The position numbers and the translations under genes are program-made. A stretch of 53,089 nt of DNA from Chloroflexota bacterium (lineage in GTDB: Bacteria; Chloroflexota; Limnocylindria; Limnocylindrales; CSP1-4). The stretch's first letter is position 1. The number at the start of each line of letters is the position of its first letter. Below the pieces are notes generated by a model, which saw nothing but the letters and a program-made list of their open reading frames with translations, did no database searches and had not been told where the DNA came from. Where the stretch lies: positions 1-53,089 of the forward strand of contig JBEPVB010000002.1 in NCBI GenBank assembly GCA_041691215.1, written 5' to 3'. This document shows, piece after piece, positions 1-53,089 of this stretch.

Positions 1-29
1 GGACATCGGCATGGGCTACGCTCAGCGCG

Positions 30-980
30 ATGCCCGACTTCAAGAAGCCGCCCTGGTCAGACCTGTACGCCTTCCTGAAGACGGACGGTGCTGCGCTCTG
101 GCACTCGATCCTGATCCTCGTGGCGGCCCTGGTCGCCATCCGCCTGGCGAGCGTCTTCGTGCACGGGGTCGTGAAGGCCCTCATGGACCGCGAAGCGACC
201 GAGGGCACGGCCCAGGAGCTCTCCGCCGTCGAGCTCCAGAAGCGGATGCAGACGCTCGACGACCTGGGGGTCAACGTCCTTCGCTTCTTCGTCGTGATGA
301 TCGCCCTGGTCACGTTGCTCGCCGCCTTCGACATCAACATCGGGCCGGCGGTCGCCGGCCTCGGGATCGTCGGTGTTGCCGTCGGCTTCGGCGCCCAGCA
401 CCTCGTCAAGGACTACCTCAACGGGGCCCTGATCCTCATCGAGAACCAGTTCAGCAAGGGCGATGTGATCCGGATCGCCGGCGTGAGCGGGACAGTCGAG
501 GACTTCAGCCTGCGGCGGACGACCCTGCGCGATCTTGATGGCATCGTCCATACGGTGCCCAACGGCGAGATCGCGGTGGCCAGCAACCTGACCCGGGTCT
601 GGTCCCGGATCAACCAGGACGTGACGGTGGCCTACGGCACCGATATCGACGAGGCGATCAAGGTCGTCGATGCCGTCGGCCGCGAGATGGCCTCGGATCC
701 GGCTTGGAAGCGGCGGGTCCTGGAGACGCCCCGTGTCGATCGCGTCGCGGCGCTCGGGGAGTACGGGGTCACCCTCAAGATCCTCGGGACGGTCCGGGCA
801 ACCGAACAATGGGCCGCCGCCGGCGAGCTCCGCAAGCGCCTCCTGGTCGCCTTCAAGGCCAATGGCATCGAGATCCCCCGGCCGCAGCGGGTCGTCCTGG
901 CCCGCGAAGGGGGAGCCGGCACGGGGCCGAGCGCGCCGCCCCTGGGCCCCACGGACGAGGATCTCGCGCCGGAAGAGTGA
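30..980 (+). CDS. MscS-family small-conductance mechanosensitive channel
   Basis: Full ORF 30-980. N-terminal TM helices (ILILVAALVAIRLASVFV, FFVVMIALVTLLAAF, GLGIVGVAVGFGAQ) are followed by the MscS beta-domain signature GAQHLVKDYLNGALILIENQFSKGDVIRI...GTVEDFSLRRTTLRDLDGIVHTVPNG. Confidence 0.9.
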   Translation: MPDFKKPPWSDLYAFLKTDGAALWHSILILVAALVAIRLASVFVHGVVKALMDREATEGTAQELSAVELQKRMQTLDDLGVNVLRFFVVMIALVTLLAAFDINIGPAVAGLGIVGVAVGFGAQHLVKDYLNGALILIENQFSKGDVIRIAGVSGTVEDFSLRRTTLRDLDGIVHTVPNGEIAVASNLTRVWSRINQDVTVAYGTDIDEAIKVVDAVGREMASDPAWKRRVLETPRVDRVAALGEYGVTLKILGTVRATEQWAAAGELRKRLLVAFKANGIEIPRPQRVVLAREGGAGTGPSAPPLGPTDEDLAPEE

Positions 981-1026
981 TCGCCGCGCGGTCACGGGCT
1001 ACGATGGCAACCCAAGGCCCCGACAC

Positions 1027-2913
1027 GTGAGGTCCGACTTGGCGAAAGCCTCCGACCAAGCGACACCCTCGCCGCTCGAGAACGGCTGGGAAGCCCGGTT
1101 CCGCGCCCCTGCCATCATGTTCAGCGAGATCGCGCCGAAGGACCCGACCCGTGGCCTCGTCGCCGCGAACATGGACGGGCTCGTCCAGCTGCACGCCTGG
1201 ACGCCATCGACCGGGGCGCTCAGGCAGATCACCCACGAGCCGACTGGCCGGACTAACGCCGAGCTCTCGCCGGACGGCCGCTGGGCCTGCTACCTGCGGG
1301 ACGTGGCCGGCAACGAGCTCGGCCACTTCGTGGCTCTCCCGCTTGACGGCGGCCCAGAGGTGGATCTCTCGCCAGGCCTGACGGCGTACGCGGGCGAGAC
1401 CCTGGCGTTCAGCCGTGATGGCCGGCGGGTGGCCTTCGTGACGGCCTCGGACGACACCTTCGTGGCCCGCGTCGGCTCGTTCGTCGACGGGTCCACCCGG
1501 GACCTCCGGGCGATCCACTCCACCGCCGCCAGCATCTTCCAGGCGAGCCTCTCGGCCGATGGCCGCTTTCTGGTCGTCTCCTCGAGCCACCTGTCGAGCG
1601 GCTTCGAGTTCAGCCTCCTGACCTTCGACGCCGAGACCGGCGATCGCGGCCCCGAGCTCTGGGATGGGCCTGGCACGAGCCTCGTCGTCTACATGTGCTC
1701 ACCAGTTGCCGGTGACGAGCGGATCCTGGCCACGACCAACACCAGCGGCCCCGAGCGAGCAGTCGTCTGGGACCGGGCGAGCGACGCCCGGCAGGACCTC
1801 CCGGCCGGTGCGCCGGATGGTGACATCGTGCCCCTCGACTGGTCGGCCGACGGCACCCGCATCCTCCTCTGCCGGACGCATCGGGCGATCCAGTCGCTCC
1901 TCCTGTGGGAGCTGGAACCCAACGTCCTCCGCGAGCTCGCCCATCCGGCTGGGGCGTTCATCGGCTATCTGCACCACCACACGAGCTATTTCGATCTCGG
2001 CGGCGAGGAGATCATCGCTCGCTGGGAGGACTTCGCGAGCCCGCGCCGTCTCATCGCACTGGACCCGGCCACCGGCCGGATGACCCGTGCGGTCCTCGAT
2101 GCGGGCCCCGTGCCGGCTGGCGGGACCTTCGAATCGGTCGACATCCCTACGCCCGGCGGGGAGATGGTCCAGGCGTGGCTGGGGCGCCCGGAGGGCGATG
2201 CTCCCCACGTGGTGATCCTCTCGACCCACGGCGGCCCCACGTCGGCCACCGCCGAGAACTTCGACCCCCAGTTCCAGGCCTACCTGGACGCGGGCTTCGC
2301 GGTTCTCGCCGTGAACTACCACGGCTCGACGACGTTCGGCCGCGACTTCGAGCACTCCATCTGGGGTCACCTCGGCGAGCTCGAGCTGGGCGATATGGCA
2401 GCTGCCCGCGCCTGGCTCATCGAGGCCGGGATCGGCCGGCCGGACGGGATCTTCCTCGAGGGCTGGTCGTACGGTGGCTACCTGACCCTCCTGGGCCTCG
2501 GTCGCCAGCCCGAGCTGTGGGCCGGTGGGATGGCCGGTATCGCCATCGCCGATTGGCAGATGAACTACGACGATTCGACCGACCTCCTCCGCGGCTACCA
2601 GCGGATGCTCTTCAATGGTCCACCCGAGGACCCCGCGGTCGCCGAGGCCTTCCGTGTCGGTTCGCCCCTCACCTATGTCGACGACGTTCGGGCGCCCGTC
2701 CTCATCATCCAGGGTCGCAACGACACCAGGACGCCGGCGCGGCCAATCGAGCAGTACGTCGCCCGCCTCAAGGCTCGTCGGCATCCCGTCGAGATCGACT
2801 GGTTCGATGCCGGCCACACCGGCAGCGGCGCGAACGCCGAGCTCGCGATCGTCCAGACTCGACGAATCATCGAGTTCGCCCGCTCGATCGTCGGCGCGGA
2901 GTCCATGCCTTGA
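1027..2913 (+). CDS. S9 family serine peptidase (prolyl oligopeptidase / acylaminoacyl-peptidase type)
   Basis: Frame of ORF 670-2913. The upstream part overlaps mscS and is Arg/Ser-rich junk, so I place the start at in-frame GTG 1027 (ATG 1117 is possible). Propeller-type repeats (LSPDGRW, FSRDGRR, LSADGRF, WSADGTR) precede a hydrolase domain with the GWSYGGY nucleophile elbow, QGRNDTRTP Asp and FDAGHTG His. Confidence 0.85.
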
Positions 2914-2945
2914 GTCAGCCACCCCCGCCCGCCGGAGGAGATGCC

Positions 2946-4901
<1,956 letters not shown>

Positions 4902-4909
4902 GGAGCGAT

Positions 4910-5560
4910 ATGCCCTTCGGCTTCGGACGCAAGAAGGCAGCGGCTCCGGCGAGCGGCGTGGCTACGACTGCGACGCGGCCGGGGGCCGGCGAGCCGCGTC
5001 CGATCCGCTTCCATGGCTTCACCGAGGACTGGCGCCTCGAAGGTGAGATGCGCATCTCGGGCCGGCTCCTCGACCTCCTCAACCAGCGCGAGGTGGTCTC
5101 GGTCAGTGACGTCCACTGGGCCCCGGTCGACGGCAGCGTCCCGCTCGAGCCGGCGCCCGGCATCCAGAGCCTGGATCCCTATGACCTCATCGTCGCCATC
5201 GCCGACGCCGACAGCCTGGAGGCCAGGACCGACGACGAGCGATCCGCCCACCGGGTCCACAAGGTCTCCTTCGACGTGGCAGCCGAGGCGCCCCCGTATC
5301 GCATCGTCGGCACGATCCAGCTGCATCCGGGCTCGGAGCCGGAATCGCTCCTCGAGCGCGGCAGCCAGATGTTCGCCGCGGTGACCGATCCAATGCTCCA
5401 GCTCGGCGGCAGGAACCTCGACCTCGAGGGCGCCAGGACGGTCCTCGTCAACCGCTTCTACCTGCGCGGCATCCGCCAGGTCGATCGGGCGACGGGAGAG
5501 CCCCACCAGCGCCTGCCGGGCCAGGGTCTTGGTGGGACGAACTGGACCGAGCGCTCCTGA
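4910..5560 (+). CDS. Hypothetical protein, paralogue of the 35918-36430 product
   Basis: ORF begins 9 nt after the acs stop. Sequence is non-repetitive and GC3-rich. It shares collinear motifs with the 35918 protein (SGRLLD.L, W.P..G, DL(I/L)V, H.V..D..PY...G, PG..P, LVNR(F/Y)). I recognise no family. Confidence 0.6.
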   Translation: MPFGFGRKKAAAPASGVATTATRPGAGEPRPIRFHGFTEDWRLEGEMRISGRLLDLLNQREVVSVSDVHWAPVDGSVPLEPAPGIQSLDPYDLIVAIADADSLEARTDDERSAHRVHKVSFDVAAEAPPYRIVGTIQLHPGSEPESLLERGSQMFAAVTDPMLQLGGRNLDLEGARTVLVNRFYLRGIRQVDRATGEPHQRLPGQGLGGTNWTERS

Positions 5561-5626
5561 GGTTCGGGCGGTCCCGCCGGCGTCCTGCCCGGCCCCCAAC
5601 CCCCCGCGAAACGGCTTCGAATCGTC

Positions 5627-5654
5627 GAGCCGACCGGCGGGCGCCGGTCGGCTC
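5627..5654. terminator. GC-rich hairpin between convergent genes (candidate bidirectional terminator)
   Basis: Perfect 13-bp inverted repeat GAGCCGACCGGCG-GG-CGCCGGTCGGCTC, between the stop of 4910-5560 (+) and the stop of 5677-6924 (-). No clear U-tract. Confidence 0.45.
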
Positions 5655-5676
5655 CCTGTTCAATGCAGCGGGGAGG

Positions 5677-6924
5677 TCAGGCTCGCACGGCCTCCTTGCG
5701 CCCGAAGATGCCGCCGAGCAGCGACGAGCGCTCGGCCGGCGTCGTGAGGACCGCGACCGCGGGCTCCAGGCCCAGGACCCGGTCGGCGAGGGCCTCGAAG
5801 TCGGCCGTCACCTTCTCCTTGGGGAACATGTCGGTCACGGTCTTGCCTTCATTGGCGGCACGGACGAAGAGCATCCCGCCGCTGCGGATCAGGGCTACCG
5901 CGGGGATGCCCACGGCCTGCTCGATCTGCTTCACCGACACGCCGCTGTTGGCCCGGTTGACCACCATCGCCAGGCGATCGCGAACCCCGAGCTCGGTGGC
6001 CACCTCGACCAGCTGGACCGCGGCCCGAATCGCCGGTAGGTCGGGCGTGACCGGGACGATGATCCGGTCGGCGATGCGGAAAATGGTCAGGTTGACGTCG
6101 CTGTAGGACGGGTGGAGGTCGACGACGATGACATCGACGCCCCAGCGCGCGGCGAGGAGCGCTTCGGCGACGCGCTCGGGATCGAGGTTCGGCATTGCCA
6201 GGGGGCTCGAGACGAGGGCCGCCACGCGGATGCCCGACTCGTGGACCGCGGCGATGTCCAGGAGGCCCTCGGCTGGGCCGCCTTCGTCCTCGTCCAGCCA
6301 GGCGTCGGCAATGGTCCGCCCGGCATCCATGCCCAGGGACATCGTGACGTGACCGGTCACCGTGTCGGCATCGACGAGCAGGACGCGTCGATCCTTGCGG
6401 TTCTGGATTGCCGCGGCGAGGTTCGTGGCGATGGTCGTCTTGCCGACCCCGCCCTTGGGATTGAAGACGGCGATGATCGGCGAGCGAGCCGCCCACTCTG
6501 CCTCCACGGGGCCGTGGGACATGACTGCGTTCTCGGGCTCGCCGGCCGTGACCTGGGCCCGGATGAGCATCGCCTCGGCGCGCCAGCGAACCGCGTCGGC
6601 GTCGACCGGGCGGAGGACGATCTCGTCATTGGGTCCAAGGGCGGTCCCGTCACCGAGGGCCTCGGCCTGCTCGGCGTCCGCGACGACCAGAACGGGCACG
6701 GACGGCCCGTCGGCTCGAATCGAGAGGAGGTTGACAGCGAAGGCGATGGGGTCCTCGGTCGCGTCGAGGATAGCCAGGCCCACGGGCAGGCCGGCCTGGA
6801 TCACGGCCGGCAGCTCGCTGACGGATTCGAGGACGACCGAGCCGAACTCGGCGGTGGTCAGCTCCTGGAGGACGGCTTCGCGCTCGGCGGGCGGGAGCCC
6901 GACGGCGATCGTCGGTCGGCGCAT
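5677..6924 (-). CDS. CpaE/TadZ-like ATPase: pseudo-receiver domain fused to a ParA/MinD-type P-loop ATPase
   Basis: N-terminal ~125 aa resemble a receiver fold (GLAILDATEDP, VPVLVVADAEQ) but lack the acidic N-terminal pair. Then the deviant Walker A IIAVFNPKGGVGKTTIATNLA, LLVDAD, and VIVVDL. Confidence 0.8.
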   Translation of the reverse strand: MRRPTIAVGLPPAEREAVLQELTTAEFGSVVLESVSELPAVIQAGLPVGLAILDATEDPIAFAVNLLSIRADGPSVPVLVVADAEQAEALGDGTALGPNDEIVLRPVDADAVRWRAEAMLIRAQVTAGEPENAVMSHGPVEAEWAARSPIIAVFNPKGGVGKTTIATNLAAAIQNRKDRRVLLVDADTVTGHVTMSLGMDAGRTIADAWLDEDEGGPAEGLLDIAAVHESGIRVAALVSSPLAMPNLDPERVAEALLAARWGVDVIVVDLHPSYSDVNLTIFRIADRIIVPVTPDLPAIRAAVQLVEVATELGVRDRLAMVVNRANSGVSVKQIEQAVGIPAVALIRSGGMLFVRAANEGKTVTDMFPKEKVTADFEALADRVLGLEPAVAVLTTPAERSSLLGGIFGRKEAVRA

Positions 6925-6937
6925 GGGGACCTCGGTT

Positions 6938-8176
6938 TCAGCTGGCCTCGGCGAGCTCCGTCGCGCTCACCGTCAGGACGCCGTCGGCGTCGCCGGTGAT
7001 CGAGGCGGTGAACCCGTCGAGCTCGGGGATGAGAGTGCGAACGTCGGTGGCAGGGTCGTGCTGGACGGTGAAGATGAAGTCACCGTTGGGGCCCGATGCG
7101 ACGCTCACGCCGCTGACTCCCGGGGCGCGACCGATGGCCCGCTTGAAGCCGGCGATGCTGGCCACGCTGATGAGGCCGGCGACTGACAGCCGCGAGCTGG
7201 CCTGAGCCTCGCGGCCCGAAGCCGGATCGGTGAAGGTCGCCAGGCGCTCGACGACGTCGAGGTCGCCGTCGCTGCGGGGACCGGTGGGCGAGGCGATCGT
7301 GCCTTCGGCCGAGTCGGTCTCGCCGATCAAGTCGATGTCGCCGATCAGGTCGATGTCGGCGGGATCGATCCCGGCCAGGAAGTCGGCCTCGGCGGCGGCA
7401 GCATTGCCGGCATCGAGGGTCCGGGATGGCGTCCAGGCTCCGAGATCCTCGCCGTCGAAGGCCGGCGGCTCCGGCAGCGTCTCGGCGAAGCCGGCCAGGC
7501 GGGCCGGGTCCTCCTCGGCCATGAGCGATGCGTAGAAGCTCTCCATGCTGGTCTCGAACGTGGTGACGGCTGCGTTGACGAGCTCGATGCGGTGCTCGAC
7601 CCGAGCGGCGTGCTCGTCGATGTCCAGCTCCAGGCGGCGGCGGCGGGCGGCGATCCGCTCCTCCGTCTCTTCCTTGATCCGGGCCATCTCGGCCTTCGAC
7701 CAGTCCCGGATGCCGGCCACGTCCTCGTCGGACTGGCGGCGGATCTCGGTGGCGGCATCGGCCGTCTCGGTGTGGATGCCTTCGATGCGGGCCTTGGCGG
7801 CCTCGGCGTAGCGGGCCAGCGATTCGTCCTTGGCGCTCTGCGCGGCGTCGCGCATGGCCCGGACGAGGCCGGCGACGAGGGGATTGTCCCGGCGGCCCTT
7901 GGCGGCCGGCGCAGCGGCGTCGGCGGACGCGGTAGGAGGTCCCGCGGTTTCGATCACGACGTCGTCGTCGGCCCGGACCTCGTCGGACGCGGCCCATGCT
8001 TCGGCGCGCGAATCGCCGCTGGTGGTGCTGGTATCCAGGGTCATGACGTCCTCGCCAGTGGTGGCTTCGATGGCCGAATCCGGGGTTTCGGAAGCCGCCT
8101 GGTCCATGGCAGGATCTGACCGGGGCTCCGCGGCCCAGGGAAGGCGGAATCCGGATCGCTGTTCGGTGCTCGCCAT
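6938..8176 (-). CDS. Hypothetical coiled-coil protein with acidic N-terminus and compact C-terminal alpha/beta-like domain
   Basis: Last 412 codons of ORF 6938-9478, starting at ATG 8176 (MASTEQRSGF). The upstream part of that ORF is antisense to moaA and is junk. Central heptad-like charged region (ARIEGIHTETADAATEIRRQSDEDVAGIRDWSKAEMARIKEETEERIAARRRRLELDIDEHAARVEH). C-terminus: LISVASIAGFKRAIGRAPGVSGVSVASGPNGDFIFTVQHD. Ends 13 nt upstream of the CpaE-like gene. Confidence 0.6.
   Translation of the reverse strand: MASTEQRSGFRLPWAAEPRSDPAMDQAASETPDSAIEATTGEDVMTLDTSTTSGDSRAEAWAASDEVRADDDVVIETAGPPTASADAAAPAAKGRRDNPLVAGLVRAMRDAAQSAKDESLARYAEAAKARIEGIHTETADAATEIRRQSDEDVAGIRDWSKAEMARIKEETEERIAARRRRLELDIDEHAARVEHRIELVNAAVTTFETSMESFYASLMAEEDPARLAGFAETLPEPPAFDGEDLGAWTPSRTLDAGNAAAAEADFLAGIDPADIDLIGDIDLIGETDSAEGTIASPTGPRSDGDLDVVERLATFTDPASGREAQASSRLSVAGLISVASIAGFKRAIGRAPGVSGVSVASGPNGDFIFTVQHDPATDVRTLIPELDGFTASITGDADGVLTVSATELAEAS
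7323..7358. repeat. In-frame 18-bp tandem duplication inside the coiled-coil protein gene
   Basis: CCGATCAAGTCGATGTCG followed by CCGATCAGGTCGATGTCG (1 mismatch). It encodes DIDLIG-DIDLIG on the minus strand. Confidence 0.9.
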
Positions 8177-8344
8177 GCGTGCTCTTCCTCGCGTCGGGTC
8201 CGGCAACCTGCCGGTTCGGGGCGCTGGGGCGATAGTCGGCCAGGGGGTGCGCGAGCGCATCCGGCTAGACGTACCGCCTTCTCCACCCGGAGGTACCAGA
8301 CCGAACCTGGCCCCACAATCGGCGAGCCGTCGTAGCATCCAGTT

Positions 8345-9421
8345 GTGAACGCTCCGACCACCCCACGCAGCGAGCAGCCGGCGATCACGTTCGATGGCCG
8401 TCCCGGCCTCCTCGACACCCGCGGCCGGGCCCTCCGCGACCTTCGGGTATCGGTCACCGACCGTTGCAACTTCCGCTGCACCTATTGCATGCCGGCGGAG
8501 GTCTTCGGGCGCGACTACGCCTTCCTGCCCCACGCCGAGGTCCTGACCTACGAAGAGATGCGGCGCCTCGCGGGAATCAGCGTTGCCCTCGGTGTGCGCA
8601 AGCTCCGGATCACGGGCGGCGAGCCTCTCGTCCGGAAGGGGCTGCCCGAGCTGGTCGCGCTTCTGGCCGAGCTGCGGACGCCGGATGGGGAGCCGGTCGA
8701 CCTGACCCTCACGACCAACGGCTCGGCCCTCCGGCCCCAGGCCGCCGCCCTGGCCGATGCCGGGTTGCAGCGGATCACGGTCTCCCTCGATTCGCTCGAC
8801 GATGCGACGTTCCGGCGGATGAACGGCGTCGATTTCCCGGTCAGTCGGGTCCTCGACGGGATCGATGCCGCCCGGGTCGCCGGCCTCGCCCCGATCAAGG
8901 TCAACATGGTCGTGAAGAAGGGCGAGAACGAGGCGAGCATCGTGCCCATGGCCCGCTGGGCCCGCGACGAGGGCCTGATCCTCCGCTACATCGAGTACAT
9001 GGACGTGGGAACCACGAACGGCTGGCGCCTCGACGATGTCGTCACCGCCGCCGAGATCGTGGCCGCGATCGATCGCGAGCTGCCGCTCGAGCCCGTCGAG
9101 CCGAGCTACCGGGGCGAGGTGGCCGGCCGCTGGCGGTATCGGGATGGATCCGGCGAGGTGGGTGTCATCGCCTCGGTCAGCCAGCCGTTCTGCGGCGACT
9201 GCACCCGGGCCCGGCTCTCGGCCGACGGCAAGATCTACACCTGCCTCTTCAGCGCCTCGGGCACCGACCTCCGGGGGCCCCTTCGGTCGGGAGCCACGGA
9301 CGACGACCTGCGAGCGATCGTCGAGGGCCTCTGGAAGGTTCGTGCCGACCGCTACTCGGAGCTCCGATCCAACGCCACGAGCCACCTGCCGCGGGTGGAG
9401 ATGTTCGCCGTCGGCGGCTGA
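8345..9421 (+). CDS. moaA: GTP 3',8-cyclase (molybdenum cofactor biosynthesis protein A), radical SAM
   Basis: LRVSVTDRCNFRCTYCMP radical-SAM CxxxCxxC motif, LRITGGEPLVRKGL, LTTNG, C-terminal CGDCTRARLSADGKIYTCLF second cluster. GTG start. Confidence 0.93.
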   Translation: MNAPTTPRSEQPAITFDGRPGLLDTRGRALRDLRVSVTDRCNFRCTYCMPAEVFGRDYAFLPHAEVLTYEEMRRLAGISVALGVRKLRITGGEPLVRKGLPELVALLAELRTPDGEPVDLTLTTNGSALRPQAAALADAGLQRITVSLDSLDDATFRRMNGVDFPVSRVLDGIDAARVAGLAPIKVNMVVKKGENEASIVPMARWARDEGLILRYIEYMDVGTTNGWRLDDVVTAAEIVAAIDRELPLEPVEPSYRGEVAGRWRYRDGSGEVGVIASVSQPFCGDCTRARLSADGKIYTCLFSASGTDLRGPLRSGATDDDLRAIVEGLWKVRADRYSELRSNATSHLPRVEMFAVGG

Positions 9422-9493
9422 CGAGGCTGGGCTGTCGCCGTCGCTTGCGGCCGGCTCCTGGACCGGGCCCGGTACCACGTTCGGGCGCTGCAG

Positions 9494-9567
9494 TTATCCA
9501 CCAGCCGTCAACATTGTCGAAAACTCGTGGACACGGCCGCGGACTTGTCACGAAGATTCGTGGATAA
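9494..9567. promoter_or_regulatory. Cluster of DnaA-box-like 9-mers / ~33-bp spaced repeats in a lower-GC patch
   Basis: TTATCCACC at 9494-9502 (+). CGTGGACAC at 9526-9534 (reverse complement GTGTCCACG). CGTGGATAA at 9559-9567 (reverse complement TTATCCACG). Also TTGTC half-sites at 9514, 9545 and 9573. Function not established. Confidence 0.3.
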
Positions 9568-9840
9568 CCGCGTTGTCCCGGCGTGCCCCCGCAACTACAT
9601 TTCGGCTTGCCCGAAGGGGCCGTCAGGGGACGAGGAGACCCGAGATCACATCAAGGGAAGCCACGTTCCGGACCGGTCGCTTCGGGCGCTTCGTTACCCG
9701 GTCGCGACGGGCCTCCGTGTCCGTCCCCGGGTGGTCGCCTGGCGGGACGTGACCGGCATCCCGGTGTCGGTACTTCCGTCGGGCGGCAGAAGCTTGCGGG
9801 CGCCGGCCGTCTACCCCTGGACGAATCACTGGAGGCCCGC

Positions 9841-10713
9841 ATGACCGCGGATCGCCCGGTCCCGGACCCGGCCGGTCGCATCCGTCCTATCGACCAGCCT
9901 GCCCGTCTCGACGCGCTCGAGGCCGCCGTGCGAGCGCGCTCGGCCGTTGTGCCCGCCATCGGGATCGTGCTCGGCTCGGGCCTCGGCGGCCTGGCCGAGG
10001 TCCTCGAGGAGGGCGTTGCCATCCCCTTCGCCGAGCTACCGGGCTGGCCGCCAGCCACGGCGCCCGGACACGTCGGGCGGCTCCTGCTGGGAACCGTCGG
10101 CGGGACGCCGGTGGCCATGCTCCAGGGCCGCTTCCACCTCTACGAGGGCCACGATCCCGGCCTCGTCGTGCAGCCGGTCCTGCTCTTCGCCCGCCTCGGC
10201 GCGCGAGCCCTCTTCCTGACCAACGCCGCCGGCGGCCTGGATCCCGCGTTTGGCCCCGGGACCATCATGGCCGTCCGCGACCATATCAACCTGACCGGCC
10301 AGAACCCGCAGATCGGGCCGAACGCGGAATCGATCGGAGGGCGTTTCACCGACCTCACCGAGGCCTGGAGCCCGCGCCTCCGGAAGCGCCTCCACGCCGC
10401 CGCCGATGCGGAGGGCGTCACCCTCGAGGACGGGATCTACGTCGGCCTGACGGGTCCCAACTACGAGACGCCGGCCGAGGTTCGGATGCTGGCCCAGCTT
10501 GGCGGCCAAGCGGTCGGGATGTCCACGGTCCTCGAGTGCATCGCCGCCCGCTGGGCGGGTCTCGAGGTGGTTGGCGTGTCGCTGATCACGAATGCCGGCG
10601 CTGGCTACAGCGGCGTGCCGCTGAGCCACGAGGAGGTCCTGGCCGCCGGGCTCGAGGCCGGGCCGCGCCTGGCGATGGTCATCCGCCGCTTTGTTGCCGA
10701 ACTCGAGGCCTGA
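9841..10713 (+). CDS. punA: Purine nucleoside phosphorylase (trimeric PNP/MTAP family)
   Basis: ATG 9841 is preceded by GGAGG 6 nt upstream. The in-frame upstream part of ORF 9583-10713 is Arg/Pro-rich junk. Motifs: IVLGSGLGGLA, GHVGRLLLG, MLQGRFHLYEG, LTNAAGG, GPNYETPAEVRML, GMSTVLE. Confidence 0.92.
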   Translation: MTADRPVPDPAGRIRPIDQPARLDALEAAVRARSAVVPAIGIVLGSGLGGLAEVLEEGVAIPFAELPGWPPATAPGHVGRLLLGTVGGTPVAMLQGRFHLYEGHDPGLVVQPVLLFARLGARALFLTNAAGGLDPAFGPGTIMAVRDHINLTGQNPQIGPNAESIGGRFTDLTEAWSPRLRKRLHAAADAEGVTLEDGIYVGLTGPNYETPAEVRMLAQLGGQAVGMSTVLECIAARWAGLEVVGVSLITNAGAGYSGVPLSHEEVLAAGLEAGPRLAMVIRRFVAELEA

Positions 10714-10833
10714 GCGGGGTTTGCCGCACCAACGCGGGAGGGCCCGGATTCGGGGGCCGCAATGCTGCCGGTCCCTCGCGCGTATTCAGGGATGGGCAGG
10801 CGGCTCTCGACCGCTCCCCCGTGAGGTGCCGTC

Positions 10834-12216
10834 GTGACTCGAATCTCCGCCCGAGCCAGCCTGGCCGGCGCCGCCGCAGCGATCCTCGTCGGAGGATGCC
10901 GCCGGGGCATGCGGGTGCCTCCCGCTTGGCGCCTCAGCGGCACGCTGGCCCTGGTGTTGGCCGCCTGTGCCACCTCTTCCCCGGCCGGCCCGTCCACGGG
11001 CCCGACGCCGACCGTCGCGCAGACGCGGCTGGGTCGTCACGATCTCCACGAACCGGGAAGGACACTGGCAAACGGCGTCGTGACAACCGTCGACGACGGT
11101 GACGGCGGCGTCACGGTGACCGTCTCGATCGAAGACCTGGCGAACATCCATCCGTGGGGCATCTACGACCAGGACGGCTGTGGCTCCCCGGCCAGGGATC
11201 ACGAGGCACCGTGGCAGTTCGCCGACATCGAGGGCGGCCGGCACGTTGAACGCGTGGAACGAGACGCGTTCCTCGGCTATGGCGGGAGTCTCTCGGTCCT
11301 CGTCTTCACGGCCAACGGGGCATCGATCCTGGGCTGTGCCGAGCTCGGCGGGCCGCTCATTGCGGCCGGTCCATCGGCGACACCGGACGCCTGCCCGGCG
11401 GATCGCCCCCCGGTATCCCAACCCGCCGGCACTCGCGGTGAAGTCGCGGTCAGCGCCGACAACCTGAGCAATGCCGACATCTACCTCATGGCCGCCGATG
11501 GCTCGGCCCGGGTTCGCCTGACGACCTCCCTGGGCATTGACAGCAAGCCCAGCTGGTCCCCGGATGGACAACGGATCGCGTTCCGAACCAATCGCGACGG
11601 CCAGGATGAGATCTACGTCATGGCGGCCGACGGCTCCTGCCAGCACGACCTCACCAACAGCCCGGTCGACGACCGCTCGCCTGCCTGGTCGCCGGACGGG
11701 TCGAAGATCGCCTTCGACCACTTCTTCGAGGCTGGTCTCCAGGACATCGCCACGATCCGCCCCGATGGCACGGATCTGACCCGTCTCACGACGAGTCACG
11801 GCGAGTACCCGGCCTGGTCACCCGATGGCCGGCGCCTGGCGTTTGCCTCGGCGCGGGACGGCGACTACGACATCTATGTGATGAACGCGGACGGGACCCA
11901 GGAGCGGGCGCTGACATCCAACGCCACGTACGACATGTACCCGGCGTGGTCGCCGGACGGCGCCTGGATCGCCTACGAGTGCGAGACGATGCCCACCTCC
12001 GGCTTCCTCGGGGAGGCGCCCGACATCTGCCTCGTGAGGCCCGACGGGACCGGCCGCCGCCAGCTCATGAGCGACGCCGTGAGCGATCGGTTTCCGGCCT
12101 GGTCGCCGACGGGCGCCCTGTCATGGTCGCGGGAGGGAACGATCGAGGTGGCGGCCACGCCCGGCGCGGTCGCGACGAGCATCGGATCCGGGGTCTTCCC
12201 GGCCTGGCGACCCTGA
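10834..12216 (+). CDS. Lipoprotein with C-terminal TolB-like PD40/WD40 beta-propeller repeats
   Basis: GTG 10834 has GAGGTG 7 nt upstream; ATG 10909 is an alternative. Two lipobox-like sites (ILVGGC, LVLAAC). Repeated PD40 units: PSWSPDGQRIAF, PAWSPDGSKIAF, PAWSPDGRRLAF, PAWSPDGAWIAY, PAWSPTG, each followed by D.IYVM.ADG-type strands. Confidence 0.8.
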   Translation: MTRISARASLAGAAAAILVGGCRRGMRVPPAWRLSGTLALVLAACATSSPAGPSTGPTPTVAQTRLGRHDLHEPGRTLANGVVTTVDDGDGGVTVTVSIEDLANIHPWGIYDQDGCGSPARDHEAPWQFADIEGGRHVERVERDAFLGYGGSLSVLVFTANGASILGCAELGGPLIAAGPSATPDACPADRPPVSQPAGTRGEVAVSADNLSNADIYLMAADGSARVRLTTSLGIDSKPSWSPDGQRIAFRTNRDGQDEIYVMAADGSCQHDLTNSPVDDRSPAWSPDGSKIAFDHFFEAGLQDIATIRPDGTDLTRLTTSHGEYPAWSPDGRRLAFASARDGDYDIYVMNADGTQERALTSNATYDMYPAWSPDGAWIAYECETMPTSGFLGEAPDICLVRPDGTGRRQLMSDAVSDRFPAWSPTGALSWSREGTIEVAATPGAVATSIGSGVFPAWRP

Positions 12217-12225
12217 GCCCGCCGC

Positions 12226-12903
12226 TCAGGCGTCGAGGCGCCGCCTGGGGGCTTCGGCGGTCTGTCGATCCTCGAGCGGATCGAGGCCGGGGGAGCTACA
12301 GACCAGGTAGCGGAGGAGCGTCCGGCCGGTGTTCTCAACGCGATGCGGCCGGTCTTCCTCCACCCTGATCCCCTTCAGCGGCTCGAGGGTCTCGGTTTCG
12401 TCGCCGACGGTCACCACGCCGCGACCCTCGAAGACGACGAGCGCATGCTCGGCCCGCGGATGGCGATGCCACTCGTCGGCGACACCGGGTTGCATCTCGA
12501 CCTCGGTGACCGTGAACGCCGCGCTGCCGAAGTCGCCCGGACCGGCGATCCGCCGCCGGAGGATGCCTCCGTCCTCGGAGATCGCGCCCTCCGCACCGCG
12601 CCGGATCGGCTCGGCGATCGAATCCCAGCGGCGGAGCATGGTCCCGACCCGCCGCGGGTCCGGGTCTGTCGAGGCGAGCAGGGCGAGGGCGTCGAGCGTG
12701 CCCTCGTTGCGTACGAGGTGATGCTCGGCGGGTGCCTCGTAGAGGACGTCGCCGGCCCGGACGATGGCCCGCCGCTCGAGGGCCTCGCCGTGCTCGAAGA
12801 CGAGCTCCCCGCCGGCGAGGTACACGATGGTCTCGACCCCGTGGCGGTGCGGCCCGATCTCGACGCCCGGGGCGATCCGGTCGAACTCGAGCCGGATCCT
12901 CAC
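12226..12903 (-). CDS. Bicupin domain protein
   Basis: GTG 12903 overlaps the thyX stop (GTGA). Two cupin cores: GPHRHGVETIVYLAGGELVFEHG and DEWHRHPRAEHALVVFEGRGVVTVG. The longer ORF 12226-13146 runs into thyX. Confidence 0.75.
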   Translation of the reverse strand: MRIRLEFDRIAPGVEIGPHRHGVETIVYLAGGELVFEHGEALERRAIVRAGDVLYEAPAEHHLVRNEGTLDALALLASTDPDPRRVGTMLRRWDSIAEPIRRGAEGAISEDGGILRRRIAGPGDFGSAAFTVTEVEMQPGVADEWHRHPRAEHALVVFEGRGVVTVGDETETLEPLKGIRVEEDRPHRVENTGRTLLRYLVCSSPGLDPLEDRQTAEAPRRRLDA

Positions 12904-13757
12904 GACTGGACCGGCAGCTCGCGTCCTGCCGCCCGGGCGGCCTTGGCCTTCTCGGCCCAGGCCTCGAGCACGCGATCCTTGTGCGGCCGTATGGGACAGT
13001 GCTCGTCCCGGTTGTTCATCTCGTCGCAGTAGCCGAGGGGAACGCATTTCGGGGCCAGGAATGAGCCCAGGAAGGGGCTGACGCTGAAGATCTCGTGGCG
13101 GATCAGCTGGAAGAGCCGGCGGATCTCCCACTGGGCCATCGTGCACAGGCGCAGCCCCGACATGTGGATGAGGGCCCGCAGGTTGGTGGTCATGACGAGG
13201 TTCGTTCGGGTGCCGTTGGGGAAGACGAAGCGGGCGTCCTCACCCGGGATCCCAGAACCGACGAGCTCGCCGTAGAGGGCCATCGAGCCCTCGACCTGCT
13301 CCTCGTAGCGCTCCCGCAGCTCAGGATCCGCCTCGGCGATCGACTGGGGCAGCATCGTGGCCGCCTTCTTGTAGGTCACGTAGCGCTGGCTCTGCTGGTC
13401 GAAGGCCACGCCCGCCCGATGGCGGACCAGCTGGTGCGACAGCGTCCGCGAGACGCCGCTGATCCCGAAGGTGAAGACGACGTGCTCGATGGTGCTGCCG
13501 TGGCCCGACTCGATCACGCCGTTGATGAGGCGCTGCATCTTGGCCGGCTCGATCTCGCCGGCGGTCGCCTTGCGGAAGATCTCCTCCGGCGGGAGCTCCG
13601 AATAGCAGGTCCGGCAGGCCGTATAGATGAGCGGCACGTAGAACTGCTCGACGATCTCCTTCGACGGAAAAAGGAGCGTCGCCTTCATGCCCAGCTCGGC
13701 CCGGCCGGGGTTCCTGGGGATGCCGGATTTCTCGCGTTGGGGCGCCTCGGCGGTCAT
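12900..13757 (-). CDS. thyX: FAD-dependent thymidylate synthase
   Basis: ThyX signature LVRHRAGVAFDQQSQRY (RHR...SQR), plus HGSTIEHVVFTF. The start could also be ATG 13688 (MKATLLF). Confidence 0.92.
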   Translation of the reverse strand: MTAEAPQREKSGIPRNPGRAELGMKATLLFPSKEIVEQFYVPLIYTACRTCYSELPPEEIFRKATAGEIEPAKMQRLINGVIESGHGSTIEHVVFTFGISGVSRTLSHQLVRHRAGVAFDQQSQRYVTYKKAATMLPQSIAEADPELRERYEEQVEGSMALYGELVGSGIPGEDARFVFPNGTRTNLVMTTNLRALIHMSGLRLCTMAQWEIRRLFQLIRHEIFSVSPFLGSFLAPKCVPLGYCDEMNNRDEHCPIRPHKDRVLEAWAEKAKAARAAGRELPVQS

Positions 13758-13766
13758 CGGGGGAGT

Positions 13767-15134
13767 CTAGTCCGTCGACGCTGCCATCGCCGTCGCGGGT
13801 CCGAGGTGCCCGCCGGCCCCGCTGTCCGCTTCCGCATCGTGGAACCAGTGCCAGTAGAGCCAGGTCGCGACGGTATACAGGACGATGATCGTGGCGAAGT
13901 TGACGGTGTAGCCGGCATCGAACCCGAGGGCCGCGTGGACGACCGAGTAGTAGAAGCCGGCGATGACCCAGCCGATGGACCACATCAGCGACATGGCGGC
14001 TGCCAGGGTGGCCCGCTCGGGCGGGCTGACCCGGTCCATGGCGAAGGCATTGGCGATGGGATTGCCGGCGTTCATCAGCGAGTTCCTGACGGCCATCGCG
14101 GCGATCACCGTGAAGAGGAGCGGGCTGAAGCCCAGGACGATGAGGAAGGGGATGCTGAAGCCCTGGACGAGGACCACCGAGCGGACCCGGCCGAGGCGCC
14201 GGGCCAGCGTCGGCTGGTAGAGGACCGCCAGCATCGTGCCGATGCTGGTGAGGGCGAAGACGCCGTTAAGGGACGCCAGGTCGAGGCCGAACTTGTGCTG
14301 GACGAACAGGTTCAGGAAGGGGATGACCTGGCCGGCTCCGATCGGGATGAGGAGGCCCGGCAGGAGGAGCCGGAAGAACGTCCGGCGATCGCGGATGGTG
14401 AGGCCGAACCGGCCGACCGACCAGCCCCGCTGGCGGTGGCGCGGGAACGCCGCCGGCTCGCCGGCGGCGAAGAGCTGGCGCTTCCTGAGGATGGCCGGCC
14501 GGTCGTCCGTCAGCCTGAGCATCACCACCAGGCCGGCCCCCAGGAGCGCGGCCATGAAGACGAGGATGATCCGGTAGGTATCGGGGCCATCCGGGACGAA
14601 CCCGAGACGGTCCGCGAGGAATCGCGCCACGACGCCGCCCAAGGCTGCTGCGATCACGTTCGTGGCGCTCCCGATCGCGAACTGGAGGGCGAAGAGCTCG
14701 TTCCGATGGGCCGGCTCCGAATGCTCGGACATGTAGGGAACCGAGACCACCTGGATGGCCTGGCTGCCGGCCCCGTAGAGGGCGGCCAAGAGGAGGATCG
14801 CGGTCGGGTCATGGGTCGCGATCATGCCGACGACGGCCAGCAGCGCGGCGCCGCCGCCCGCGGCCATGGTCAGGCGGCGCCCGATCCGGTCCGACCACGA
14901 CGAGGCAGGGAAAGCGGCCACCGCGGAGGCCAGCGAGCCGACCGTGGCGACGATGCCGATCCGGGCGTCCTCGAACCCGATCGAGGCGAGGTAGAGGTTG
15001 AAGTCGATCCACCACAGGCTCGTGGCGGCGCCAGCGACGAGGGTGACGAGAAGGAACCGCCGAGCGTCGGGCTCGAACCCGCGGTAGCGGCTGGTCAGCG
15101 TTGCGAGGCGACCGCCGGGTCCCCGTCCAGCCAC
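13767..15134 (-). CDS. MFS transporter
   Basis: About 12 predicted hydrophobic helices and the MFS loop motif WSDRIGRR between TM2 and TM3. Lies 10 nt upstream of thyX. Confidence 0.85.
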   Translation of the reverse strand: MAGRGPGGRLATLTSRYRGFEPDARRFLLVTLVAGAATSLWWIDFNLYLASIGFEDARIGIVATVGSLASAVAAFPASSWSDRIGRRLTMAAGGGAALLAVVGMIATHDPTAILLLAALYGAGSQAIQVVSVPYMSEHSEPAHRNELFALQFAIGSATNVIAAALGGVVARFLADRLGFVPDGPDTYRIILVFMAALLGAGLVVMLRLTDDRPAILRKRQLFAAGEPAAFPRHRQRGWSVGRFGLTIRDRRTFFRLLLPGLLIPIGAGQVIPFLNLFVQHKFGLDLASLNGVFALTSIGTMLAVLYQPTLARRLGRVRSVVLVQGFSIPFLIVLGFSPLLFTVIAAMAVRNSLMNAGNPIANAFAMDRVSPPERATLAAAMSLMWSIGWVIAGFYYSVVHAALGFDAGYTVNFATIIVLYTVATWLYWHWFHDAEADSGAGGHLGPATAMAASTD

Positions 15135-15143
15135 GTCTCGGAG

Positions 15144-17906
15144 CTAGCCGGCCCGGTCGGCCATCGGAACGGACGCCTTCAGCTCGGCCTGGGGCACGCC
15201 CAGGGCATAGGCCACCGACTCGTCGAGGGTCATCGCCGCGCCCTCGGCGCCGAGCCGCTCGAGCTCGTCTGGCGCGAGCTTGCCGGCGACATGGGGGCGG
15301 AGCGTCTGCTCGAACTGGACGTCGATGTACGAGGCCAGCTGTGCCCCCGTCGCGGCGGTGAGGCGCCGCGCCGCCCCGTACAGGCGGGCGGCCCGGGGGA
15401 AGTCGCCCTCGGCGGTCGCCTGGGAGTGGAGGTCGTCGAAGACGAGGGCGATGCCGGCCGCATCGCTGGCGTCGTAGAAATGGCGAAGGGCATGGAGGAG
15501 GATCGGGCCGGCCTCCTCCACGCGGCCCTGATGGAGGAGCGCGGTTCCCAGCATGTGCTCGGCCCACGCCTCCATCGTGACGTCGCCGACCCGGCGAAAG
15601 AGATCGAGGGCCTCGCGGTCGCGTGCCTCGCCGGCGTCCGGCGTCTGCTGGAAATACTCGCGGTTGCCCATACCCCAGAGGACGCTCGCCTGGCCCCGCA
15701 GGTCGCCGATCTCGCGATAGATCGAGAGCGCCTCCTCGAGGGCAGCCGCGCCGTAGCCGTCGGGGTCGGCAAGGCGAGCGTCGACCGACGGGTCGGCCGA
15801 GACCGCATACGCGAACGAGTAGTTGTACAGGGCATTGGCAAGCTCGGCTCGATCCCCGACGGTCCGCCAGAGCGCGAGCGCCTCTTCGTAGGCGGTCTTC
15901 ATCGGGGCGATGTCGGCCTGCCACCAGAGGACCCCGCCGAGGGCTTCCATGAGCCGCGCCCGGATCAGCGGGTCGGCGTGTGACCAGGGCTGGGCGGCGA
16001 TGGCCTCGAGCCGCCGTCGCGCCTCGTACAGGTGGCCCCGCTTCTGCCAGAAGCGCCACATGGCGAAGGCCAGCCGGATGGCGCTCTCGCCGTCACCAGC
16101 CCCGGACGCCCGATCGATCGCGGCCCTGATGTTGTCGTGCTCGCGCTCAAGGCGGCTCAGGTGCTGCCGCTGGTCCGGGCCGTTCAGCTCCGCCGCCGCC
16201 GCCTCGACGAGATCGAGGAACCAGGCCGTGTGCTGCGAGCGGACGGCCCCGGCGTCGTCCCGCGCGCCGAGCATTTCCTCGGCGAACTCGCGGATGGTCT
16301 CGAGGAGGTAGAAGCGCGGCGGATCCCCATCGATGGACCGGATGAGACTCTGGTCGGCCAGGGCCGTCAGGCCGTCGAGGACATCGCGGCCGGTCTCCGC
16401 GGCGGGTCCGCCGATGGCCTCCGCGGCGTCGAGGTCGAAGCCATGGGCGAACACCGACAGACGATCCAGCAGGCGGCGGTCCGCCTCCTCGAGGATGTCG
16501 TAGCTCCAGGCGATGGCGCCCCGGAGGGTCTGCTGGCGGGCCGGCAGGTCGCGCGCGCCGGCGGCCAGCAGGTTGAGCTGGTGCTCGAGGCGGGCGAGGA
16601 TCGCGTCCGGGCTGAGCAGCTTCACCCGGGCCGCCGCGAGCTCGATCGCCAGCGGCATGCCCTGGAGCCGGGCGCAGATCGCGGCCACGGCCGGCGCGTT
16701 GGCGTTGGTCACGGCGAAATCGGGCTTGACCGCGACGGCCCGGGCCACGAAGAGCCGGACGGCCTCATAGGTAGTGAGGTCCGCGAGGAGCGTGGCCCCG
16801 CCTGTGCCCCGCACGGCCTGCTCATAGCCGCCCATCTGCCCGGGATCCGGCGGTACCGGCAGCCCCGGCACCGGGAACTCCTGCTCGCCGGACACGCGCA
16901 GCGGCGCTCGCGACGTGGCCAGGACTTTGAGCCCCGGCGCCGCGCGGAGGAGGTCGGCGATGACGGAGCCGCCGTCCACCACCTGCTCGTAGTTGTCGAG
17001 GACCAGGAGGACGCGCTTGGCCCCGAGCCACTCCACCACGACATCGCGCGCCGAGCGGCCGCCCGATTCGGCGAGGCCGATCTCGCTGGCGATGCGCGAC
17101 GCGACAAGCGCGGCATCCCGGACGGTCTCGAGGGGCACGAAGAAGGTGCCGTCGGGATGATCGGCGGCGGCCGAGGCCGCCGCCTGGAGCGAGAGGCGCG
17201 TCTTGCCGGTACCTCCCGGGCCAGTCATCGTGACGAGGCGGTTCTGGCCGAGGAGACGGCAGACCGCCGCCAGCTCCTCCTCCCGCCCGACGAACGAGGT
17301 CAGCTGCGTTGGCAGGTTGTTGGGTCGCGCGTCGATGGTGGCCAGGGGTGGAAACGTCGCTTCGAGGCCCGGCGCAGCCAGTTGATAGAGGTGCTCCGGC
17401 TCCCGCAGGTCACGAAGGCGGTGCGACCCCAGGTCGAGGAGCCGGACATCATCGGCAAGCGTCGCACCTGCGAGGCCGCGTGCGGTCTCGGAGACGAGGA
17501 CCTGCCCGCCATTGGCGACGGCGGCGATCCGCGCCGCGCGGTTGATCGCCAGGCCGACGAGGCTGCCGCCGGCGGAGGCGGCCTCGCCCGCGTTGATCCC
17601 CATCCGGACCTTGATCGTCGCCCCCGCCGGCCACGACTCGGCGGCCAGCGCGCGCTGCGCCGCGGCGGCTGCGGCGAGGGCCTCGGAAGCGGTCGCGAAG
17701 ACGATGAAGAACGAATCGCCCTCGGTCCCCTGTTCCGTGCCGCCGTGAGCGCCGAAGGCCTGGCGAAGGAGCGCCCGGTGGCGTTCCCGGACCTCGGCGT
17801 AGGCAGCGGTCCCGATTGCCTGCTCCAGGCGCGTCGAGCCCTCGATGTCGGAGAACAGGAAGACGAGCGTTCCGCCGGTCGACGCCGCGGGGCCGCCGTC
17901 GTTCAC
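15144..17906 (-). CDS. Class III nucleotidyl cyclase domain - STAND/AAA ATPase - TPR multidomain protein
   Basis: N-terminus: LVFLFSDIEGSTRLE, GDSFFIVF, VRMGINAGEA, GLAINRAARI (class III cyclase metal, Asn and Arg motifs). Then VGREEEL...VTMTGPGGTGKTRL P-loop and LLVLDNYEQV Walker B. Long TPR-like C-terminus ending ...GAAMTLDESVAYALG. No HTH seen. Confidence 0.88.
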   Translation of the reverse strand: MNDGGPAASTGGTLVFLFSDIEGSTRLEQAIGTAAYAEVRERHRALLRQAFGAHGGTEQGTEGDSFFIVFATASEALAAAAAAQRALAAESWPAGATIKVRMGINAGEAASAGGSLVGLAINRAARIAAVANGGQVLVSETARGLAGATLADDVRLLDLGSHRLRDLREPEHLYQLAAPGLEATFPPLATIDARPNNLPTQLTSFVGREEELAAVCRLLGQNRLVTMTGPGGTGKTRLSLQAAASAAADHPDGTFFVPLETVRDAALVASRIASEIGLAESGGRSARDVVVEWLGAKRVLLVLDNYEQVVDGGSVIADLLRAAPGLKVLATSRAPLRVSGEQEFPVPGLPVPPDPGQMGGYEQAVRGTGGATLLADLTTYEAVRLFVARAVAVKPDFAVTNANAPAVAAICARLQGMPLAIELAAARVKLLSPDAILARLEHQLNLLAAGARDLPARQQTLRGAIAWSYDILEEADRRLLDRLSVFAHGFDLDAAEAIGGPAAETGRDVLDGLTALADQSLIRSIDGDPPRFYLLETIREFAEEMLGARDDAGAVRSQHTAWFLDLVEAAAAELNGPDQRQHLSRLEREHDNIRAAIDRASGAGDGESAIRLAFAMWRFWQKRGHLYEARRRLEAIAAQPWSHADPLIRARLMEALGGVLWWQADIAPMKTAYEEALALWRTVGDRAELANALYNYSFAYAVSADPSVDARLADPDGYGAAALEEALSIYREIGDLRGQASVLWGMGNREYFQQTPDAGEARDREALDLFRRVGDVTMEAWAEHMLGTALLHQGRVEEAGPILLHALRHFYDASDAAGIALVFDDLHSQATAEGDFPRAARLYGAARRLTAATGAQLASYIDVQFEQTLRPHVAGKLAPDELERLGAEGAAMTLDESVAYALGVPQAELKASVPMADRAG

Positions 17907-17934
17907 GTCGTCGCTGCCCGCGCCGGCCGGGCCG

Positions 17935-18363
17935 TCAATGGCGGAAGGCGTCGGTCGCCTCCCGGAGCCGCGAGGCTACGCCCCGCAGGATGGCCAGGGT
18001 CACGGCCGGGTTGGCGAGGAGGGTGGCCTCGAAGTCCCAGGTTGCGATCGCCAGGCAGGTCGTCGGTCCGACGGCCGCGACCATCGCGTTGCGGGGCTTG
18101 CCGTCGAGGACCGAGAGCTCGCCGAAGAAGTCGCCCGGCCCGAGCTGGGCGACCTCGGTCCCGTCGCGGACGACGCGAACCATGCCGGCCACGAGGACGA
18201 AGAACCCCGTCCCGATCTCGCCCTGGCGGGCGATCACGTGGCCGGCTGGAAACGTCACCTCCGTGGCCGCGCCTGTCAGGGCCGCGAGGCCGTCCGCGCC
18301 CACGCCGCGGAAGAGCGGGCAGGCGGCAAGCAGGTCCGATCGGGTGCGTGGCGACAGGGTCAT
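17935..18363 (-). CDS. Stand-alone cyclic nucleotide-binding domain protein (142 aa)
   Basis: ATG 18363 (MTLSPRTRSDLLAACPLFRG). CNB fold motifs: FPAGHVIARQGE.G.GFFVLVAG and FFGELSVLDGKPRNAMVAA. No output domain. Ends 28 nt upstream of the cyclase gene. Confidence 0.8.
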   Translation of the reverse strand: MTLSPRTRSDLLAACPLFRGVGADGLAALTGAATEVTFPAGHVIARQGEIGTGFFVLVAGMVRVVRDGTEVAQLGPGDFFGELSVLDGKPRNAMVAAVGPTTCLAIATWDFEATLLANPAVTLAILRGVASRLREATDAFRH

Positions 18364-18538
18364 GGAACCTCCGCGGGATACCCCCCGATGCTGAACGGCG
18401 CGCCCGCGCCCGTCAAGGCATCGGGACCGCGACTCCCGGGCGCGATGGCGGTATGTCCAGGCTCCATTCCGTCGTCCGACGATGCACAATCGACACCGCG
18501 ACCCAACCGTCGCCCCAGGAGGAGCCCGGACCCCGACG

Positions 18539-18961
18539 ATGGCAACACGCGACGAGATCGCTGACGCGCTGGCCGGGATGACCCTCTTCGCCGACCTCAC
18601 GACGGCCCAGCTGCTGGGCGTCGCGAGCCAGTTCGAGGAGGCCTTCTTTCCCGAAGGTGCCCGTGTCCTTCGCCAGGGCCTGACCGGCTCGGCCTTCTAC
18701 GTGATCCTCGACGGCGACGCCTCGGTGGTGGTCGATGGCGTGCCGCGGGCCCAGCTCGGACGCGGCGAGTTCTTCGGCGAGGTGTCCATCCTCCTTGGCG
18801 AGCCGCCGACGGCCGATGTCATCGCCCTTCGCCCCCTGCGCTGCATCGCCCTTGCCGGATCGGCCGTGGAGGCCTTCCTCGTCGACCATCCACGGATCGC
18901 CTACCGGATGCTCCAGGCGCAGTCCCGGCGCCTTCGGAACGCCAACCGCGCCCGGAGCTAG
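18539..18961 (+). CDS. Stand-alone cyclic nucleotide-binding domain protein (140 aa)
   Basis: ATG 18539 has AGGAGG upstream. Motifs: LFADLTTAQLLGVASQFEE..FPEGARVLRQG..GSAFYVILDG and FFGEVSILLGEPPTADVIAL. The cassette Arg is replaced by Pro. Confidence 0.8.
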   Translation: MATRDEIADALAGMTLFADLTTAQLLGVASQFEEAFFPEGARVLRQGLTGSAFYVILDGDASVVVDGVPRAQLGRGEFFGEVSILLGEPPTADVIALRPLRCIALAGSAVEAFLVDHPRIAYRMLQAQSRRLRNANRARS

Positions 18962-18967
18962 CCGGAC

Positions 18968-20491
18968 ATGGCAGAGACCGAGCGGCCGTTCCCGCCGGGC
19001 GAATATCCGGTCATCGTCGTGGGCTCCGGCCCGGGCGGGCTCCAGATCTCGTACGAGCTGAGCCGCTTCGGCATCGCTCATGCGGTGCTCTCGGCGGACC
19101 CGGGGCCGGGCGGCATGTTCCGCCGCTGGCCGTTCTTCCAGCGCCTGCTGTCGTGGACCAAGCCCTACGCGCCGGCGGATCGCCAGACGCGGGCCTTCGA
19201 ACGCTGGGACTGGAACAGCCTCCTGACCCGGGAGCCGGAGCTCCGCGGGATCCAGGTGGAGTTCATGGACGGCTCGTCGGACTTTCCCTCGCGGCCCGAG
19301 ATGGAGGCCAACCTGGCCGCCTTCGCCGACCGGGCCGGCGTCGCGGTCCGCTACGGCTGCCGATGGCAGTCGACGCGCCGCGAGGCCACCGCGTCCGGGG
19401 ATCACTTCACCCTCGTGACGAGCGATGGCGAGTACACCTGCGAGCACCTGATCATGGCCGTCGGCGTGGCCGAGCCCTACACGCCGCCCAGCCCGGGCAT
19501 CGAGCTGGCCGTCCACTACGCCGAGACCCGGGCCGCCGAGACCTATGCCGGCAAGCGCCTGTTCGTGATCGGCAAGCAGAACTCGGGCTTCGAGCTGGCC
19601 TCGGGCCTCCTCCAGTGGGCGAGCCGGATCACGCTCTCGTCGCCGTCGCCGGCCAAGACCTCGATCGAGACGCGATCCCTGGTCGGCGTCCGGGCTCGCT
19701 ACGTCCAGCCGTTCGAGGACTCGATCCTGGGCGGCGGCGTCGATATCCTGGCCGCCAAGCTCGAGGGCATCACGGCGGTCCCAGGCGGGCTTCGGGTGGA
19801 CCTCAGGCGCAGCGACACTGGCATGCCGGTCAGCCTCGAAGCCGACGAGGTCATCGCCGCGACCGGCTTCACCTGCCCGCTCCTCGACCTTCCGGAGCTC
19901 GGCGTGGCGACCTTTGGCCAGAGCAAGCTTCCCGCCCAGACCGCCTTCTGGGAGAGCGCCACGGTGCCCGGCATCCACTTTGCCGGCACGATCGGGCAGG
20001 GCGCCCCAGGGCTCAAGAAGCACGGCATCCCGGCCAACTCGGGGGCCGTCCACGGCGCCCGCTACAACGCCCGCATCCTGGCCCGGCGCCTGGCCGAGAC
20101 GTCCTTTGGGATCACCGTCGAGGATCCGCCGGTCGCCCTGGGCGAGCTGCGCTCGTACCTCCTCGCCGAGCTGACCAACGCGCCCGAGCTGTGGCACCAG
20201 AAGGCCTACCTGGCCCGCGTCGTGAGCGTCTCGCCCGACGACGGGATCCGCGATCGGGGCATCCAGCCGTTGACCCATTTCCTCGACTCGGAGGGACCCG
20301 ACGCGATCGCCACGACCATCGAGTCCGATGGCCAGGGCGGCATCTACCCGGTCGCCTACGTGCGTCGGGCGGGCCGGGTGGAGGAGCGGGCCTTCGAGCC
20401 CCACCCCCTCCACGACTTCGAGGGTGCCGACTACCGCCGCGACCTTGGCGCGCTCCTGGACCTCATCGCCCCGGGCGCTTCGTCCGCGTGA
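18968..20491 (+). CDS. FAD/NAD(P)-binding oxidoreductase (pyridine nucleotide-disulfide / flavin monooxygenase-like) with extra C-terminal domain
   Basis: VIVVGSGPGGLQISYEL dinucleotide-binding motif and a second Rossmann motif RLFVIGKQNSGFELA. About 170 aa of C-terminal domain that I do not recognise. Confidence 0.8.
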   Translation: MAETERPFPPGEYPVIVVGSGPGGLQISYELSRFGIAHAVLSADPGPGGMFRRWPFFQRLLSWTKPYAPADRQTRAFERWDWNSLLTREPELRGIQVEFMDGSSDFPSRPEMEANLAAFADRAGVAVRYGCRWQSTRREATASGDHFTLVTSDGEYTCEHLIMAVGVAEPYTPPSPGIELAVHYAETRAAETYAGKRLFVIGKQNSGFELASGLLQWASRITLSSPSPAKTSIETRSLVGVRARYVQPFEDSILGGGVDILAAKLEGITAVPGGLRVDLRRSDTGMPVSLEADEVIAATGFTCPLLDLPELGVATFGQSKLPAQTAFWESATVPGIHFAGTIGQGAPGLKKHGIPANSGAVHGARYNARILARRLAETSFGITVEDPPVALGELRSYLLAELTNAPELWHQKAYLARVVSVSPDDGIRDRGIQPLTHFLDSEGPDAIATTIESDGQGGIYPVAYVRRAGRVEERAFEPHPLHDFEGADYRRDLGALLDLIAPGASSA

Positions 20492-20874
20492 GCTCCCTCC
20501 CACGGGCCACTGACGAGGCCCGAGCACGCCTTCGCCACCGTGGCACCGGGCGCTCGCTGGTCATCGACTTCTACGCCGCTCGGTGCTGCACGAGCGGCCT
20601 CATCGGGGATCTCGAGACGCGCTGGCTCGACGAGGCCTCCTCGTCGGACGCCCAGCCGCTCGGCGTGATCGAGGGCGTCCCGATCCTGGCGGATCGGCGG
20701 CTCCTGGGCCTCCTTGCCGGAGGAGCCGAACTGGTGCGCGCCGGGCCCGTCTTCGCCAGGTCGATCGGCGTTCGGCTCGACCATCCCGAGGCCTGGCTCG
20801 ACTTCCTCGACACCCCCGCTGCCCGCCGCCCGTTCAGGCCGGCGAGCCAGCGCCACGGGGCGGCCGGGACCTGA
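20488..20874 (+). CDS. Small hypothetical protein with a vicinal Cys-Cys motif
   Basis: GTG 20488 overlaps the upstream stop (GTGA). VIDFYAARCCTSGLIGDLE...IEGVPILADRRLL. Possibly the CC/Se-motif family, but that assignment is weak. Confidence 0.5.
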   Translation: MSSLPRATDEARARLRHRGTGRSLVIDFYAARCCTSGLIGDLETRWLDEASSSDAQPLGVIEGVPILADRRLLGLLAGGAELVRAGPVFARSIGVRLDHPEAWLDFLDTPAARRPFRPASQRHGAAGT

Positions 20875-20876
20875 GC

Positions 20877-21491
20877 GTGCTGGCCTCGTTCATCGCCGGC
20901 GCCGTTGCCGGCTATGCCATCGCGATCCCGGTCGGGGCGATCGCCGTGCTCATCGTCGAGATCGGGATCCGGCGGGGCTTCCGGACCGCCGCCGCGGCGG
21001 GTGCCGGCGCGGCCTCGGCCGATGGCCTCTACGCGGGCCTGGCCACGGTCGGCGGCGCGGCGATCGCCGGAATCCTCGAGCCCTTGGCTCGTCCGCTCAA
21101 GGTCATCGCTATCGGCGCGCTGCTCGGCATCGGGCTCCGAGGCCTGATCCACCTGCTCCTCGGACCGCGTGGCGTGGCCGGCAACGCCGAGCTCCCGGCC
21201 CGGCCGATCGCGACGTATCTGCGCTTCCTGGCCCTGACCCTCCTGAACCCGGCGACGGTCATCTACTTCGCGGCCCTGATCCTGGCCCTGCCGAATCTCG
21301 GCCGTGGCCCAGCAGAGCGGGCCGCTTTCGTGGCCGGCGCGTTCCTCGCTTCCCTGTCGTGGCAGACGACCCTGGCGGGGGTCGGCGCGGTGGCGCATCA
21401 GCGGCTGCCACCGCGGTTCCAGGTCGCGATCAGCCTCCTTGGCAACCTCGTGATCGTCGGCTTCGCGATCCTCCTGGCCCGGGATCTGTAG
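20877..21491 (+). CDS. LysE family amino-acid/metabolite exporter
   Basis: GTG 20877 lies 2 nt after the upstream stop. Six hydrophobic helices. Motifs: GAVAGYAIAIPVGAIAVL, LLNPATVIYFAAL. Confidence 0.8.
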   Translation: MLASFIAGAVAGYAIAIPVGAIAVLIVEIGIRRGFRTAAAAGAGAASADGLYAGLATVGGAAIAGILEPLARPLKVIAIGALLGIGLRGLIHLLLGPRGVAGNAELPARPIATYLRFLALTLLNPATVIYFAALILALPNLGRGPAERAAFVAGAFLASLSWQTTLAGVGAVAHQRLPPRFQVAISLLGNLVIVGFAILLARDL

Positions 21492-21501
21492 AGTCGCGGC
21501 C

Positions 21502-22677
21502 GTGGAGCGCGAGTGGGACGCGATCGTGATCGGCCTCGGCGGGTTCGGCTCGGCGGCCGCCTACTGGCTCTCGACCCGCCCCGGCGTCCGGGTCCTGGGC
21601 CTCGAGCAGTTCGAGTTCGATCACCCCAACGGCGCGTCGCAGGATCACTCCCGGATCATCCGGCTGTCATACCACCGCCGTGACTACGTTCGCCTCGCCA
21701 GGCGGGCGTATGCGACGTGGGCCGAGGTCGAGGCCGCCTCGGGCGCCCGGATCGTCACCAGGACCGGCGGCATCGACCTGTATCCGGCCGGCGGCGTCAC
21801 CGACCAGGCGGCCTACACGGGCAGCCTCGCCGCCGAGGGCGTGCCGTTCGAGCGCCTCGATGCCGCCGAGACGATGCACCGCTGGCCGCAGTGGCGCCTG
21901 GACGCCGACACCGCGGTCGTCTTCCAGGCGGACGCCGGGATCGCCGATCCGAGCCGGGGCAATCCTGTTCACCGAGCGCTTGCGATTGCCAACGGCGCGA
22001 CGCTCCGGGAGCGGACCCCGGTGACGGCGGTCCGCGAGGCCGGCGGCGAATTCGAGGTCGTCGTGGCCGACGGGACGGTCCACCGGACAGGCCGCGTCGT
22101 GATCACGGCCGATGCCTGGACCAACGAGATCCTGGCGGGCCTGGGGCGACGCCTGCCGCTCACGATCACCCGCGAGCAGGTCACCTACTTCGCCTGCCCC
22201 GACCCCGCTGCCTTCGCGCCGGACCGCTTTCCCGTCTGGATCTGGATGGACGAGCCGTCGTTCTACGGCTTTCCGACGTACGGCGAGGCCGGTCCGAAGG
22301 CAGCCCAGGACGCCGGCGGCGAGGAGATCACGCTCGCGACCCGGACGTTCGACGTGAACCGGGTGATGCACGCCCGTCTCAGCGCCTTCCTCGAGCGCCA
22401 CCTGCCCGGCGCGGTCGGTCCGGACATCCGGACCAAGACCTGCATCTACACCCTGACTCCGGAACGCGACTTCGTCATCGATCGGCTGCCCGACCATCCC
22501 GGGGTGAGCCTCGCCCTGGGCTGCGGGCACGGCTTCAAGTTCGCCTCGGTCGTGGGCCGGATCCTGTCCGAGCTGGCGATCGAGGGGACGACGCCATCGG
22601 CTGGCGAGATCGAAGCCTTTCGGGTGGACCGGCCGCTGCTCCTGGAGGAGCACCCGCCAACGAACTTCCGAATCTAG
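21502..22677 (+). CDS. FAD-dependent sarcosine / N-methyl-L-tryptophan oxidase-like oxidoreductase
   Basis: DAIVIGLGGFGSAAAYWL dinucleotide motif, SQDHSRIIR, and C-terminal GCGHGFKFASVVG (position of the covalent-flavin Cys in monomeric sarcosine oxidases). Confidence 0.85.
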   Translation: MEREWDAIVIGLGGFGSAAAYWLSTRPGVRVLGLEQFEFDHPNGASQDHSRIIRLSYHRRDYVRLARRAYATWAEVEAASGARIVTRTGGIDLYPAGGVTDQAAYTGSLAAEGVPFERLDAAETMHRWPQWRLDADTAVVFQADAGIADPSRGNPVHRALAIANGATLRERTPVTAVREAGGEFEVVVADGTVHRTGRVVITADAWTNEILAGLGRRLPLTITREQVTYFACPDPAAFAPDRFPVWIWMDEPSFYGFPTYGEAGPKAAQDAGGEEITLATRTFDVNRVMHARLSAFLERHLPGAVGPDIRTKTCIYTLTPERDFVIDRLPDHPGVSLALGCGHGFKFASVVGRILSELAIEGTTPSAGEIEAFRVDRPLLLEEHPPTNFRI

Positions 22678-22688
22678 GTGCGCAGGCG

Positions 22689-22708
22689 CGCGCCGGGCCC
22701 GCGGCGCG
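22689..22708. terminator. GC hairpin between convergent genes
   Basis: CGCGCCG-GGCCCG-CGGCGCG (7-bp stem) between the oxidase stop (22677) and the aquaporin stop (22716). Confidence 0.3.
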
Positions 22709-22715
22709 AGGGCGC

Positions 22716-23357
22716 CTACTCCTCGGCGAGGAAGCGGTAGGCCAGCCAGCCGATGACCGCACCGATGAACGGCGCCGTCAGGTAGATCCAGATGGCGGCG
22801 AAGTCGAGCGAGACAAGCGCCGGCCCCAGCGCCCGAGCGGGATTCACCGAGGCGCCGCTCAGCGGGATCCCGGCCGCATGGATCGCCACCAGGGCCAGGG
22901 GGATGACGAGGATCGCGTGGCCCGCATCGCGCTTGGTTACGCTGAGGATCACGGCGATGAAGATGGCCGTCAGGACCACCTCGACGAGGAATGCCCCGCC
23001 ATCACCGACGGCGCCGGGCATGTTCTTGGTCCCCGCAACGGCGGTCTTGTCGCTCAGGGCGAGGATCACGCCCGAGGCAACGACCGCGCCAACGACCTGG
23101 GCGACGGCATAGCCGATCGCGTTCGTGGCATCGATGCGTTTATCCAGGAACGCCGCCAGGGTCACCGCGGGGTTGAAATGACCGCCCGAGACGTGGCCGG
23201 AAACCGCGATGGCCGCCACCAGGGCGAGGCCGAAGCCGATGGGGACAACGACGAGGACGGGTGCCGCGGCGGCCTTGGCCGAGAGGATCGCCATCGATCC
23301 GATGACCACGAGGATGAACGTGCCGAGCGCCTCGGCGATCAGCTTGCGCGTGTCCAC
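22716..23357 (-). CDS. MIP-family channel (aquaporin/aquaglyceroporin)
   Basis: Two NPA boxes (GGHFNPAVTLA, GASVNPARALGP). Start at GTG 23357, preceded by GGGAGG. The longer ORF to 23441 overlaps the aldolase gene. Confidence 0.92.
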   Translation of the reverse strand: MDTRKLIAEALGTFILVVIGSMAILSAKAAAAPVLVVVPIGFGLALVAAIAVSGHVSGGHFNPAVTLAAFLDKRIDATNAIGYAVAQVVGAVVASGVILALSDKTAVAGTKNMPGAVGDGGAFLVEVVLTAIFIAVILSVTKRDAGHAILVIPLALVAIHAAGIPLSGASVNPARALGPALVSLDFAAIWIYLTAPFIGAVIGWLAYRFLAEE

Positions 23358-23397
23358 GTTGCCTCCCTCAGTCCGATGCCAGCCGGCGACGCCGGCA

Positions 23398-24099
23398 TCA
23401 TATCGAGCGGACGCGAGCGGCCCGGAGCAGGATCGCATCACGCGTGGTGCGGCAGAGGACCTCGACGAGCTCCAGGCGATCCACGGCGGCGATGAGGGCG
23501 GCCTCGAGCACGGACGCGGGCATCACCCCTGGATCGGCGGAGCGGCTGGCTCCCTCCACGGGCGAGGTGCCGACGGCGATCGCCCCGTGCCGCTCCAGGA
23601 TCACGGCGACGGGTCGTGGCTCGGAGCCGGCGAAGGCGCCGGCCACCCTCGCGGCAAGCTCTTCGCTGCCCATCGCCCCGAACGGCACGACCGGCAGGAC
23701 GCCCAGGTGATGGGCGGTCTCGGGCAGGGCAGCCGGGTCCGGGGCCTCACCGGCGAGGGTCAGGGCCATCGAGGCCGGGAGGTGGGCATGGACGACCGCC
23801 ACCACGTCCGGCCGGGCGCCGTAGATCGCGCGGTGGATGGCGATGTCGGAGCTCGGAGGTGAGCCCATGGGCGCGGGACCGGTGGCCGGATCCAGCGCCA
23901 CGAGAGCAAGATCGTTCGGCCCCAGCTCGTCCTTGCGCCGCCCGGTCGGCGTCGCGAGCAGGCGGCCACCGGCGAGCCGGAGCGATAGATTGCCCTCACC
24001 GGCGCTGATCAGGCCCCGCGCCCCGAGGCGCCTGCCAGCGGCGCAGATGGCAGCGCGGAGAAGCCCCTCGTCGATCCGGGTCCCGGCATCTCGCTCCAT
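23398..24099 (-). CDS. Class II aldolase/adducin-family protein
   Basis: GEGNLSLRL, SSDIAIHRAIY, VVAVVHAHLP (metal His cluster), LERHGAIAVG. Confidence 0.85.
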   Translation of the reverse strand: MERDAGTRIDEGLLRAAICAAGRRLGARGLISAGEGNLSLRLAGGRLLATPTGRRKDELGPNDLALVALDPATGPAPMGSPPSSDIAIHRAIYGARPDVVAVVHAHLPASMALTLAGEAPDPAALPETAHHLGVLPVVPFGAMGSEELAARVAGAFAGSEPRPVAVILERHGAIAVGTSPVEGASRSADPGVMPASVLEAALIAAVDRLELVEVLCRTTRDAILLRAARVRSI

Positions 24100-24154
24100 C
24101 GAGCGATGGTAGCGCCGCGGATCGGGCCCCCGGCGCCAACCTGGGACGGGGCCG

Positions 24155-24301
24155 TCAGGCGGCGAGGAGGGCAGCTCGGGGTTCGGGATCCGTCACGTCC
24201 CACTCGACGGCGCACTCGTCGCAGCGAACGACGCTGGCAGCCGGGAGGTCAGTGGCGATCGAGGTGTCGCAGCCGGGGCAGTCGATGTTCGTCATGGGCA
24301 T
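24155..24301 (-). CDS. Small zinc-ribbon protein (48 aa)
   Basis: MPMTNIDCPGCDTSIATDLPAASVVRCDECAVEWDV has two CxxC pairs and is GC3-rich. Below the ORF-track length cut-off as a separate entry; read from the tail of ORF 24155-25282. Confidence 0.45.
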   Translation of the reverse strand: MPMTNIDCPGCDTSIATDLPAASVVRCDECAVEWDVTDPEPRAALLAA

Positions 24302-24315
24302 AGACTCGCCCGGTG

Positions 24316-24338
24316 TCGTGCCACCTTGCGTGGCACGA
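24316..24338. promoter_or_regulatory. Perfect 9-bp inverted repeat in a divergent promoter region (candidate operator or 5' UTR hairpin)
   Basis: TCGTGCCAC-CTTGC-GTGGCACGA, between the Zn-ribbon gene start (24301, -) and the ABC ATPase start (24377, +). Confidence 0.35.
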
Positions 24339-24376
24339 TTCGAGCCTGCTACGGGATCGGGAGAGGAAATCCTCGC

Positions 24377-25303
24377 GTGACCACTGCCGCCAGACCCGTC
24401 ATCGACGTCGTCGACCTCCGCAAGCGCTATGGCCGCGTCGAGGCGCTGGCCGGACTCACGATGACCGTCGGGCCGGGCGAGGTCTTCGGCTTCCTGGGGC
24501 CCAACGGGGCGGGCAAGACGACGACGGTCAAGCTCCTCCTGGGCCTTGCCCGGCCGAGCGGCGGTCGGGGCACGCTCCTGGGCGCCCCGCTCGGTGATCG
24601 CGAGGCGCGCCGACGGGTCGGCTACCTCCCGGAGCTCTTCCGCTTCCAACCCTGGCTTCGCGGGCGCGAGGTCCTCGCCCTCCACGCCGACCTCATCGGC
24701 CTGCCCTCCGTGGGGCGGGCGAAGACCTTCGACGACACCCTCGAGCTCGTCGGCCTTGCCGATCGCGCGGGCACGGCCGTGGGCGGCTTTTCCAAGGGCA
24801 TGCAGCAGCGCCTCGGCCTGGGCGTCGCCCTCCTCGGCGATCCGGCCCTGGTGATCCTCGACGAGCCGACGTCGGCGCTCGACCCGATCGGACGCATGGA
24901 TGTCCGAGGGATCCTCCGGACCGCCAAGGACCGCGGGGCGGCGATCTTCCTCAATTCCCACCTCCTCAGCGAGGTCGAGCAGGTCTGCGATCGGATCGCC
25001 ATCGTCGATCACGGCGTCGTCGTGGCCGAAGGCTCCCTCGCCAGCGTCCTCGGGGTCCAGGAGACGCGGGTCCGCTGCGAGGCCTTTGCCCCGTCCGACC
25101 TGGCGGCGCTGGCGCCCTTCGGGCCGGCCCGGGTCGATGGCCTCGATCTCGTCTTCAACGACCTGCCCACCGAACGGGTCCCGGACCTCGTCGTCGCCCT
25201 CGTCGGCCTGGGCGTCCGGATCCAGTCGATCAGCTCGGGCCGCGAATCCCTGGAGCAGCGCTTCCTCGAGCTCGTCGACCACCGGGCGGAGCCGGCCGCG
25301 TGA
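24377..25303 (+). CDS. ABC transporter ATP-binding protein (ABC-2/drug-exporter type)
   Basis: GTG 24377 has GGGAGAGGAAA upstream. Walker A GPNGAGKTT, signature FSKGMQQRL, Walker B LVILDEPTSALD. Confidence 0.9.
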   Translation: MTTAARPVIDVVDLRKRYGRVEALAGLTMTVGPGEVFGFLGPNGAGKTTTVKLLLGLARPSGGRGTLLGAPLGDREARRRVGYLPELFRFQPWLRGREVLALHADLIGLPSVGRAKTFDDTLELVGLADRAGTAVGGFSKGMQQRLGLGVALLGDPALVILDEPTSALDPIGRMDVRGILRTAKDRGAAIFLNSHLLSEVEQVCDRIAIVDHGVVVAEGSLASVLGVQETRVRCEAFAPSDLAALAPFGPARVDGLDLVFNDLPTERVPDLVVALVGLGVRIQSISSGRESLEQRFLELVDHRAEPAA

Positions 25304-26157
25304 TCACCATCGCCCGCCTGACAATCGGCGAAGCGGCCCGCCGCCGGGTGCTGTGGGTCCTCGTGATCCTCGCCCTGATCGCGGTCGGGATCACCGGCTG
25401 GGGGGTCGACCGGCTGGTGACGATCGCCCGGGCAAGCGGGACCCGGGAGGTGACCATCCAGCTCGGCGTCTCCCAGATCCTGATCTTCATCGCCTTCCAG
25501 TTCAGCTTCGTCCTGGCGATGACGGCCGCCTTCCTTGCCTCGCCGGCCATCGCCGGCGACCTTGAATCGGGTATCGCCCTGGCCCTTCTGGCGCGGCCGC
25601 TCCGCCGGGGCTCGTACCTCATGGGCCGCTGGCTGGGTCTTGCCATCGTCCTCGTCGCGTATGGCGCCGGCCAGGCCCTCCTGGCCATCGTCGTGGTCGG
25701 CCAGGTGTCGGGCTACAGCCCGCCGTCGGTGCTCCTGCCGATCGTCTACCTCTCGGCCGAGGGCCTGATCGTGCTCACCCTGAGCCTGCTGCTGTCGACG
25801 CGCCTGCCACCGATCGGGGCCGGGGCGATCGCGGTCGTCGCCTTCGGGCTGTCGTGGATGTCGGGCGCGATCGAGCGCGTCGGGATCGCCATCGCCGCCA
25901 GCAACCCGGGCGTGAACCTCGAGATCGTCGGCCAAGTCGGCCGGGCCCTGCTGCCAACCGACGGGCTCTGGCGCGGCGTGATCTACGGCCTCGAGCCGGG
26001 CATCGTGATCGCCGCCGCCAGCACCAATCCCCTGGCCGAAGCGAACCCCTTCTTCGCCTCGTCGCCCCCGACGCTCGCCTTCCTGGCCTGGGCCGTGGCC
26101 TGGGTCGTCATCGTGATCCTCATCGCCGCCTTCTCGCTGCGCCGCCGCGAGCTCTGA
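25300..26157 (+). CDS. ABC-2 type transporter permease
   Basis: GTGA overlap with the ATPase stop. Six hydrophobic segments. No soluble domain. Confidence 0.75.
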   Translation: MITIARLTIGEAARRRVLWVLVILALIAVGITGWGVDRLVTIARASGTREVTIQLGVSQILIFIAFQFSFVLAMTAAFLASPAIAGDLESGIALALLARPLRRGSYLMGRWLGLAIVLVAYGAGQALLAIVVVGQVSGYSPPSVLLPIVYLSAEGLIVLTLSLLLSTRLPPIGAGAIAVVAFGLSWMSGAIERVGIAIAASNPGVNLEIVGQVGRALLPTDGLWRGVIYGLEPGIVIAAASTNPLAEANPFFASSPPTLAFLAWAVAWVVIVILIAAFSLRRREL

Positions 26158-26180
26158 GCCCGCCCGCCGAACTCCGGCCC

Positions 26181-26798
26181 TCAACCCCGATAGCGGAAGC
26201 AGCCCGGCAGGTGGTCGTCCACGAGGCCGACGCTCTGCATGAAGGCGTAGACGACGGTCGAGCCGACGAACTTGAAGCCCCGCCGCTTCAGGTCCAGGGA
26301 CAGGGCGTCAGAGACCTCGGTTGTGGCCGGGATCTGGCCCGGGACCGCCGACCGGGGCAGGGGCGTGGCCGGGCCGGGCACCATGGTGGCGAGGTAGGCG
26401 TCGAAGGACCCGACCTCGGCGGCAACGGCAAGGAGCGCCGCCGCGTTTGCGACGGTGGCCTCGATCTTGGCCCGATTGCGGACGATCCCGGCATCGGCCA
26501 TGAGTCGCGCCCGCTCGTCTTCCCCGTAAGCGGCGATCGCGGGTGGATCGAAGCCCCCCAACGCTTCCCGGAACGCGTCTCGCTTGTTGAGGATCGTCTG
26601 CCACGACAGCCCGGCCTGGAAGGTTTCCAGGACGAGGCGCTCGAAGAGGTCGACGTCATCGTGGACGGGGACGCCCCATTCGGTGTCGTGGTAGGCGACC
26701 ATGCGGGGGTCCGCCTGGGCCCCGGGACCCCACCAGCAGCGCGGCAGCTCGTCCATGTCCGCGAAGGATAGGCGGGCCGCCGGGTACGCTGGGCCCAT
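26181..26798 (-). CDS. tag: DNA-3-methyladenine glycosylase I
   Basis: RCWWG, YHDTEWGVPVHDD, LFERLVLETFQAGLSWQTILNKR, FKFVGSTVVYAFMQSVGLVDDH. By comparison with other Tag N-termini the start may be ATG 26756 (MDELPRCWW). Confidence 0.9.
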   Translation of the reverse strand: MGPAYPAARLSFADMDELPRCWWGPGAQADPRMVAYHDTEWGVPVHDDVDLFERLVLETFQAGLSWQTILNKRDAFREALGGFDPPAIAAYGEDERARLMADAGIVRNRAKIEATVANAAALLAVAAEVGSFDAYLATMVPGPATPLPRSAVPGQIPATTEVSDALSLDLKRRGFKFVGSTVVYAFMQSVGLVDDHLPGCFRYRG

Positions 26799-27318
26799 GC
26801 CACCCAGGATCTACCTCGGCCACGGCGCCAGCGGGACCGCCGCCTCGATGGCCCCGTTCGTGGCGGGACTCGAACGACGGGGCATTCCGGCGACCGCCGT
26901 CGACCTGCCCAAGCGCCGGGCGGAGGATACCGTGCCAGTCTGGCGGGCGGCCGTCCCCGACGGATCCGGGGCCGCGGCAGGCGGCCATTCTTTCGGCGGC
27001 CGGGTGGCGAGCCTCGCGGCGGCCGAGCCCGGGACGGGCTACGTGGCCCTCATCCTGTTCTCGTATCCCCTCCATCCACCTGGGGCGCCCGAGCGGGGCC
27101 CGGCCCGGGTCGCTCACTGGCCGAAGATCGACTGCCCGGTCCTCCTGCTGTCGGGGGAGTCCGATCCCTTCGCCCGGATCGAGCTCCTGCGAGCCGCCAT
27201 GCCCCTCCTCCGCCAGGCTGAGCTGGTGAGCTATCCGAGGCTCGGCCACACCCTCAAGCCGGTCCTCGAGGACGTCCTGGATCGGGTCGCGGCGTTCCTC
27301 CAGGCGGTTCGCGGCTGA
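26797..27318 (+). CDS. Alpha/beta hydrolase (dienelactone hydrolase / KANL3-Tex30-like)
   Basis: ATG 26797 (MPPRIYLGHGASG). GHSFGG nucleophile elbow, LLLSGESDPF, RLGHTL. Confidence 0.75.
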   Translation: MPPRIYLGHGASGTAASMAPFVAGLERRGIPATAVDLPKRRAEDTVPVWRAAVPDGSGAAAGGHSFGGRVASLAAAEPGTGYVALILFSYPLHPPGAPERGPARVAHWPKIDCPVLLLSGESDPFARIELLRAAMPLLRQAELVSYPRLGHTLKPVLEDVLDRVAAFLQAVRG

Positions 27319-27396
27319 GGCGGCCCGGCTGAGGTTGCCTGGGCACACCAGGGCGGCGTATCCTCATGCTTCGCGATACCTCTTGGAGGGGGTCTA

Positions 27397-28296
27397 TTGC
27401 CCGACGTGACCGGCCGCGTCCGTGCGGTCGCCACAGCCGCCGTGACGGCCGTCCTGCTTCTCGTCCTGGTCATCCCGTCGATCACGCAGGCTGTGGTTCC
27501 GCCCAATATCGACCGTTTCATGGCCGCTCTCGGTGCGGTCGAATCGCACGGCCGATACGACGCCGTCAACGCCACGTCGGGCGCGTTCGGCAAGTACCAG
27601 ATCCTACCCTCGAACTGGTCGTCCTGGTCCCTCCACTACCTGGGCAGGGCCAATGCCTCGCCGACGCCGGCGAACCAGGACAAGGTCGTCCGGGGGAAGC
27701 TGACCTCGCTCTACAACTGGCTTGGGAGCTGGGCATCGGTCGCCCACTGGTGGCTGACCGGCGACGGCGACACCAACCCCGCCCACTGGTCCAACTTCTC
27801 TCGCATTTACGTCAACCGGATCCTCGGCCTGATGGGTGCAGCCGGCATCGCCACCCGGTCCTCGAACGCGTCCTCGAACTCGCCGTCGACTCCGGCATCG
27901 GTACGGCGGCCGGCCCCGCGGACGGTCGTGACGGTCGTCGACGAAGCCAGCAATGCCATCAACTTTTCGGGCGGCTGGGGCGAGGCCGAGTTCGCTGGCT
28001 ACAACGGCGGCCAGGTCCGCTACGCCGTCGAGGCGAAGACCAGTCTCTGGTTCCGCTTCCGCGGCAGCTCCATCAGCTGGATCGGTCCGAAGGGCCCGAC
28101 CCGCGGGCAGGCCCGGATCTACATGGACGACGAGCTGGTCGGCACCGTCGACGTCTACGCCACGCACTACCGGCCGCGAGCCACGATCTTCTCGAAGGAC
28201 TTTGGCCGGGTCGGCAGCCACACCATCCGGATCGAGGTCGTGGGCACGCCCGGACGCCAGACCGTCGCCCTCGACCAATTCGACGTCGGCGCCTGA
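27397..28296 (+). CDS. Secreted transglycosylase-like protein with C-terminal beta-sandwich (carbohydrate-binding-like) domain
   Basis: TTG start and an N-terminal TM/signal segment (AVATAAVTAVLLLVLVIP). SLT-like core LGAVESHGRYDAVNATSGAFGKYQILPSNW. C-terminus: FSGGWGEAEFAGYNGGQVRY...IRIEVVGT. Confidence 0.7.
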   Translation: MPDVTGRVRAVATAAVTAVLLLVLVIPSITQAVVPPNIDRFMAALGAVESHGRYDAVNATSGAFGKYQILPSNWSSWSLHYLGRANASPTPANQDKVVRGKLTSLYNWLGSWASVAHWWLTGDGDTNPAHWSNFSRIYVNRILGLMGAAGIATRSSNASSNSPSTPASVRRPAPRTVVTVVDEASNAINFSGGWGEAEFAGYNGGQVRYAVEAKTSLWFRFRGSSISWIGPKGPTRGQARIYMDDELVGTVDVYATHYRPRATIFSKDFGRVGSHTIRIEVVGTPGRQTVALDQFDVGA

Positions 28297-28314
28297 GCCG
28301 CCGGCCTTGCCGCC

Positions 28315-28698
28315 TCAGCGGCGGGCGGCCACGCAGACGATCTCGACCCGATAGTCGGCAGCGAGGCCGCTGACGCCGACCGTCGCCCGGGTCGGCGGAT
28401 CCTTGGGAAAGAACTCGCGATAGACCGCGTTCATCCGGGCGAACTCGGTGAAGTCCAGGAGGTAGACGGTCGACTGGACGACGTCCCCGAAGTCGAGCCC
28501 GGCCGCCCGGAGCAGGGCCCCGACGTTCTCCAGCATCAGGCGGGTCTCGACCTCGATGCCGCCCGGGACGGCGCCGCTGCCGCCCGGAGCCTGGCCGACC
28601 TGGCCGGCCAGGAACACGAAGTCGTTGGCCTCGACGAGGGGGCTGAACGGCAACGCGCTGGGCGGAACGCCGGGACCGCTGAGGACATGCTTGGGCAT
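28315..28698 (-). CDS. ridA: RidA/YjgF-family reactive-intermediate deaminase
   Basis: ATG 28698 (MPKHVLSG). FVFLAGQVG, ETRLMLENVGALLRAAG, VQSTVYL.DF..F..MN.VY..FF, PTRATVGVSGL, VEIVCVA. Confidence 0.88.
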   Translation of the reverse strand: MPKHVLSGPGVPPSALPFSPLVEANDFVFLAGQVGQAPGGSGAVPGGIEVETRLMLENVGALLRAAGLDFGDVVQSTVYLLDFTEFARMNAVYREFFPKDPPTRATVGVSGLAADYRVEIVCVAARR

Positions 28699-28792
28699 GC
28701 GAGGGCTCCTCGTGCTGGCTGAGCAAGACCATCGTACCGGCCCCGACCGTGCCGCCGAGGTCGCCACCGACCCGCGGGAAGCCCGGATCCCG

Positions 28793-29887
28793 TCAGAGGC
28801 AGCGGGCGGCCGCGGCCACGGCTTCGGCCGACCACCAGGCCAGGTCCGCCGCGGCGGTCTCGCCCGTCGGCAGGACGAGCCCGGCCTCGGCATCGAGGCC
28901 CTTCCGCCAGCCGCGGAGGAGGAGCCCGATGACATGGGCGAGATCGCGTTGGAGATCCCAGTCCCCGATGAGGGCCGCGCCGCCGGCGGCCAGCAGGGCG
29001 TCCCGGTAGCGCGCCAGGACCCGGTCCGGCGGCTCCGGGAGCTGGGCCACGTTGGCCACCAGGAACCAGCCGAGCTCCAGCGCGACCGGGGCCCGGCTGA
29101 CCATCTGCCAGTCGATCGCGGCCGCCTCGCCATCGGGCAGGAGGGCGAGGTTGGCGAGCTTCAGGTCGCCGTGCAGGCCGGTCGCGGGCAGGCGCCCAAG
29201 GGCGTCGAGCAAGGGCGCCGGATCGATGGCCAGGCCGTCGACGAGCCGCCGTGCCCCGTCACTCGCCCGGCGGTCGAAGGCGTCCCAGCCGGCGAGGAAC
29301 CGATCGCCGACCCAGAGGCCGCTCGCGCGATAGCCCTCCGAGGCCGGCCTGGAGAGCAGCCGAAGGCGCTCCGGGACGGGGCACCACGGCCAGTCGAGCC
29401 CGTCACGGCTCGCTGGCCCCCACGATCCGACGTGGATGGCGGCGACCGCCTCGAGGACCCGGTCCAGGGTTTCGGCACCGATGGCCGTCGCGGACGCGTT
29501 GCCGGCATTCCAGGGGATCAGCCATTGGCCGAGATCCGGCATCAGGATCGCCGCCCCGGCGCCGTCCGCGGCCGCGCCCAGATGGGCCGCGACGAGCGGC
29601 GCCACGAAGGCACCCGGCGATGCCGCCAGGACTGCCTCGCGCAGGGCGCGGTCGCGCGTCGCGCGGACGATCCAGTCGGTCGTCCAGGAGGTTCGTTTCA
29701 GGATGAACCGCCGGCCATCTCGTTCCATGACGGTGAGCGTGGCGCCTGACCAGCCATCGTTCGGAAACGGCTGCTCGACGGCGCCGGCGAGGCCATGGTC
29801 CGCCAGGAGGCTCGTGAGGCTCCTTCCCGACCAGGCCGCAGCGACCGAGGCGCTGCCCGGCCCCACCGGATCGTCGGCCGCGCTCAT
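28793..29887 (-). CDS. Phosphotransferase-family kinase (APH/choline-kinase fold)
   Basis: ATG 29887 (MSAADDP). GWSGATLTVM...FILKR; catalytic loop LHGDLKLANLAL; IDWQMV. Confidence 0.75.
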   Translation of the reverse strand: MSAADDPVGPGSASVAAAWSGRSLTSLLADHGLAGAVEQPFPNDGWSGATLTVMERDGRRFILKRTSWTTDWIVRATRDRALREAVLAASPGAFVAPLVAAHLGAAADGAGAAILMPDLGQWLIPWNAGNASATAIGAETLDRVLEAVAAIHVGSWGPASRDGLDWPWCPVPERLRLLSRPASEGYRASGLWVGDRFLAGWDAFDRRASDGARRLVDGLAIDPAPLLDALGRLPATGLHGDLKLANLALLPDGEAAAIDWQMVSRAPVALELGWFLVANVAQLPEPPDRVLARYRDALLAAGGAALIGDWDLQRDLAHVIGLLLRGWRKGLDAEAGLVLPTGETAAADLAWWSAEAVAAAARCL

Positions 29888-29897
29888 CCGGGTTCCG

Positions 29898-30311
29898 TCA
29901 GGACGACGCCGGGGTAGCGGCCCCATCGGCGCGGCCGTCGAGGTATACGACGTGCGAATCGGGGCAGTTCCTCGTCAGGACCACGACGAGCGGGTCGGAC
30001 GTCGAGGCGTTCTCCTCGACATGAATCTCGCCGGCCGGGATGTAGACGAAGTCGCCGGCCCGGGCATCCAGGCTCTCCTCGAGGCCCGTCGGGCCGAAGG
30101 TGAAGCGGGCGAGGCCGGAAAGCACGTAGATCGAGGTCTCGCATGGTCCGTGGTGGTGGATCCGGGTCCGACCGCCCGGCTCCGTCGTCACGACCGACGA
30201 GTACAGCCCGGTCGAGCCCGTCAGCGGCCCGGACACGGCGATCGAGCGCTCCATGTCGGCATGCTGGCCGACCGATGTCAGGCGCTCCTCCGGGGTGATG
30301 CGAACGGCCAT
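29898..30311 (-). CDS. Cupin domain protein
   Basis: ATG 30311 (MAVRITPEE). GGRTRIHHHGPCETSIYVLSG, GDFVYIPAGEIHVEEN. Confidence 0.75.
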   Translation of the reverse strand: MAVRITPEERLTSVGQHADMERSIAVSGPLTGSTGLYSSVVTTEPGGRTRIHHHGPCETSIYVLSGLARFTFGPTGLEESLDARAGDFVYIPAGEIHVEENASTSDPLVVVLTRNCPDSHVVYLDGRADGAATPASS

Positions 30312-30330
30312 CGGCCGATGATATCGGCGG

Positions 30331-31539
30331 TCAGTCGGCCCAGCCGACCCGCCAGACGCGCCAGAGGGCGGCCGGCTCGGACAGCGGATCGCCATGGACG
30401 AGGAAGAAGTCGGCCGGTCCGCCCTCGCGGATGACCCCGGCCTCGGGCTCGCCCAGCAATTCGCCGCCCCGCCAGGTCGCGGCCGCCAATGCCTGCCACG
30501 GCTCCATGCCCGCGGCAACGAGGGCCTCGACCTCCCAGGCGAGCTGGTTGGCCCGGGTGGACCCGCCGCCGAAGTCGGTCCCGGTGGCGATCCGGACACC
30601 GGCCGCGCGAGCCAGCTGGACGCTGTCCTCCGCGCGGGCCCGCCGCTCGGCGATCCGGGCGCGACCTTCCGTGCCGGCAAAGCGGGCCATCGAGGTCGTC
30701 ACGGCGAACGTCTGCCAGGAATGGAGCACTCCCAGGGTCGAGACGAGGAACGTCCCCCGGGCCGCCATCTCGCCGGCGACACCGGCGTCGAGGTCGAAGC
30801 CATGCTCGATGGCATCGACGCCGCCCCTCACCGCTTCGACCGTGCCGTTCAGGTGCCCGGAGTGAGCGGTGACCCGGATGCCCCGGGCGTGGCCCGCCGC
30901 CACCACGTGGCCCACCTCGTGCTGGGTCCACGGCGACGTATCCGGATCGGGCCCGTCCATGTAGAGCTTCAGGAGATCCGCCCCGTCGTCGAGCTGGACG
31001 ATCGCCTTGGCCAGGAGATCGTCGCCGTCCACGGCCCTCGCCGAATGCGCCTCCAACGGAAGGGCGCCGGCCCGATCGAGCCACGTCCCCGCGACCCGCA
31101 GGTGGGGCGTCCCGGGCCGGCCAGCCCAGCGATCCCGGATCCCGAGGCTCAGGGCGCGGGTCCTGCCGTCGATGGGATCGACGACCCGGGGCGCGCCGAC
31201 GTCGCGGGCCCAACGGACGCCGGACCGGGTCAGGAGGCGACCGTTGCGCTCGGCCACGCCCAGCAGGACATTCGGATCGTCGCCGATCCGGTCGATCCAG
31301 TGGGCGCCGCCGGGCAACGTGACATGGGCGTGGCCGTCGACCATGCCGGGCACGATCGTGGCGCCGGAGGCGTCGACGGCCTCCAGGGATTCCGGGGAGC
31401 CGAGTTCGCCCTCGTCGTCGGCCGGGCGGATCCAGCGGATCATGCCGTCCTCGACGAGGATGCTGACCCCGAGTCGCAGGCGGTCCGACCTGGCATCGGC
31501 CAGGGCCGCGTCGCGGTAGACGGTTCGAGACGTCTGCAT
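30331..31539 (-). CDS. Amidohydrolase-family metallohydrolase
   Basis: ATG 31539 (MQTSRTVY). IVPGMVDGHAHV metal-binding HxH, VTAHS, AIEHG, GTDFGG. Earlier in-frame starts up to 31638 would overlap the divergent gene. Confidence 0.85.
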   Translation of the reverse strand: MQTSRTVYRDAALADARSDRLRLGVSILVEDGMIRWIRPADDEGELGSPESLEAVDASGATIVPGMVDGHAHVTLPGGAHWIDRIGDDPNVLLGVAERNGRLLTRSGVRWARDVGAPRVVDPIDGRTRALSLGIRDRWAGRPGTPHLRVAGTWLDRAGALPLEAHSARAVDGDDLLAKAIVQLDDGADLLKLYMDGPDPDTSPWTQHEVGHVVAAGHARGIRVTAHSGHLNGTVEAVRGGVDAIEHGFDLDAGVAGEMAARGTFLVSTLGVLHSWQTFAVTTSMARFAGTEGRARIAERRARAEDSVQLARAAGVRIATGTDFGGGSTRANQLAWEVEALVAAGMEPWQALAAATWRGGELLGEPEAGVIREGGPADFFLVHGDPLSEPAALWRVWRVGWAD

Positions 31540-31575
31540 GGGTGGCCGGAGGGTAGCACCGGCTACCATCGGCCG

Positions 31576-32583
31576 ATGGTCCCGGCCATCGCCGCCCTGC
31601 CTCGATTCCGCCTCTTCAGCGACCCCAGCCCGTTCCATCGGCTGGAGCGGCTAGAGGCGGCCCTCGGCGGTCGGGCCGAGCTGTGGATGAAACGGGAGGA
31701 CCTCCTGCCGCTGGCCTTCGGCGGCAACAAGCTCCGCAACCTGGAGTTCCTCGTGGGGGCGGCGCTGGCCGAGGGCGCCGACACCCTCGTGACGTCGGGC
31801 CGACGCTGGTCGAACCATTGCCGGCTCACCGCGGCCGCCGGGGCGCGGGCAGGGCTCGCCGTCCACCTCGTTTTGTCTGGGCCGCCGGCCGTGGGGACGG
31901 GCCCGGACGGCGCCAATCCGGGACGGCGCCTCGATGAGCTCTTGGGCGCGAGCGTCAGCCAGCTGTCGACCGCCGATCGCGAGGCGCGTTCGGTAGCCGT
32001 CGATCAGCTCATGACCGAGCTCCGGACGCGCGGCCGCCGTCCCTATCTCATCCAGGTCGGCGGGACGGGCATGCCCGGCGCGGCCGGCCAGGTCCTGGCG
32101 GCGACCGAGCTGCTCGCCCAGGCAGCGTCAGTAGGGGAGCCGCTGGACGCTGTCGTCCTGCCGTCGGCAACCGGCGGAACACAGGCCGGGCTCCTAGCCG
32201 GGCTCCGGGCGAGCGGCAGCACCGCCGGCGTGCACGGGGTCCTCGTGGCCCGGGCGGATGCCGAGCTCCGGCCCGCGATCGAGGCGACGCTGCGGAGCCT
32301 CGAGCCGTACACCGGCCGGGCCGTCGACGCCGGCGAGGTCGACCTCGACGGAACACAGATCGGCGACGGCTACGGCCTCCCGACCGCTGCGGCGACCGCG
32401 GCGATGGAGCTCCTCGCTCGCTCGGAGGGCGTGTTCGTCGACCCGATCTACACGGCCAAGGCCCTCGCGGCGCTCGTGGCCGGCGTGCGCTCGGGCCGCT
32501 GGGACGGCCGGCGGGTCGTGTTCTGGCACGCCGGCGGCACGCCGGGCCTGTTCGAGCCGCTCGACGGTCCGCCGCGGTCCTAG
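31576..32583 (+). CDS. PLP-dependent 1-aminocyclopropane-1-carboxylate deaminase / D-cysteine desulfhydrase family protein
   Basis: ATG 31576. LWMKREDLLPLAFGGNKLRNLEFL (PLP-Lys motif), TSGRRWSNHCR, GGTQAG, YTAKA. Confidence 0.88.
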   Translation: MVPAIAALPRFRLFSDPSPFHRLERLEAALGGRAELWMKREDLLPLAFGGNKLRNLEFLVGAALAEGADTLVTSGRRWSNHCRLTAAAGARAGLAVHLVLSGPPAVGTGPDGANPGRRLDELLGASVSQLSTADREARSVAVDQLMTELRTRGRRPYLIQVGGTGMPGAAGQVLAATELLAQAASVGEPLDAVVLPSATGGTQAGLLAGLRASGSTAGVHGVLVARADAELRPAIEATLRSLEPYTGRAVDAGEVDLDGTQIGDGYGLPTAAATAAMELLARSEGVFVDPIYTAKALAALVAGVRSGRWDGRRVVFWHAGGTPGLFEPLDGPPRS

Positions 32584-32659
32584 GGTCGGGCGTACCCGCC
32601 CGGCTCGCGACCGCTTCGCTCGGCGTCGGCCCGCGCCGGGCAGGGCGGCCCGCGCCGGC

Positions 32660-33052
32660 TCAGTAGGCGAAGACCGTGCCCCACATGTCCGGGTGGACCT
32701 CGCAGAGGAAGAACCAGTTGCCCTTGGGAATCCCCACGGTCAGGACGACGGTCTTGCTCGATACCGCGTCGAAGCGAAACAGGAGGTCGCCGCCCGATCC
32801 CGACTGGGTCCGGATGGCGATGTTATGCAGGTCGCCATCCTCGTTGACGAAGACGAGGGGGAACTCCACACCGGCATGGACCTGGAGCTCCTTGGTGTCG
32901 AAAGCCCGGTCCTTGGCATGAACCACGATCGCCCCGGCCGGGATCGTCGGCGCGGGCGACGGCGCGCCACCACAGGCGGCGACGAGAATCGTGACGAGGG
33001 CCAGGACCGCGAATCGCCGGCGAGGGACCCCGCTGGCCGTCGGCTCGGGCAT
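32660..33052 (-). CDS. Cupredoxin (blue-copper, plastocyanin/amicyanin-like) lipoprotein
   Basis: ATG 33052 overlaps the greA-like stop (ATGA). Lipobox ILVAAC. Type-1 Cu ligands HNIAI ... CEVHPDMWG (His, Cys, His, Met). Confidence 0.8.
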   Translation of the reverse strand: MPEPTASGVPRRRFAVLALVTILVAACGGAPSPAPTIPAGAIVVHAKDRAFDTKELQVHAGVEFPLVFVNEDGDLHNIAIRTQSGSGGDLLFRFDAVSSKTVVLTVGIPKGNWFFLCEVHPDMWGTVFAY

Positions 33053-34341
33053 CAACGGACCTCCAGGACCCGGTAGCGGACAACGCCCCGGGGCGTCTGG
33101 ACTTCGACGTCCTGGTCCGCGGTCGCGCCCAGGAGGGCGGCGCCGACCGGCGAGGAGGAGCTGATCCGTCCCGCCGCCGGGTCGGCGTCGGTCGTGCCCA
33201 CGATGGCATAGGTGATCGTGTCGCCCTCGTGCTCGAGGACGACGGTCGAGCCGAGCTGGACCCGGCCCGAGCCGGTCTCGTCGATCAAGACGGCATGCCG
33301 CTTGCGCTCCTCGAGGAGCCGGATCCGGCCCTCCATGAACGACTGCTCCTCGCGAGCCGCCTGGTACTCGGCGTTCTCCTTGAGATCGCCATGCTCGCGC
33401 GCCGCCTTGATCCGGGCCACGACCTCGGGCCGGTTCTTGCGAGTGAGCACGGCCAGCTCGGCCTCGAGGCGGGCGTAGGCATCGCGGGTCATCGGCACGG
33501 GCTCGATCCGGGACGCCCGGGCCGCGGCAGCGCGGGAGGCCGGCGTGGAGGTCGAGCCGAGCGGCGGACGGGGTCGGCGTGGCGCGGCCGCCGCCCGGGC
33601 CGGCGCCGCGGCTCGCGGCGGACGGGGAGCGCGGCGGACGACGCCCGTCCCGCGAATCTCCCTCGAAGCGCCTTCGGCATCGCCGGCCGGGACCTCCACG
33701 ACGCGGCTCGCCGGGGGCGGCGGCGGGCTGTCGTCGGGCGCGATGGCACCGGTGATCCCGTGGACCTGCCGGTCGCCGATGGGGCGGCGGGTGTTGGCCC
33801 AGGGCAGGATGACCGCGCCGGGCGGCCGGGCTTCGTGGACACCGCCCGGCTCCGACGCGCCGGCCGCCGCGACCTCGGCAAAGGCGCCGAACAGGCCGTC
33901 GAGGTACTCCTCGGGCGCGTCGGTCTCGGCCCACCAGATCCGGGTCTTCTCGATCCCCGTCATCGCGTGCAGCCACTGGCCGTCCGGGTGCGGCCGCCGG
34001 TCGCCAAGGACATGATGGGCCAGGGCGTTGGCCCGCCCGCCGACGCTGCCGGCGGTGGCCCCGATGTAGAGGACCGTCTCCTTCGGCAGCCACAGCGAGG
34101 CGAGGCGGAGGAGGAGCGCCCGCGACGTCGGACGGGCGCCGTCGAGGCGAAGCTCTGGCCGGCCCTCCAGCCACTTGCCGATCCGATTCATGTCGAGCGG
34201 CACGGTCGCGAGTGGCTGGGCCAGCTCCACCAGGTAGACGCCGGACTTCCGGGATGTCAGGGGGCGACCCCAGAGCACGGGTCCGTCGGGCAAGAGGCCG
34301 ACCTCTCGCAACAGCCCGGCGGCTCCGTGGTCGATCGGCAT
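33052..34341 (-). CDS. greA: Transcription elongation factor GreA with a long N-terminal extension (GIY-YIG-like region plus Pro/Ala/Arg linker)
   Basis: The last 146 codons (from ATG 33492) are canonical GreA: MTRDAYARLEAELAVL, GDLKENAEYQAAREEQSFMEGRI, SSSSPVGAALLG. The frame stays open upstream to ATG 34341, which has GGAGGG 5 nt upstream. Whether GreA is also made from the internal ATG is unknown. Confidence 0.7.
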   Translation of the reverse strand: MPIDHGAAGLLREVGLLPDGPVLWGRPLTSRKSGVYLVELAQPLATVPLDMNRIGKWLEGRPELRLDGARPTSRALLLRLASLWLPKETVLYIGATAGSVGGRANALAHHVLGDRRPHPDGQWLHAMTGIEKTRIWWAETDAPEEYLDGLFGAFAEVAAAGASEPGGVHEARPPGAVILPWANTRRPIGDRQVHGITGAIAPDDSPPPPPASRVVEVPAGDAEGASREIRGTGVVRRAPRPPRAAAPARAAAAPRRPRPPLGSTSTPASRAAAARASRIEPVPMTRDAYARLEAELAVLTRKNRPEVVARIKAAREHGDLKENAEYQAAREEQSFMEGRIRLLEERKRHAVLIDETGSGRVQLGSTVVLEHEGDTITYAIVGTTDADPAAGRISSSSPVGAALLGATADQDVEVQTPRGVVRYRVLEVR

Positions 34342-34440
34342 CCAGCCCTCCAGCACGATGAATCCGGGAGTCACGCCCCGGGGGGCAGTATCGTCGCACC
34401 GATACCCCATCGCCGTCGCCCAAGGGAGGCCACCCTGCTC

Positions 34441-35772
34441 GTGGTCCGCCGCCGCGCCCTGGTCCTCGCTGCCGCGCTGCTGGCCATCGTGGCCGTCGCG
34501 GCGGGGATCGCAACGCTGCCATCGCTGGCAGGGATCCGCCCCGGCACCTCGACCGCGCCCTCGGCCAGCGGCGGGGCCGCCGCCGCGCCGACCCCCACCA
34601 CGAGCCCGTCGACGAAGACCGCCGCGCCTTCCGGCTCGCCGAGCGCGCCACCGCCGCCCGATGTCGCGATCCTCGATCGGACGGACATCCGGGCCCGGCT
34701 CCAGGCGGCTCTCGAGAAAGACCGTGTCGGGCTCTTCGCACCGGGGATGGTGGCCAGCGTCCTGTTCGCCGACGGGGGATCGTGGTCCGGGACGTCAGGG
34801 GTCGCGGACCTCGCCTCGGGGCGCGCCCTTTCGATCGACACGCCGTTCTCGATCGCCTCGATCAGCAAGACGTTCATGGCGGCCGAGGTCCTCGACCTCG
34901 TCGTCGCCGGATCGCTACGGCTCGAGGATTCGGCGGCCCGCCTCCTGCCCGGCGTCCTCGTCGGCAAGCTGCCGCTCGACCCGCGGATCACCGTCCGGGA
35001 GCTCCTCGACCACACCAGCGGGCTACGCGATTACCTGATCGACCACAGGCTCGGCCTCGCGGTCGAAGCGAATCCGCGACAACGGTGGACGCCGGCGATG
35101 GCCCTCGCGTATGCCGGCAAGCCCCTCGCGGCGCCCGGTGTCGGCTACCACTATGCGAACACGAACTACGTCCTCCTCGGGCTCATCGTCGAGCGCCTGA
35201 CCGGCCGGACGCTGGCCGAGGAATATCGGACGCGGTTCTTCGGGCCGCTCGGCCTCCGGTCGGCCTCGTACCAGGGCGTCGAGGCCCCGACCGCGAAGCT
35301 CCCGACCTCGTATCGCTACGCCTCGGTGAAGCGAAATGCCGTTCCCACATCAGTCGCTGATGGCACCTCGATCGGCCCGTTCACGTCCATCGTCACGGCC
35401 GCCGGCGCAGCCGGCTCGGTCGCCGCGAGCGCACCCGACCTGGCCCGCTGGGCCCGGGCCCTCTACGGCGGCGACGTCCTGCCACCCGGAGCGAGGCTGG
35501 CCATGCTATCGGACGCCGACGCGACTCTGACCCTGAAGCCCGGCTACCCCTATGGCCTCGGGGTCCAGGTCAATACGCTCGATGGCCGGATCTCGTACGG
35601 CCACTCCGGCCGTCTCGTGGGCGCGCGCAGCGCGGTCCGCTGGTTCCCCGAGGTCGGCGTCGCCATCGCCGTCGTGACCAACGAGAGCCGCTTCGATCCA
35701 GGGGTGGTCGTCCAGGACCTCCTCGCGGTGGTGGCCCCCAGGACGTTCGCCGGCGGCTTCCGGGAGCGCTGA
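34441..35772 (+). CDS. Serine hydrolase, beta-lactamase / D-alanyl-D-alanine carboxypeptidase family, membrane-anchored
   Basis: In-frame GTG 34441 (VVRRRALVLAAALLAIVAV anchor). Ser/Thr/Pro-rich linker. SxxK active site FSIASISKTF. YxN motif YHYANTNYVLLG. HSGRLVG. Confidence 0.85.
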   Translation: MVRRRALVLAAALLAIVAVAAGIATLPSLAGIRPGTSTAPSASGGAAAAPTPTTSPSTKTAAPSGSPSAPPPPDVAILDRTDIRARLQAALEKDRVGLFAPGMVASVLFADGGSWSGTSGVADLASGRALSIDTPFSIASISKTFMAAEVLDLVVAGSLRLEDSAARLLPGVLVGKLPLDPRITVRELLDHTSGLRDYLIDHRLGLAVEANPRQRWTPAMALAYAGKPLAAPGVGYHYANTNYVLLGLIVERLTGRTLAEEYRTRFFGPLGLRSASYQGVEAPTAKLPTSYRYASVKRNAVPTSVADGTSIGPFTSIVTAAGAAGSVAASAPDLARWARALYGGDVLPPGARLAMLSDADATLTLKPGYPYGLGVQVNTLDGRISYGHSGRLVGARSAVRWFPEVGVAIAVVTNESRFDPGVVVQDLLAVVAPRTFAGGFRER

Positions 35773-35917
35773 CCCCCGACGCCGGGCTTTCGGTGCGGCA
35801 CGGAACCGGATTCTTCGGTCGCGGTACGACCGCCTGCCCCGTCCGGTACCGATGGGGCTTCTTCAACGGGGGCGCGACCCCGATGCTCGCCCGGCAGGAT
35901 CGATTCGGGGGGCGCCA

Positions 35918-36430
35918 ATGCAGCAGGTCGAGGCCTTCACCGCCGGGGGCGTGGTGAGCGGGGCCGTCGCGGAGTCAGGCAGGCTTCGGGACGGCCTCGA
36001 GACCGCCGGGCCGTTCGACGTCGACGCGGCCACCTGGTATCCGATCGCCGGCGGGGCGGCGGAGCCTCGCCACCGGATCCACCTCGAGCAGGATGACCTG
36101 CTCGTCCTGTGTGCCGAAACCGAGGACCTGCCCATCCATGCCACATGGCACGCGGTCGAGCTCGACATCGGGCCGTACCACCTGACCGGCGAGCTGCCGA
36201 CGATGCCGGGCTTCGATCCGGGGCGAGCCCTGTCGCGGCCCGGTGGCCCGTTCATCCTCCTCCGCGACGTGCGCGTCGACCTGCTCGGGCATCCGGAGGG
36301 CGGCAGCGTCGAGCGCCGGCACGCCCTCGTGAATCGCTACGCGGTGGAGCGGGTCGCGGCCGACATCGAGCTCGGCTACTACTTCCCGGGCGCCCACTTC
36401 AGCACGGCGGGCGGGCGGGTCCTCAGCTGA
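35918..36430 (+). CDS. Hypothetical protein, paralogue of the 4910-5560 product
   Basis: ATG 35918 (MQQVEAF). Collinear similarity to the 4910 protein: SGRLRDGL / SGRLLDLL, TWYPIAGG / HWAPVDGS, DDLLVL / YDLIVA, HAVELDIGPYHLTGEL / HKVSFDVAAEAPPYRIVGTI, PGFDPGRAL / PGSEPESLL, ALVNRYAV / VLVNRFYL. Confidence 0.6.
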   Translation: MQQVEAFTAGGVVSGAVAESGRLRDGLETAGPFDVDAATWYPIAGGAAEPRHRIHLEQDDLLVLCAETEDLPIHATWHAVELDIGPYHLTGELPTMPGFDPGRALSRPGGPFILLRDVRVDLLGHPEGGSVERRHALVNRYAVERVAADIELGYYFPGAHFSTAGGRVLS

Positions 36431-36481
36431 GGGCGCGCGTGGCGAACGCGGCACGTCGCGACCACGACCCCGCTCCGCGAG

Positions 36482-37747
36482 CTAGGTCCGGGATCCGCTC
36501 CCGGAGCGCGGCCGGCCGGCCGCCCGGTTGGGATAGTGATGACCCCGGGCCGGGCGCGTCTCGAGCGCTCCGCCCCGAAGCGGCTGCGGCTCGGCATTCC
36601 GATCCGGCACGAAGCCGTCCTCGACCTTCCACGGGATGGCCTGCTTCAGGAGCCGCTGGACGCCCCGCAGGAGGTCGGCCTCGTCGATGGAGACGAGGCT
36701 CACGGCGTCACCCGTCGCGCCCGCCCGCCCGGTCCGCCCGATGCGGTGGATGTAGTCCTGGGCCTGCCATGGCAGCTCGAAGTTGACGACATGGGGGAGA
36801 TCCTCGATGTCGAGGCCGCGGGCGGCGACGTCGGTCGCCACGAGGACCCGGATCGTGCCGGCCTTGAAGCCCTCGAGGGCCCGGGTCCGCTCCGGCTGGC
36901 TCCGGTCCGAGTGGATGGCCACGGCCTCCAGGCCTCGCCGGTCGAGATAGGTGGCCAGGCGGGAGGCGCCGATCTTGGTCCGGGTGAAGACGAGTACCTG
37001 ACGCCACTCCTCCCTGGCGATGAGATGGGCGAGGAGGGCCTCCTTGCGATCGCGATCGACCGGGTAGACGAGCTGCCGGATCGCCTCGACCGTCGTGTTC
37101 CGCCGGGCGACCTCGACGATCTCGGGGTCCCGAAGGATCGTCCCCGACAGCCGCCGGATGTCGTCCGAGAAGGTGGCCGAGAACATCAGGTTCTGCCGTC
37201 GGGGCGGGAGGAGGGCGATGATCTTCTGGATGTCCGGCAGGAAGCCCATGTCGAGCATCCGGTCGGCCTCGTCGAGGACGAGGATCTCGACCTGGCTCAG
37301 GTTCACCGTCTTCTGGCCGACGTGGTCCAGGAGGCGGCCCGGGGTCGCGACGAGGAGCTCGACGCCGGCCCGGAGCTCCTTCGTCTGGGGCTCGATAGGG
37401 ATGCCCCCGAAGACGACTGCCGGCCGCAGCGACACCGTGCGGCCATAGGTGGTCACGCTCTCGTCGACCTGCATCGCGAGCTCCCGGGTCGGAACGAGGA
37501 TCAGGCAGCGAACCGGGTGGCGGGCCGGCGAGAAGGACGTGTTGGCATGCTTCCGGAGGCGATCCAGGATCGGCAGGACGAAGGCGGCCGTCTTACCGGT
37601 TCCGGTCTGGGCCGCCGCGAGGACGTCGCGACCGGCGAGCACGTGGGGGATGGCGGCGGCCTGCACGGGCGTTGGCTCGGTGTAACCCTCTTCGGCCACC
37701 ATCCCGATGAGATCGGCCGACAGGCCGAGCGTTTCGAAGGACAACAA
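36482..37747 (-). CDS. rhlE: DEAD-box ATP-dependent RNA helicase (RhlE-like)
   Basis: Q-motif [40 protein letters not shown]. Confidence 0.93.
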   Translation of the reverse strand: MLSFETLGLSADLIGMVAEEGYTEPTPVQAAAIPHVLAGRDVLAAAQTGTGKTAAFVLPILDRLRKHANTSFSPARHPVRCLILVPTRELAMQVDESVTTYGRTVSLRPAVVFGGIPIEPQTKELRAGVELLVATPGRLLDHVGQKTVNLSQVEILVLDEADRMLDMGFLPDIQKIIALLPPRRQNLMFSATFSDDIRRLSGTILRDPEIVEVARRNTTVEAIRQLVYPVDRDRKEALLAHLIAREEWRQVLVFTRTKIGASRLATYLDRRGLEAVAIHSDRSQPERTRALEGFKAGTIRVLVATDVAARGLDIEDLPHVVNFELPWQAQDYIHRIGRTGRAGATGDAVSLVSIDEADLLRGVQRLLKQAIPWKVEDGFVPDRNAEPQPLRGGALETRPARGHHYPNRAAGRPRSGSGSRT

Positions 37748-37946
37748 ATGCTCCAGGCTGCCCGGCGCGCGGCCGCGGGTGCGTGCGGCGTCGCAAGCGA
37801 CAGGCCCCGGCAGGATAGCCCATAGCGGGCGAGAGGGAGTCCTGCCTGCAAGGGCGTCCTAGGGCCGGTCCGCCTGGGACGAGGGAGATCCTGCATCCTG
37901 TGGGGCCCGATAGGCGCCCCATTGAATTGGGAAGTGTCGTCTGACA

Positions 37947-37974
37947 TACATAAAGTGAAAACAGGTATTGACAA
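37947..37974 (-). promoter_or_regulatory. Candidate sigma70-type promoter for helicase 1
   Basis: On the minus strand: TTGTCA (37974-37969), 16-nt spacer, TATGTA (37952-37947). Lies in the only AT-rich patch of the region and implies a ~190-nt 5' UTR. Confidence 0.35.
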
Positions 37975-37997
37975 AGTGAAAGGCTGTGTGCGATAAC
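37968..37997 (+). promoter_or_regulatory. Candidate sigma70-type promoter for the DUF2089 operon
   Basis: TTGACA (37968-37973), 18-nt spacer, GATAAC preceded by TG-C (extended -10 like). About 35 nt upstream of ATG 38033. Confidence 0.4.
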
Positions 37998-38032
37998 CTC
38001 GGCAGACACATCACAGCGAGGACACACCGCCC

Positions 38033-38473
38033 ATGCCCCACGACGTCATCTCCACGTGCCCGGTCTGCTCCGGCGAGCTGGCCATCACCCGCCTCCACTG
38101 TCGAAGCTGCGGGACGACCCTCGAGGGTGACTTCAGCGTCGGCCGCTTCGGCCGGCTGAGTCGCGAGCAGCTCGCCCTGCTCGAGAGCTTCCTTCGGTCG
38201 CGGGGCAACCTCCGTGACATGGAGCGCGAGCTCGGCCTCTCCTACCCGACCGTCCGGTCCCGCGTCGAGGCGCTCGTGCGTTCGCTCGGCTTCGGTCCGC
38301 GCGCGGATGCCGACGAGCCGGTCGCCGAGGCCGGTGAGAGCGCCGAAGCGGCCGCCGACGCCGCGTCCATTTTGGAAGCCCGCCAGCAGATCCTCGAGCG
38401 GCTCGCCCGCCACGAGATTGGCGCCGAGGACGCGGCCGACGCGATCCGGGCGCTGGGGAGGACCTCGCGATGA
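38033..38473 (+). CDS. DUF2089-type protein (N-terminal zinc ribbon plus HTH)
   Basis: CPVCSGELAITRLHCRSCGTTLEGDF zinc ribbon, LSREQLALLESFLRSRGNLRDMERELGLSYPTVRSRVEAL HTH-like segment, acidic tail. Confidence 0.8.
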   Translation: MPHDVISTCPVCSGELAITRLHCRSCGTTLEGDFSVGRFGRLSREQLALLESFLRSRGNLRDMERELGLSYPTVRSRVEALVRSLGFGPRADADEPVAEAGESAEAAADAASILEARQQILERLARHEIGAEDAADAIRALGRTSR

Positions 38474-39498
38474 CCGTCCAGAACGGTTCCACCTACGAGC
38501 ACGTCATCGGCTCCACCGGGCGCTTCCAGCTCCGCCAGATGTCCGGCTCGATCGAGCTCCGGGCCGTCGACGGCGAGACCGTTCGGGTCACCGAGAAGTC
38601 GGGCAAGTCGATCGCCGAGGTCTTCCAGGTCGACGCCGGCGAGGGCCGGCTGACCCTCACCTCGCCCGATCGCGGCGGCATCGACCTGGTCGTCTTCGGG
38701 ATCGGCCGGCGGTCGTCGCTTGACCTCGAGGTCGAGGTCCCGCGCCAGGCCAACGTCTCGATCGAGAGCGCCAGCGCCGACGTCACGATCGTCGGTCTGG
38801 TCGCCCGGACCGCCGTTCGGACCGCATCCGGCGACGTCGAGATGCGCGCCATGGGCGGCAAGCTGGAGCTCGATGCGGTGTCCGGCGAGGTCACCGTAAA
38901 CGCCGACGTGCCCATCGACCTGCGAGCCCGGACGATCTCGGGCGATCTCGCCGTCCACGGCCCGCAGATTCGCCAGGCGGCCGTGGAGACCACGTCGGGC
39001 GACGTCCGCCTCGACGCCCTCCTGACCGGCGATGGTCCGTTCGAGATCCAGACCGTCAGCGGCGACGCGACGATCGTTGGCCGAGCCGGCCTGCGCATCG
39101 AGGCCCGGACCGTGACCGGCGACCTGCGGAGCGACCTGCCCCACCGGTTCGACAAGTCGCCCGGTCGCAAGCAGCTCGTGATCGGCGACGGGGCGACCAC
39201 GGTCGGCTTCCGCTCGGTCAGCGGCGACCTCCGGGTCGTGGCGCCCCGGGACGGCTCGGCAACCAGCTTCTCGTCGCCGCTGGCCGCACCCCCCGTACCT
39301 GTGCCCCCGACACCCCCCGCGCCGCCCGTGGCCCCGCTGCCGCCCGAGGCACCGTCGGCCGCCGCCGGCAACGGATCCGCCGAGCGTCACGAGGCCGGCC
39401 ATGAGGTCGCCCGCCTGGACATCCTCCACGCCCTCGAGCGTGGGGAGCTCAGCGTCGAGACAGCCATGAAGCGCCTCGCCGACATCGAGGAGGCCTGA
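38470..39498 (+). CDS. DUF4097-type beta-helix repeat protein (putative adhesin/LiaG-YvlB-like) with Pro-rich linker and SHOCT-like C-terminal helix
   Basis: ATGA overlap with the upstream gene. Eight roughly 20-aa repeats each carrying an S/T-G-D/E-hydrophobic turn (ASADVTI, ASGDVEM, VSGEVTV, ISGDLAV, TSGDVRL, VSGDATI, VTGDLRS, VSGDLRV). C-terminal ILHALERGELSVETAMKRL. Confidence 0.8.
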   Translation: MTVQNGSTYEHVIGSTGRFQLRQMSGSIELRAVDGETVRVTEKSGKSIAEVFQVDAGEGRLTLTSPDRGGIDLVVFGIGRRSSLDLEVEVPRQANVSIESASADVTIVGLVARTAVRTASGDVEMRAMGGKLELDAVSGEVTVNADVPIDLRARTISGDLAVHGPQIRQAAVETTSGDVRLDALLTGDGPFEIQTVSGDATIVGRAGLRIEARTVTGDLRSDLPHRFDKSPGRKQLVIGDGATTVGFRSVSGDLRVVAPRDGSATSFSSPLAAPPVPVPPTPPAPPVAPLPPEAPSAAAGNGSAERHEAGHEVARLDILHALERGELSVETAMKRLADIEEA

Positions 39499-39499
39499 T

Positions 39500-39904
39500 A
39501 TGGGCGGCGCCTTCGAAGACATCCTCGGGCTCGTGGCCGAAGGGCGACTGACGGCCGAGGAAGCGGCCCCGATCCTCGATGCCCTTTCGGCAGCGTCGAG
39601 GGCGACGAGCCAGGCGGCAGCGGCCGTCAGGGCGGCCCGGCCGGACTCCGCGACCGTCGCCGGTTCCGGGACCCCGCAGACCGGGTCGCCGCGGTTCGCC
39701 CGGATCGAGGTCCGCGACGGCGGCAAGCGCGTCGTCGACCTGCGGATCCCGATCTCGCTCGGACGCTTTGCCCTCGGCCGTGTGCCAGGGCTCTCGGCCC
39801 AGCACGTCGCCGACGTCGAGCGGGCGGTCGCCAGCGGCGATCGCGGCCCGATCCTCGATGTCCAGGACGAAGACGGCGACGGCGTCCGGATCGTCCTCGA
39901 ATGA
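39500..39904 (+). CDS. Hypothetical protein with N-terminal SHOCT-like helix
   Basis: Starts 1 nt after the upstream stop. ILGLVAEGRLTAEEAAPILDAL, then IEVRDGGKRVVDLRIPISLGRFAL. Confidence 0.55.
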   Translation: MGGAFEDILGLVAEGRLTAEEAAPILDALSAASRATSQAAAAVRAARPDSATVAGSGTPQTGSPRFARIEVRDGGKRVVDLRIPISLGRFALGRVPGLSAQHVADVERAVASGDRGPILDVQDEDGDGVRIVLE

Positions 39905-39950
39905 CCAGACCAGCAAGCCACCAACAGGACCAGAACGAAGGGATCTCACG

Positions 39951-40154
39951 ATGTACCACTTGACCGCCATGGCGGACGACCGGATCCGCGACCTCTACGA
40001 AACCGCCGCCGAGCTCCGGAACGGCCGGCAGGCCGGCCCGGCCACGCCGCGCCTCCATGGGCTGCGGCTTCGCCTCGGGACGTTCCTCCTCGATGCGGGC
40101 AAGGCGCTGGTGAGCGGCGCCCGCCCGGCGACGACGAGCGGCGTCGGCCGGTAG
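39951..40154 (+). CDS. Small hypothetical protein (67 aa)
   Basis: ATG 39951 has GAAGGGA upstream (MYHLTAMADDRIRDLYETAAELRNGRQ). A strong hairpin follows. Confidence 0.4.
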   Translation: MYHLTAMADDRIRDLYETAAELRNGRQAGPATPRLHGLRLRLGTFLLDAGKALVSGARPATTSGVGR

Positions 40155-40161
40155 CGGACCA

Positions 40162-40196
40162 CCCCGCCGGCCGCGGCTCCTCCACGGCCGGCGGGG
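40162..40196 (+). terminator. Strong GC hairpin (I-shaped intrinsic terminator candidate)
   Basis: Perfect 12-bp stem CCCCGCCGGCCG / CGGCCGGCGGGG with an 11-nt loop, 8 nt after the stop of the small ORF. No U-tract. Confidence 0.5.
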
Positions 40197-40209
40197 TACC
40201 ATCGGCTTC

Positions 40210-40788
40210 ATGACGAGCGCCGACCGCCTCTACCTGACCGGCAACGACGACGCCGACCGGCTCCTGGCCCAGGAGCCGTTGGCCCTCCTCATCGGCTTCG
40301 CCCTGGACCAGCAGGTGACTGTCCAGAAGGCCTTCAGCGGACCACTGGACCTCAGGACCCGGCTCGGCCACCTGGACGCCGCCAAGATCGCGGCGCTCGA
40401 CCCCGCCGAGCTCGATCGGGTCTTCCGGGATCGGCCGGCCCTCCATCGATTTCCCGGCGCCATGGCCGCCAAGATCCAGGAGCTGTGCCGGGTCATCGCC
40501 GATCGCTACGGCAACGACGCCGGCCGCATCTGGCGCGAGGCCCGCGATGGCGCCGACCTCCAGGGTCGCCTCAAGGCCCTGCCGGGCTTCGGCGAGATGA
40601 AGGTCAACGGCGTGATCTCGATCCTGGCCCGACGCCTCGGCGTGGACCTGCCCGGGATGGCCGACGTCCTGCCGACCCATCCGACCCTCGGCGACGTCGA
40701 CTCACCCGAGGCCCTGGCCACCTATCAGGCCGGCAAGCGGGCCCACAAGGCCGAGCTTCGCGCCCAGGCGGCGACCCGCACCTCCTGA
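40210..40788 (+). CDS. HhH-GPD-type base-excision DNA repair protein
   Basis: LALLIGFALDQQVTVQKAF, LHRFPGAMAAKIQELC, LKALPGFGEMKVNGVISIL (helix-hairpin-helix). Confidence 0.8.
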   Translation: MTSADRLYLTGNDDADRLLAQEPLALLIGFALDQQVTVQKAFSGPLDLRTRLGHLDAAKIAALDPAELDRVFRDRPALHRFPGAMAAKIQELCRVIADRYGNDAGRIWREARDGADLQGRLKALPGFGEMKVNGVISILARRLGVDLPGMADVLPTHPTLGDVDSPEALATYQAGKRAHKAELRAQAATRTS

Positions 40789-40800
40789 TCGTCGGTCGGC

Positions 40801-40851
40801 GTGCCCGACCGCGCCACGTGCCCGACCGCGCCACGTGCCCGACCGCGGCAC
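40801..40851. repeat. Three tandem copies of a 17-bp unit
   Basis: GTGCCCGACCGCGCCAC x2, then GTGCCCGACCGCGGCAC. The first copy can also pair with CGGTCGG at 40793-40799 (7-bp stem). Confidence 0.95.
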
Positions 40852-40976
40852 TGCACGAGGCAGCCTCCGGGCGGCGCGCCACTTGACGGGCCCCGTCGAA
40901 CGTGGCAGGATCGTTGCACGAGCAACGACCGACGACGGACGCGCGTACGCGCCGGTCGGTACGACGAAGGAAGATC

Positions 40977-41363
40977 ATGGACGACGCCATCCGGACCGCC
41001 CTCCAGCGGGGCCAGGTCATCGATATCACCACCACCGGACGCAAGTCCGGCCAGCCCCGACGCCTTGAGATCGTGTACCACGTTTTCGCCGGTCGGATCT
41101 ACATCAGTGGGATGCCCCGGGCGGATCGCGAGCGGGCGTGGCTGCAGAACCTGCGGGCCGACCCGCGCCTCACCTTCCACCTGACCAAGGGTCCCGTCGC
41201 CGATCTGCCGGCCACGGCCCGGGTCATCGACGATCCCGCCGAGCGGCACGAGATTCTCGCTCGGGTCGCCCAGGTCTGGCGCCGCGACCCGACCGAGATG
41301 GAGGCTCACAGCCCCCTCATCGAGGTCGTCATCGACGGCTACGAGGCCAACCGGGCCGCCTGA
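40977..41363 (+). CDS. Deazaflavin (F420)-dependent nitroreductase-family oxidoreductase (Ddn-like)
   Basis: ATG 40977 has GAAGGAAG upstream. ITTTGRKSGQPRRLEIVYHVFAGRIYISG is typical of this split-barrel family. Confidence 0.85.
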   Translation: MDDAIRTALQRGQVIDITTTGRKSGQPRRLEIVYHVFAGRIYISGMPRADRERAWLQNLRADPRLTFHLTKGPVADLPATARVIDDPAERHEILARVAQVWRRDPTEMEAHSPLIEVVIDGYEANRAA

Positions 41364-41506
41364 CCCAGGGGCCTGACCCAGCCGCGGCCGCTGCCCGCCG
41401 GGGGCCGCCGGGCGACCGGGCCCGCGCTCGTATACTCGGGCGCGGTCGGGATCGCGGCGGTCCCGCTCCAGCCGGCAGCCCCGGACCGGATCCCAGGAAG
41501 TCCCGC

Positions 41507-41798
41507 ATGGCGACCGAGATCGACCTCGACATTCGCAACCCATCGGGTCTCCATGCGCGTCCGGCGGCGCTCTTCGTCCGGGCCGCGGCCGGCTTCCACT
41601 CGGACATCCGGGTGGCGAACCTGACGACGGGCAGCCCCGAGTCGCGGCCAAGAGAATGATCGGCGTGCTCAGCCTCGGCGCCGGTGCGGGCCACCGGATC
41701 CGCGTCCGGATCGAGGGCGACGATGAGGCCTCGGCGGCGGCGGCCCGGACGGCGCTCGTGGCCGGGGGCCTGGGCGAGCTGGACGCCGCCGCCGGCTG
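41507..41798 (+). pseudogene. ptsH: HPr (PTS phosphocarrier) gene interrupted by a single-nucleotide frame shift
   Basis: Frame 1: MATEIDLDIRNPSGLHARPAALFVRAAAGF...NLTTGSPE, then stop at 41657. The -1 frame continues from about 41640 as VAAKRMIGVLSLGAGAGHRIRVRIEGDDEASAAAARTALVAGGLGE, to TGA 41796-41798. Together these make a full-length HPr. Confidence 0.7.
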
Positions 41799-41835
41799 AC
41801 GAGGGGAGCCGCGGCTCGTCGGCTTAAGGTCTCAA

Positions 41836-41864
41836 TTGACAGCGGGGTGTGCCTCCTCGATCAT
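41836..41864 (+). promoter_or_regulatory. Candidate promoter of the sorC-like operon (possibly leaderless mRNA)
   Basis: TTGACA (41836-41841), 17-nt spacer, GATCAT (41859-41864). ATG 41873 lies 9 nt after the -10 element. Confidence 0.3.
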
Positions 41865-41872
41865 GGGCGGCG

Positions 41873-42913
41873 ATGGCACATATGGAATCGACAGATGTGC
41901 ATGACGTGTCCCGTCCGGCCGCCGTCGGCGACCCGAAGGACCCGTCGGCCGTCGACCGAGCTCGTCTCATCCGCGTCAGCCGCCTCTACTACGAGATCGG
42001 CGAGACGCAGGACCAGATAGCCCGTCGGCTGGGCATCACCCGGCCCCACGTTTCGAAGCTCCTCAAGCTGGCCCGCGCCACCGGGATCGTCGAGATTCGC
42101 ATCCTGGACCAGGTTCATCGGCCCGAGACGATCGCCGCCGAGCTGATGGCCCGCTTCGGGCTGCGAGCGGTCAACCTCGCGCCGACCCTCTCTGGCTCCG
42201 CTGACCTGACCAGGCGGCGCGTTGGCCAGGTCGCGGCCGAGGTCCTCGTCGGTGCCCTGCGCACGGGTCTCACGGTCGGCGTCGGGGACGGCGCCTCGGT
42301 GACCGCAATGGCCGATTCGATGACCGTCCTGGCCAGCCCGGTGTCGGTGACCGTCGTGCCCCTATGCGGAGGGTTCTGGAGCGCCGAAACGACGCGGGAG
42401 CCGTACCGCCGGATCTCCGACGCCCTCGGCGCAACTGCCCACGGCCTGCTCGCGCCGGGCCTCCTCGACGATGCCGCGACCCGCGATGCGCTGGCCGCCC
42501 ACGCCGGGATTCGAGCCGTGACCGACCTCTGGACTCGCCTCGATGTGGCGGTCTTCGGGATCGGGTCCCGGAGCTGGAGCCAGGCATCGATCGGGCCGAT
42601 CGCGGCCGCCGAGCTCAACGCCAGTGCCGCGATCGGCGAAGTCCTCATCGCGCCGTTCGACATGGACGGGCGCTTCGTCGGACCATCGATCCGGAGGCGG
42701 ACGATCGCCTTCGATGCCCGGCGCCTGTCGGCGGTGCCGGTCAGCATCGGGATCGCCAGCGGTCCCGCCAAGGTCGGGCCGATCCTCGGTGCGCTCCGGG
42801 CTGGGATCGTCGGCACGCTCATCACCGACATGGAGACGGCGGCCGCGGTGCTTGCCCTCGATCGGGCGAACCCAGCTGGTCCTCGGCGGCCGCAGGGCCG
42901 ACCCGCCGCATGA
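41873..42913 (+). CDS. SorC/DeoR-type sugar-binding transcriptional regulator
   Basis: LIRVSRLYYEIGETQDQIARRLGITRPHVSKLLKLARATGIVEIRI HTH, then a sugar-binding domain (VGVGDGASV, VVPLCGG). Confidence 0.85.
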   Translation: MAHMESTDVHDVSRPAAVGDPKDPSAVDRARLIRVSRLYYEIGETQDQIARRLGITRPHVSKLLKLARATGIVEIRILDQVHRPETIAAELMARFGLRAVNLAPTLSGSADLTRRRVGQVAAEVLVGALRTGLTVGVGDGASVTAMADSMTVLASPVSVTVVPLCGGFWSAETTREPYRRISDALGATAHGLLAPGLLDDAATRDALAAHAGIRAVTDLWTRLDVAVFGIGSRSWSQASIGPIAAAELNASAAIGEVLIAPFDMDGRFVGPSIRRRTIAFDARRLSAVPVSIGIASGPAKVGPILGALRAGIVGTLITDMETAAAVLALDRANPAGPRRPQGRPAA

Positions 42914-44370
42914 CGCTGCGCCCGTCGGTCTTCCTCGGTATCGACCTTGGGTCGAGTGAGCTCCGGGCGGGCCTCATCACCACCGACGGGCGCTGCCTCG
43001 CCCTGGCCCGGGCGGTCCACGGCACGGTCATCGAGCAGCGCGAAGGCGTGGCGGAGCAGGACCAGGACGCGTGGTGGCGGGGCCTCGTCGCGGTCGTTCG
43101 CGAGCTCCGGGCGACGGTCGACGTCGACGTGGCCGGGATCTGCATCGACGGGCACGGCCCGACCCTCTGCCCCGTGGACGGCGAGGGCCACCCGACGCGG
43201 GCCGCGATCACCTGGCTCGATCGCCGAGCCGAAGGCGAAGCCGCCGAGCTCGAGATCGCAACGGGCCTCCTGGGCTGGGCCCTCGGGGTCCTCCCTGCGG
43301 CCCGATGGCTGGAACGGCACGAGCCCGATGTCGCCCGCCGCACGGCCTGGTACCTGAACAGCTGGGAAGCGCTGACGATGCGTCTCACGGGCTTGCCTCG
43401 CACGACCCTCGCGGCATCCCAGGCCTGGCCATCCGCGGACGTCCTCGCGCCGACGGGGATTGCCACGACCCGGCTCGCTCCGGTCATCGCGGCCGGCGAG
43501 GTCGTCGGTGGTCTCCTGCCCGCGGCAGCCGACCTGCTTGGCCTGCCGGCCGGGGCGCCGGTGATCGCCGGGATGGTTGACGCCTTCGCCAGCTTCCACG
43601 GCGCGGCCTTGCTCGAGCCCGGCGATGGCGTTGATGTCGGTGGCTCCGCCGGCGGCTTCGGCGTCTACTGGGACACGCCGCTGAAAGCGGCTGGCGCGTT
43701 CACCACACCTGCCCCGCTCCCCGGCCGCTTCATCGTCGGCGGCGCGATGGCCGCGACGGGCCGAGCCGTGGACTGGTTTCGCGACGGGGTCCTCGGAACT
43801 CAGGTCTCAACGGCGAACCTGATCGAATCAGCCGCCGCGATCTCGCCCGGCGCCGACGGCCTGGTGTTCCTGCCGTATCTCGCTGGCGAGCGGTCACCAA
43901 TCTGGGATCCTCACGCTCGGGGCGCGTTCGTCGGCCTGACCTTGGCTCACGGCCAGGCCCACCTCATGCGCGCGATCCTCGAGGCCTCGGCTCTCGCGAT
44001 TCGCCACGTCGCCGAGTCGATCCTGGAGGCCGGCGCCCGGGTCCGGGTCATGCGCGTCTCGGGGGCCCCGGCCCGAAGCGATGCCTGGAACCAGCTGAAA
44101 GCTGACGTCACCGGCTTTCCCGTCGAGGTCCCGCGCGTCCTGGAGACGGCGATCGTCGGCTCGGCGATCCTCGCGGCGACGGGCGTCGGAGCGTTCGGCG
44201 GCGTTCCCGCGGCGATCCGATCCATGACAGCCATCGAGCGGCGCCTCGAGCCGAACCCGGAGGCGGCCGCCGCGTACCGCCCGACCTATGCCGCATATCG
44301 GGCTCTCCATCCGGCTCTCGCCCCGATCCTCGAGCGACTTCGGTTGGGCGGAGCGACGTCGACGCCATGA
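42910..44370 (+). CDS. FGGY-family carbohydrate kinase (xylulokinase-like)
   Basis: ATGA overlap with sorC. FLGIDLGSSELRAGL, IDGHGPT, FLPYLAGERSPIWDP, G.F.GL...H....L.RA.LE, GAPARSDAWNQLKADVTG. Confidence 0.88.
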   Translation: MTLRPSVFLGIDLGSSELRAGLITTDGRCLALARAVHGTVIEQREGVAEQDQDAWWRGLVAVVRELRATVDVDVAGICIDGHGPTLCPVDGEGHPTRAAITWLDRRAEGEAAELEIATGLLGWALGVLPAARWLERHEPDVARRTAWYLNSWEALTMRLTGLPRTTLAASQAWPSADVLAPTGIATTRLAPVIAAGEVVGGLLPAAADLLGLPAGAPVIAGMVDAFASFHGAALLEPGDGVDVGGSAGGFGVYWDTPLKAAGAFTTPAPLPGRFIVGGAMAATGRAVDWFRDGVLGTQVSTANLIESAAAISPGADGLVFLPYLAGERSPIWDPHARGAFVGLTLAHGQAHLMRAILEASALAIRHVAESILEAGARVRVMRVSGAPARSDAWNQLKADVTGFPVEVPRVLETAIVGSAILAATGVGAFGGVPAAIRSMTAIERRLEPNPEAAAAYRPTYAAYRALHPALAPILERLRLGGATSTP

Positions 44371-45161
44371 CGGTGGTGGCCGCAGCGGGGCGTGTCGAGC
44401 TCGAGGGGATCGACGTTCGGTTCGAGCGGGCCGCTGCCCAGGACACGGTCGCCCTCCAGGGCCTCGACCTGCGCGTGGGCGCCGGCGAGATCGTCTCGGT
44501 CATCGGACCCAACGGTTGCGGCAAGAGCACGATGCTGCGGGTCATCGCCGGGCTCATCGCTCCGAGCCAGGGCACGGCGACGCTGGACGAGCGGCCGATC
44601 GAGGGGCCCAATCGCCGCATCGGCCTCGTCTTCCAGGAGCCCCGCCTGTTGCCCTGGCGAACGGTCGCCGCGAACGTGGCCTACCCGGCCGAGCTTGCCG
44701 GGATCCCCGAACCGGCTCGCGATGCCCGTGTGACGGCCCTCCTGGGGCGGGTCGGCCTCCTCGACGCCGCCGGCCTCGTACCGTCACAGCTGTCGGGCGG
44801 GATGCGCCAGCGCGCCGCCCTGGCTCGAGCCCTGGCCCTCGAGCCCGACGTGCTCCTCCTCGACGAGCCCTTCAGCGCCCTCGACGCGATGACGCGAGAA
44901 CGCTTCAACGTCGAGCTGCTGGCCCTCTGGGGCCGACTTCGGACCACGATCGTGGTCGTGACCCACAGCATCTCCGAGGCGATCTTCCTCGGCGATCGCG
45001 TCGCCGTCCTTTCGGCCCGACCCGGGCATCTCGTCGCCGACATCACCGTCCCCCTCGAACGACCCCGGACGCTCGACATGCTCGACGAGGCCGCGGCGAC
45101 GTCGACGGCGCGCGAGGTCCGCCGCCACCTTGCCGCGGCCGAGGCGGGAGACGAGACATGA
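44367..45161 (+). CDS. ABC transporter ATP-binding protein, NitT/TauT (nitrate/sulfonate/taurine) family
   Basis: ATGA overlap. GPNGCGKST, VFQEPRLLPWRTV, LSGGMRQRAALARAL, LLLDEPFSALDAMTR. Confidence 0.9.
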   Translation: MTVVAAAGRVELEGIDVRFERAAAQDTVALQGLDLRVGAGEIVSVIGPNGCGKSTMLRVIAGLIAPSQGTATLDERPIEGPNRRIGLVFQEPRLLPWRTVAANVAYPAELAGIPEPARDARVTALLGRVGLLDAAGLVPSQLSGGMRQRAALARALALEPDVLLLDEPFSALDAMTRERFNVELLALWGRLRTTIVVVTHSISEAIFLGDRVAVLSARPGHLVADITVPLERPRTLDMLDEAAATSTAREVRRHLAAAEAGDET

Positions 45162-45907
45162 AGCGGGGAGCGATCCTCGCCGGGCTCGCCGCGCTGACCG
45201 TGTTCGTGCTCATCTGGAAGGCCGTCGTGATCGTGAGCGGATTCCCGCCGTTCATCCTGCCGCCGCCCGAGGCCGTGGCGGGACGGCTGGTCCAGGCCTG
45301 GACCACCGGCACGATCGAGCCGCACGCGGCGGCGACCCTCCTGGAGATCGGCCTCGGCTTCCTGGTCGGGACGCTGCTGGCGCTCCCGGTCGGCTATGGC
45401 CTCGCCCGATCAGCCATCATCGCCCGCCTCGTTTCGCCCTACATCGTGGCCGCCCAGGCGACGCCGATCCTCGCCCTCGCCCCGGTCCTGGTCCTGTGGT
45501 TCGGGCCCGGGCTCCTGGGCAAGGTCGTGATCTGCGCCCTCATCGTGTTCTTCCCGATCGCGGTCTCGGCGATGGTCGGGCTGCGATCCGTCGATGCGGG
45601 CCTGCTCGAGCTCGGACGGAGCCTCCGGGCCACGCGGCGCCAGGTGCTGCTGACGCTCGAGATCCCGGCCGCCCTGCCGTCGATCTTCGGCGGCCTCCGG
45701 ATCGGGATCACCCTGGCCGTGGTCGGCGCCATCGTCAGCGAGTGGGCGGGCGCCGAGCGAGGCCTCGGCGTCCTGGTCAACCTCGCCCGCGGCAGCCTGT
45801 TCGACACGCCCCTGATGTTCGCGACGCTCGTGACGATCGCCGGCATCGGGATCGTCCTCTACCTGATCGTCGTCCTCGTCGAGCGAAGGCTCGTCGGGCA
45901 ACGTTGA
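45158..45907 (+). CDS. ABC transporter permease, NitT/TauT family
   Basis: ATGA overlap. Binding-protein-dependent permease EAA-like loop ELGRSLRATRRQVLLTLEIPAALPSIFGGLRIG. Confidence 0.88.
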   Translation: MKRGAILAGLAALTVFVLIWKAVVIVSGFPPFILPPPEAVAGRLVQAWTTGTIEPHAAATLLEIGLGFLVGTLLALPVGYGLARSAIIARLVSPYIVAAQATPILALAPVLVLWFGPGLLGKVVICALIVFFPIAVSAMVGLRSVDAGLLELGRSLRATRRQVLLTLEIPAALPSIFGGLRIGITLAVVGAIVSEWAGAERGLGVLVNLARGSLFDTPLMFATLVTIAGIGIVLYLIVVLVERRLVGQR

Positions 45908-45929
45908 ACCCTGACCCGAGGAGATACCC

Positions 45930-46928
45930 GTGAACCGACGCGCGCCCGCCCTGCTCGCCCTCGGCCTCGTCGCCGCCATCGCCGGCGGCTGTACCGGGAA
46001 GACCGCCAGCCCCAGCCTCGGGACGACGTCCCTGACGGTGGGCCTGGGCTACATCGCGAGCGTCCAGTTCGCGCCCTTCTATCTGGCCGACCAGGCAGGC
46101 TATTACGCAACCGCCGGGCTGAAGGTGACGTTCCAGAACAAGATCGAGACGGACCTCGTCCGGCTCGTCGGGGCGGGCACCATCGACATCGGAGTCGCCG
46201 ATGGGACCGACGTCATCCCGGCCGTCAGCCAGGCCATTCCGGTCCGCTACGTGGCCACCCTCTATCGGGCCTTCCCGTCGGTCGTGTTCGCCAAGAAGAG
46301 CGCCGGGATCGCGACGGCCGCCGACCTGCGTGGTCACAAGATCGGGATCCCCGGGCGCTACGGCAGCTCATGGGTGATGCTCCAGGCCCTGCTCGGCTCG
46401 GCCGGCCTGACGCCCGATGACGTCCAGATCGTGGAATACCCGGATTTCGGACAGCTTGCCGGCGTCCAGCAGGGCGCGGTTGACGCCGCGACCGGCTTCG
46501 TCAACAACGAGCCCGTGCAGCTCAGCCTGGCCGGCACGCCGGCCACGATCCTGGCCGTGGACAGCATCGTCCCACTACCCGGCCCTGGGCTGATCAGCGC
46601 GACGTCGACGCTGGCGTCGAAGCAGGCCGCCGTGGCGGCCTTCGTGGCCGCGACCCTGCGGGCCATGAACGACATCGCCGCCGTCCCGGCGAAGGGGCTC
46701 GATGCCGCGATCAAGGTCGTCCCGGACCTGGCCAACGATCGAGCCACGCAGACCGCGGTGCTCGACGCGACGATCGCCGCCTGGAAAGGGCCGGCCGGCT
46801 CGGCCGCGATCGGCAGCATCGACGCCGCAAGCTGGCAGCGATCGATCGAGTTCATGGGCACCCTCGGCCTGGTTCCCAACGCCGTCACGGTCGACGGCCT
46901 CCTACGGTTGGACCTGCTGCCACACTGA
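45930..46928 (+). CDS. ABC substrate-binding lipoprotein, NMT1/THI5-like
   Basis: Lipobox AIAGGC. LTVGLGYIASVQFAPFYLADQAGYY, GAGTIDIGVADG, GHKIGIPGRYGSS. Confidence 0.85.
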   Translation: MNRRAPALLALGLVAAIAGGCTGKTASPSLGTTSLTVGLGYIASVQFAPFYLADQAGYYATAGLKVTFQNKIETDLVRLVGAGTIDIGVADGTDVIPAVSQAIPVRYVATLYRAFPSVVFAKKSAGIATAADLRGHKIGIPGRYGSSWVMLQALLGSAGLTPDDVQIVEYPDFGQLAGVQQGAVDAATGFVNNEPVQLSLAGTPATILAVDSIVPLPGPGLISATSTLASKQAAVAAFVAATLRAMNDIAAVPAKGLDAAIKVVPDLANDRATQTAVLDATIAAWKGPAGSAAIGSIDAASWQRSIEFMGTLGLVPNAVTVDGLLRLDLLPH

Positions 46929-46962
46929 GGCGCATCGAGCGTCCTCGCGACGAAGGAGACCA

Positions 46963-47859
46963 TTGGCGACAACGAAGCAGCCGCCCGTCGTCATCGCCTT
47001 CGCCTACGGTGCCAACGACTGGAAGACGACCGAGGTTCGACCGGCCTTCGAGGCAAACCTGCCCGGGATCGATATCGCCTTCGAGCCCGTCGACTGGCGG
47101 CCGTACCTGCCCTCGCCACAGGCGCACCTGCTGCGGTTCGTACGAAATCGCGAGGGGGCCTCGGCCGAGACATCGACGAGCTCGGGCAGCTCGAAGCGCT
47201 CGCCCGCGACCGCGTGGTACCCGGCCCGCACGGATCTGGCCGAGACCGCCGCCGAACGCCAGGCGATTGCCGTTGGCCGGCAGGCCGGTCGCGTCTCGCT
47301 CGATCCGCTGACGCGGCCGGCGATGCGGGTGGTCCACCACGCGATGGTTGATCGCGCCGGGATCACGATGGCCGATGTCCTGGGCTACCTGCGCGACCCC
47401 GACGCGGTCATTGCCCCCGTCTGCGAGCGCCTCCTCGAGATCCGGCGCGGGGCGGAGGAGCGGCCGGTCGTGGCCGTGGGCCTCAGCCTGGGCGGGATCA
47501 TCCTCGTGGATTCGCTCGCCCGTCTCCTCACCGACGCGAAGCGGCCCGAGGCCGAGCGATCACCTGCCGACCTGCTGGTGACGGTCGGCTCCCAGTCGGC
47601 GGCCCTCAGGACGATGGGCGTCATGCCCTCGGCACCCCGGGATGTCATCCATCCCCGGCTCTTCACGCCGTGGCTCAACGTCTGGCACGAGCATGACTAC
47701 CTGAGCTACCCGATCGGGCCGATGTTCGAGCATCTTGGCGACATCAGCGATCGCCGGGCCGTCCAGCGCGGGGCGTTTCCGGGGGTCCACTCGGGCTACC
47801 TGAACCGCTCTTCGCGGTTCTTCGATCACCTGGCCGAGGCGATCCGCGCGCGATTCTGA
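46963..47859 (+). CDS. Hypothetical protein, possible alpha/beta-hydrolase fold
   Basis: TTG 46963 has GAAGGAG 5 nt upstream. VVAVGLSLGGIILVDS (GxSxG). Later WHEHDYLSYP and GVHSGYL. I recognise no family. Confidence 0.55.
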   Translation: MATTKQPPVVIAFAYGANDWKTTEVRPAFEANLPGIDIAFEPVDWRPYLPSPQAHLLRFVRNREGASAETSTSSGSSKRSPATAWYPARTDLAETAAERQAIAVGRQAGRVSLDPLTRPAMRVVHHAMVDRAGITMADVLGYLRDPDAVIAPVCERLLEIRRGAEERPVVAVGLSLGGIILVDSLARLLTDAKRPEAERSPADLLVTVGSQSAALRTMGVMPSAPRDVIHPRLFTPWLNVWHEHDYLSYPIGPMFEHLGDISDRRAVQRGAFPGVHSGYLNRSSRFFDHLAEAIRARF

Positions 47860-47898
47860 GCAATCCGGAGACCCGGGCCGGCCCGCTGCCACGGGGGC

Positions 47899-47914
47899 GC
47901 CGCCGAGCGGCGGC
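47899..47914. terminator. Short GC hairpin between convergent genes
   Basis: GCCGCC-GAGC-GGCGGC, nested in a longer imperfect repeat CCGCTGCC...GGCAGCGG. Confidence 0.3.
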
Positions 47915-47924
47915 AGCGGCGGCG

Positions 47925-48206
47925 TCAGCCGGTGGCGGCAACCGCCGCGATCGCGGCATCCAGGTCGTCGTCGGACGGCTCCACGAGGACGCGCGCCGGA
48001 TTCAGCGGATCGCCGATGAGGATCGTCGGGGTGACCCGATTGCCGCCGTTGAACGAGCGGTTCCGGGCGTCGGCTTCGGGATCGAGCTCGACGTTGCCGT
48101 AGGTGTAGAGAATGCCCGTGGCATCGAGGTGGGCCCGGGAGCGAATGGTGTCGTCGCACGTGTCACGGCCGAGGACGAGGATCGGGGGATGCGTACCCAT
48201 GGTCAT
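47925..48206 (-). CDS. Glutaredoxin/NrdH-fold protein lacking the CxxC dithiol
   Basis: ILVLGRDTCDDTIRSRAHLDATGILYTYGNVELD...RVTPTILIG matches the Grx fold layout, but the active-site position reads TCDD. Confidence 0.6.
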   Translation of the reverse strand: MTMGTHPPILVLGRDTCDDTIRSRAHLDATGILYTYGNVELDPEADARNRSFNGGNRVTPTILIGDPLNPARVLVEPSDDDLDAAIAAVAATG

Positions 48207-48232
48207 GCTTGGGATTCTGCCGGAGTCGGCCG

Positions 48233-48514
48233 CTACGCGTCGAAGCGTGCCGGCTCGCCCCGTGAGGCGGCCGTCGCCGCGGCGAGGACGGCGTCACGGA
48301 GGGCCGGCTCCGAGGCCGCGGCACCACACGCCACGCACTGGATCTCGGGGTGGTCGACCGGCTCGAGCCCGTCGTCGGGGGTCCGGAGTCCCAGGAGCTT
48401 CATCCCGTTCGGGTCGATCATCGCTCGGTCGTGGGCGCGGACGGGGCTGTCGATCTGCCAGGCCGCGGTCGGGCTCTGGCATGCCGGGCAGAGAGGCACG
48501 GCGGACGGGCTCAC
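48233..48514 (-). CDS. Hypothetical protein with two CxxC pairs
   Basis: ATGA overlap with the helicase stop. LCPACQ ... QCVACG, about 47 aa apart. Confidence 0.5.
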
Positions 48515-50265
48515 CAGCGACCCCCGCGAGGCGCGGCTGGACGGCGATCCGGGCCGGGTCGGCCGGCGGAAGGGTGACCGCCCCCGGGTCGACCAGCTCC
48601 GGGACGACCGGACGACGGGTGGCCGCCCGATCCGCCGGCCGGCGAGCCGCCCGCGGGATAGCCACCCTGGGCGGCGCGACTGCCTTGGCCCGGACGTCCG
48701 GGCGACCCCTGGTGAGCATCGCGACCAGGGTTGTGGCCCTGGCCCGGTCGGTTGCCTGGACCCGAGCGGCCGCCGCCGGGTCGACCCGCGGGCGCCGGGC
48801 GGCCGTCAGCGCGATGGGCGAAGCGCTCGCCGGGAAGGGAACCGAAGCCCGTCCCGGCGGGGCGAAACCCGCCGGAGGCGTGACCGTTCTGGGGGTGAGC
48901 CGGGGCGCCATGCGACGGGGCGCCATGGCCGGGTCCGGCGTGTCCGCCGCCGGGGCGCCCGGCGAACGGCGGCCTGGCCGGCGGTCCCTGGGGCCGTCCG
49001 AACCCTGGCCGGCGCGAACCGCCGAAGCCCGCGGGGGCGACCTGTCCGCCCATCGTTCGAAGGCGGATCGGCTCGGGACGGATTGATCGGTCGGGCTCGT
49101 AGCCCGGGATCGTCTCGACGTCGATCCGGTGGCCGAGGAGCGTCTCGATGTCCCGCAGGAGGCGGGTCTCGTCGACGCAGACGAGGGAGATCGCGTCGCC
49201 GGTCGTGCCGGCCCGGCCGGTCCGGCCAATCCGGTGGAGGTAGTCCTCCGGGGTCATCGGCAGCTCGTAGTTGATGACGTGGGGCAGCTCTTCGATGTCG
49301 ATGCCGCGGGCCGCGACCTCCGTGGCGACGAGGATCGAGACCCGGCCGGCCTTGAAATCGTTGAGGGCCCTGACGCGCTGGCTCTGGCTCCGATTGCCGT
49401 GGATCGCCGCGGCCAGGATGCCGTCCTTGACGAGCTGCTCGGCGAGGCGGTTCGCGCCGTGCTTGGTCCGGGTGAAGACGAGGGCCTGGTCGATGCGGCC
49501 GGAGGCCACGAGCTCGCGAAGCAGGTCGCGCTTCCGCTCGCGGTCGACGCGGATCACGACCTGGCGGACGAGGTCGGTAGCCGTGTTCCGGGGCGTCACC
49601 TGGACCATCGCCGGGTTGCGCAGGAAGGCATCGGCGAGGCCCTTGATCTCGTCCGAGAAGGTCGCCGAGAAGAGAAGGTTCTGGCGCTGGTCCGGCAGGA
49701 TCGCGAGGATCTTGCGGATGTCCCGGATGAAGCCCATGTCGAGCATCCGGTCGGCCTCGTCGAGGACGAGGATCTCGACGGCCGAGAGGTCGACCATGCC
49801 CTGGCCGATGTGGTCGATGAGCCGGCCGGGCGTCGCGACCACGATATCGGGTCCCCCACGCAAGGCCCGGAACTGGCTGTCGTAGCCGACGCCGCCGTAG
49901 ATCGGGACCGACTTGACAGGGCGCTGGGCGCCGTAGGTCCGGACGCTCTCCTCGACCTGGAGGGCGAGCTCCCGGGTCGGGACCAGGACCAGGACGCGCG
50001 GCGGGCGAGCTCGACGGCGGGCGGGCCCGCCATGGCTGGCGACAGGCAGGCGTTGTTCGGGCGCGGGCTTGCCGTGGAGATGCTGGAGAATCGGCAGCAC
50101 GAAGGCGGCCGTCTTGCCGGTGCCGGTCTGGGCGCCGGCGAGCACATCACGGCCAGCCAGCACGAGGGGAATGGCCTGGGCCTGGACGGGGGTGGGCTCG
50201 GTATAGCCCTGGTCCGCGACGGCGCGGAGGAGCTCGGGCGTCAGCCCGAGTTGATCAAAGGACAC
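48511..50265 (-). CDS. DEAD-box ATP-dependent RNA helicase with ~190-aa Gly/Pro/Arg/His-rich C-terminal tail
   Basis: [40 protein letters not shown]. Tail: [35 protein letters not shown]...[19 protein letters not shown]. Confidence 0.93.
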
Positions 50266-50461
50266 GGAATTGGTGCTCCTGACGGGGCCCTCCCGCTCGC
50301 TGGCGGGGCCCGGTCAGGGCAAGAAGTGGATCGAAATCAACGGTATGTGACCGGGGCGCTGACCGGAGCGCCCATCGAGCTCGAAGGCCGGAAGCATAGC
50401 CGGGATCGCCCGATTGGGGAAGGCACGTGCGCGGACAGAGGCCGCGGGCCTCGTAGCGCGT

Positions 50462-51322
50462 CTAGTTCGGGCGCCCGCCGCCGCCCATCTCGCTGCCGCG
50501 ATCGCGCAGGAAGCGCTCGATGTCGGCGATGAGATCGTCCCCGGCGGGGAGCCGCGACTCATCGACCATGCCTTCGAGGCGCTCGACGTAGTTTCGGGTG
50601 TTGTCGTCGAGCGCGGCCGCGCTGTCGAGGCGCTGGCGAAGGGCGCGGGCCTCCTCGGGCAGGTCGCCCTCGGCCATCTCGATATCGAGGTGGCGTCCCA
50701 CCGCCCGAAGGAGCTCGGCCGACGCGCCCGGGTACTCGCCCGAGACGTAGTGGGGGATCTGGGCGAAGTAGCCGACCGACGGGATGCCGGACCGCGAGAT
50801 GGCCATGTCGACGACCGAGATGCAGGCGGCCGGGACGCGGAGGAGGCCTTCGGGACCGGCCTGGATGTCGCCCTTCAGGAGGCCGGGCTGGGACGACGTT
50901 CCGAGGATCGGCACGGGCCGGGTGTGGGGCACGGCCGCCGGGATCGCCCCCAGGCTGATCCACTCCTTGACCTCGAGCTGGCGGGCGATCTCCACGAGGT
51001 CGGCTGCGAAGCGCCGCCACTTGAAGTCCGGCTCGGCGCCGGTGAGGACGAGCACGTCGCGCTCCTGGAGGCGTTTCCGCCGCATCGTCAGGGCCGGCCA
51101 GGTCAGTCGCTCCGGGCGTCCGTCCTGGATCTCGAGGGTTGGGCGGCGAGACCGGAAGTCGAAGAGCTGGTCGCCGTCGAACTCGACGACGAGGTCGCCG
51201 CCCGCGGCGAGCAGCTTCAGGGCGCCTGTCGCCGCCGAGCCGGCGTCGACCCAGCCGTCGAAGGCGGCGACCACCGCCGGGTCGCGGAGGTCGTCGGGCG
51301 GGGTCAGTCGATAGAGCGCCAT
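50462..51322 (-). CDS. PAC2-family (proteasome assembly chaperone 2-like) protein
   Basis: VVAAFDGWVDAGSAA, FDFRSRRP, LTGAEPDFKWRRF, SLGAIPAAVPHTRP, YFAQIPHYV. Confidence 0.88.
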   Translation of the reverse strand: MALYRLTPPDDLRDPAVVAAFDGWVDAGSAATGALKLLAAGGDLVVEFDGDQLFDFRSRRPTLEIQDGRPERLTWPALTMRRKRLQERDVLVLTGAEPDFKWRRFAADLVEIARQLEVKEWISLGAIPAAVPHTRPVPILGTSSQPGLLKGDIQAGPEGLLRVPAACISVVDMAISRSGIPSVGYFAQIPHYVSGEYPGASAELLRAVGRHLDIEMAEGDLPEEARALRQRLDSAAALDDNTRNYVERLEGMVDESRLPAGDDLIADIERFLRDRGSEMGGGGRPN

Positions 51323-51330
51323 GGAGGTTG

Positions 51331-51735
51331 CTATCCGCTGGTCGGCCAGCGGGCGACCGCGCCGTCGACGACGGGCAGGGCGTCCCAGTCGGAGCGAACT
51401 GGCGTGAAGACGTCGATGACGACGGCCCCATCCGGTCCCGCGTTCACGCTGTGGGGACGATCCGAGCCAATCCGCCAGGTACCGCCGGGGCCGAGGATTC
51501 GTGTCTCGCCCTCGACCGTGAAGTACATCAGGCCCTCGATGACGATGCCCATCTGCTCGGCCGGGTGGCGGTGCTCGGGCACGACCGCGTTGGGCCCGAG
51601 CTCGACGACCGCGAGCGTCATCCGCTCGCCCTCGACCCGCCGAGCGCGAACGGCGTCGCCCCAGACCTCGATCAGGGGCGCATCCGTGATGTCGACAAGG
51701 TTGCGCATGGCCGGAGCATAGCGCGGGTCACTCAT
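51331..51735 (-). CDS. Cupin domain protein
   Basis: ATG 51735 (MSDPRYA). VPEHRHPAEQMGIVIEGLMYFTVEG, RPHSV. Confidence 0.75.
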   Translation of the reverse strand: MSDPRYAPAMRNLVDITDAPLIEVWGDAVRARRVEGERMTLAVVELGPNAVVPEHRHPAEQMGIVIEGLMYFTVEGETRILGPGGTWRIGSDRPHSVNAGPDGAVVIDVFTPVRSDWDALPVVDGAVARWPTSG

Positions 51736-51770
51736 CGAGCTGCGCGGCCCGGTTAGGGATACTTCGCGGG

Positions 51771-53003
51771 ATGGAGATCTCCCGCGACGTCGCCCGGCGG
51801 TGCATCCTCGGCCGGCAGGGGCTGTGGCCAGGCCGGCGCTGGCGGGGCATCCGGGGCACCGAGCGCGCAATGCGGACGATGGAGCACTTGCAGCTCGATC
51901 CGCTGGTCGTCATCGCTCGGGCGCAGGACCTGATTCTCGCCAGCCGGGTCGTCGACTATCGACTCGACGACTGGTCGCGCCTCACCCACGGGAAGCGGCG
52001 GTTCTTCGAGTGGGGCGGCTGGCTGGCCGTCCGGCCGATGGACGAGCTGCCCCATTGGCGGGTGCTGATGCGCCGCGAGCGCGGGCAGGCATGGCTGCAG
52101 GGGGTCCTCGACGAGCACGGCCCGGTCGTCGACGAGATGCGCCGCGAGCTTCACCAGCGCCGCGCCGTCAGCAACCGCGACTTCGCGATGGGCGATCGGA
52201 CGCGGGTCGACAGCCACCGTGGCCGGAAGGACAGTGCCCGCGTTCTCTACTACCTCTGGCGCACCGGGGAGGCGATGATCCTCCGACGCGAGCGCTTCGA
52301 GCGCGTCTACGCCCTCGCGGAAACCATCGTCCCGGCCGAATTCCTCGTCGAGAGCCCGGATGCGGTGGCCGACGAGTTCCTCCTGCGCAAGGCCATCGCC
52401 GCACGCGGCTTCTCGCGCTTGAATGGCGCCTCCGCGCTGCTGGGGCGGGAGGTCCCGGCCAGGGAGATCGCCGCCTGGCGGAAGGCGCGGCTGGAAGACG
52501 GCACGCTCATCGAGCTCGAGGTCGAGGGCCTGAAGGGCCGGCAGGTTGCCCTGGCCAGCGATCTCCCGCAACTCCAGGTCCTCAGCGCCGGCCGCGTCCC
52601 GCATGCCTGGAAGCCGCTCGGCCCGACGACATCGGACGAGGCGACCTTCATCGCGCCCCTCGATCCGATCATCAGCGACCGCGATCGCGCCCGGCAGCTG
52701 TTCGAGTTCGACTACAAGTGGGAGGTCTACGACCCGCCCGAGCGCCGCCGCTGGGGCTACTACACGCTCCCGATCCTGTGGGGTGACCGGCTCGTGGCAC
52801 GCTTCGACGCCAAGCTCCACCGGCCGGACATGACCATCGTCATCAACGGCCTCTGGCTCGAGAACGAAGCGCTGGCGGGTGATGAGGCCTTTGCCGAAGC
52901 GCTCGCCCTTGGGATGAACCGCTTCCTCGCTTTCCTCGACGCCCGGCTCGATGCCGGCCAGGTCCCCCAGGCGATCCTGCGGAAGCGGCTGGAAGCCCTC
53001 TGA
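51771..53003 (+). CDS. Winged-helix DUF1006/HTH_42 protein, YcaQ-like DNA glycosylase family
   Basis: HLQLDPLVVIARAQDLIL (Q-hydrophobic-D motif), FEWGGW, LYYLWRTGE, FIAPLDPIISDRDRARQLFEFDYKWEVY, RWGYYTLPILWGDRLVARFD. Confidence 0.85.
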   Translation: MEISRDVARRCILGRQGLWPGRRWRGIRGTERAMRTMEHLQLDPLVVIARAQDLILASRVVDYRLDDWSRLTHGKRRFFEWGGWLAVRPMDELPHWRVLMRRERGQAWLQGVLDEHGPVVDEMRRELHQRRAVSNRDFAMGDRTRVDSHRGRKDSARVLYYLWRTGEAMILRRERFERVYALAETIVPAEFLVESPDAVADEFLLRKAIAARGFSRLNGASALLGREVPAREIAAWRKARLEDGTLIELEVEGLKGRQVALASDLPQLQVLSAGRVPHAWKPLGPTTSDEATFIAPLDPIISDRDRARQLFEFDYKWEVYDPPERRRWGYYTLPILWGDRLVARFDAKLHRPDMTIVINGLWLENEALAGDEAFAEALALGMNRFLAFLDARLDAGQVPQAILRKRLEAL

Positions 53004-53089
53004 CAGTCGACTGCAACCCTCGTCGTCGGGCCAGTCGCATCCCGATCGCCTCGCGGAGCGCACACTGGGGCCATGACGATCGATAACAA

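Follow-up and report, generated by a model that had tools for sequence, protein, structure and literature searches.

A GreA orthologue of Limnocylindria joined in frame to an N-terminal domain with apparent ancestry in UvrC-like GIY-YIG nucleases

The window, i.e. the whole stretch of 53,089 nucleotides of DNA that was analysed, carries on its minus strand a single open reading frame running from 34341 to 33052. It consists of 429 codons and a TGA stop at 33052-33054, and encodes an N-terminal domain (ND), a linker and a complete GreA. An uninterrupted frame from ATG 34341 had been recognised in an earlier sequence-only reading, and it ends in TGA read at 33054-33052. The earliest in-frame ATG is located at 34410 and would give a protein of 452 residues. 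ATG 34341 is the better start: homologues begin at the equivalent position, and a Shine-Dalgarno-like GGAGGG is found at 34346-34351 (minus strand, 34351-34346 in reading direction). This hexamer was correctly identified before, only its distance to the start codon is 4 nt and not 5 nt. A divergent beta-lactamase-like gene starts at ~34441 and carries its own AAGGGAGG, and the gap between the two genes is ~100 bp. A promoter and terminator scan of 32500-34700 found none, and such a scan says little at this G+C.

Downstream, on the same strand, lies a gene for a cupredoxin lipoprotein (32660-33052). A lipobox is present, and the Pfam Cupredoxin_1 model scores 28.2 bits (cut-off 27). The overlap of the two genes, described earlier as ATGA, is in fact TGATG with one shared base: the ATG occupies 33052-33050 and shares the A at 33052 with the TGA stop. 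The blue-copper lipoprotein is thus encoded as proposed, but as an operon partner it is seen in the closest relatives only. Among more than 50 loci, a cupredoxin homologue follows immediately in L004 and L059, and ~0.8 kb further downstream in L013. Because the neighbour is not conserved across the loci, we rejected the coupling and do not regard the cupredoxin as a component of the system.

The last 146 codons, from ATG 33492, had been read as GreA, and all comparisons agree with this. Residues 284-429 (33055-33492, minus strand) form a complete module with the coiled-coil and the C-terminal globular domain. The Pfam domains GreA_GreB_N (PF03449) and GreA_GreB (PF01272) are found with 88.3 and 71.9 bits, far over their cut-offs. 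The NCBIfam GreA equivalog NF001263 scores 154.4 bits (cut-off 145) and TIGR01462 150.4 bits (cut-off 139), while the GreB models stay far under their cut-offs. A PDB profile search matches 1GRJ at 2e-39, and Foldseek superposes the modelled GreA part on this E. coli GreA structure with a TM-score of 0.89, an rmsd of 1.6 Å and 41% identity. The acidic tip of the coiled-coil, GDLKENAEY, is found at residues 318-326 (33364-33390, minus strand), and GDLxEN is present in 47 out of 47 orthologues. We take the two acidic residues of this motif to be equivalent to D41 and E44 of E. coli GreA. Gre factors bind in the secondary channel of RNA polymerase and stimulate transcript cleavage. The protein thus shares with ordinary GreA (E. 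coli, 1GRJ; NF001263/TIGR01462) both Pfam domains, the acidic tip and an equivalog score over the cut-off. However, ordinary GreA stands alone and is ~158 aa long (GreA/GreB factors in general ~155-160 aa), whereas the window protein has 429 aa, with 283 extra N-terminal residues.

The GreA module is preceded by a disordered, polybasic Pro/Ala/Arg tether, residues 204-283 (33493-33732, minus strand). Residues ~205-280 are predicted to be disordered, and in the full-length AF2 model the pLDDT is below 50 for residues 219-278. The tether has a pI of 11.9 and a net charge of +7, and its orthologues, always in frame, are 51-145 aa long with a median pI of 12 and a net charge of +10. A short motif, RVVEVPAGDAEGA (33667-33705, minus strand), is conserved within the subclade. 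The full-length model, with its low-confidence tether, resembles beads on a string; it has a pTM of 0.52 and gives no confident arrangement in which ND docks onto GreA or onto the linker motif.

In 47 other species-level Chloroflexota/Limnocylindria genomes, the common frame of ND and GreA contains 0 stops, and it is held across the whole range of linker lengths. The claim that an N-terminal extension is fused in frame to GreA is therefore borne out, and neither a stop nor a frameshift separates the two parts in these 47 genomes. The median identity is 47% for ND and 52% for GreA (46 species); judged from these alignments, ND is under purifying selection similar to that of GreA. At the fusion loci the synteny is stable, and conservation is class-wide and vertical. 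All members come from uncultured organisms. Exceptions to the single frame are frameshifts within the conserved domains, in long-read assemblies with 'contig_' names. Five gene calls in which ND and GreA appear split (P0018, P0034, P0243, P0245, P0276) were examined as possible separate genes and rejected; they are due to long-read indel errors, contig ends or the start choice of the annotators. As far as the reading frames can tell, ND, tether and GreA form a single translation product.

It could be argued that the long frame is not a functional unit, and that GreA is made alone from ATG 33492 while the upstream frame is a separate product or is kept open by high G+C or sequencing errors. In the window this ATG sits exactly at the GreA boundary, and for the closest relatives many of the public annotations give GreA proteins of 138-175 aa. 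However, these short calls could be traced to a contig end (L059), to error-ridden long-read contigs (L057, L058) and to an internal Met chosen by the annotator with ND in frame upstream (L060). An ATG at the boundary is found in only 3 of the 47 orthologues and is missing in the other 44, therefore initiation of GreA on its own is not conserved. Linkers of many lengths all preserve the frame, ND is conserved as a protein, and between ND and GreA a translating ribosome would meet no stop. We consider this explanation extremely unlikely, and at most there may be an extra internal start in this particular strain. Public annotations, which often call GreA from an internal Met, overlook the fusion.

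ND comprises residues 1-203 (33733-34341, minus strand), a globular alpha/beta domain that the AF2 model, the family clusters and hhalign together place in the GIY-YIG superfamily, on a branch that is UvrC-like but divergent. The ~200 stop-free codons that had been noted upstream of an ~80-residue linker fold confidently (pLDDT 93.7, pTM 0.90). The predicted order of secondary structure elements is E34-39, E90-96, H100-108, H122-126, E134-139 and H143-162. The ND family contains 1404 representative clusters, all annotated as 'hypothetical', and appears in three architectures: stand-alone, HTH-tailed and GreA-fused. The question whether the extension always accompanies GreA thus has a divided answer, it is fused in Limnocylindria but also occurs alone or with an HTH-like tail. 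The non-fused relatives sit on plasmids and in defence-like islands; one of them is the plasmid protein WP_157681613.1 of Mycobacterium sp. JS623. Many of them have a C-terminal tail of ~85 aa (QRVT..D..G.IRIP..), which we considered as a B3/EcoRII-N-like DNA-binding domain but left unassigned, as there is no Pfam support for it.

Direct searches with ND return little. The window ND has zero matches in Pfam and NCBIfam up to E = 1, and relaxing the Pfam limit to E = 10 adds none. When its relatives are included, Pfam, NCBIfam and PADLOC give nothing at threshold and only weak matches, which converge. Foldseek of the ND model against the PDB finds nothing below E = 1 and no solved GIY-YIG structure, therefore the confirmation of GIY-YIG at the fold level failed. 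In the viral library, one uncharacterised phage protein is matched at E = 4e-3, and a T4-type endonuclease II appears merely at rank 17 with E = 1.3. The sole relevant match in the PDB sequence-profile searches with the ND alignments is UvrC (1YD6, E = 0.19), on the YIG-Arg motif.

The relationship to GIY-YIG becomes visible through the relatives. The sub-threshold matches of 75 ND relatives are to GIY_YIG_2 (8), GIY-YIG (5), GIY_YIG_domain (2), T5orf172 (1) and UvrC TIGR00194 (14), and also to the Cho-like PRK07883, with a best E-value of 0.003 in Pfam/NCBIfam. Using hhalign, the ND family profile matches the UvrC N-domain with a probability of 86.8% when three UvrC sequences are used and 91.9% with 104 sequences, rising to 95.2% once an insert is removed. 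In the controls, a reversed profile reaches 2.1% and 20 column shuffles reach at most 0.8%. A profile of the fused ND only, however, obtains just 33%, therefore the superfamily membership rests on transitive homology, visible solely via the non-fused relatives and not from the window protein. We also looked for UvrC in the 12-kb fusion loci, seeking GIY-YIG sequences of the same clade, and found none there.

A GIY-YIG core consists of a three-stranded sheet flanked by helices (beta-beta-alpha-alpha-beta-alpha), in which the GIY and YIG motifs lie about 10-11 residues apart. A conserved Arg is located on the helix after YIG, a metal-binding Glu on the helix after the third strand, and a conserved Asn near the C-terminal end. 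The order of elements predicted for ND fits this core, even if Foldseek has no solved GIY-YIG match. The 'GIY' strand SGVYLVEL (residues 33-40; 34222-34245, minus strand), predicted as E34-39 and with Tyr36 at 34234-34236, aligns with PGVY/PGCY of UvrC. The 'YIG' strand and Arg helix, TVLYIGATAGSVGGRANALAHH (residues 89-110; 34012-34077, minus strand), containing Tyr92, Gly94 and Arg103, align with TVIYVGKAKSLKERVRSYF of UvrC. The protein thus has a GIY-type Tyr in SGVYLVEL and a YIG-type Tyr-x-Gly in LYIG, and R103, invariant in all alignments, aligns with the UvrC Arg in RVRSY. N183 (PWAN), behind a variable loop of ~20 residues, is the putative counterpart of UvrC N88. The motifs quoted in the sequence-only reading are all found, at residues 33-40, 89-110 and 134-148. 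The unusually long insert that it pointed out between the first two is real as well: Y36 and Y92 are separated by 55 residues, and ~48 of the intervening residues (41-88; 34078-34221, minus strand) form an insert with two predicted helices (H51-60, H73-82) and a short hairpin. It is this insert of roughly 50 residues whose removal improves the hhalign match.

UvrC and Cho (1YD0, 1YD6; PF01541) share with ND the pattern PGVY ... (V/I)LY(I/V)G(K)A..SL..R(V)..YY, the next strand and a Glu-bearing helix, and with the non-fused relatives the invariant Y, Y, R, H, E and, putatively, N. In UvrC, however, the GIY and YIG strands are separated by about 10 residues instead of ~50. A hairpin at the N-terminus and a PFAN/HG extension at the C-terminus are additional in ND, which lacks the UvrB-binding, RNase H-like and HhH domains, and the invariant Glu is a Leu in the window protein.

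Could these similarities be convergent, ND being an unrelated new fold with PGVY and LYIGxA..R motifs that only resemble UvrC and a function in, for example, regulation or protein binding? The window ND has no sequence match in Pfam, NCBIfam or the PDB, its very confident model finds no PDB structure below E = 1 in Foldseek, and hhalign is confident over a core of only ~23-55 columns. Against this, the hhalign probabilities of 92-95% contrast with at most 2% in the controls, independent libraries have the same superfamily as their commonest weak match, and the order strand, strand, helix, helix, strand, helix together with the invariant Y, Y, R, H, E and N of the non-fused family matches the GIY-YIG layout. 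Convergence is in our view highly unlikely, and by profile comparison ND descends from UvrC-type GIY-YIG DNA nucleases. The earlier observation that the motifs mirror those of GIY-YIG nucleases holds at the family level, where the matches stand far above the controls and the weak hits of the relatives point to the GIY-YIG clan and to UvrC, while the window protein alone matches no GIY-YIG model or structure.

A census of the putative active-site residues separates the fused from the non-fused proteins. The set Y-Y-R-H-E-N-H is complete in 68 out of 68 non-fused relatives but in only 6 out of 48 GreA-fused copies, L010 being an example with the full set. The window protein keeps Y36, Y92, R103, H118, N183 and H194 and, like its subclade, has a Leu at position 147. 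Position 36 is Tyr in all 68 non-fused proteins, and Tyr (22), Phe (22) or Leu (3) in the fused ones. Position 147 is Glu in 68 out of 68 compared with Glu (37), Leu (7), Ala (2), Asp (1) and Gln (1). The breaks differ by subclade (F36 with T194, L147, Y118). In the C-terminal motifs LPWAN (Asn183) and HGITG (His194) (33748-33807, minus strand), P180, A182, N183 and H194 are invariant in the non-fused family; among the fused proteins N183 is kept in 44/48 and H194 in 21/48. The catalytic Glu had previously been placed in IWWAETDAPEEYL; the family-invariant Glu, however, aligns with Leu147 (33901-33903). This Leu lies within a motif specific to the fused clade, R134-I-W-W-A-E-T-D-A-P-E-E-Y-L-D148 (33898-33942, minus strand). 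In the fused proteins RxWWAETDAPEEYxD is kept in 48/48 (or 47/48) at nearly every position except 135 and 147, and E144, E145 and D148, which flank position 147, are invariant.

Most of the fused copies no longer have an intact putative catalytic set, which makes a present-day 'nuclease' activity doubtful. Of the proposed nuclease-like module on a Gre factor, the ancestry stands and the activity is questionable; judged by these residues, the catalytic set has partly decayed. The set is invariant in free and HTH-tailed forms and decays upon fusion to GreA, and the family thus offers a natural experiment.

Nevertheless, ND may still be an active endonuclease that is delivered by GreA and cuts next to complexes that have stalled or backtracked, its target being either extruded RNA or DNA, the latter for instance at lesions, R-loops or head-on conflicts. 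Besides the ancestry in UvrC-type nucleases, the near-invariance of Y92, R103 and N183 in the fused proteins and the six species with a full set speak for it. In the window protein, with its six retained residues, E144, E145 and D148 might replace the lost Glu, and an altered yet active catalytic centre may thus exist. There is also a precedent in predicted conflict systems, where a variable N-terminal effector (REase, HNH, TIR and others) is followed by TPR, GreA/B-C and PIN domains (Kaur, Burroughs, Iyer, Aravind 2021, PMC8195603). As in these systems, a Gre-type polymerase-binding domain would bring an effector, DNases included, to RNA polymerase. However, the conflict systems use only the C-terminal domain of GreA/B, together with TPR and PIN, and are fast-evolving and sporadic, whereas the window protein has a full GreA with its coiled-coil, stable synteny and class-wide vertical conservation. 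Pfam and NCBIfam find neither TPR nor PIN in it, and the protein ends with the GreA C-domain. Against an active nuclease, 42/48 fused copies break, at subclade-specific positions, a set that is fully conserved in the non-fused family, as is typical when catalytic constraint is relaxed. A nuclease without regulation on each elongating polymerase would also be a hazard, and no conserved repair genes were seen nearby. We regard an active nuclease as possible but unlikely; if true, transcription-coupled incision would be built into the protein. More specifically, the fusion might be the only GreA of Limnocylindria, with ND a working polymerase-tethered GIY-YIG endonuclease whose acidic centre is remodelled around WWAETDAPEEYxD and which makes incisions, in DNA or in extruded RNA, where elongation complexes have stalled or backtracked. 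This is distinctly improbable, and it would mean one-protein transcription-coupled incision, linking transcript cleavage directly to the cutting of nucleic acids.

On balance we favour, with some reservation, that the gene is the GreA orthologue of Limnocylindria-class Chloroflexota and that its ND, derived from a nuclease but probably not catalytic, has been exapted as a module that GreA tethers to RNA polymerase. A GreA orthologue would have acquired ND, joined to it by a long, disordered and strongly basic tether. The GreA part would bind the secondary channel and stimulate transcript cleavage as usual, and ND would therefore be kept beside the polymerase and its nucleic acids by a tether tens of residues long. 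The non-fused relatives are probably active DNA endonucleases, because they keep all seven putative active-site residues and have HTH-like DNA-binding tails or occur alone on plasmids and in defence-like islands. ND itself is most likely no longer a canonical GIY-YIG nuclease, because the set is degenerate in the fused clade, position 147 is a Leu and a new invariant acidic/aromatic motif, RxWWAETDAPEEYxD, is present. It has probably been exapted as a module binding nucleic acid or the polymerase, and together with the polybasic tether it would alter the places at which, or the strength with which, GreA acts on elongation complexes that have stalled or backtracked.

In textbooks, Gre factors are small proteins with a single purpose. 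A class-wide, vertically inherited GreA with a UvrC-related domain on a polybasic leash suggests that a whole lineage has wired something extra to the secondary channel of the polymerase, such as sensing of lesions or nucleic acids, a stronger recruitment, or even cutting. The protein is concrete and expressible, and can be used to ask how the rescue of backtracked complexes and DNA transactions couple physically. At the same time, the ND family would add to the GIY-YIG superfamily a large branch, of more than 1400 clusters, that lacks annotation.

In the literature on GreA with GIY-YIG, UvrC or N-terminal extensions we found no description of the ND-GreA architecture, in line with the earlier statement that it was not known to be described. 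The broader idea that any module tethered to a Gre factor would be new does not hold, as N-terminally extended GreA proteins already exist as a class. The fusions of Chlamydiae and Spirochaetes, NF004969 ('transcript cleavage factor/unknown domain fusion protein', 718 positions) and NF011309 (906 positions), likewise have GreA at the C-terminus and an uncharacterised N-terminal part. However, their N-terminal regions are much longer and unrelated to ND. The window protein matches only the GreA portion of the two models (profile positions 569-704 and 753-900), with 57 and 81 bits against cut-offs of 697 and 714.

The gene lies on the minus strand (33052..34341; 429 codons plus TGA), and both the ORF list and the sequence confirm the single open frame described in an earlier sequence-only reading; it runs from 34410 or 34341 to the TGA at 33054-33052. 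The ATG at 34341 is taken as the preferred start because a GGAGGG sits 4 nt upstream (34351-34346; the distance had been given as 5 nt), because homologues start at the equivalent position, and because a beta-lactamase-like gene, divergently oriented and preceded by a Shine-Dalgarno of its own, begins near 34441. The 429-aa product contains every motif cited in that reading. Its final 146 residues are, as proposed there, a complete GreA. They match both GreA Pfam domains, score 154.4 bits with the NCBIfam equivalog NF001263 (cut-off 145) and find 1GRJ at 2e-39 in a PDB profile search, and their model superposes on 1GRJ with a TM-score of 0.89 and an rmsd of 1.6 Å. The acidic tip is kept in 47/47 orthologues.

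AlphaFold2 models residues 1-207, which include the N-terminal domain (ND, 1-203), with a pLDDT of 93.7 and a pTM of 0.90 (73 homologues). The predicted order is H7-13, E19-23, E34-39, H51-60, H73-82, E90-96, H100-108, H122-126, E134-139, H143-162. The full-length model (pTM 0.52) has two confident domains separated by residues ~205-280 with pLDDT below 50, so the predicted arrangement resembles beads on a string. With a pI of 11.9 and a net charge of +7 (orthologue medians 12 and +10), the linker is polybasic. Some subclades share a short linker motif, RVVxVPxGDAEGA. In the window it lies at 33667-33705, inside an otherwise variable linker; in the broader form R-V-V-x-V/L-P-x-G-D-A-E/D-G-A it is conserved in several subclades, with examples in L004-L009, L012, L016 and many database relatives. 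Linkers of other subclades carry different short motifs, e.g. VKRSD...RSPRRTA and GVLRSRTALK.

A database search with the N-terminal 227 aa returned 89 protein clusters, most of ~385-398 aa with both GreA Pfam domains. Scanning one genome per species gave 51 loci, nearly all from Chloroflexota MAGs and many labelled Limnocylindria/Limnocylindrales. ND and GreA share one frame with zero stops in 47 of the 51, and no stop or frame shift between the parts, the finding that would have spoken against the fusion, occurs in these 47. The exceptions are frameshifts within conserved domains of long-read 'contig_' assemblies, where neighbouring genes are broken as well. Across the 47 loci the linker varies from 51 to 145 aa and is highly divergent in sequence; for the frame to survive this many indels, read-through must be under selection. 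Median identity to the window protein is 47% for ND and 52% for GreA (46 species), so ND is roughly as conserved as GreA. In one MAG (MFD09779.bin.2.43) two different ND-GreA loci, L025 and L030, lie on separate large contigs; they are either two paralogues or two strains within one bin.

The nearest GreA database matches are annotated as 138-175-aa proteins, as would be expected if GreA were made from an internal start and functionally separate. An ATG at the boundary is found in only 3/47 orthologues, so a separately initiated GreA is not a conserved feature, and we consider this explanation very improbable. Public 138-146-aa GreA calls from an internal Met, with the in-frame ND unannotated, were seen in L060 (VBGT01000011.1, 540-2372), L057 and L059, so many database 'GreA' entries of the clade are truncated calls. 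As separate genes, the short calls were rejected in L059 (contig end) and L057 (contig full of errors); in L060 (GCA_005889475.1) the annotator picked an internal Met with ND in frame upstream.

ND has no match in Pfam, NCBIfam, PADLOC or PDB sequences, and no curated model covers its family. That family is large: among 1.84 billion representatives, a profile search found 1404 clusters at E <= 1e-3, of which 470 reach E <= 1e-30; members looked up are 'hypothetical protein' in their sources. Among 75 ND relatives the commonest weak Pfam matches belong throughout to the GIY-YIG clan (GIY_YIG_2 8, GIY-YIG 5, GIY_YIG_domain 2, T5orf172 1), and the commonest weak NCBIfam match is UvrC TIGR00194 (14 of 75, best E 0.0027), with Cho-like PRK07883 also present.

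Profiles of the UvrC N-domain were built first from PDB-verified sequences and later from 104 database sequences. With hhalign, the ND family matches 3 UvrC sequences at 86.8% (score 39.2) and the 104 at 91.9% (score 43.2), the latter over 55 columns covering the YIG strand, Arg helix, strand 3 and Glu helix. A profile of the family also finds UvrC 1YD6, its TVlYiGlagtSLrkRVrqYy aligning to TVIYVGKA-KSLKERVRSYF. In hhalign, removing residues ~40-88 gives 95.2% (score 49.0) against the 104, with PGVY also aligned to UvrC PGcY; the analyst set these boundaries, which biases this value towards the hypothesis, while the undeleted 91.9% is independent of the choice. A reversed UvrC profile reached 2.1% (score 18.7), and 20 column shuffles at most 0.8% and 16.0. 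The fused-only ND profile gives 33% (score 28.4), and the GIY-YIG assignment of the fused clade comes through its non-fused relatives, which it matches at E 1e-19 to 1e-30. The suspected GIY-YIG resemblance is borne out by these profiles but not by Foldseek, where the ND model has no PDB match below E = 1; this lack of confirmation at the level of the fold is the chief caveat. On the profiles, ND very probably belongs to the GIY-YIG superfamily; convergence, with which the Foldseek result would agree, is improbable.

Seven positions are invariant in 68 non-fused representatives (Y36, Y92, R103, H118, E147, N183, H194), and the first six agree with the GIY-YIG set Tyr, Tyr, Arg, His, Glu, Asn. 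Only 6/48 GreA-fused proteins keep all seven. F36 and T194 mark the largest fused subgroup, Y118 is found in others, and position 147 is Leu in the window protein and those closest to it. The catalytic Glu had been sought within IWWAETDAPEEYL; the family-invariant Glu falls at that Leu. R134-x-W-W-A-E-T-D-A-P-E-E-Y-x-D148 is invariant or nearly so in the fused clade (46-48/48) and variable elsewhere, as are E39 and D19-G-P. From the alignments this looks like relaxed catalytic constraint combined with new constraint, with indications of a decayed active site. That ND is a tethered, still active nuclease would fit the complete sets, and is unlikely. We lean slightly towards ND as a module derived from a DNA endonuclease, exapted and probably without catalytic activity, that together with the tether would bind nucleic acid or polymerase and so modify GreA action.

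A single polypeptide thus carries ND, which is conserved, a tether that is disordered and basic, and a GreA that is intact, acidic tip included. Going by what is established about Gre factors, GreA would here sit in the secondary channel, with its N-terminus, and hence tether and ND, outside near the rim. On the favoured reading, binding of ND and polybasic tether to nucleic acid or polymerase would shift GreA action in place or tightness. The fusion would surprise transcription specialists, and recombinant protein offers a direct test. Our literature search found no description of a GreA-GIY-YIG/UvrC fusion. In Chlamydiae and Spirochaetes, too, there are GreA proteins with N-terminal extensions, but these are unrelated to ND. 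Predicted conflict systems join a GreA/B C-domain, TPR and PIN to variable effectors, DNases included (Kaur et al. 2021, PMC8195603); the idea therefore has a precedent, but in a different architecture.

Whether the extension is always fused was also asked earlier; it occurs both ways. Besides ND-linker-GreA there are stand-alone ND (~200 aa) and ND with an ~85-aa tail lacking a family assignment, a HARE-HTH-like tail (E 0.008-0.26) or an HTH_17-like tail. L047 (6001-6870, Chloroflexota MAG) encodes ND with the fused-clade motif RVWWAETDAPEEYED and an HTH_17-like tail (…GRWAIRCARRG) without GreA, which hints at the kind of gene the fusion arose from; it is a possible relative of the fusion's ancestor. 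Many non-fused ND proteins of ~300-340 aa (e.g. P0147, P0165, P0177, P0190, P0206, P0227) share the ~85-aa C-terminal module QRVTxxDlxxGrIRIP...LRG...WDPRxGPdReRSGvL, which has no Pfam match and may be a new DNA-binding domain.

Settings of non-fused members are varied, mobile or defence-like: beside HTH/Peptidase_M78 regulators, in a McrBC island, adjoining RecBCD, and on plasmid pMYCSM02 of Mycobacterium sp. JS623. In L003, L055, L056 and one JGI place an HTH_3/HTH_31 gene is adjacent, in 3/4 with a Peptidase_M78 (ImmA/IrrE-type) domain, and McrBC, AAA_15/23 ATPases or RecBCD lie near. These neighbours suggest mobile-element or defence contexts.

A DEAD-box helicase lies upstream of ND-GreA on the same strand in 32/51 loci, a conserved synteny of two RNA-handling genes; the beta-lactamase-like gene is present in 11/51. 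The surroundings of the gene are accordingly a stable part of the chromosome rather than a mobile island. The RNA helicase gene occupies 36482-37747 (minus) in the window, and in the 32 loci, from the L004-L053 set, it is 2-4 kb upstream. The next gene downstream does encode a lipobox-bearing cupredoxin, but the proposed coupling is not conserved: the cupredoxin is found only among the closest relatives and is thus incidental. The overlap, read as ATGA, is TGATG, with one base common to the stop and the next ATG. Across the 53-kb window (1-53089) there are no tRNA genes and no Rfam families at the gathering threshold. A 192-aa ORF (35852-36430, plus) separates the beta-lactamase-like gene from the helicase, and 7 related loci have a homologue of it in the same position.
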